A stretch of 26,319 bases of DNA from a virus (Duplodnaviria > Caudoviricetes): the IMG/VR virus record IMGVR_UViG_3300032266_000279, positions 1 to 26,319 of that record. The stretch is one strand, 5' to 3'. A program made the translations under genes and the position numbers. Of the stretch, positions 1-26,319 are shown in pieces (position 1 is the first letter of the stretch; each line of letters opens with the position of its first letter). The notes beneath the pieces were generated by a model. The model saw only the letters and a program-made list of their open reading frames with translations, did no database searches and was not told the origin of the DNA.

Positions 1-395
1 CTGATGACGCGGGCCCGAAGCATCTGCCTCGGGTACTGTTTCCAAATGTCGCGGTTTGCAAGTCCTGCCGATGTTGCGCGTTGCCAGTCCCAGTCGAGAG
101 TGAGGGTGCCACCGCTTGGATGGCTAAACGTGCCGACGACTTTTTTGTCGGTGTAAATCGGCCACTCGACCCGTCCGCCTGCGCTTTGAAATCGCGCGAG
201 CATTGTGTCGGCCTTAAGCGTCGGACGCCCTTGGATTACGTGGTAATCCCGCGCTGCCTCCGCCGGGTGCCGTCCCTCGGCTTGGCAAAGCAGCCCAAGT
301 GCGAGCGCTTGCTGTGGTGTTTTGAGGCCGAAGAGGCCGCTTCCTGCAATGGCCTCGGCCATCTGTTGCATTTCGCTGAATGGTATTAATTGCAT
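1..395 (-). CDS. RecT/Red-beta-like single-strand annealing protein, 3' end truncated by the window edge
   Basis: Not in the ORF track. Translated by hand from ATG at 395: MQLIPFSEMQQMAEAIAGSGLFGLKTPQQALALGLLCQAEGRHPAEAARDYHVIQGRPTLKADTMLARF...AGLANRDIWKQYPRQMLRARVI. The 'HVIQGRP' and 'W..YP..ML.AR' motifs are typical of phage RecT-like SSAPs. It lies next to an exonuclease. Confidence 0.8.
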   Translation of the reverse strand, partial: MQLIPFSEMQQMAEAIAGSGLFGLKTPQQALALGLLCQAEGRHPAEAARDYHVIQGRPTLKADTMLARFQSAGGRVEWPIYTDKKVVGTFSHPSGGTLTLDWDWQRATSAGLANRDIWKQYPRQMLRARVI

Positions 396-411
396 TTTTG
401 TTTTTGGTTGT

Positions 412-430
412 CCGCGTGGAGGATGCGCGG
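412..430 (-). promoter_or_regulatory. Small GC hairpin in the leader of the RecT-like gene
   Basis: Minus strand CCGCG-CATCCTCCA-CGCGG, followed by ACAACCAAAAACAAAA-ATG. Confidence 0.4.
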
Positions 431-444
431 CCCCCTGACTGAAT

Positions 445-591
445 TTATTCTGGACTGATGTTTTGAATCAGTTCCCTATTTTTTTCTACACAAGCGATTT
501 TTCTTCTCTTGCGTTCAAATCGCTTTTCTGTGGGTGTTTTGCGTTTGTTGTCCACCCTTACACCAAGATCAACTAATCGTCGGGTTCCCAT
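445..591 (-). CDS. Small basic hypothetical protein (48 aa)
   Basis: Hand translation MGTRRLVDLGVRVDNKRKTPTEKRFERKRRKIACVEKNRELIQNISPE*. The ATG is 1 nt after the nuclease stop codon and the ORF fills the gap. Confidence 0.55.
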   Translation of the reverse strand: MGTRRLVDLGVRVDNKRKTPTEKRFERKRRKIACVEKNRELIQNISPE

Positions 592-592
592 A

Positions 593-1546
593 TTATTTGC
601 TGACGACAAGCGCCGGGTTCGATTCCTTCCGCGCCACAGGCACGTCTGGCCACAGCTTGCGAGCCTTAGCCGCTGACATGCTGCCGTGTGCCCGCAGGAG
701 TTCGGCCGGGTCCAAGTTTGCGAGGTTGCCGATCAAAACTTCCGCGTCGACGAACTCGCTGACTCGCGGTTTCTGTAGCCGCCACCCCGGAACCTCGACA
801 CCCTCGCCGAGTAGACGCCGAGCTTCCGTTTCCGCAGCCTCGCGGAAATCGTCGAAAGTTTTACAACGTAGCAGGAACTCCCCTAGTCGTGACGGATCCG
901 CAAGCATAGCTGCAAACGTTTCTTGAGTCGTTGCTAACGTGGTTTCCGTTGCCGTCACTCGAGCTGAGCACGTTAACGACTTGGCGCACCAGCCGCAATA
1001 GTCGTTTAGCACTGGCGCGGTGCCAATGTTGGCGAGCACTCCCTCAACGATCTGCCGAGCCTCGGCATACGTAAACGTGCGAGACACCACGCGCTGCTGG
1101 TCTGCAAATATGAGGTGCGCAGTCCACGAGCCGCGCATGTGATGGTGCATGAGCCCAAGTGCGTACGCGGCCATTTGCGCCTCGTAATCGTATATTTGAC
1201 CCGTCTTAAGGTCGGCGTGCCATCCGCCATGCGCACAGATTGCGTCAGCGGTGCCGATGTGTTCCATGCCGGGAGTGCGGACGCGGCACTTGTCCTCGTC
1301 CGTCTCGACGATGTCGAGGTGCGACGTCCGCCGCCGCATGAGCGCGTTGATGGCCCAGCGGACCACGCCGGCATCCTCATCGCTGATTGCGTTATGGTCG
1401 CCCATGTCGCCTGTCTGCCATGCCTGTCGGAATACGCCGTCGAGAATAGTTCCGCGTTGTGCAGCTGGTCCGGCCTCGCCGGGTGCGCCTTCGTATTGCC
1501 CGCACAAGGCAAGCTTCGGAAGGCTAGAGTGTCTTGGTGTTGTCAT
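593..1546 (-). CDS. PD-(D/E)XK exonuclease, Cas4/AddB/DUF2800-like
   Basis: GTADAI...ADLKTG...AQMAAYALG nuclease motifs. One N-terminal Cys (LALC) plus C-terminal CGWC-x5-C suggest an Fe-S staple. Adjacent to the SSAP. Confidence 0.85.
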   Translation of the reverse strand: MTTPRHSSLPKLALCGQYEGAPGEAGPAAQRGTILDGVFRQAWQTGDMGDHNAISDEDAGVVRWAINALMRRRTSHLDIVETDEDKCRVRTPGMEHIGTADAICAHGGWHADLKTGQIYDYEAQMAAYALGLMHHHMRGSWTAHLIFADQQRVVSRTFTYAEARQIVEGVLANIGTAPVLNDYCGWCAKSLTCSARVTATETTLATTQETFAAMLADPSRLGEFLLRCKTFDDFREAAETEARRLLGEGVEVPGWRLQKPRVSEFVDAEVLIGNLANLDPAELLRAHGSMSAAKARKLWPDVPVARKESNPALVVSK

Positions 1547-1845
1547 TGGTTTTGTTTTTCAAAATGAGCGACCAATCGAGCTTTTACGGTTTTCAAAACA
1601 AGCAACTGTACAAGTTTTTGAATTTTACAACGATAGTTTTTAATATCATCGTCATCCATAAATTCACGCATTGCTTCAAATTCCTTCCATAAATTGCGTC
1701 CTAAAACTATATCAACCTGCTCACTACCAAGCAGATTTAATCGGGCTAATAAGTCTGTTTCTGTACTATAAAATAAAGATTCTTCTTTGAGAGCATCTAG
1801 TTTGCGTTTAATAAGCTGGTCTACTTGCGTTTTAGTTAGTTGCAT
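1543..1845 (-). CDS. AT-rich hypothetical protein (100 aa, MQLTKTQVDQLIKRK...)
   Basis: ORF track 1543..1884. ATG 1845 is preferred because it follows an A/C-rich leader. The stop overlaps the nuclease start (ATGA). Confidence 0.7.
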   Translation of the reverse strand: MQLTKTQVDQLIKRKLDALKEESLFYSTETDLLARLNLLGSEQVDIVLGRNLWKEFEAMREFMDDDDIKNYRCKIQKLVQLLVLKTVKARLVAHFEKQNQ

Positions 1846-1859
1846 TGGTTTTGTTTTTC
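1544..1859. repeat. 17-bp perfect direct repeat flanking the AT-rich gene
   Basis: cattggttttgtttttc at 1544-1560 and at 1843-1859 (minus strand GAAAAACAAAACCAATG). Confidence 0.85.
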
Positions 1860-2041
1860 TTGGGTCGGCCTCCTTTGAGACCATTGCGTTTACTGGCGTT
1901 TTTGCGTGCTTGGCTTGATAGCCGAGCCTTGAGTGTTTCGAGTTGGTCTTGGAGGTTGACAGCGTGCCCCCTGGCAGTGTCTCTCTCCATTTTTAGTGTC
2001 CGCACCTGCTCGTGCATTTTGTCGATTTGCTCGTAGGTCAT
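1832..2041 (-). CDS. Small coiled-coil protein with a basic 'NGLKGGRPKK' tail (possible DNA binding)
   Basis: Heptad-like N-terminal half. The C-terminal KGGRP motif is common in small phage proteins. Confidence 0.75.
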   Translation of the reverse strand: MTYEQIDKMHEQVRTLKMERDTARGHAVNLQDQLETLKARLSSQARKNASKRNGLKGGRPKKNKTNATN

Positions 2042-2217
2042 GCCCAGTACCTTGCACGTTTAGCCGCAGTGATGGCTACCAGCACCGCGCCGATGAGCGG
2101 GCAGAGAAGGATGGCCGCCTCGGGTTGGCCTTGGTGAGCGTGGATGCCAATAATATCGGCGACTGCGATGGCTAGGCATGCCCAGCCAATTGGGAGTGTG
2201 TGTCGTTTGGTGTTCAT
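2038..2217 (-). CDS. Small membrane protein (59 aa, two hydrophobic segments)
   Basis: Not in the ORF track. MNTKRHTLPIGWACLAIAVADIIGIHAHQGQPEAAILLCPLIGAVLVAITAAKRARYWA*. It has an A/C-rich leader and an ATGA overlap with the next gene. Confidence 0.7.
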   Translation of the reverse strand: MNTKRHTLPIGWACLAIAVADIIGIHAHQGQPEAAILLCPLIGAVLVAITAAKRARYWA

Positions 2218-2247
2218 TGTTTTTGTTTTTGTTTGGTTGTTGCTGAC

Positions 2248-2301
2248 GGCCTCGTCAGTGTCCGCGCGACGGACAGACGCGCCCCGGAGGGCGTTTCGGC
2301 C
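2248..2301 (-). ncRNA. Hammerhead ribozyme, type II
   Basis: Minus strand GGCC-GAAA-CGCCC-UCCG-GGGCGC-GUC/UGUCCG-UCGCG-CGGACA-CUGACGA-GGCC. It shows the GAAA and CUGANGA core, a GUC cleavage triplet, 6-bp stem I, bulged stem III and open stem II (GGCC/GGCC, G10.1-C11.1). It is intergenic. Confidence 0.88.
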
Positions 2302-2552
2302 TAACGGACACTATAAAAGTGTCCGCTCTCAGTCGCAGCTGCATATTCGAGCACCTCGACAACTTTGACGGCACCGCTTTTTGTAGTGACCGCCACGCGG
2401 CACACGTCTGTCTCGTGTGATCCGCCGCCGATTACCATGCGGCTTTCTTTTGCGTAATCTTTTTTGGTGATTTTGCGGTCAGCGCAAATCATCCATTCTC
2501 CGTTAATGTTACGAAAAGTTGCAGTGATTGAGGAGGATGTCGTGGCTTTCAT
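2301..2552 (-). CDS. Hypothetical early protein (83 aa, MKATTSSSITATFRNINGEW...)
   Basis: ORF track 2301..2621. ATG 2552 is preferred: it is downstream of the promoter and has an A/C-rich leader. Confidence 0.75.
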   Translation of the reverse strand: MKATTSSSITATFRNINGEWMICADRKITKKDYAKESRMVIGGGSHETDVCRVAVTTKSGAVKVVEVLEYAAATESGHFYSVR

Positions 2553-2589
2553 TGGATTGTTTTGTTTTAGGTTTCGTCTGACGTTGTAA

Positions 2590-2632
2590 AACCTAGCCGA
2601 CGCCCCACGCGACGTAAACACTTTTTTTCAAT
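2590..2632 (-). promoter_or_regulatory. Sigma70-like early promoter with A-tract UP element
   Basis: Minus strand TTGAAAAAAAGTG-TTTACG (2618-2613)-17 nt-TAGGTT (2595-2590). Confidence 0.6.
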
Positions 2633-3075
2633 TATTTTTGTACCCCTGCTAACTCACTGCGTTTACGCGCTTTCTGTTTGCGCTTTGCCGCTTTATTATT
2701 GCACGGAGTTGAACAGAACCGCGCATCTTTTTTCACGGAGTCAAACGGCGTCGCGCATTCCTCGCAAACAAACGCTATCCTCTTGCGCGTCAACTGTAAG
2801 CGTTGAAGCAGCACGCCTTTACACTCAACGCCACAGGTGCTGCGTTTCCCAGTTTCTGGTTGTTCAAATCCCAATCCGCAGACCGCGCAATCTTGAACCT
2901 TTGGAGGCTTTACAATGTTAAACTGAGGCGTCCCGGTCGGCCTTGTGATTTTGCCGTCAGCAATTGCCCGCAGCACTATCTCCCCGAGCGCCTTGTAGTT
3001 GAGCGTTTTACACGTAGGCCCGTTGTTGTAATTGCGCGGAGTCCAATGCAGTTCAGTGCCGTTCATTTTGATCAT
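2632..3075 (-). CDS. Cys-rich zinc-finger protein with a basic C-terminus
   Basis: CAVC...CGVEC...CEEC...CSTPC, i.e. two tandem treble-clef-like units. No HNH motif seen. Confidence 0.75.
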   Translation of the reverse strand: MIKMNGTELHWTPRNYNNGPTCKTLNYKALGEIVLRAIADGKITRPTGTPQFNIVKPPKVQDCAVCGLGFEQPETGKRSTCGVECKGVLLQRLQLTRKRIAFVCEECATPFDSVKKDARFCSTPCNNKAAKRKQKARKRSELAGVQK

Positions 3076-3122
3076 AGGGCGGCAACTAAACCCCAGACCG
3101 TAGGTACTGAAAAGCCTTATTT

Positions 3123-3389
3123 TTACTGGCCAGCAAGCCGGTAGTGAGGCGTGATGATCACTCTGCCGCCTGCGTTAACTGCCTTGAATTTACGCATCTC
3201 CGCATTTCGGCGCTTGAGAAGCACACGAATATTTTGGTGATCACGCCCAGTTGCCTCAACAATTTGCGCCATAGTGGCCCAGCCTTCTCCCTCAGGCGGG
3301 AAAGTCACGTTAAGCTCTTGCGCTAGCTCGGTTAGCCAGCCTACACCGGAAGTTTGAATGTCTGACTTTTGGTTTCTTTTGCTAGCCAT
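3123..3389 (-). CDS. Hypothetical protein, possible HTH (88 aa, MASKRNQKS...)
   Basis: ORF track 3123..3506. ATG 3389 is preferred to limit overlap. 'WATMAQIVEATGRDHQNIRVLL' resembles a helix-turn-helix. Confidence 0.6.
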   Translation of the reverse strand: MASKRNQKSDIQTSGVGWLTELAQELNVTFPPEGEGWATMAQIVEATGRDHQNIRVLLKRRNAEMRKFKAVNAGGRVIITPHYRLAGQ

Positions 3390-4087
3390 GTTTGAGTTTC
3401 GTTGTCGCAAAATTCTCCCCACGCAAAACCTCGTGACCATGAGGTCGTTGCGCGTCTGTTTGCTGCGTAAGTCGTTAATTTTGGATCCCCCAGCCAGCCC
3501 ACGCAATAGCCCGTCGGATGCGCTCTGTTGCGTCCCTCAGCCTGCGTAACTCGATGCAGGTGAGCGATGATCACCTTATTATGACTGCCCGTGGAAATGG
3601 CTTCTGCATGATCCCTTACGGCCATTTCATTGGCCATATAACCGTGACCTGCCAACGCATCGCCAAATGGATACCACCCGTGCTGGAAATCGTAGTCGAT
3701 CACCTTGCATTTTAGCTCCTTAGCTCTGTCTTGAATCTGCTGGTAAACCCGAGCGGCCAGTGCTGCAACGATGGCTTTCGGTGAACTCATTAGATGCACC
3801 AGCCGCGCCTCGTGGTTTCCAAGCAAATAAACCTGTGGCTGGAGTTGCGACAGAAACGCCAGCCCGTCGTTGAGGTCGCCCTCAGGATCACACCCCTCGT
3901 CTGAGGTGCCTTGGCTGCCAGACCTAAGGCAGGCTAAGTCCAGTGCATCCCCCAAATGAATCGTAAGTGAAGGTTGAAACCGTTGCTTAAATGCCAGCAC
4001 CTGACGTAGTAACGCTTGATCCGCAAGATGCCCGTGCGAGCACCCTACAGCCATCCAGCGCCGCCATTTGCGGGTAATGTTAGCCAT
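3341..4087 (-). CDS. Calcineurin-like metallophosphoesterase
   Basis: Motifs GCSHG (DxH variant), HLGDALD, LGNHE, GHG and AHLHR. Confidence 0.85.
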   Translation of the reverse strand: MANITRKWRRWMAVGCSHGHLADQALLRQVLAFKQRFQPSLTIHLGDALDLACLRSGSQGTSDEGCDPEGDLNDGLAFLSQLQPQVYLLGNHEARLVHLMSSPKAIVAALAARVYQQIQDRAKELKCKVIDYDFQHGWYPFGDALAGHGYMANEMAVRDHAEAISTGSHNKVIIAHLHRVTQAEGRNRAHPTGYCVGWLGDPKLTTYAANRRATTSWSRGFAWGEFCDNETQTWLAKETKSQTFKLPV

Positions 4088-4607
4088 GCGTCACGGCTAG
4101 CTGGAGAGCGTTGCAACGGTTGAGCCACCCTTTCAAAAATACGCCTTGAGTCGCGTTGCGATCCACAATCCGGCGGTAATACTCACGGCGCAAATCGATA
4201 ATGTTTAGAGCGATAGCGAGCGAGTCGTTGTCATTAAGTGCGTGCTCAACGTCTTTTAAAGTCTGCGGCCCAAAACCTCCGTCCACTTTCGAGCCCACCG
4301 CTTTTTGCAGCAGTCTGGTTGCACCGCCAATGCCGATGTTTACGCAGCCGTCAAAGTGGACTAAATCGAGTGGTGCAGGCAGTTGCCCGCATTTTCCAGC
4401 CTGCCAGTATTTGCGCTCATAAATCGAACGCACCTCCTCGGCGGTTATGAGTCGAATTGATTGCGTCGGTAAGCCGCGCTCTATGCGGTCTTTGTCGTAC
4501 TCGGTGTGAGTAATGCCAAAATTTGTTGCGCCGCCGCTGTCTGCGGCATCGTTGGAGTAGCCGCCCTCCTGCGACAAAACAAATTTGAGTGCAAGGCTAT
4601 TCATCAT
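4080..4607 (-). CDS. Endolysin, glycoside hydrolase family 108, with C-terminal peptidoglycan-binding region
   Basis: EGGYSND..DSGGATNFGIT signature, IYERKYW, 'VDGGFGPQTL' and 'FLKGWLNR'. Confidence 0.92.
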   Translation of the reverse strand: MMNSLALKFVLSQEGGYSNDAADSGGATNFGITHTEYDKDRIERGLPTQSIRLITAEEVRSIYERKYWQAGKCGQLPAPLDLVHFDGCVNIGIGGATRLLQKAVGSKVDGGFGPQTLKDVEHALNDNDSLAIALNIIDLRREYYRRIVDRNATQGVFLKGWLNRCNALQLAVTHG

Positions 4608-4824
4608 CGTCCTCCTCCTCGTCTTGTCCGGCCATCATTTCCAGCCAGTTTTCCATTTGTTTCTGCCGAGCTAACACGTTGCCGTAGCCAATATTAAAAA
4701 CGTCTGTATGGTCTGGCGTTTCCGCCTGCGCAAAAATTTGCACAACGTCAAAATGCTCACTAAGCGCCTGCGCAACTCGTCCAAGAAAATCCTCTTCAGT
4801 TTCGCCGGGTAGTGGAGCAATCAT
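4597..4824 (-). CDS. Acidic hypothetical protein in the lysis cassette
   Basis: 75 aa, ends DEEEDDDE, overlaps both neighbours. Confidence 0.7.
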   Translation of the reverse strand: MIAPLPGETEEDFLGRVAQALSEHFDVVQIFAQAETPDHTDVFNIGYGNVLARQKQMENWLEMMAGQDEEEDDDE

Positions 4825-4982
4825 TTGGCTTGCAGTGCTTTATAAAACTTGTAGGCTGTGTAGCTTATGGCCAAGGCCAGCGAGCAAATGCGTAATCCTG
4901 TTTCAAACTCGCTCACGGAAATCGCCACAGCTACGCTATTTACATAGCCAACGCTAAGGATGTCGTCAATGTGTCTGCTCAT
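4821..4982 (-). CDS. Small membrane protein, holin/antiholin-like (53 aa)
   Basis: Not in the ORF track. MSRHIDDILSVGYVNSVAVAISVSEFETGLRICSLALAISYTAYKFYKALQAK*. ATGA overlaps at both ends. Confidence 0.7.
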   Translation of the reverse strand: MSRHIDDILSVGYVNSVAVAISVSEFETGLRICSLALAISYTAYKFYKALQAK

Positions 4983-5227
4983 CGGTTTTGTAAATGTTTA
5001 ATGGCAGAGACTGCGTCGAGTAGCTCTAGTTCAAGTGCTTGATACCTAGCCGCTGAATGCCACGTTTCAACGCCCGTTGCCCGGTACGTCTGCCCCGCTT
5101 GCAGATGGAGCAATCCCGACGGCGGGTAAAGCGATCCCAGCGGCACGCGTGAAACGCTGGCGCAACCTGTCAGCAAGAGCGTCGTTGCCAGCAGTTCGAG
5201 CGGTAAGAATAGCGGTTTCGGTTTCAT
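4979..5227 (-). CDS. Lipoprotein, putative o-spanin (Rz1-like)
   Basis: Signal peptide with LTGC lipobox. Overlaps the upstream ORF in another frame inside the lysis cassette. Confidence 0.7.
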   Translation of the reverse strand: MKPKPLFLPLELLATTLLLTGCASVSRVPLGSLYPPSGLLHLQAGQTYRATGVETWHSAARYQALELELLDAVSAIKHLQNR

Positions 5228-5324
5228 CGCAGTAGCGTTCGATTTCTCGCGTAAGTTGCCAGTGCGCAGCGATTACGCGCAACTGCAACCAGCTACTGAG
5301 CGACTGGAGGAGGAGTAGGACCAT
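5067..5324 (-). CDS. Putative i-spanin (Rz-like)
   Basis: Hydrophobic N-terminus MVLLLLQSLSSWLQL followed by a helical region. Overlaps the lipoprotein gene. Start chosen at ATG 5324. Confidence 0.55.
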   Translation of the reverse strand: MVLLLLQSLSSWLQLRVIAAHWQLTREIERYCDETETAILTARTAGNDALADRLRQRFTRAAGIALPAVGIAPSASGADVPGNGR

Positions 5325-5487
5325 TGTTCTCGCCAAGGAAAATTGCTAACGCGCCTGCAATAGCCGCCACCGCGTGCGTGATCGCTTGGAACTTGGCGTC
5401 TGGCAGGTTAACGCCAACGAGCCCCAGAAGGGCCGAAAGTCCAGCGTAAGTTGAAGGTTCCTGAAGTCGTTTAAGAAGTGTTTTCAT
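5293..5487 (-). CDS. Holin-like protein (2 TM)
   Basis: 'KRLQEPSTYAGL' N-terminus and two hydrophobic helices. First gene of the lysis cassette. Confidence 0.7.
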   Translation of the reverse strand: MKTLLKRLQEPSTYAGLSALLGLVGVNLPDAKFQAITHAVAAIAGALAIFLGENNGPTPPPVAQ

Positions 5488-5491
5488 AAAA

Positions 5492-7822
5492 TCAAACCGT
5501 AATCAGTGCCGTTTTTTTCCAAGTGTTGTTGGCCGTGCAGATGTACATAAAATTCGCATCAAACGCCATTTGCCCGGGACGACCAACAGCCGTTGCCGTT
5601 GCGGGCACTGCGCCTGTGCCGCCAGCCGCGCCGTTGATAAATGTGGCTTTAATGCAACGAATCTGCCCAGTAATCGTCGTGGAACTAACAGTTTGCGACG
5701 CTGAAACTGTGTAGGTTCCTGTGCCGCCCGTGCCCGTGCCTAGCGCGGTGATGGTTGTCCCAGCCGTTACACCTGTGCCGCTGATGAGCATCCCCACTTG
5801 AATAACGCCCGTTGGCGATCCCGTCACGGTTAAAACCGTTGTGGCAATTGATCCTGCAAATGTTGCGCCCGTTGTGACGTACTCGTTGGTCCCATCCCAC
5901 TCCACGCTATGTGCCTGCGGTATGGTCATTAACGTGCCAGCTTGAAAAGCAAATGGCACTGCGCCTGATCCTAATGATCCAGCTTGAAACGTATTTTTGC
6001 CGTTAAACGTATTACCGCCCAGCACCGCATTGTTTGATGTTCTGGCAGTTATTTGATACGCGGAGATTGCAGTTGTTCCTACAACAATGTCCCCAACGGC
6101 ACTTTGTGCGACAACAGTCCAAGCGGAATGCCACCTCGTTGAACCGAAACGCACATACGCCGACATAGGTTTTACTGTGCCAGAATACCAAGACGGCCTC
6201 TGAAAAACCGCAGATACTCCAGTTGCCCCGGCTGTTACGAGTTGCCAAAAGCCATTTTGCGCCGAAGCCCCGCTTTGATTCGTGAACAGGACTATGTCAC
6301 CGACTGCGGGAGTGTACGTTTCAACTGTAAAAACTCCTGTTGCAGTGACGGTTAGCGTGTGTGGTGTCACGCCGGTATTCATCGTTGCCGCTGTAATGGT
6401 TGTATTAACAACTTCAGCGTAGCGGAATCCTGCGCTGCCCAGATTTGTCAGCGCATCACCTGCGCTGGTTGCTCCAGTGCCGCCATAAGCCACTGCCAGT
6501 GTACCAGCACTGACATCAGCCACACTCATCGGCTGAAGGCTCACATTCGTGCCATCAGAGCGGAAATGATAGCCGCTAGTACCCGTGAGCGACGTTGCGG
6601 ATATGGCGTTTAATGCGCCCTGCTGCGATGTTGCCCCGGTGCCTCCCTGAGCTAACGTCACAGCCTGAGCCGTAGACAACGCTCCCAGCGATGCTGCGGT
6701 GATTGCCGCCACCTGTGCGGTGCTTGCCGCCCCTGCAATTTTACTCAACGCAATACCAGCCGCTGCGTCAACGTCAGCGTCAACTAACAGGCTTGCAGGC
6801 GACTGCAAAACCCCGCTGGAGTTCTTCCAAAGCCCGGTGCCGCCAACAAGCGGTAGCGAAGTATGAACGTGCGAAGGAGTTCCGTCGCCAAACTGTGCGG
6901 TTACGTTGTGATTATTGCCAGTAGCATACGCTTCAATGGCAATGTAAATTCGATCCGTAAGCGATACGGTTGTCTGCTGCACCAGAACTGAAAGCGAATA
7001 CTGCGCAGAGCTATTGTTAATGACCTGCCCACCAGAGGTGCCCAAAAGCGTTAGCGTGGTGCCGTTGTAAATGTAAGCAAGAGCGCGTATTGACGTGCCT
7101 GCCGATGCGTTTGCGTTGCCGTATGCCCAGAGGTTGAAATCCCACAGGCCTGCGGGGATGGTCGTGGTTGCCGGATCCACAGGTGCGGATTCTGAGACAA
7201 ATCCAGCCACCAGCACCCAAGTGTTTTGCGTCAGCGTGCCCGTTGTAACGGTCGTCTGCCCAGTCTCACCAGTGCGTCCCAGTTGATGTGGCGTCGCCGG
7301 GATGTTGGTTGTCGGTGCGTCAGCCGCCGTGCCTTGGTTGAGGTAGTACGTCAGCCCGTTAGCCCCACCCCCGCCGCCCGTGGACGCCGTTGCTGGTGCC
7401 CATTGAGTGCCGTTCCATGCAAGTACCTGCCCGCTGGTTGGAGTTGTTGCTGCGATAGCCGAGCCTTGGAGTGCCACAACCTGCGCTGACACTGCGCCAG
7501 CCGCGAGCGTTATGTCACCGCCGAGTGCGGGGATCTGCGATGTAGTCAGGTGCCCGCCTGTTAGTGATGCAAAGCCGGATTGTGCGCTTGTGGGAATTGC
7601 GCCGATGCTCGCCGGAGTAATTGCCGCCACCTGCGCAGTTGTTGCTAGCGACGCTAGCTGACTCGTTGGGATCGCGCCAACATCGCCCGCCGATGGCATG
7701 GCGTGAACGTGGTCAGCGCGGGAGTAGCTCTGCGACGTACCAGCCGCTGCGATGCCAAGTGCCTGCGGTGCTGACGTGCTGCCAGCGTTGAGCATTGCGC
7801 CTGTTGGTTTTGTGAGTGACAT
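5492..7822 (-). CDS. Tail fibre / receptor-binding protein (776 aa)
   Basis: Ala/Gly/Thr-rich. Fibre motifs 'YSRADHVH', '[11 protein letters not shown]' and '[12 protein letters not shown]', and a C-terminal '[24 protein letters not shown]'. Confidence 0.8.
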
Positions 7823-7831
7823 AATTAGAAA

Positions 7832-8998
7832 TTAGGCAAAGCGATTCCAATAAGTTGCGTTTGTAGGATATGTTCCAGTGCTTTCGGCAACACAAACATA
7901 AGCTCCCACATCTCCCCCTCCACTCCCGTCGTAATATGCAACTTGAAATGGATAATAAGTTGTTCCACTGCTCCATGTTCCAGCCCAATCAAAGCCTTTT
8001 GCTAAAAGTTTCCATTTCGCATTTATTGGAGGAGGAGATTGACTTGGAGAACCTAAAATTAAAACATAACTTGATCCTTTGTAAGTAACTACATCATTTA
8101 CTAGGTATGTGGAAGTTCCAGCAATCCATTCTCCTTTGTATGTGAAAACACTTGATCCTTGCGGCCCCGGATCACCCTGTATTCCCTGTATTCCTTGCTC
8201 ACCCTGCGGGCCTTGAATTCCTTGCTCTCCTTGTGGACCTTGAATTCCTTGCTCACCCTGCGGACCTTGAATTCCTTGCTCTCCTTGCGGACCTTGTCCC
8301 CCCTGTCCTCCTTGCTCTCCTTGCGGGCCTTGCGGTCCTTGCGTTCCATTTGACGGTTCCCACTGATTGTTTGCTTGTGACCACGCAAGAACTTGTGTAT
8401 CGTTTGGTAATGTAGCTGCTACCGCTCGCAACTGCAACGATACCGCGTCGGCTGGCTGAGGTGCCCACCACGTCGGCGATGTTGCCGGATCGTTTCCCGT
8501 GTTGGAATTTTGGATGCAGATCCAAGTTTCCCGCTGCGAAGTTGCCACAAGGTCGCCCTCGGTGTATGTCGCGCCAGCCGCCCACGCACGCCCGCCGATG
8601 TCAGTGCCACCACCGCCGCCGCCCTCGCCCTTAAGTATCGCCCGCACGCTGACAGCCGCGCCCGCTGGCGGCGCCTCGCTAAACGTCAACGTGGTGCCCG
8701 CCACCGTCCACCCGCTAGGCTGGTCGATGCCGCCGACGCTGACGAGATACCCACCCGCGTCCGTGCCTGTGCCGCCCGCAATGGTGAACGCAACCGTCGA
8801 GCCGTCGCCCGTTCCAAGGTTGAGTGTCGTCCCCGCCGCAACAGGGATGCCGATGCGCACCACGCCGGGGTCAGCGCCTAGGTAGACGTTACCAGTGGTG
8901 GTGTTTACGGCTAACTCGCCCAATGTGAGCGAGGTAGGATAACCAGCGCCCGTTATGGCGTTGCGCTTGGGAACGACTGGAACGATTGCGTTGGACAT
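7832..8998 (-). CDS. Collagen-containing fibre protein with three CBM5/12-like repeats
   Basis: N-terminal '[13 protein letters not shown]' domain, a 'GDGSTVAF...[11 protein letters not shown]' domain, (Gxy)21, and three 'W..G.TY...' aromatic modules. Confidence 0.8.
8156..8347 (-). repeat. Collagen-like tandem repeat, 27-nt GPQGEQGIQ units
   Basis: ccttgaattccttgctc recurs at 27-nt spacing. There are 21 Gly-X-Y triplets. Confidence 0.9.
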
Positions 8999-9001
8999 GG
9001 T

Positions 9002-9958
9002 TTAGTAAGTGCCGCCTGTGATCGTATCGATTGCGAGAATGCCAGAACCGTCGATTGCCAAGCCAGCGCCAACCTTAATGCCGCCGAGTTGCGACGTCGT
9101 AGCCGCTGGAAGCGTGTACGTGCCTTGGATAGCTGACAGGATGCCGCCAGCAGTGATCGAAAGATTAGCCCCAACGCTGATTGCTCCCAACTGCGCAGTC
9201 GTCGCAACTGGCAACTGCGAGCTAGTCAACACGCCTGCGCCGTTAAGCGTTGCAACGCCGTTAAGTGCTCCGAGTTGAGCCGTGGAGATTGCGCCAATAT
9301 TGGCGGGCGTCAGCGTAACGTTGCCGTTTACTGGGCCCACGCTGTTGACGCTGATGACCTCGGACGTTGCACCGTTAATCTTGTCCCAAGTGGTTCCGTT
9401 GAACGCAAGGATGTCTCCAGCGATAAACGATGTCTTGCCGTCGATGGCAGTGCCGACAGTCGCTGTGTTGGCTGCAACGTAGTAATCGCCAGTCTTAGCC
9501 GTGCCGCCACCAACAACGCCGCCGGATGCGATTACAGGCGCGGTGTTAACGGTCCATGCGCCTTTGAAATGCAACTGCCCGACAACGCTCGGAGGCAATT
9601 GCGCGACAGCAATGTAGCCCGAGCCGTCAAGCTGCGGGATGCCGCCAGCAATAGCGGACTGCGTTAGCCCGGGAATCTGCGAGGTAGCCAACGTTCCAAT
9701 CTGCGCCGAGCTAATCAGCCCCGCGCCAGTAAGCTGAGGAACGCCATTAGCCACTGCCAGCGTGGTGAGCTGCGACGTCTGCACGCTGCCCGCTGTAACG
9801 TCTACGGGAGCCGCTGCGTTGCCTTGGACAAATAACCGACCAGTGGCGGTGTTGACAGCGATTTCGCCCAACGTCATGCCCGTAAGAGCCGTTGGTGCTG
9901 CGGTTGACAGTGCGGTCGCGTTGATGCGCGGGACGATTGGGACAATTTGATTACTCAT
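9002..9958 (-). CDS. Fibre-like structural protein (318 aa)
   Basis: N-terminal 'MTLGEIAVNTATGRLF', repeated 'GVPQL/GIPQL/GVATL' and 'LP.ATT.QLG.I.VG..L.I...GIL' units. Ends TITGGTY. Confidence 0.78.
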   Translation of the reverse strand: MSNQIVPIVPRINATALSTAAPTALTGMTLGEIAVNTATGRLFVQGNAAAPVDVTAGSVQTSQLTTLAVANGVPQLTGAGLISSAQIGTLATSQIPGLTQSAIAGGIPQLDGSGYIAVAQLPPSVVGQLHFKGAWTVNTAPVIASGGVVGGGTAKTGDYYVAANTATVGTAIDGKTSFIAGDILAFNGTTWDKINGATSEVISVNSVGPVNGNVTLTPANIGAISTAQLGALNGVATLNGAGVLTSSQLPVATTAQLGAISVGANLSITAGGILSAIQGTYTLPAATTSQLGGIKVGAGLAIDGSGILAIDTITGGTY

Positions 9959-9964
9959 GGGTAA

Positions 9965-10168
9965 TTAGTAGGTGCCTGCGGTGGTAGTCATGGGCACCCA
10001 TTGAGTGCCGTTGTAAGTGAGAGTCTGGTGATTTGTCGGCGCAACGTCGGCGATTGGGACGCCCTGCAATGAGGTTGCGTCGGTGCCCGTGCCGCCCGAG
10101 CCAGGGAGCCCGGGAATGCCTGTTAGAATTTCGATAGCGACAATGCCGCATTCAGTTGAGCAGCTCAT
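9965..10168 (-). CDS. Small fibre adaptor-like protein (67 aa)
   Basis: Shares the 'LQG..I....PT..Q.L..NGTQW.P' module with the 776-aa fibre. Ends TTTAGTY. ATGA overlap upstream. Confidence 0.7.
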   Translation of the reverse strand: MSCSTECGIVAIEILTGIPGLPGSGGTGTDATSLQGVPIADVAPTNHQTLTYNGTQWVPMTTTAGTY

Positions 10169-10482
10169 TTGGTTATAGTTATGCGGCCAATAAGAAGCGC
10201 GAGCCTAAGCCCGTCCTCGATGCGCGTAGCCCACAGCCTTAGCGTCGCAGTCTGAGCGGTTAGCGTGCCCGTGATTGTGTGGCTTATAAAAATGCGAGCG
10301 GTGACATCGTCACAAATTTGGATCTGTGGAGTCGCCAGTGCCGAGCCATTAGCAGCCGTTAGCGTCGCGTCAAAATCGTATGGTGCTAGCGGCAGGTGCC
10401 CGCCCGAGTCGTCCTGTAAACGGAACCCCACAAACCAATCCGCGCCTATTGTCAGGCTTTGCGCTGTGCGTGCAGGCGTCAT
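10165..10482 (-). CDS. BppU-N-like small structural protein (105 aa, MTPARTAQSLTIGADW...)
   Basis: 'GADW...L.D..G..L.L..Y...A' and terminal 'LLIGRITIT' pattern. Start placed 15 nt after the TGCTTTAC motif. Confidence 0.65.
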   Translation of the reverse strand: MTPARTAQSLTIGADWFVGFRLQDDSGGHLPLAPYDFDATLTAANGSALATPQIQICDDVTARIFISHTITGTLTAQTATLRLWATRIEDGLRLALLIGRITITK

Positions 10483-10542
10483 ACTATTGGGGTGCGTGTA
10501 AAGCAGAATCGCAACAACCGCTAACCGCCTGCGCGTGTTGCG
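10483..10542 (-). promoter_or_regulatory. Hairpin + TGCTTTAC element, copy D
   Basis: Stem CGCAACA/TGTTGCG, motif at 10498-10505, 15 nt to ATG 10482. Confidence 0.6.
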
Positions 10543-10708
10543 GCCAAGCCCGCTCCCACCGAATTTCGTCCGTTGCCGATGGATGCGCCCCGATAGGACA
10601 CAGCGGAACGTCATCAAAAAGGCTACCAGTAGCCTTGCAGCCCTCGCGCTGGGAGCAAGTCTGGCAGACGCGGAAACGCTTGTCAATCAGCCAGCGAGGG
10701 AGGGTCAT
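10484..10708 (-). CDS. Small Cys-rich protein (74 aa)
   Basis: RFRVCQTC...C...CPIGAH. ATGA overlap with the upstream gene. Confidence 0.65.
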   Translation of the reverse strand: MTLPRWLIDKRFRVCQTCSQREGCKATGSLFDDVPLCPIGAHPSATDEIRWERAWPQHAQAVSGCCDSALHAPQ

Positions 10709-12090
10709 CGGTCTTCGTAAGTGATGGTGTAGGTAATAGTGGATTCAGCTGATCTTTGGAGAAATGGACCGTCATAACTCTTTGAAGCAGTAGACGTCGC
10801 TATTAATAACCCGTCATTAGCTGTAATTGTTGTCTTAAAATCAAACGGGTATAACATAAATCCCGCAGCAAATGGGACAAAAAACTCTGACATTTCTTCA
10901 AAGCCTGTTTGATAAGGAAAATACAACTGGTAAGGCATTACATCTTTACCCTTGTATATTTTTGAAATTGCGTCAATTAACTGCCCACATCCTTTTTGTT
11001 TGTTGTTAAAATATTCAAAAAGAAAAAACTGATCATAAAATTGATATAAAAATTGATCGGGAATTGGTAATGGATCTGGAAGTGGAGTCGGCGGGAATTT
11101 CTCCCAGTCATTAAATAAAAAATTTCCAAATTTATCAACTTGCTTCAGAGTGTCAGACTTTTTAATTGACCTTCCATAAGTGTCGTAATAAAGCCCGCCA
11201 TCTGGCGTGTACACGTCTGATATTTTTCTTCCAGAAAAAACACTAGGATTTCCGTAAATAATTGCTGTTCCAGATGTGTTGTCTGGAGCACCTGGAACAC
11301 TGTAAGTGGTCGACGTAGAGCATTGTATGTGATCAGTAGAATTTTGAGGATTTGTTAAATTAAAATTGATACCACACTGCGCTTGGCCTCCACAATTTAT
11401 TCCGCGCCCCCCGGCAATTTTTAAAAAATCTGTCCATTTTTTCTTTGTCTCAAATAATGTTGGAACAGTTCGTGGGTCTGCTTCTGGCTCAGGATCATTG
11501 GGCGCTTTTGGAAAATAAACAGGCATTGCCGCTGGCAAATATTGTGCTAGCCAATTTTGATAATCATCTTGAGATTCAAAAATAGTTTCATTTGGACTCA
11601 GAACAAATTGTTCTTTGTCTAAATTTGGAGGAATGTCAGTTTCTTTGTCTTTAAAATAATAAGGTCCCGTAATAGGTAAATTATTTAAAAGTGGAATAAA
11701 TGGTTGGCGAGAACGTAATTGGTCAATTAGCGGAACTGCCTCAGCAACGTCATATGGTTGATCTGCGTAATATTCTGGCGGAGGCGCATATCCTTGCCCT
11801 TGTCCCATACTCGGAAATGGGTATCCCGCCGAAAAATCCCGCCGGATAGCAGTATCTATATTTTTATGAGCCCAGCCTTCTGCTAATGTTGCTTTTTTTG
11901 CTGCTAAAAGTTTTGGGCAACTTAACTCTCGTTTTGTAAAATCAGTGAAAATCTCGCCTGCTTTCCATGTGCCAGCGTAGTTGTCCTCAATCCGTCGATC
12001 TGAAGTGGTCATGGTGGCTTTATAATCAAGGCTCACTTCAACCTTAAATTTTTTAAACAACAATCTGCCCTGACAGTTTTGCGCGTTCAT
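10705..12090 (-). CDS. AT-rich hypothetical protein in the tail-tip region (461 aa)
   Basis: Long ORF with ATGA overlaps on both sides. Pro/Tyr/Phe-rich and visibly lower GC than its neighbours. Confidence 0.8.
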   Translation of the reverse strand: MNAQNCQGRLLFKKFKVEVSLDYKATMTTSDRRIEDNYAGTWKAGEIFTDFTKRELSCPKLLAAKKATLAEGWAHKNIDTAIRRDFSAGYPFPSMGQGQGYAPPPEYYADQPYDVAEAVPLIDQLRSRQPFIPLLNNLPITGPYYFKDKETDIPPNLDKEQFVLSPNETIFESQDDYQNWLAQYLPAAMPVYFPKAPNDPEPEADPRTVPTLFETKKKWTDFLKIAGGRGINCGGQAQCGINFNLTNPQNSTDHIQCSTSTTYSVPGAPDNTSGTAIIYGNPSVFSGRKISDVYTPDGGLYYDTYGRSIKKSDTLKQVDKFGNFLFNDWEKFPPTPLPDPLPIPDQFLYQFYDQFFLFEYFNNKQKGCGQLIDAISKIYKGKDVMPYQLYFPYQTGFEEMSEFFVPFAAGFMLYPFDFKTTITANDGLLIATSTASKSYDGPFLQRSAESTITYTITYEDR

Positions 12091-12665
12091 GAACTAGGTG
12101 GCGAGTCCGGCGGCAACGCCAAATCACAAACGCTTGGGCTAGGTGCGCTGCATAAGTTTCTGATGTTTTGAATCTGATAACCGTCGACAGTTGTCGTAAA
12201 AATATACGCAATTGGATAGTAAGCGTAGGTCTCATCTGCCTCAGGAATGTCGTTTGAGATTTCAAACGAAACGCTCTGAATTGCCGTATCATCCTGCACA
12301 AAATCAACCTTCATGCAAACCCAACCGTCCGTCCAATCAATTGAAATTGGCGGATCATTCGTGGGCACCATTCCATCCGGAAGCACTGGAGGCATTCCGA
12401 CTAATCCCCAGGCGATGCTGATCGCCCACTCTTCGGGAGACTTATTGGCTTCCGTTACCAAAAAGGGACACACGGTTGCGCCTCCGCCGCCGCCACTTGT
12501 CGCCGACGGGATTGACAAACTCCATCCGCTCGGTGATTGGTTAAGCCTGTAACCCACGCCGCTGTTGGGTTTTAGTCGCGCCATCTCGTTGCGCAGTGCT
12601 TCGAGTTCAGCCCAGCCTACAGGACGCCCCCGCTGAAATGGTGTTGAGACGATTGGGCCAGCCAT
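12087..12665 (-). CDS. Putative tail tip / baseplate protein (192 aa)
   Basis: Position. N-terminal 'PFQRGRPV...LEALR' followed by a Gly linker and 'CPF'. Confidence 0.6.
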   Translation of the reverse strand: MAGPIVSTPFQRGRPVGWAELEALRNEMARLKPNSGVGYRLNQSPSGWSLSIPSATSGGGGGATVCPFLVTEANKSPEEWAISIAWGLVGMPPVLPDGMVPTNDPPISIDWTDGWVCMKVDFVQDDTAIQSVSFEISNDIPEADETYAYYPIAYIFTTTVDGYQIQNIRNLCSAPSPSVCDLALPPDSPPSS

Positions 12666-12669
12666 AAAA

Positions 12670-13350
12670 TTAATCGATCACTCCGTATAAGAAAGCATCC
12701 CATTTGCCCGCGGCGCTATCGCCAACCTTGCCTTGGCCATCCGAGCCCATCCATTCATAGGTGTTGCGCCATTTGGTTCCCTCTTGATTCCCCTTGGCTC
12801 CGCTCAAAATAAAGTTGCGTCCTCCAACCAATCCCTCACCAATGCCCGGAATGTTTTGCCACCCAGTATCAATTTGTCCGACTTTAGATTGATCAGGCGG
12901 TCCCTCTTCTAAAGCAGTGTTACGGAGCGTAATACGCGGCGCAAGATATGACTCAATACCAGCTCGCCAGCGTGGCCAAAATGATCCCGCAAATACCGTA
13001 TCTTGCTCAGTTTCTGGCCGCCAATCGGATGGCTTAAATTTGCCGTTAATTCCATTCTTTCGCCATTCGGCCCAATTGTTTTTGAGATCCTCAGGAAAAT
13101 CAGCAAACTTTGCGTGCGTCTCTAGCGGCTCGGTCGTTAGCGAGCTGTCAACGCTCCCTTGGTATTCTGGCGTTGACTGGTCGCCTCCAGCGTATTCTTC
13201 GACCAGCGTATAAACGCCGTCTGCGTGCGACAACCGCCACGAGCGCGCATCTTGCGACGGACTAAGTTCTTCAAACGCCTCTTGCGTTATGGTATGCGTC
13301 AGAATCTTCTGAACGTCCATCGTGGACTCGGTGCGTACTACTGTTGCCAT
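12670..13350 (-). CDS. Putative tail tip / hub protein (226 aa)
   Basis: Immediately follows the tape measure gene. Function inferred from synteny only. Confidence 0.6.
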   Translation of the reverse strand: MATVVRTESTMDVQKILTHTITQEAFEELSPSQDARSWRLSHADGVYTLVEEYAGGDQSTPEYQGSVDSSLTTEPLETHAKFADFPEDLKNNWAEWRKNGINGKFKPSDWRPETEQDTVFAGSFWPRWRAGIESYLAPRITLRNTALEEGPPDQSKVGQIDTGWQNIPGIGEGLVGGRNFILSGAKGNQEGTKWRNTYEWMGSDGQGKVGDSAAGKWDAFLYGVID

Positions 13351-13354
13351 AAAA

Positions 13355-14914
13355 TTAAGCTAAAGCTCCGTAAGGTGTGACCCCCATTTCGCGGGTTGTC
13401 AGCGCGGTCGCAATTACGCCTAGAAATTGATTTGACCGTTTTTGCTCGTCGAGTTGCTGTCGCGAATAGTCTATTGCCGCGCCTCCGATCATACTTCCCC
13501 CACCACCAACCTTTTGTAGGCTAGAAAGTTGATTTCCCATACTTGTAAATCCTCCTTCTTTTCTTGTAATGCCTTCAATGCCTAAGCCTGCGGGCTTTTC
13601 AGTCGTCAGCTTTTCACGAGTTGCCGTTTGCGTCTCGGTTGCCTGCGCTTTGAGTTTGTCGATCAAATCGCTAAATGCCGTGCTCTGCTCCATTTGCGGT
13701 GCAACCTCGGATGCCGTTTTTGCAGCGTTGGCAATGTTTGCGGCGGAGTCTGCGAGCTTTGGCAGTAACACCGCCGAGCCTGCGGACGTATTGCCAGCGC
13801 CTCGGGCAGATACTTCTGCGCCATAAGCCGCTGCGGCTTCAGATGCTTTTAACGCGCCTGCCCCAATCACTGGCACGTCTTTCCACATTGCAAGAATCTT
13901 GGCGATTCCGGTGACCATGAACCCGATAAACTGTTGCGCGATTCCCACAAGTGTTGTGAGTAGTCCCCCCCAGAAATCCAAGCTCGTAAATAATGAAAAT
14001 TCTTCCAGCCATAATTGCATGATTCCAGCAATCGCCGCCGATAACACCGACGAAAGTACGTTTACGGAGGCTATAAACGCCGCGTTAAGCGATTCCATTA
14101 CAAGCGTTCCCAGCGTGCCAGACGAAAACGCCTCCAACACAATAGCAACTACGCTGCCGATCTGCTGCCCAAGCCCCGATAAGTCAATGCCGTTGAATGC
14201 CTCCACCGCTGAAAGAATCATCGGGGCCACCTCGCTAGCCATCCCCACAAATAACCCTTGCAGTTTAGTTGCAGCCGTTCCTAAAACGTCTGTGATGCGA
14301 TCAAACACTCCGGCATTATCGCGCATCAATCGTGCTTGGTTGCCAACGGCTGCGGCTGCGTCATCAAGTCCCCCGGCGGCAAATAACGCTAATGCTCGGC
14401 CTCCGCTCTTGCCAAATATTTCCATCGCAATCGCTGCCTTCTGCGCAGGATTTTGGATTTTAGAAATAGCCTCTCCAACGGCCTGCAACTGCTCATCAGC
14501 GCCCATTCCTGACAATTCAGCCGCCGACAATCCGAGACGCTGGAATACCTCTGCTGCGGGCCCGCCAGCGGTTGCAGCGCCCACGATGGCTTTCTGCATT
14601 TTATTAATGACTGGCTGTACGTCCTCGGCACTCATGCCCGCCTGCTTAAAGGCAGTCTGAAGCACCATCAACTTGTCAATAGCAATACCCGTCTGCTCGC
14701 TAAGGTCAACGAGCGCCCCGCCAGCTTCCATTGCCGAGTACATTCCGGCTACAGCCGCGCCAGCCGCCGCCGCTGCCGCACTAAGGCCCGCCATGATTGC
14801 GCCGCCTGCAATGCTGCCGAGGGATGCGCCAAGTGACTTTACATCATTTGACGCTTTTTTGATGCCGTTACTAAAACCTGTGACATCGATATTTAATGCT
14901 GCTTCAAAAGCCAT
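13355..14914 (-). CDS. Tail tape measure protein (519 aa)
   Basis: Ala/Gly-rich and helical. 'LVDLSEQTGIAIDKL' and 'AAIAMEIFGKSG' are TMP-type motifs. Lies downstream of the chaperone. Confidence 0.9.
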   Translation of the reverse strand: MAFEAALNIDVTGFSNGIKKASNDVKSLGASLGSIAGGAIMAGLSAAAAAAGAAVAGMYSAMEAGGALVDLSEQTGIAIDKLMVLQTAFKQAGMSAEDVQPVINKMQKAIVGAATAGGPAAEVFQRLGLSAAELSGMGADEQLQAVGEAISKIQNPAQKAAIAMEIFGKSGGRALALFAAGGLDDAAAAVGNQARLMRDNAGVFDRITDVLGTAATKLQGLFVGMASEVAPMILSAVEAFNGIDLSGLGQQIGSVVAIVLEAFSSGTLGTLVMESLNAAFIASVNVLSSVLSAAIAGIMQLWLEEFSLFTSLDFWGGLLTTLVGIAQQFIGFMVTGIAKILAMWKDVPVIGAGALKASEAAAAYGAEVSARGAGNTSAGSAVLLPKLADSAANIANAAKTASEVAPQMEQSTAFSDLIDKLKAQATETQTATREKLTTEKPAGLGIEGITRKEGGFTSMGNQLSSLQKVGGGGSMIGGAAIDYSRQQLDEQKRSNQFLGVIATALTTREMGVTPYGALA

Positions 14915-14917
14915 AAA

Positions 14918-15631
14918 TTAACTCCTTTGCCCCCATTGAATTGCGCTTGGATCCACTTTACCTTTTGCCAGTGCCGCAATGATTTGCCTACGCATCGCGT
15001 CAGCCTGCCGCCCGAAAGCACGGTTTAGTACTTTTTGAATGTAGCTAGAGTCTGAATGATTGGAGGTGTTTTTTGCCTCAATCTTGAGTTTTGTGTCAGT
15101 AGTTGCAAATTTGTAACTGCCAGAATTTTTTGACTTCAGCCGTGCAATCCAGTCAGGATACTTTACCCCGAGCGCATCCGCTGCCGTAGCCCACCCTGCC
15201 GCTGTAACGCCGACGTGCTCAAGTAGCTTTGCGCGGACTTGCTCCAACTGCGACTTGAGTATCGGTCGCCTTTTGTCAACGTACGGCTTTTTGCTTGGTC
15301 GTTGTTGACGCTTGTACCAGGCTAACGCGGCAGAAACGCCACCGCTGGGGATTTGGATTTTGCGCTTGGCTAATTTCTCCAAACTTAACGCGTCTGAGAT
15401 CGGCAAAAATGCTTTGCCCGTGTCGCGTTTAATTGCTGCCTTTGCTGCTCGTAGCCCCTTCGCAAAAGACGTGTCTGACATTGGAGGAGTCAGCAAAAAG
15501 CATTTTGCCACAACGCCCTTGAATTGCTTTTGCGTCACTACAGACGCCTCGCGTTTACTCGTGCGCAGGACGTTGCTAAGCCACCGTTGAAACTGCTCTT
15601 GCTGGTAATTGACCCTAATCGTTGCACTCAT
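14918..15631 (-). CDS. Basic protein, possibly tail completion (gpZ/HK97 gp10-like)
   Basis: 237 aa, Lys/Arg-rich, 'LTPP' and 'VG.TAAGW' motifs. Assignment tentative. Confidence 0.5.
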   Translation of the reverse strand: MSATIRVNYQQEQFQRWLSNVLRTSKREASVVTQKQFKGVVAKCFLLTPPMSDTSFAKGLRAAKAAIKRDTGKAFLPISDALSLEKLAKRKIQIPSGGVSAALAWYKRQQRPSKKPYVDKRRPILKSQLEQVRAKLLEHVGVTAAGWATAADALGVKYPDWIARLKSKNSGSYKFATTDTKLKIEAKNTSNHSDSSYIQKVLNRAFGRQADAMRRQIIAALAKGKVDPSAIQWGQRS

Positions 15632-15854
15632 CGGCAGATATAGTTGAGCAGAAATCTAGCAGGCTCTTAAACTCTTCCACTGAGTTTTGCTTCGGTTTGA
15701 TAGTCCATGCCCCGTTCGCCCACAAAGACGCGTGAAGGTACCGCAGAGCGCGATGGTAAGGCAGCTCCCAAAGGATCTGATGCTCGGTGAATCCGTAATT
15801 TGTGGCCAGAGCGTAGACATAACTTTCGATTACGTCTGGCCGACAAAGTTTTTT
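15615..15854 (-). CDS. -1 frame extension of the tail chaperone (gpGT-like)
   Basis: Slippery A AAA AAC at 15854-15848. The -1 frame reads LCRPDVIESYVYALATNYGFTEHQILWELPYHRALRYLHASLWANGAWTIKP...ECND* (77 codons) and has no ATG of its own. Confidence 0.75.
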   Translation of the reverse strand, partial: KKLCRPDVIESYVYALATNYGFTEHQILWELPYHRALRYLHASLWANGAWTIKPKQNSVEEFKSLLDFCSTISADECND

Positions 15855-16225
15855 GGTGCGTCAGATTTTCCGTGTGATGGACGGTCAACCACTTCAACTG
15901 CATTTGCTTTTGCTTGGTCCGAGATTCGATGAATTTCTGCGACCATTTCAGACGTTGCTTCAATTGGAATTTCAAACCCAAACGCTCGCGCATCATCAAC
16001 AGCGGTGCCGTTGCGTAGTGCTTTGAGTACGTCGCCGAGTGGTTTAACGTGGATCCACGCAAACGCAATTAGCTGCTGCTCGGCCTCACCGGGATCTTTG
16101 CAGAGTTCGCCAGTCGTAAACATCGTCAGACCCATTTGTTCGCACGCGGCTTTGGATCCAAGCGTAAACGGACGGAACTGCATTCCGCCAATAGTTTTCT
16201 CACCGTCTAAAAAGTCGTTAATCAT
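15830..16225 (-). CDS. Tail assembly chaperone (gpG-like)
   Basis: 131 aa, 'MQFRPFTLG', located between the tube genes and the TMP, ends '...PKNF' at a slippery site. Confidence 0.75.
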   Translation of the reverse strand: MINDFLDGEKTIGGMQFRPFTLGSKAACEQMGLTMFTTGELCKDPGEAEQQLIAFAWIHVKPLGDVLKALRNGTAVDDARAFGFEIPIEATSEMVAEIHRISDQAKANAVEVVDRPSHGKSDAPKNFVGQT

Positions 16226-16665
16226 AATTCAGCGAGGATCTTTGCTTTCTTGGCCTCGGGCAAATCTGGGTGAATTACCGCAACCCGGTTGCCCCGACGG
16301 ATAAGCACGGCAGGTTTTTCATCGCGGATCCACGCTTTCAGCCGCACCATGTTATCGCGAAAAAGCCGCATGTAAGAAATCGGGTGCTCAGGGTTTTGGT
16401 CGCACCACTCGCGAGAGTTCCACGAATTTCGGAACTCCTGAAACTCCATTTTTTTGCCGTTGAAATCAGCAATTTTGCCGCTGTCGATGTGATACGTCAT
16501 CGTCTGTCGCGGCCCTTGCTCGGAGTCCTCAACGGTCCATGAGTACGGATCCTCCTGCAATAAACTGCCGCCACAAGTCAACCAGGCTCCGATGAGGTCG
16601 GTGTTAGGTGACTTGAGCGGGTGCAGGTTGTCTTTTATAAAATCAATGGTCTGTCCAATCTTCAT
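16222..16665 (-). CDS. Hypothetical protein (147 aa)
   Basis: Fills the gap. ATGA-type overlap with the chaperone. Confidence 0.75.
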   Translation of the reverse strand: MKIGQTIDFIKDNLHPLKSPNTDLIGAWLTCGGSLLQEDPYSWTVEDSEQGPRQTMTYHIDSGKIADFNGKKMEFQEFRNSWNSREWCDQNPEHPISYMRLFRDNMVRLKAWIRDEKPAVLIRRGNRVAVIHPDLPEAKKAKILAEL

Positions 16666-16685
16666 AAATACTTCTAATCTAGCAA

Positions 16686-16994
16686 TTAGGTAGCGTGCAC
16701 GTAGCCTGTGCCCGAGTAACTAAATCCGTTCCAATCCTCGTTGGATTCCGAGTTTGTGGCATTTGTGATGATAATTTTTCCAGTCACGCCAGTCGGTGCG
16801 CCCGTGCTGCCTCCAGCGGACACAGGGCAGGTACCTTTACCTTTGACGGTAAACGAATAGGAATCATCAACACTACGAGCCGCAGAATGATGACCATCCG
16901 ACGTGATAAGTTGTTTGAGGTCGGCTTTATGCTCAACGTCAACAGACTCAATCAACGTGCCTGTGATTTTAGTAATTCCAAAAGTTGAAGGCAT
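16686..16994 (-). CDS. Putative tail tube-like protein 2 (102 aa)
   Basis: Ser/Thr/Gly-rich beta pattern, paralogous to the upstream gene, in the tail tube position. Confidence 0.6.
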   Translation of the reverse strand: MPSTFGITKITGTLIESVDVEHKADLKQLITSDGHHSAARSVDDSYSFTVKGKGTCPVSAGGSTGAPTGVTGKIIITNATNSESNEDWNGFSYSGTGYVHAT

Positions 16995-17000
16995 AATTTT

Positions 17001-17300
17001 TTAAAGGTAAAGTGTTCCCGTGATTTCGCTTGTGGAGAAGTCGTCGTTGCTCTGCGAGAACTTAGAACTCGTGATTGAGAGCGCGGTAAAGTTTCCAGTC
17101 ACAACCGTAGATAAGCCCGCGTCGCCCTTGGTCTTGACGTTAACGGTTGTCGTGCTGCGCGGCTTGGGAATCGCCTCAGCAATTTGCCCCAATTCGTTTT
17201 TGATCGTTGCCACTTCTACATCCACCGATTCTTCAGAAGATTGAAGATATCCGGTCGGAGCGGTTAATCCAAATGTGCCTAATACGCCAAATGATGCCAT
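17001..17300 (-). CDS. Putative tail tube-like protein 1 (99 aa, MASFGVLGTFGLT...)
   Basis: Start at ATG 17300 after TAA-TTTT. Paralog of the downstream gene. Confidence 0.6.
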   Translation of the reverse strand: MASFGVLGTFGLTAPTGYLQSSEESVDVEVATIKNELGQIAEAIPKPRSTTTVNVKTKGDAGLSTVVTGNFTALSITSSKFSQSNDDFSTSEITGTLYL

Positions 17301-17304
17301 AAAA

Positions 17305-17682
17305 TTAAACAGGTGAAAATCCAACTATGTACTGCAATGGTGTCTGCCAGTGTCGCTCGGCGTGCGCGGAATCATCTGATACCGCTACAATGCCAGCGAG
17401 CTGCACGACGGGTGACCTAATCGAAATGGTGCGCATAAACGAATCCACGGCCGCTACAAACGCAAGGTGAGCCGCTGGCGTTGTGTCGTCGGCTTGCGAA
17501 ACTGCAATGACGGTTAACTGCCCGCGCCCAAGCGGCGAGCCAACAACGGAGTCCGAGCGGAGCTGCAACAAAATGGCTGGCGAGGTCACGCGCTCGTTGT
17601 CCTGCGGCTCCCCGACGTAAACGTCGGGAAACTCTAACTTGAGCGCGTCTGCAATGGCTGCGGATAGGATGCCGCCAATCAT
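17305..17682 (-). CDS. Putative tail terminator / completion protein (125 aa, MIGGILSAAIADAL...)
   Basis: ATGA overlap at 17679-17682. 'FPDVYVGE...PAILL' is a terminator-like pattern, and synteny agrees. Confidence 0.6.
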   Translation of the reverse strand: MIGGILSAAIADALKLEFPDVYVGEPQDNERVTSPAILLQLRSDSVVGSPLGRGQLTVIAVSQADDTTPAAHLAFVAAVDSFMRTISIRSPVVQLAGIVAVSDDSAHAERHWQTPLQYIVGFSPV

Positions 17683-17981
17683 CGGGAGACGTCCTCCAAA
17701 TAGATGCTCCATGCAGTCGGATGATCCGCTGTACGCACAATACGACGCTCGATGCCCCGGATGGTCAAGCGGTCGCCTTTCTGCGGTGTTGGAAAGCCAC
17801 GTTTTTGCATGTAGATTTCGCAACTGATATGCGTTTCAAACCCGCCAAAATTAAGAACTTCGGACGTGTTAGTTTCGTTGATCACGCCCTTGTAAGTGTT
17901 TCCAAGGTAGTCAAATTCCTCGCCCATAAAGTCGAGACTCTGGGCGAGTGCATTAGCTGCGGTATCAAACCACATTCCCAT
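17679..17981 (-). CDS. Head-tail joining protein (gpFII-like)
   Basis: 'MGEEF.Y......G' and 'PQKGDRLTIRG..RRI' pattern, plus synteny. Confidence 0.7.
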   Translation of the reverse strand: MGMWFDTAANALAQSLDFMGEEFDYLGNTYKGVINETNTSEVLNFGGFETHISCEIYMQKRGFPTPQKGDRLTIRGIERRIVRTADHPTAWSIYLEDVSR

Positions 17982-18181
17982 TAGTCGGTTTTCTTGCGCT
18001 TGGCAGCGGGTGCCACAGGCTGCGGCTTGTTGCGTTTTTCGCGGTCAGGTTCGGCTAGAATAAACAGTCGAATCAAGCCGGCGTCGTCGCATGCCTTGTA
18101 AAGTTCGACTGCCTCGCCGTAATTGTCGGAGGTCAAAATCACTTCGTTGTCGCGGGTGACGATTGTCAGTTTTGCGCTCAT
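17981..18181 (-). CDS. Small hypothetical protein after the capsid gene (66 aa)
   Basis: Basic C-terminal tail. 1-nt overlap with the next gene. Confidence 0.7.
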   Translation of the reverse strand: MSAKLTIVTRDNEVILTSDNYGEAVELYKACDDAGLIRLFILAEPDREKRNKPQPVAPAAKRKKTD

Positions 18182-18196
18182 AATTGGGGATAGTTC

Positions 18197-18227
18197 AAAG
18201 GGGCGAGGGTTATTAAGCCCCCGCCCC
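18197..18227 (-). terminator. Intrinsic terminator-like hairpin after the capsid gene
   Basis: GGGGCGGGGGC-TTAATA-ACCCTCGCCCC-TTT. The U tract is short, so it is probably leaky. Confidence 0.65.
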
Positions 18228-18247
18228 GATTAAGTTTACGATTAAGT

Positions 18248-19132
18248 TTACTGAGAAACAATACGCACGCCCATTTCAGAGCGCCCCTTCTGAACGCCAA
18301 ATAGTACACCTAGGGAATACCATAATTCTGCTTGGCGATTATCATACGCCCTTCTCATTTGTACGGGCAGGTTGATGCCAGGTACAACAACGTCAGCGAT
18401 TTCGGTGCCGGTCTGTACAGCGCCATCAGCGTTAACGCTGCGAGCGGCCATCAAGAGCGCGGATTTATGGAACGCAAACCCTGCGAGGTATTCGCCGTTT
18501 GCGTCTGCCAACGTGCTTTCGTAGACATCAAACCCAGCAACGCGAGGAATGAAGCCTTCAGCTTTTTGCGCAATGAAGCCGGGAAACTCAGCCGTGTTCA
18601 ACGACTTGAGCAGGCTAGCAAAATACGCTGGCGAGAGAACCACCGCGCGCCCCTGTTGAGGAGCGCCAGCAAGGTTAAGCTGCGCACGAAGGTCGGCGAG
18701 GTCGTTGCGGTCGAAGTTTGCGGCCGTCGAAGTCAGCGGAGTCGAGGTAAAGTTTGCTGCGGTAATCAGATTCCACAATGCGCCAAACACGCTCTCACCA
18801 ACGGCTTGCATTGCTGGCTGCACAAATAAATCGTTGAGGTTGATGGAAGATTTAGAACGCTCAAGATCGTTGAACCCGTAGACAAATCCGGGGTAACTAT
18901 CCAGCGTGATGGTCTTTGCAACCGTCTGAACGCCAGTGCTAGAAAACCCGGAGGAAAGATCCTGAGCTGTGACGTTTACGGGATAACGAGTTGTGATGGA
19001 TGCGCCACGGTCAGCGATTTCAGAAGAGAAATCGTAGGTGATGCCGCCGAGTGGAGCGAATAAGGCTTGAAGTGCAGGAAGTGATTCCTGTGCGATTTGA
19101 GCGAGGTTTACACCTGCGATTGTGTTGGACAT
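18248..19132 (-). CDS. Major capsid protein (HK97 fold, 294 aa)
   Basis: Position. 'GRAVVLSPAYFASLL', 'RVAGFDVYES' and 'AFHKSALLMAAR' resemble P22-coat-like capsid motifs. Confidence 0.85.
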   Translation of the reverse strand: MSNTIAGVNLAQIAQESLPALQALFAPLGGITYDFSSEIADRGASITTRYPVNVTAQDLSSGFSSTGVQTVAKTITLDSYPGFVYGFNDLERSKSSINLNDLFVQPAMQAVGESVFGALWNLITAANFTSTPLTSTAANFDRNDLADLRAQLNLAGAPQQGRAVVLSPAYFASLLKSLNTAEFPGFIAQKAEGFIPRVAGFDVYESTLADANGEYLAGFAFHKSALLMAARSVNADGAVQTGTEIADVVVPGINLPVQMRRAYDNRQAELWYSLGVLFGVQKGRSEMGVRIVSQ

Positions 19133-19153
19133 ATAGTGTTAGTTTAGAGTGGT

Positions 19154-19543
19154 TTAGCTGCGGAGGGTGTCACGATGCTTCGTATAAAATTCGTTACGTG
19201 CTTCAACGGGAAGCGCGTTGTATTCGGCCCAAAGTTCCTTTGCCGTCTTCGGTGCGCCTTCAGCCGCAATGATTGCGACGGGCTCTACTCCAAGATTTGC
19301 GACAATCGCATTAGCCTTAGCAGCGGCATCGAGTTCGGCAGCGGCCATAGTTGCGAGCGTTGCGGTGTGCTCGGCGGTAAGCGATTGGAACGCCAACACT
19401 GCTGCGCTTAGGTCGGCCTGCGTTGCAGATAGTGCGGCTAAAGTGGCCGTGTGTTCTGCGGTGAGCGCGTTAAACGCCTGCGCGTCAGCACGGGCGACAG
19501 TCAGCGCCTCAAGCGCCTCGGCGAGGGTATTAGGAAGCTCCAT
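19154..19543 (-). CDS. Scaffold-like coiled-coil protein (129 aa, MELPNTLAEAL...)
   Basis: Ala-rich with a duplicated 'LTAEHTATLA', between the protease and capsid genes. Start follows the TGCTTTAC motif. Confidence 0.7.
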   Translation of the reverse strand: MELPNTLAEALEALTVARADAQAFNALTAEHTATLAALSATQADLSAAVLAFQSLTAEHTATLATMAAAELDAAAKANAIVANLGVEPVAIIAAEGAPKTAKELWAEYNALPVEARNEFYTKHRDTLRS

Positions 19544-19603
19544 ATACCAATGCCCGCGACGTAAAGCAAAAACACCGCGCGAGCGTGGAACTCGGGCGGC
19601 GGT
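19544..19603 (-). promoter_or_regulatory. Hairpin + TGCTTTAC element, copy C
   Basis: ACCGC...GCGGT stem, then GTTTT-TGCTTTAC (19568-19561), then 17 nt to ATG 19543. Confidence 0.7.
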
Positions 19604-19628
19604 TAAGGTGAAATGAAGGACATCAACG

Positions 19629-20450
19629 CTAACCCACAAGCGCCAACAGTCGCGCGTAGGCTAACTCTTCAGTGGCTACCTTGTCAATCAATTTGTTTAA
19701 CAGTGCGCGGCTTGCAAGAAACGCCTGTCCGCGCATTGCCTCGGCGGGCACGTTTCGGTTTCGCAACACGTTAGAGCGAAAGAGTTCAAAGTTGTCTTGG
19801 ACGTACTCGGTGAGCGACGCACGTTGAGCAGCCGTAAGCTCCGGCCCCATCATCGCGCCCTTAAGATCGCCCTCGGCGTTGGTTATTGGATCCCATTCCA
19901 TGCCCTCCTCAGCCCACATTGCGGACGTTGAAATCCACGGAATGATGGCCCCGATGCTGCCCACGGTTGCGCTTGGTGACGCCCAGATTTCGCGGCATGA
20001 CACAGCGATGTTGTACGCCGCAGAGCACGCAAGCCCATCGGTGTAGGCGAGTGTTGGGATCTGGCGCGAGATTACTTGCAGCGCGTCGGCCACTTCAGAA
20101 TTGCCATTACAAGCGCCGCCGGGAGAATCAATCTCCAGCCAAATTCCACGGCAGCGTGCCTCCATAGCGGCTTCAAGCTCGTCCTCAATGTCTTCATAAT
20201 CGGTTGCGCCACAGCATTTTTCTATAGGGGAAATATCGCGTGCCAATGTGCCGCAAATCTCGATGTGCGCAATGCCGTTAGCGTCAATGGTCATCTCCTC
20301 GCGAGGATTTACCATCATGCTCATGTCTGGCATTTCGTGGTAATCGCCGTTAATGCGAGGCTTCAAGATGCGATCGATTGCCGCAAATCCCGCAGGGGAA
20401 ATAAACCACGGTTCGCCGTAAACTTTTGAAATAATGCGGGAAAAGCTCAT
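19629..20450 (-). CDS. Head maturation protease, peptidase S49 (lambda gpC/SppA-like)
   Basis: LEIDSPGG, ACSAAYNIA, VGSIGAI motifs. Confidence 0.92.
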   Translation of the reverse strand: MSFSRIISKVYGEPWFISPAGFAAIDRILKPRINGDYHEMPDMSMMVNPREEMTIDANGIAHIEICGTLARDISPIEKCCGATDYEDIEDELEAAMEARCRGIWLEIDSPGGACNGNSEVADALQVISRQIPTLAYTDGLACSAAYNIAVSCREIWASPSATVGSIGAIIPWISTSAMWAEEGMEWDPITNAEGDLKGAMMGPELTAAQRASLTEYVQDNFELFRSNVLRNRNVPAEAMRGQAFLASRALLNKLIDKVATEELAYARLLALVG

Positions 20451-21937
20451 GGAGTTGGTAGCATGTCAGGCGGTTGCCCGTTAGGTGTGAGGATCCCGAA
20501 AACACTTCGTGGCAGATTACTGCGCTCCATGCGTGCGCGGATATTAAGCTCGTCTTGCTCGATGGCGTCGAGGTGCTCGTCAATCGTCAGCCCACCCTCG
20601 CCCAGGATCTCGGACATTGAACGCATGCCCGCACGATAACCTTCAATAGCGTCTCGCGAGGCGTAGCCGCTGTCAGCGGTAAGGCGTGGAGGCGAAGTAA
20701 AACGGAACTGGTATGCGCCTCCCTTGTCTTTGTCCGCACCTTTGTAAGCTGGGAGCAACCCAAGCTCAACAGCGCGAGCCACTGCAAAAGCACAACGCCG
20801 TTTGCACGCCTGCGATAGGTATTGATGCCGATCGGACGTTACGCGGTTGACTTGTTCCAACACAATCCGAGCGTTAGCCCCGCCCATTTTGTCGAGCCCC
20901 CAAACGTATTCCACGGGCCAGCCCATCGCAAGGCACGCGTGTTTGATAAGACGCTCTTGCAATCGGTCTTGTGCCTCGGACGGAATCTCCGACTTAAGCT
21001 GCGTTACGCTTTCGCCTGGTTGAAAATATTGGATTGTGCCGCCCTGCATTTGTTCCATTCGGATGCCAGTCGGATTGATAGACGCCTGCTCGGAAAGCGC
21101 GTAAGCGGGATCGCTAACGTCGGCGATGCCCGTCTGGTTGGTAACGACTAGGCCGATTTTAGCGGCCATCTGCGACGCAACGCGGATATCGTTTCCGAGC
21201 GTTGCCAAACACCGAAGGTCGAGAATGGCTGGCGCGAGTGCCGAGATACCGCGAGCCTGTCCGACTTCGCGCGGATCACGGGTTAATTGTGCAGCTGTTG
21301 ATGGAATGTCGCGGTCATCTGCGGGTGTCTTGCCGAGAACTCGATACGCCACAGCCCGACCGAGACGCGAGAGGATGACGCCGTTGACCATTTCAAGCCC
21401 GGCGTATGGGCCTTCAGTCAGCGGCCCCGTCATAAGATCCCGCACGCCCATTTGATGCCACGGCACCTGTTGAAGCTGCGGGAAGCCCGTTGCAGTGGTC
21501 GTCAAAATTGTTAACATGTCGCCGTCGCGGTCGATGCCGACGGACTCAAGGAATAACCCATCCCACCACGAAGAGCCGTCAACGTAGCAGATTTGCATCC
21601 AATCGTTTAGCCAAGCCTCGGCGAGTTTGCCCCATGCCTTATCTTCGCCCGTAAAAATTGGACGCATGGCCTTGCCGATTGTCAGAAATGCCCGCTGATC
21701 AATCGCCCCGTTGACCACGCCCACGTTCCAATAAAGCTTTCGCGCTGCGCTTGTTAGCGTGCGCCATTCACCGACGGGTAACTCTTGGTTAATCCCTTGC
21801 GTGTGATTCTGTTGAAATGGTTGCAGCCCCCACGCTCCGCCTTCCACAAGTCGCTGGCGACGATATACATCATATTCCGAGCGCACGCTTGGCACGGTCG
21901 GTTTGAAAAGTGTTTTGAGTCGTTGCAACAGGCTCAT
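20447..21937 (-). CDS. Portal protein, lambda family
   Basis: 'DRDGD', 'GRAVAYRV', 'GQARGISALAP', 'GTIQYFQPGE'; 496 aa; synteny. Confidence 0.9.
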   Translation of the reverse strand: MSLLQRLKTLFKPTVPSVRSEYDVYRRQRLVEGGAWGLQPFQQNHTQGINQELPVGEWRTLTSAARKLYWNVGVVNGAIDQRAFLTIGKAMRPIFTGEDKAWGKLAEAWLNDWMQICYVDGSSWWDGLFLESVGIDRDGDMLTILTTTATGFPQLQQVPWHQMGVRDLMTGPLTEGPYAGLEMVNGVILSRLGRAVAYRVLGKTPADDRDIPSTAAQLTRDPREVGQARGISALAPAILDLRCLATLGNDIRVASQMAAKIGLVVTNQTGIADVSDPAYALSEQASINPTGIRMEQMQGGTIQYFQPGESVTQLKSEIPSEAQDRLQERLIKHACLAMGWPVEYVWGLDKMGGANARIVLEQVNRVTSDRHQYLSQACKRRCAFAVARAVELGLLPAYKGADKDKGGAYQFRFTSPPRLTADSGYASRDAIEGYRAGMRSMSEILGEGGLTIDEHLDAIEQDELNIRARMERSNLPRSVFGILTPNGQPPDMLPTP

Positions 21938-22200
21938 ACAAATCGTGCGGTCGTCCGCGTTACAGGTGCGCAGATCCCGCGCTCCTTGTGCTCAATCGCG
22001 GTCTGCGCGTACATTTGAATATCCAGCGCACTAAGTATCGTCCCGATACCAAAGGTAAACGAAGAGCCGTTGACTGTGGACCCGATTAGAACCCCTTGCC
22101 CGCCAACGCTTAAATCAAAGCGCCCATCCCGCAACTCGTAAAGCTCCTCGGTAGACCGGGAGAGAAAGACTTTGAGAATGATGCGAAAAACAGCCGTCAC
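21934..22200 (-). CDS. Head completion protein at the gpW position (88 aa, GTG start)
   Basis: Lies between terminase and portal. 'STVNGSSFTF' beta hairpin. GTG is 15 nt after the TGCTTTAC motif. Confidence 0.65.
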   Translation of the reverse strand: MTAVFRIILKVFLSRSTEELYELRDGRFDLSVGGQGVLIGSTVNGSSFTFGIGTILSALDIQMYAQTAIEHKERGICAPVTRTTARFV

Positions 22201-22256
22201 AATAATAAGCCCAGCGTAAAGCAAAAGGGGCGCGGGCCAATGACCTCCCGCGCCCC
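22201..22256 (-). promoter_or_regulatory. Hairpin + TGCTTTAC element, copy B (terminator-like)
   Basis: Perfect 10-bp stem GGGGCGCGGG/CCCGCGCCCC, then TTT-TGCTTTAC (22223-22216), then 15 nt to GTG 22200. Confidence 0.75.
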
Positions 22257-22282
22257 CAAACAAAAACAACCCAGCCCAGAGA

Positions 22283-24064
22283 CTACTCGGTTGCCTGCGG
22301 TTCGTCAACAACATCCTCGCTAAGATCCGGCAACGCGCCTAACATCATGGCAACGACAACCTGCATTGCCTCGCAGTCCCAAAGGTGATTCGGTCGATGG
22401 GTTTTTGTCCACCGTTTGCGGGTACGTTTGGTGATTTTGTCCACCACGTCGCGTTTCCGCTCACTGTTAAGATGCAACAGGTACTCACGCGGCACGTCGT
22501 GTGGAAACTCCCACGTAGGCGAGCCGATGGTGCGCAGGCGAGCCAGGACGTCTTTAACCGGGTCCGACGCCCAATGAAAAAAAAGCACCATTGCAGAGCG
22601 GCCTGTCTGTTTGCTCTTAGTCGTGGGCGCCGGGACGTAATCTGGCTTGGAAAACAACCGTCGCACCGTCCGGCCTTGTTTGTTTTTGCTGGAAAACCAA
22701 TCCTCGCCGCGTCCAATGAGCGCCGTCCATCCGTACTGTGCGCAGCGGTCGTACACAACGCCGTGAAACGAATTGCCCGCATCCATGCACGTTTTTTTGT
22801 CTGCGACTTTGTAGCGCGTTTGGATCTCGCGCAATTTGTCGAGCGTTAGCACGCGCCCGCAATAAAGCAGCCGAGATGTCCCAGAATTTGTCCACGCTCG
22901 GATAACCGCCCAGTAATGGTCCTGTTGAACGTCGATGGTCATCAACCGGATCATCTCGTCTGCAATCTGCCGCCCATCCTCCATGTCGGCAGCGTTGTAG
23001 TCAGCGGCTTCCATCTCAACGCTCGGCAACTCCAGTTCTTTTGGCCACGGTTGCGCCAGTTTCTTCATTTTGAAATCCTTGAGCGGTTCCAGCAACCCCA
23101 AGTGCTTGGCGTCGTTTGCGCGGACCCAGCTAATAACGAGATCCGCCCATTTGATCCACCACACGCACTGCGCGGGTAGCCAGTAACTAACATGCCCGTC
23201 CATTGCGTCGCCATCCTCAGCCACCCAGCGTGAGCGGTCAGCTAGTGCGCGGCGTGCCTGCGTTGTGTCAGCGGTAACGTGCTCGCAGTGCGGACAGACG
23301 TGCCGCACGGACGCGGACAACGCGCCCCATTGCCACTCGCCGTGCTCGTTTTTGACCTCGTCGTATTTGTAGTTTGTCCAGTCCGGCTTAACTAATTTCC
23401 CGCACGCTGAGCAGTCAAACGCCCAGTAGTGCCGCTTACCGGCGTCCCATTCATCATCTAGCTGATGCGGTTCCTCGTGCGCCTGTGATACAATGACTGT
23501 CTTGCGGTCGAATCGGTCGTGGTGGCGTGCTTTGAACTGGCCGATGAGATTTGAGTAGGTCCACGCTTCGTCGAGGAAGAGGTGCTTAACGGATTTTTCC
23601 TGCGCGTTGGACACGTTTGCCCCGCCCGCCATCATCGCGAGGTGAGGAAAAATTATCGCATCCTTACGCATTTTAAACCGATTACTCGGCATTAGCGCCT
23701 TTACGGGCGGGCAGGCGTGCAGTACTGGCAGCAACCGTTGCTCCATCCAATCCACCGCCGTTTGATCCGTTTGCGTAATAAACAAACTCGGCCCCGGATC
23801 ATGCGCGACAATCAGCGTTGATAGCGCCTCAAGTAGCGTTGATTTGCCTGCGCCCGTGCACGCGCGCACGTAGATTTGTCGCGTCCTCGGGTTGGAAAAC
23901 TCGCCGATGACGTCATTCCACCACGGGCCTTGTTGCCGGGTAAACCGCGTGCTGCGTGCCGAGTGTGGGAATTGGACGTGCTCCTCTAGCCAGTCCAGCG
24001 GGTTGCCGAGATAAGGAAGGTGGATGCCTTTTGAGAAACCGGATAATAATTGCTGCGCCGCCAT
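22283..24064 (-). CDS. Terminase large subunit, lambda GpA family
   Basis: Walker A ACTGAGKST, Walker B LFLDE, CxxC zinc pairs, nuclease 'TIDVQ' and 'NHLWDC'. Start set at ATG 24064 (track gives 24133). Confidence 0.93.
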   Translation of the reverse strand: MAAQQLLSGFSKGIHLPYLGNPLDWLEEHVQFPHSARSTRFTRQQGPWWNDVIGEFSNPRTRQIYVRACTGAGKSTLLEALSTLIVAHDPGPSLFITQTDQTAVDWMEQRLLPVLHACPPVKALMPSNRFKMRKDAIIFPHLAMMAGGANVSNAQEKSVKHLFLDEAWTYSNLIGQFKARHHDRFDRKTVIVSQAHEEPHQLDDEWDAGKRHYWAFDCSACGKLVKPDWTNYKYDEVKNEHGEWQWGALSASVRHVCPHCEHVTADTTQARRALADRSRWVAEDGDAMDGHVSYWLPAQCVWWIKWADLVISWVRANDAKHLGLLEPLKDFKMKKLAQPWPKELELPSVEMEAADYNAADMEDGRQIADEMIRLMTIDVQQDHYWAVIRAWTNSGTSRLLYCGRVLTLDKLREIQTRYKVADKKTCMDAGNSFHGVVYDRCAQYGWTALIGRGEDWFSSKNKQGRTVRRLFSKPDYVPAPTTKSKQTGRSAMVLFFHWASDPVKDVLARLRTIGSPTWEFPHDVPREYLLHLNSERKRDVVDKITKRTRKRWTKTHRPNHLWDCEAMQVVVAMMLGALPDLSEDVVDEPQATE

Positions 24065-24117
24065 ACAATAGCGTGCGCTGTAAAGCAAACAACCCGCAGC
24101 AGTTAAGCGGCGGGCTG
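24065..24117 (-). promoter_or_regulatory. Hairpin + TGCTTTAC element, copy A
   Basis: CAGCCCGC/GCGGGUUG stem (the G-U pair works only on the minus strand), motif at 24087-24080, 15 nt to ATG 24064. Confidence 0.7.
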
Positions 24118-24125
24118 TGGTTGCG

Positions 24126-24683
24126 TCACGCAATAGGTTCTTGTAATCGTCGCACCGTAGCTTGTAGCAACTGTGTCCATCGTGCCGTTAATCTTTCGCC
24201 AATTGTTATCTCATCCAACCCCGCCAGTTGCCCGCGCAGGTCGCTTATCATGGCCTGTCCCTCGGAGCAAAGCACGGACGCAATCGTTTGATTTGCTTCA
24301 GCCGCCGCCGTCACCGAAATAAGTTCTCTTCGAATTCGTTGCACTTCCATTTCCAACCGCTCGCATTCAAGTAGCGTTTTACGCAGCTTGGCGTCCGTCA
24401 GGTTCTCGGGTAACTTGGTTGCTAGCTGCGCCGCTCTCCATGCGTCAATTTCCTCAATGCTCGACAGCGGACACCCGGCCTTGCCCCACTTGATAATTGC
24501 AACATGCGACACACCGTAATGCGATGCAAGTTCGCGCGTCGTCTTCGGTGGTTCTTGTCCGCGCTGATAAGCAGCAAGCTGGTCTTGCTCACGCTTGGTT
24601 ATGGTGTCGCCACGATTTAACTTTGCAAGGATATTTGCAACCTGCTTTTTAGCAGCTTGTTCAATCAGATTTATTTTAGCCAT
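24126..24683 (-). CDS. Terminase small subunit (Nu1-like)
   Basis: HTH 'TTRELASHYGVSHVAIIKWGKAGCP' plus coiled coil 'AKLRK...ERLEME...RELIS'. Directly upstream of TerL. Confidence 0.82.
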   Translation of the reverse strand: MAKINLIEQAAKKQVANILAKLNRGDTITKREQDQLAAYQRGQEPPKTTRELASHYGVSHVAIIKWGKAGCPLSSIEEIDAWRAAQLATKLPENLTDAKLRKTLLECERLEMEVQRIRRELISVTAAAEANQTIASVLCSEGQAMISDLRGQLAGLDEITIGERLTARWTQLLQATVRRLQEPIA

Positions 24684-25720
24684 TGTTCAATTACGGCACG
24701 TGCAACTACCTCGGTCATCTTTGGTGGCACGCTCATGCCGATCATGTATTTCCCAATTTTGTCGGTCTTCGCGTGGTAGTCGTCAGGAAAGCTGCCGAGG
24801 CGTTTCCATTCGCGAAATGTGAGTGATCTACATTGATCCCAATGACTAATCATGTCAACGCATGTTGCAACCAATGATTTTGCTGGCAATTTTGATGATA
24901 ATTTTGACCAATTAAATAACGCTGCTTTTGCACCGCTGCGAATCACTGCTTGCTCAAGTCGTTCGTCTGGTTTTGTTTTGCTCCACCATTTCAAAAGAGT
25001 ATTTGAAGGATTGGTATTTTTCTTTTCTTCATTCGTCAATATTTGCAAATCTTCTGTCGCTTCACCCGCTGAAATCCACCGATGCTTTGGCGCAAGTTTT
25101 AGCGGCGTAGCTTTGATGTCGTCACGGATCGCCACGAAGAACACTCGTTCTCGCCGTTGCGGCACTCCACAGTCCGCGCCATTGAGAAGAAAAAGCTGTG
25201 GCCGGTATCCGATTTCACGAAAGCGGGCCATCACCATCTTCGTGTAGCCCTTAGCGTTGCCGAGGATCATGCCCTTGACATTCTCAGCAATCGCTACGCG
25301 CGGTTTCAATCGCTCTACGAGGTCGAGGTAATCGAAGAATAGATCGGAAAGCACCTGCTTTGCCTGTCCTTCGCGGAAGTGCTTGTCTTTGCCCCATGCC
25401 TTTTCACGGCTGCCTGCCATACTGAACGTCGAGCAAGGCGGCGAGCCGTCGAGGATGTCCAAGTTAAAAAGCTCATGCGGCAAGTCTGCTGTCAGCAAGT
25501 CGCGGATCGGGCACAGAAAGTAGTTCGGCGGGTTCAGGTTCTTCTTGTAGTGCCAAGCCATCTCTGGGTCAATGTCATTAGCTGCCACGATTGAGCATCC
25601 CGCCCGCTTGTAACCCATCGAACTGCCTCCTCCACAGGCAAAAGTTGACATGACCTTGATTCCGTTCTGCGTAACGTCTTTCAGGTCGGCAAGCATCCAT
25701 GCGCAATCCGGTTTCTTCAT
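24671..25720 (-). CDS. DNA (cytosine-5) methyltransferase
   Basis: Motif I FACGGG, IV GSPPC, VI ENV, VIII QRRER, IX RSLTFRE..RL..FP, X GMSVPP. Confidence 0.93.
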   Translation of the reverse strand: MKKPDCAWMLADLKDVTQNGIKVMSTFACGGGSSMGYKRAGCSIVAANDIDPEMAWHYKKNLNPPNYFLCPIRDLLTADLPHELFNLDILDGSPPCSTFSMAGSREKAWGKDKHFREGQAKQVLSDLFFDYLDLVERLKPRVAIAENVKGMILGNAKGYTKMVMARFREIGYRPQLFLLNGADCGVPQRRERVFFVAIRDDIKATPLKLAPKHRWISAGEATEDLQILTNEEKKNTNPSNTLLKWWSKTKPDERLEQAVIRSGAKAALFNWSKLSSKLPAKSLVATCVDMISHWDQCRSLTFREWKRLGSFPDDYHAKTDKIGKYMIGMSVPPKMTEVVARAVIEQWLK

Positions 25721-26241
25721 GGCTTCTTGGGGTCAAATTCAAATCCACACTTAGGACAAGCGCAGCCCATCTCCATTGCGTCAACGTCAATTTCCGCGCT
25801 TGATGATTCTGGCCCTTCGTCATTGCGTTCGGGTGGATTAAGAAATTGCTCGATTGCAAAACTATCAAATCCAGTCAAATCCAAATCAAAATCAACCTCG
25901 CGCAATTCACTCAACTCCAGTCCAAGCATTTCCTCGTCCCAATCAGCGTTGAGCGCCAGTTTGTTATCAGCCAACACATACGCCCGCCGCTGTGTATCAG
26001 TCAGATGCGACAACCGCACGCAAGGCACCTCAGTCAATCCCAGCTTGCGAGCCGCTAACACGCGCCCGTGACCTGCAATGATTCCGTTGTCAGCGTCCAC
26101 TAGCACCGGGGCGTTAAATCCAAACTCTCGTATGCTTGCAGCAATTTGCGCCACCTGCTCGTCTGAGTGTTTACGAGCGTTCCGTGCGTACGGAATCAGC
26201 GACTCAACTGCGATTTGTTCTAACTGTTGTTTTTTGCTCAT
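25717..26241 (-). CDS. ParB/Srx N-terminal domain protein with C-terminal zinc ribbon
   Basis: 'LIPYARNARKH', 'IIAGHGRVLAA', 'AYVLADNKL', 'CPKCGFEF'. Confidence 0.9.
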   Translation of the reverse strand: MSKKQQLEQIAVESLIPYARNARKHSDEQVAQIAASIREFGFNAPVLVDADNGIIAGHGRVLAARKLGLTEVPCVRLSHLTDTQRRAYVLADNKLALNADWDEEMLGLELSELREVDFDLDLTGFDSFAIEQFLNPPERNDEGPESSSAEIDVDAMEMGCACPKCGFEFDPKKP

Positions 26242-26303
26242 GTTCTGGTAACTAGGATTTTAGGATTTTCGCACAAAAATATAGGTCACGTCTGGACCAA
26301 CAC

Positions 26304-26319
26304 AGATCGGAAGAGCGTC
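26304..26319 (+). other. Illumina TruSeq adapter remnant (artefact)
   Basis: AGATCGGAAGAGCGTC matches the start of the TruSeq adapter read-through sequence. Confidence 0.93.

Follow-up and report, generated by a model that had tools for sequence, protein, structure and literature searches.

Type II hammerhead ribozymes have been reported from prophages, where several copies flank single small genes and where processing of the message into gene-length pieces has been proposed (Perreault et al. 2011, PMC3088659). According to that paper, in most described members the 3' tail and loop I join in a pseudoknot that activates the ribozyme. In Desulfovibrio, three type II hammerheads close to phage-like genes were shown to cut (PMC8782182), and a 2019 review states that the purpose of phage hammerheads needs more work to define (PMC6765202). 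The ribozyme analysed here shares with the prophage-array hammerheads of Rfam family RF02276 an open stem II, closed stems I and III, the CUGANGA and GAAA core and the GUC site. It differs from the majority of RF02276 members in having a 5-nt loop I, a 4-bp stem II and a tail that pairs with the catalytic core. A text search of PMC3088659 and its readable supplements, in which the alignment is partly covered and gaps could hide a motif, gave no such hairpin. Nor did the passages searched of the open-access literature, a scope that leaves out subscription papers, describe phage hammerheads with a conserved tail directed against the core.

According to one idea, finished circles of viroid and satellite RNAs hold their hammerheads inactive. 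RiboJ is a synthetic element and its hairpin is separate from the core. Transient inactive folds in viroid and satellite hammerheads, and selection for co-transcriptional action, are reported in the sections consulted of PMC1636495 and PMC3185496. The core bases are trappable in inactive pairings there as here, but in viroids and satellites local traps appear to be selected against or to occur in replicating circular RNA, whereas here a local trap is selected for in the mRNA of DNA phages. RiboJ consists of an engineered hammerhead and a downstream hairpin, and its cleavage is described as giving a uniform 5' end (PMC8942793). It too has a hairpin ahead of the ribosome-binding region; the hairpin described here, in contrast, uses the core and competes with catalysis. 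In the ribozyme of hepatitis delta virus (HDV), the inhibitory folds Alt1-Alt3, in which a flank pairs with the ribozyme, are documented by compensatory mutants (PMC4615214). In both cases the level of activity depends on a conserved flank whose pairing catches the RNA in an inactive fold while it is being transcribed, although for the present ribozyme the lowering of activity is a prediction. HDV is an animal satellite RNA with a ribozyme of another class, whose main inhibitor lies upstream and is made first, whereas here a 5-nt downstream tail is made last. What marks the HDV Alt folds, a mutually exclusive pairing conserved with compensatory change, is found here as well.

The window, that is, the whole stretch of 26,319 nt that was analysed, belongs to a single phage contig, the recognisable genes of which lie on the minus strand: terminase, portal, head and tail genes and an endolysin come first, and small ORFs follow, with an exonuclease and a RecT-like gene after them. 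The hammerhead and its hairpin sit within the small-ORF stretch, in the phage early region, where the order on the minus strand is predicted promoter (2618-2590), 83-aa ORF, hammerhead, A/C-rich leader and 59-aa ORF with its start at 2217 (Table 1). No PHROG family was found for the 106-aa form of the frame of the 83-aa ORF, and an ORF start resembling that of the 83-aa ORF comes after a hammerhead in one relative (L131). The promoter-like block at 2578-2618, which was not called in a sigma-70 scan of the window, has TAGGTT as its -10 element followed by CGUCAG, at 2583-2578 on the minus strand, near the inferred transcription start. The block is conserved in the window, L131-L134 and L168, and the first gene after it varies among these relatives, which suggests that the cassettes are shuffled. 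TAGGTT and AACCTA form an inverted repeat around this CGUCAG, at 2578-2618, possibly an operator. The gene order is similar in the Verrucomicrobia phage P8625, whose terminase is 22% identical (E 2e-22), and this gives a faint indication of the host group; a search of P8625 for hammerheads gave none. Among the tail genes, a 461-aa ORF at 10705-12090 (minus) has no PHROG family and lies in a stretch of low G+C (39% vs about 53%).

Table 1. Features at the hammerhead locus, in window coordinates.
Feature	Position	Strand	Basis or remark
Predicted early promoter, TTTACG, 17 nt, TAGGTT	2578..2618	-	Conserved in four close relatives (L131-L134)
Upstream 83-aa ORF	2301..2552	-	A2302 and the opening G of stem II belong to its UAG stop (2303-2301)
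Type II hammerhead, short-loop-I subtype, 4-bp stem II, no pseudoknot	2248..2302	-	Match to Rfam RF02276
Stem II, 5' strand, GGCC	2298..2301	-	Sequence; the stem covaries in homologues
Stem-loop III	2277..2294	-	Extra CG at about 2278-2281, absent from relatives (alignments); expected from the energies to weaken the active fold
GUC triplet	2275..2278	-	Predicted cleavage between 2276 and 2275 (hammerhead consensus)
Stem-loop I, 6 bp, loop UCGCG	2259..2275	-	U at 1.7 is the inferred tertiary partner of A2302
Stem II, 3' strand, GGCC	2248..2251	-	Contributes three bases to the loop of the lock hairpin and its last base to the pairing there
Lock hairpin, CUGACG-AGGC-CGUCAG	2243..2258	-	Core C3-G8 with the last stem II base and a 5-nt tail
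Leader, 25 nt, A/C-rich, unstructured	2218..2242	-	Without Shine-Dalgarno; unpaired in folds; opening energy 0.8 kcal/mol
Downstream 59-aa ORF	2038..2217	-	No PHROG family; followed by small ORFs, exonuclease and RecT-like gene

The match to RF02276 (Hammerhead_II) runs from 2301 to 2241 on the minus strand with 33.4 bits (E 1.1e-4), short of the gathering score of 37; at the gathering threshold there is no Rfam match, and the Rfam profiles show no aptamer-like domain. A descriptor search of the window returned one hammerhead, this copy, in which the CUGANGA core, GAAA and NUH are present in type II order. In a hand-picked alignment of 25 rows, one of them a non-hammerhead (L233), stems I and III are loop-closed and stem II is open, 96.9% of cells are paired and 10 of 14 pairs are changed on both sides. 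The search for a pseudoknot between loop I and the 3' tail was negative, the 5-nt loop having no complement in the tail. GUC is present in 157 of 159 hairpin-bearing homologues, a figure largely imposed by the search patterns. These patterns fix neither U1.7, kept in 157 of the 159, nor the A before stem II, kept in 158, and the retention of both fits the loop contact as summarised in PMC11875169.

The initial annotation had described CGUCAG, directly 3' of the ribozyme, as pairing with the catalytic CUGACG in a 6-bp hairpin with a 4-nt loop. The hairpin is confirmed, with six Watson-Crick pairs, and is read from 2258 to 2243 on the minus strand, a strand that had been omitted. Its position needs a small correction, since GUCAG lies outside the ribozyme while the first C (2248) is the last base of stem II. 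The mutual exclusion with the 4-bp stem II and the core holds, as the hairpin occupies C3-G8, the CUGACGA core and the end of stem II. In the 3' cleavage product the hairpin is the lowest predicted fold (-17.4 kcal/mol with stem I, z -3.4). A single copy of the 16-letter hairpin pattern is present in the window, and none of 100 shuffles contains it; it was derived from the match itself, and the comparative test is therefore the real one.

The subtype was sampled in two scans of viral contigs with patterns ending at or before stem II, which gave at least 128 and at least 133 loci. Among the matches listed, to which all counts in this paragraph refer, the descriptor retained 236 distinct hammerheads, 148 with a short loop I and a 4-bp stem II, 80 with a long loop I and 8 others. 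Loci selected for UCAG (the covariation, bacterial-genome and U7-A scans) were excluded from these frequencies, and the U7-A scan was also excluded from the covariation counts. UCAG stands at the window's offset in 22 of the 148 short-loop hammerheads, where it is the commonest tetramer (the next has 7), against a background of 9 in 3700 positions farther downstream (0.24%). It is found in other registers in the same subtype, 16 times with a 3-nt loop and three times with a 5-nt loop. In the long-loop, pseudoknot subtype it is found at this offset in 0 of 80 and elsewhere in the first 16 nt in 3. A test free of register gave core-paired tails in 63 of 148, compared with 38 for swapped tails and 154/740 for shuffles. 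With the three registers removed, the remaining 107 of 148 (about 70%) show no excess core pairing (24 vs 24 in controls), and neither does the long-loop subtype. Further hidden registers of the tail were considered and rejected, none exceeding the controls.

Five of the six pairs of the hairpin face invariant core bases, and covariation is possible at one pair only, between the variable core base N7 and the tail. In a scan with UCAG fixed and both N7 and its partner free, 54 distinct hammerheads from 54 of 121 loci had U-A (29), C-G (22), U-G (2) or U-U (1). When all sets are pooled, the 82 distinct hammerheads among the matches listed have C-G in 44, U-A in 34, U-G in 3, U-U in 1 and C-A in 0 (Fisher p 3e-9 to 2e-14 after collapse to 42-63 sequence clusters). 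Thus the variable base of CUGA-C-GA covaries with the downstream strand, and does so in many phages that are not related to one another, a check that had been proposed with the initial annotation. The descriptor rejected 67 of the 121 loci of the covariation scan, 17 of 28 from bacterial genomes and 1 of 14 from the U7 non-A scan, and it also misses copies with bulged stems, of which there are five among the close relatives. Across the whole collection, C7 with a non-G partner is present in two contigs, which have one sequence. U7 faces a base other than A in 14 contigs, the G wobble accounting for 12 of them and U for 2, compared with an estimated 230 or so contigs with U7-A. Paralogues within one phage contig switch both bases together (L526, L549, L545), which controls for ancestry and base composition. 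Among the matches listed, AG comes after each of the 12 stem II 3' strands that read GGUC, and the register with the 5-nt loop covaries in 3 of 3. In the 25-row alignment the N7 pair has 10 double changes and one break, in the non-hammerhead row. The stems of the active fold covary in the same rows as this pair, and U1.7 and the A before stem II are kept; both folds are therefore under selection. Near-identical ribozymes with C7-A or U7-G were also seen (L606, L607, L610), as expected of intermediates between U-A and C-G.

A loss of complementarity in related phages had been named as an observation that would count against the hairpin. Gathering of related phages via the exonuclease gave 62 loci, 30 of them with hammerheads (28 distinct), and the core-pairing tail is kept in 27 of the 28, of which 21 have this register and six a shifted 7-bp helix on GACGAG(G); the remaining one has a broken tail. 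On this comparative evidence the hairpin is conserved and selected. A first pattern for close homologues gave two matches, neither of them a hammerhead, and was abandoned. Pairing of the tail with an upstream element, either CUGA at about 2333 or loop I through UGCGA, was also rejected; it occurs in the window's fold only, and the upstream flanks of the relatives are unrelated coding sequence. In L133 the hammerhead has apparently been cleanly deleted between two AGGCC direct repeats (L133:2585-2600), and the stop codon, tail and leader remain. CGUCAG heads the promoter-proximal leader, with no core nearby, in the window, L131-L134 and L168, and within the window's clade it may be kept partly by cassette copying. 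In the small sample of four promoter-like leaders near U7-type ribozymes, NUCAG was found in none.

Energies were computed with nearest-neighbour, equilibrium models that leave out tertiary, core and loop contacts, and the true balance between the folds is closer than the figures. In these models the locked fold has the lower energy of the two in 79 of 82 ribozymes, the median difference from the active secondary structure being -2.8 kcal/mol, whereas among hairpin-less ribozymes the active fold is the predicted lowest in 81 of 113. The first ribozyme of L131 has its active fold slightly below the locked one. The predicted barriers are about 10 kcal/mol from the active side and about 12 kcal/mol out of the locked state. 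During synthesis stem II is finished five bases ahead of the hairpin, and as the tail is added the median probability of stem II is 0.95-0.99 up to +3 nt, 0.77 at +4 and 0.06 at +5 (88 clusters). Extension of the hairpin into stem I by a seventh Watson-Crick pair is rarer than expected (6 of 88 clusters vs 18.4, p 3e-4), so that the strength of the hairpin looks capped. An apparent correspondence between the strength of stem II and that of the hairpin (OR 7.1, p 0.001) fell to p 0.07 once flanking G+C was modelled, and a pause-like motif that would lengthen the time before closure is not enriched (7/94 vs 29/108 clusters); both were rejected.

The hairpin is switch-like in anatomy, as far as sequence comparison goes. 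We tentatively propose that the tail acts constitutively as a kinetic attenuator, active first and then locked, that sets the fraction cut for each cassette. We infer all of the kinetic steps. The hammerhead would fold first and could cut, and within seconds of synthesis the hairpin would close over the core, in cut and uncut messages alike. Putative tertiary contacts would keep the active fold in place for a time in which some of the molecules could cut, and the tail would thereby determine what proportion of the transcripts is processed at this gene boundary. Cutting would leave a product that opens with two stacked hairpins and has an accessible ribosome-binding region after them. In three arrays (L479, L549, L551), with 8-11 hammerheads per about 6 kb, locked, unlocked and pseudoknot types are mixed, which suggests that the lock would tune each small early gene separately; hairpin-bearing ribozymes have no clear preference for a position in the array. 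Of the switch originally suggested, with cleavage confined to a short co-transcriptional window or dependent on a ribosome or bound factor, the first element agrees with the folding snapshots, while an input-dependent switch finds no specific support in the data.

A role in the product only fits the data nearly as well as the kinetic lock, although we think it somewhat unlikely. Cutting would then be complete, and the hairpin would later release the 5' piece, block re-ligation and provide a paired 5' end and an insulated start, making the element a natural counterpart of RiboJ. The core and loop contacts left out of the energies could let the active fold win, in which case the hairpin would form post-cleavage only. 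In the 3' product the CUGA of the core is paired with a median probability of 1.00, compared with 0.36 without the hairpin, and stem I is not invaded in the folding models. The start codon lies less than 15 nt from the hairpin in 2 of 94 clusters, compared with 20 of 108 at the same place in clusters without it (medians 23 vs 21 nt, p 0.07). As start codons keep clear of it, the hairpin probably persists while the message is translated, without being opened by initiating ribosomes. The start region also opens more easily in hairpin-bearing products (median 5.0 vs 6.2 kcal/mol, p 0.004), and a 5'-hydroxyl is described as slowing end-dependent decay in the part consulted of 10.1101/2020.07.22.216051. 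Against this reading, the median cost in opening energy of keeping the tail unpaired is only 0.24 kcal/mol (more than 1 kcal/mol in 28 of 94) and the effect is reversed in this copy (0.81 vs 0.40), for which reason we rejected an insulator effect as such. Products joined by 4 bp should also part unaided, and the locked fold is predicted to win in the uncut precursor too. A link to leaders without Shine-Dalgarno, apparent in raw figures (39 vs 19), was gone at cluster level (15/94 vs 17/108). Stabilisation of a circular mRNA by the lock was likewise set aside: neighbouring stem II strands are often compatible, yet Perreault et al. detected no circles, according to the text of PMC3088659.

Under a third explanation, which we consider improbable, translation of the upstream gene would gate cleavage. 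A ribosome ending at the upstream stop would cover the tertiary A, the 5' strand of stem II and GAAA, and the hairpin would close and leave the message uncut. The overlap of the upstream UAG with A2302 and the first G of stem II is what this would predict, and the barrier of about 12 kcal/mol out of the locked state would be enough for hysteresis. No more than 8 nt separate the upstream stop from stem II in 60 of 74 hairpin-bearing cases, but the same adjacency is seen in 75 of 100 ribozymes that lack the hairpin and in 62 of 70 of the pseudoknot subtype. Exact overlap of stop and stem II is at most weakly in excess (12/41 vs 12/78 clusters), and tight gene packing explains the adjacency. If this gate were real, cutting would report on translation of the upstream gene. 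It is correspondingly doubtful that the ribozymes form a widespread class of one-shot translation-sensing switches, in which termination on a stop codon built into stem II would unfold the ribozyme and the tail would latch it off, with a small early gene cut out of the polycistron only when its neighbour is untranslated.

That a protein or an initiating downstream ribosome binds the tail and frees the core is highly unlikely. CGUCAG does head promoter-proximal leaders that have no core, as a recognised motif might, but the tail varies with the core base and shifts between registers, the four promoter-like leaders near U7-type ribozymes, a small sample, have no NUCAG, and start codons lie a median of 23 nt past the hairpin. 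The spacing of the start codons makes the downstream ribosome unlikely as a trigger, and nothing in the data indicates a bound factor. Chance, or a by-product of copying between cassette leaders that left a functionless hairpin, is scarcely credible: six-bp hairpins are common, the close relatives are one clade and CGUCAG persists without a ribozyme in L133, but the enrichment at one offset among the matches listed, its absence from the pseudoknot subtype, whose tail has another job, the near-absence of mismatched combinations collection-wide and the compensatory paralogues stand against it, and the covariation has already largely refuted it.

The copy in the window has a feature that the initial annotation overlooked, an extra CG in stem III (2278-2281, minus), which predicts a third, inactive fold. 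It is absent from 12 metagenome hammerheads with the same stem I, out of a set of 13 loci of which one is without GAAA. The predicted energies for this copy are -23.0 kcal/mol for the active fold, -29.8 for the locked fold and -31.4 for the third fold, in which CGUC pairs with GACG of the core, and the active fold lies 8.4 kcal/mol above the lowest. The pair A15.1-U16.1 has a probability of 0.00 in this copy, compared with 0.68-0.84 in L131 and L261. In the uncut precursor with 60 nt of upstream sequence the hairpin is at 0.01-0.03 only. As the extra CG frees CGUC to pair with the core, the window's ribozyme is predicted to be a poor cutter and may be crippled; alternatively, the extra CG may be an assembly variant. 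The family-level finding is independent of the state of this copy. At the end of the upstream ORF there is also a hairpin at 2305-2326 (minus), in which seven bases of stem I together with C3 are repeated in both orientations. It was not seen in L131-L134, and it could compete with stem I.

A second conserved fold that masks the core suggests that the hammerheads are tuned or timed and not simply constitutive. Trimming hammerheads at stem II for assays would remove a part that is under selection. The tail could also be put to use in synthetic constructs, as a tiny natural element with which to adjust cleavage, and the question of purpose becomes testable by means of a 70-nt RNA, the removal of 5 nt and a single natural compensatory pair.

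In bacterial genomes, hairpin-bearing hammerheads were found in 11 of 28 pattern matches, mostly in metagenome bins, with records labelled Actinomycetota, Acidobacteriota, Chloroflexi, Polyangiaceae, Paracoccaceae and others. Among cultured phages, no hairpin-bearing copy was found in three records (L603-L605), and blastn matches were partial only. One of these records, Streptomyces phage Janus (L604, NC_054660.1), has seven unannotated type II hammerheads with a long loop I at about 46300-49200. They sit between small terminal genes, and related Streptomyces phages share a match.
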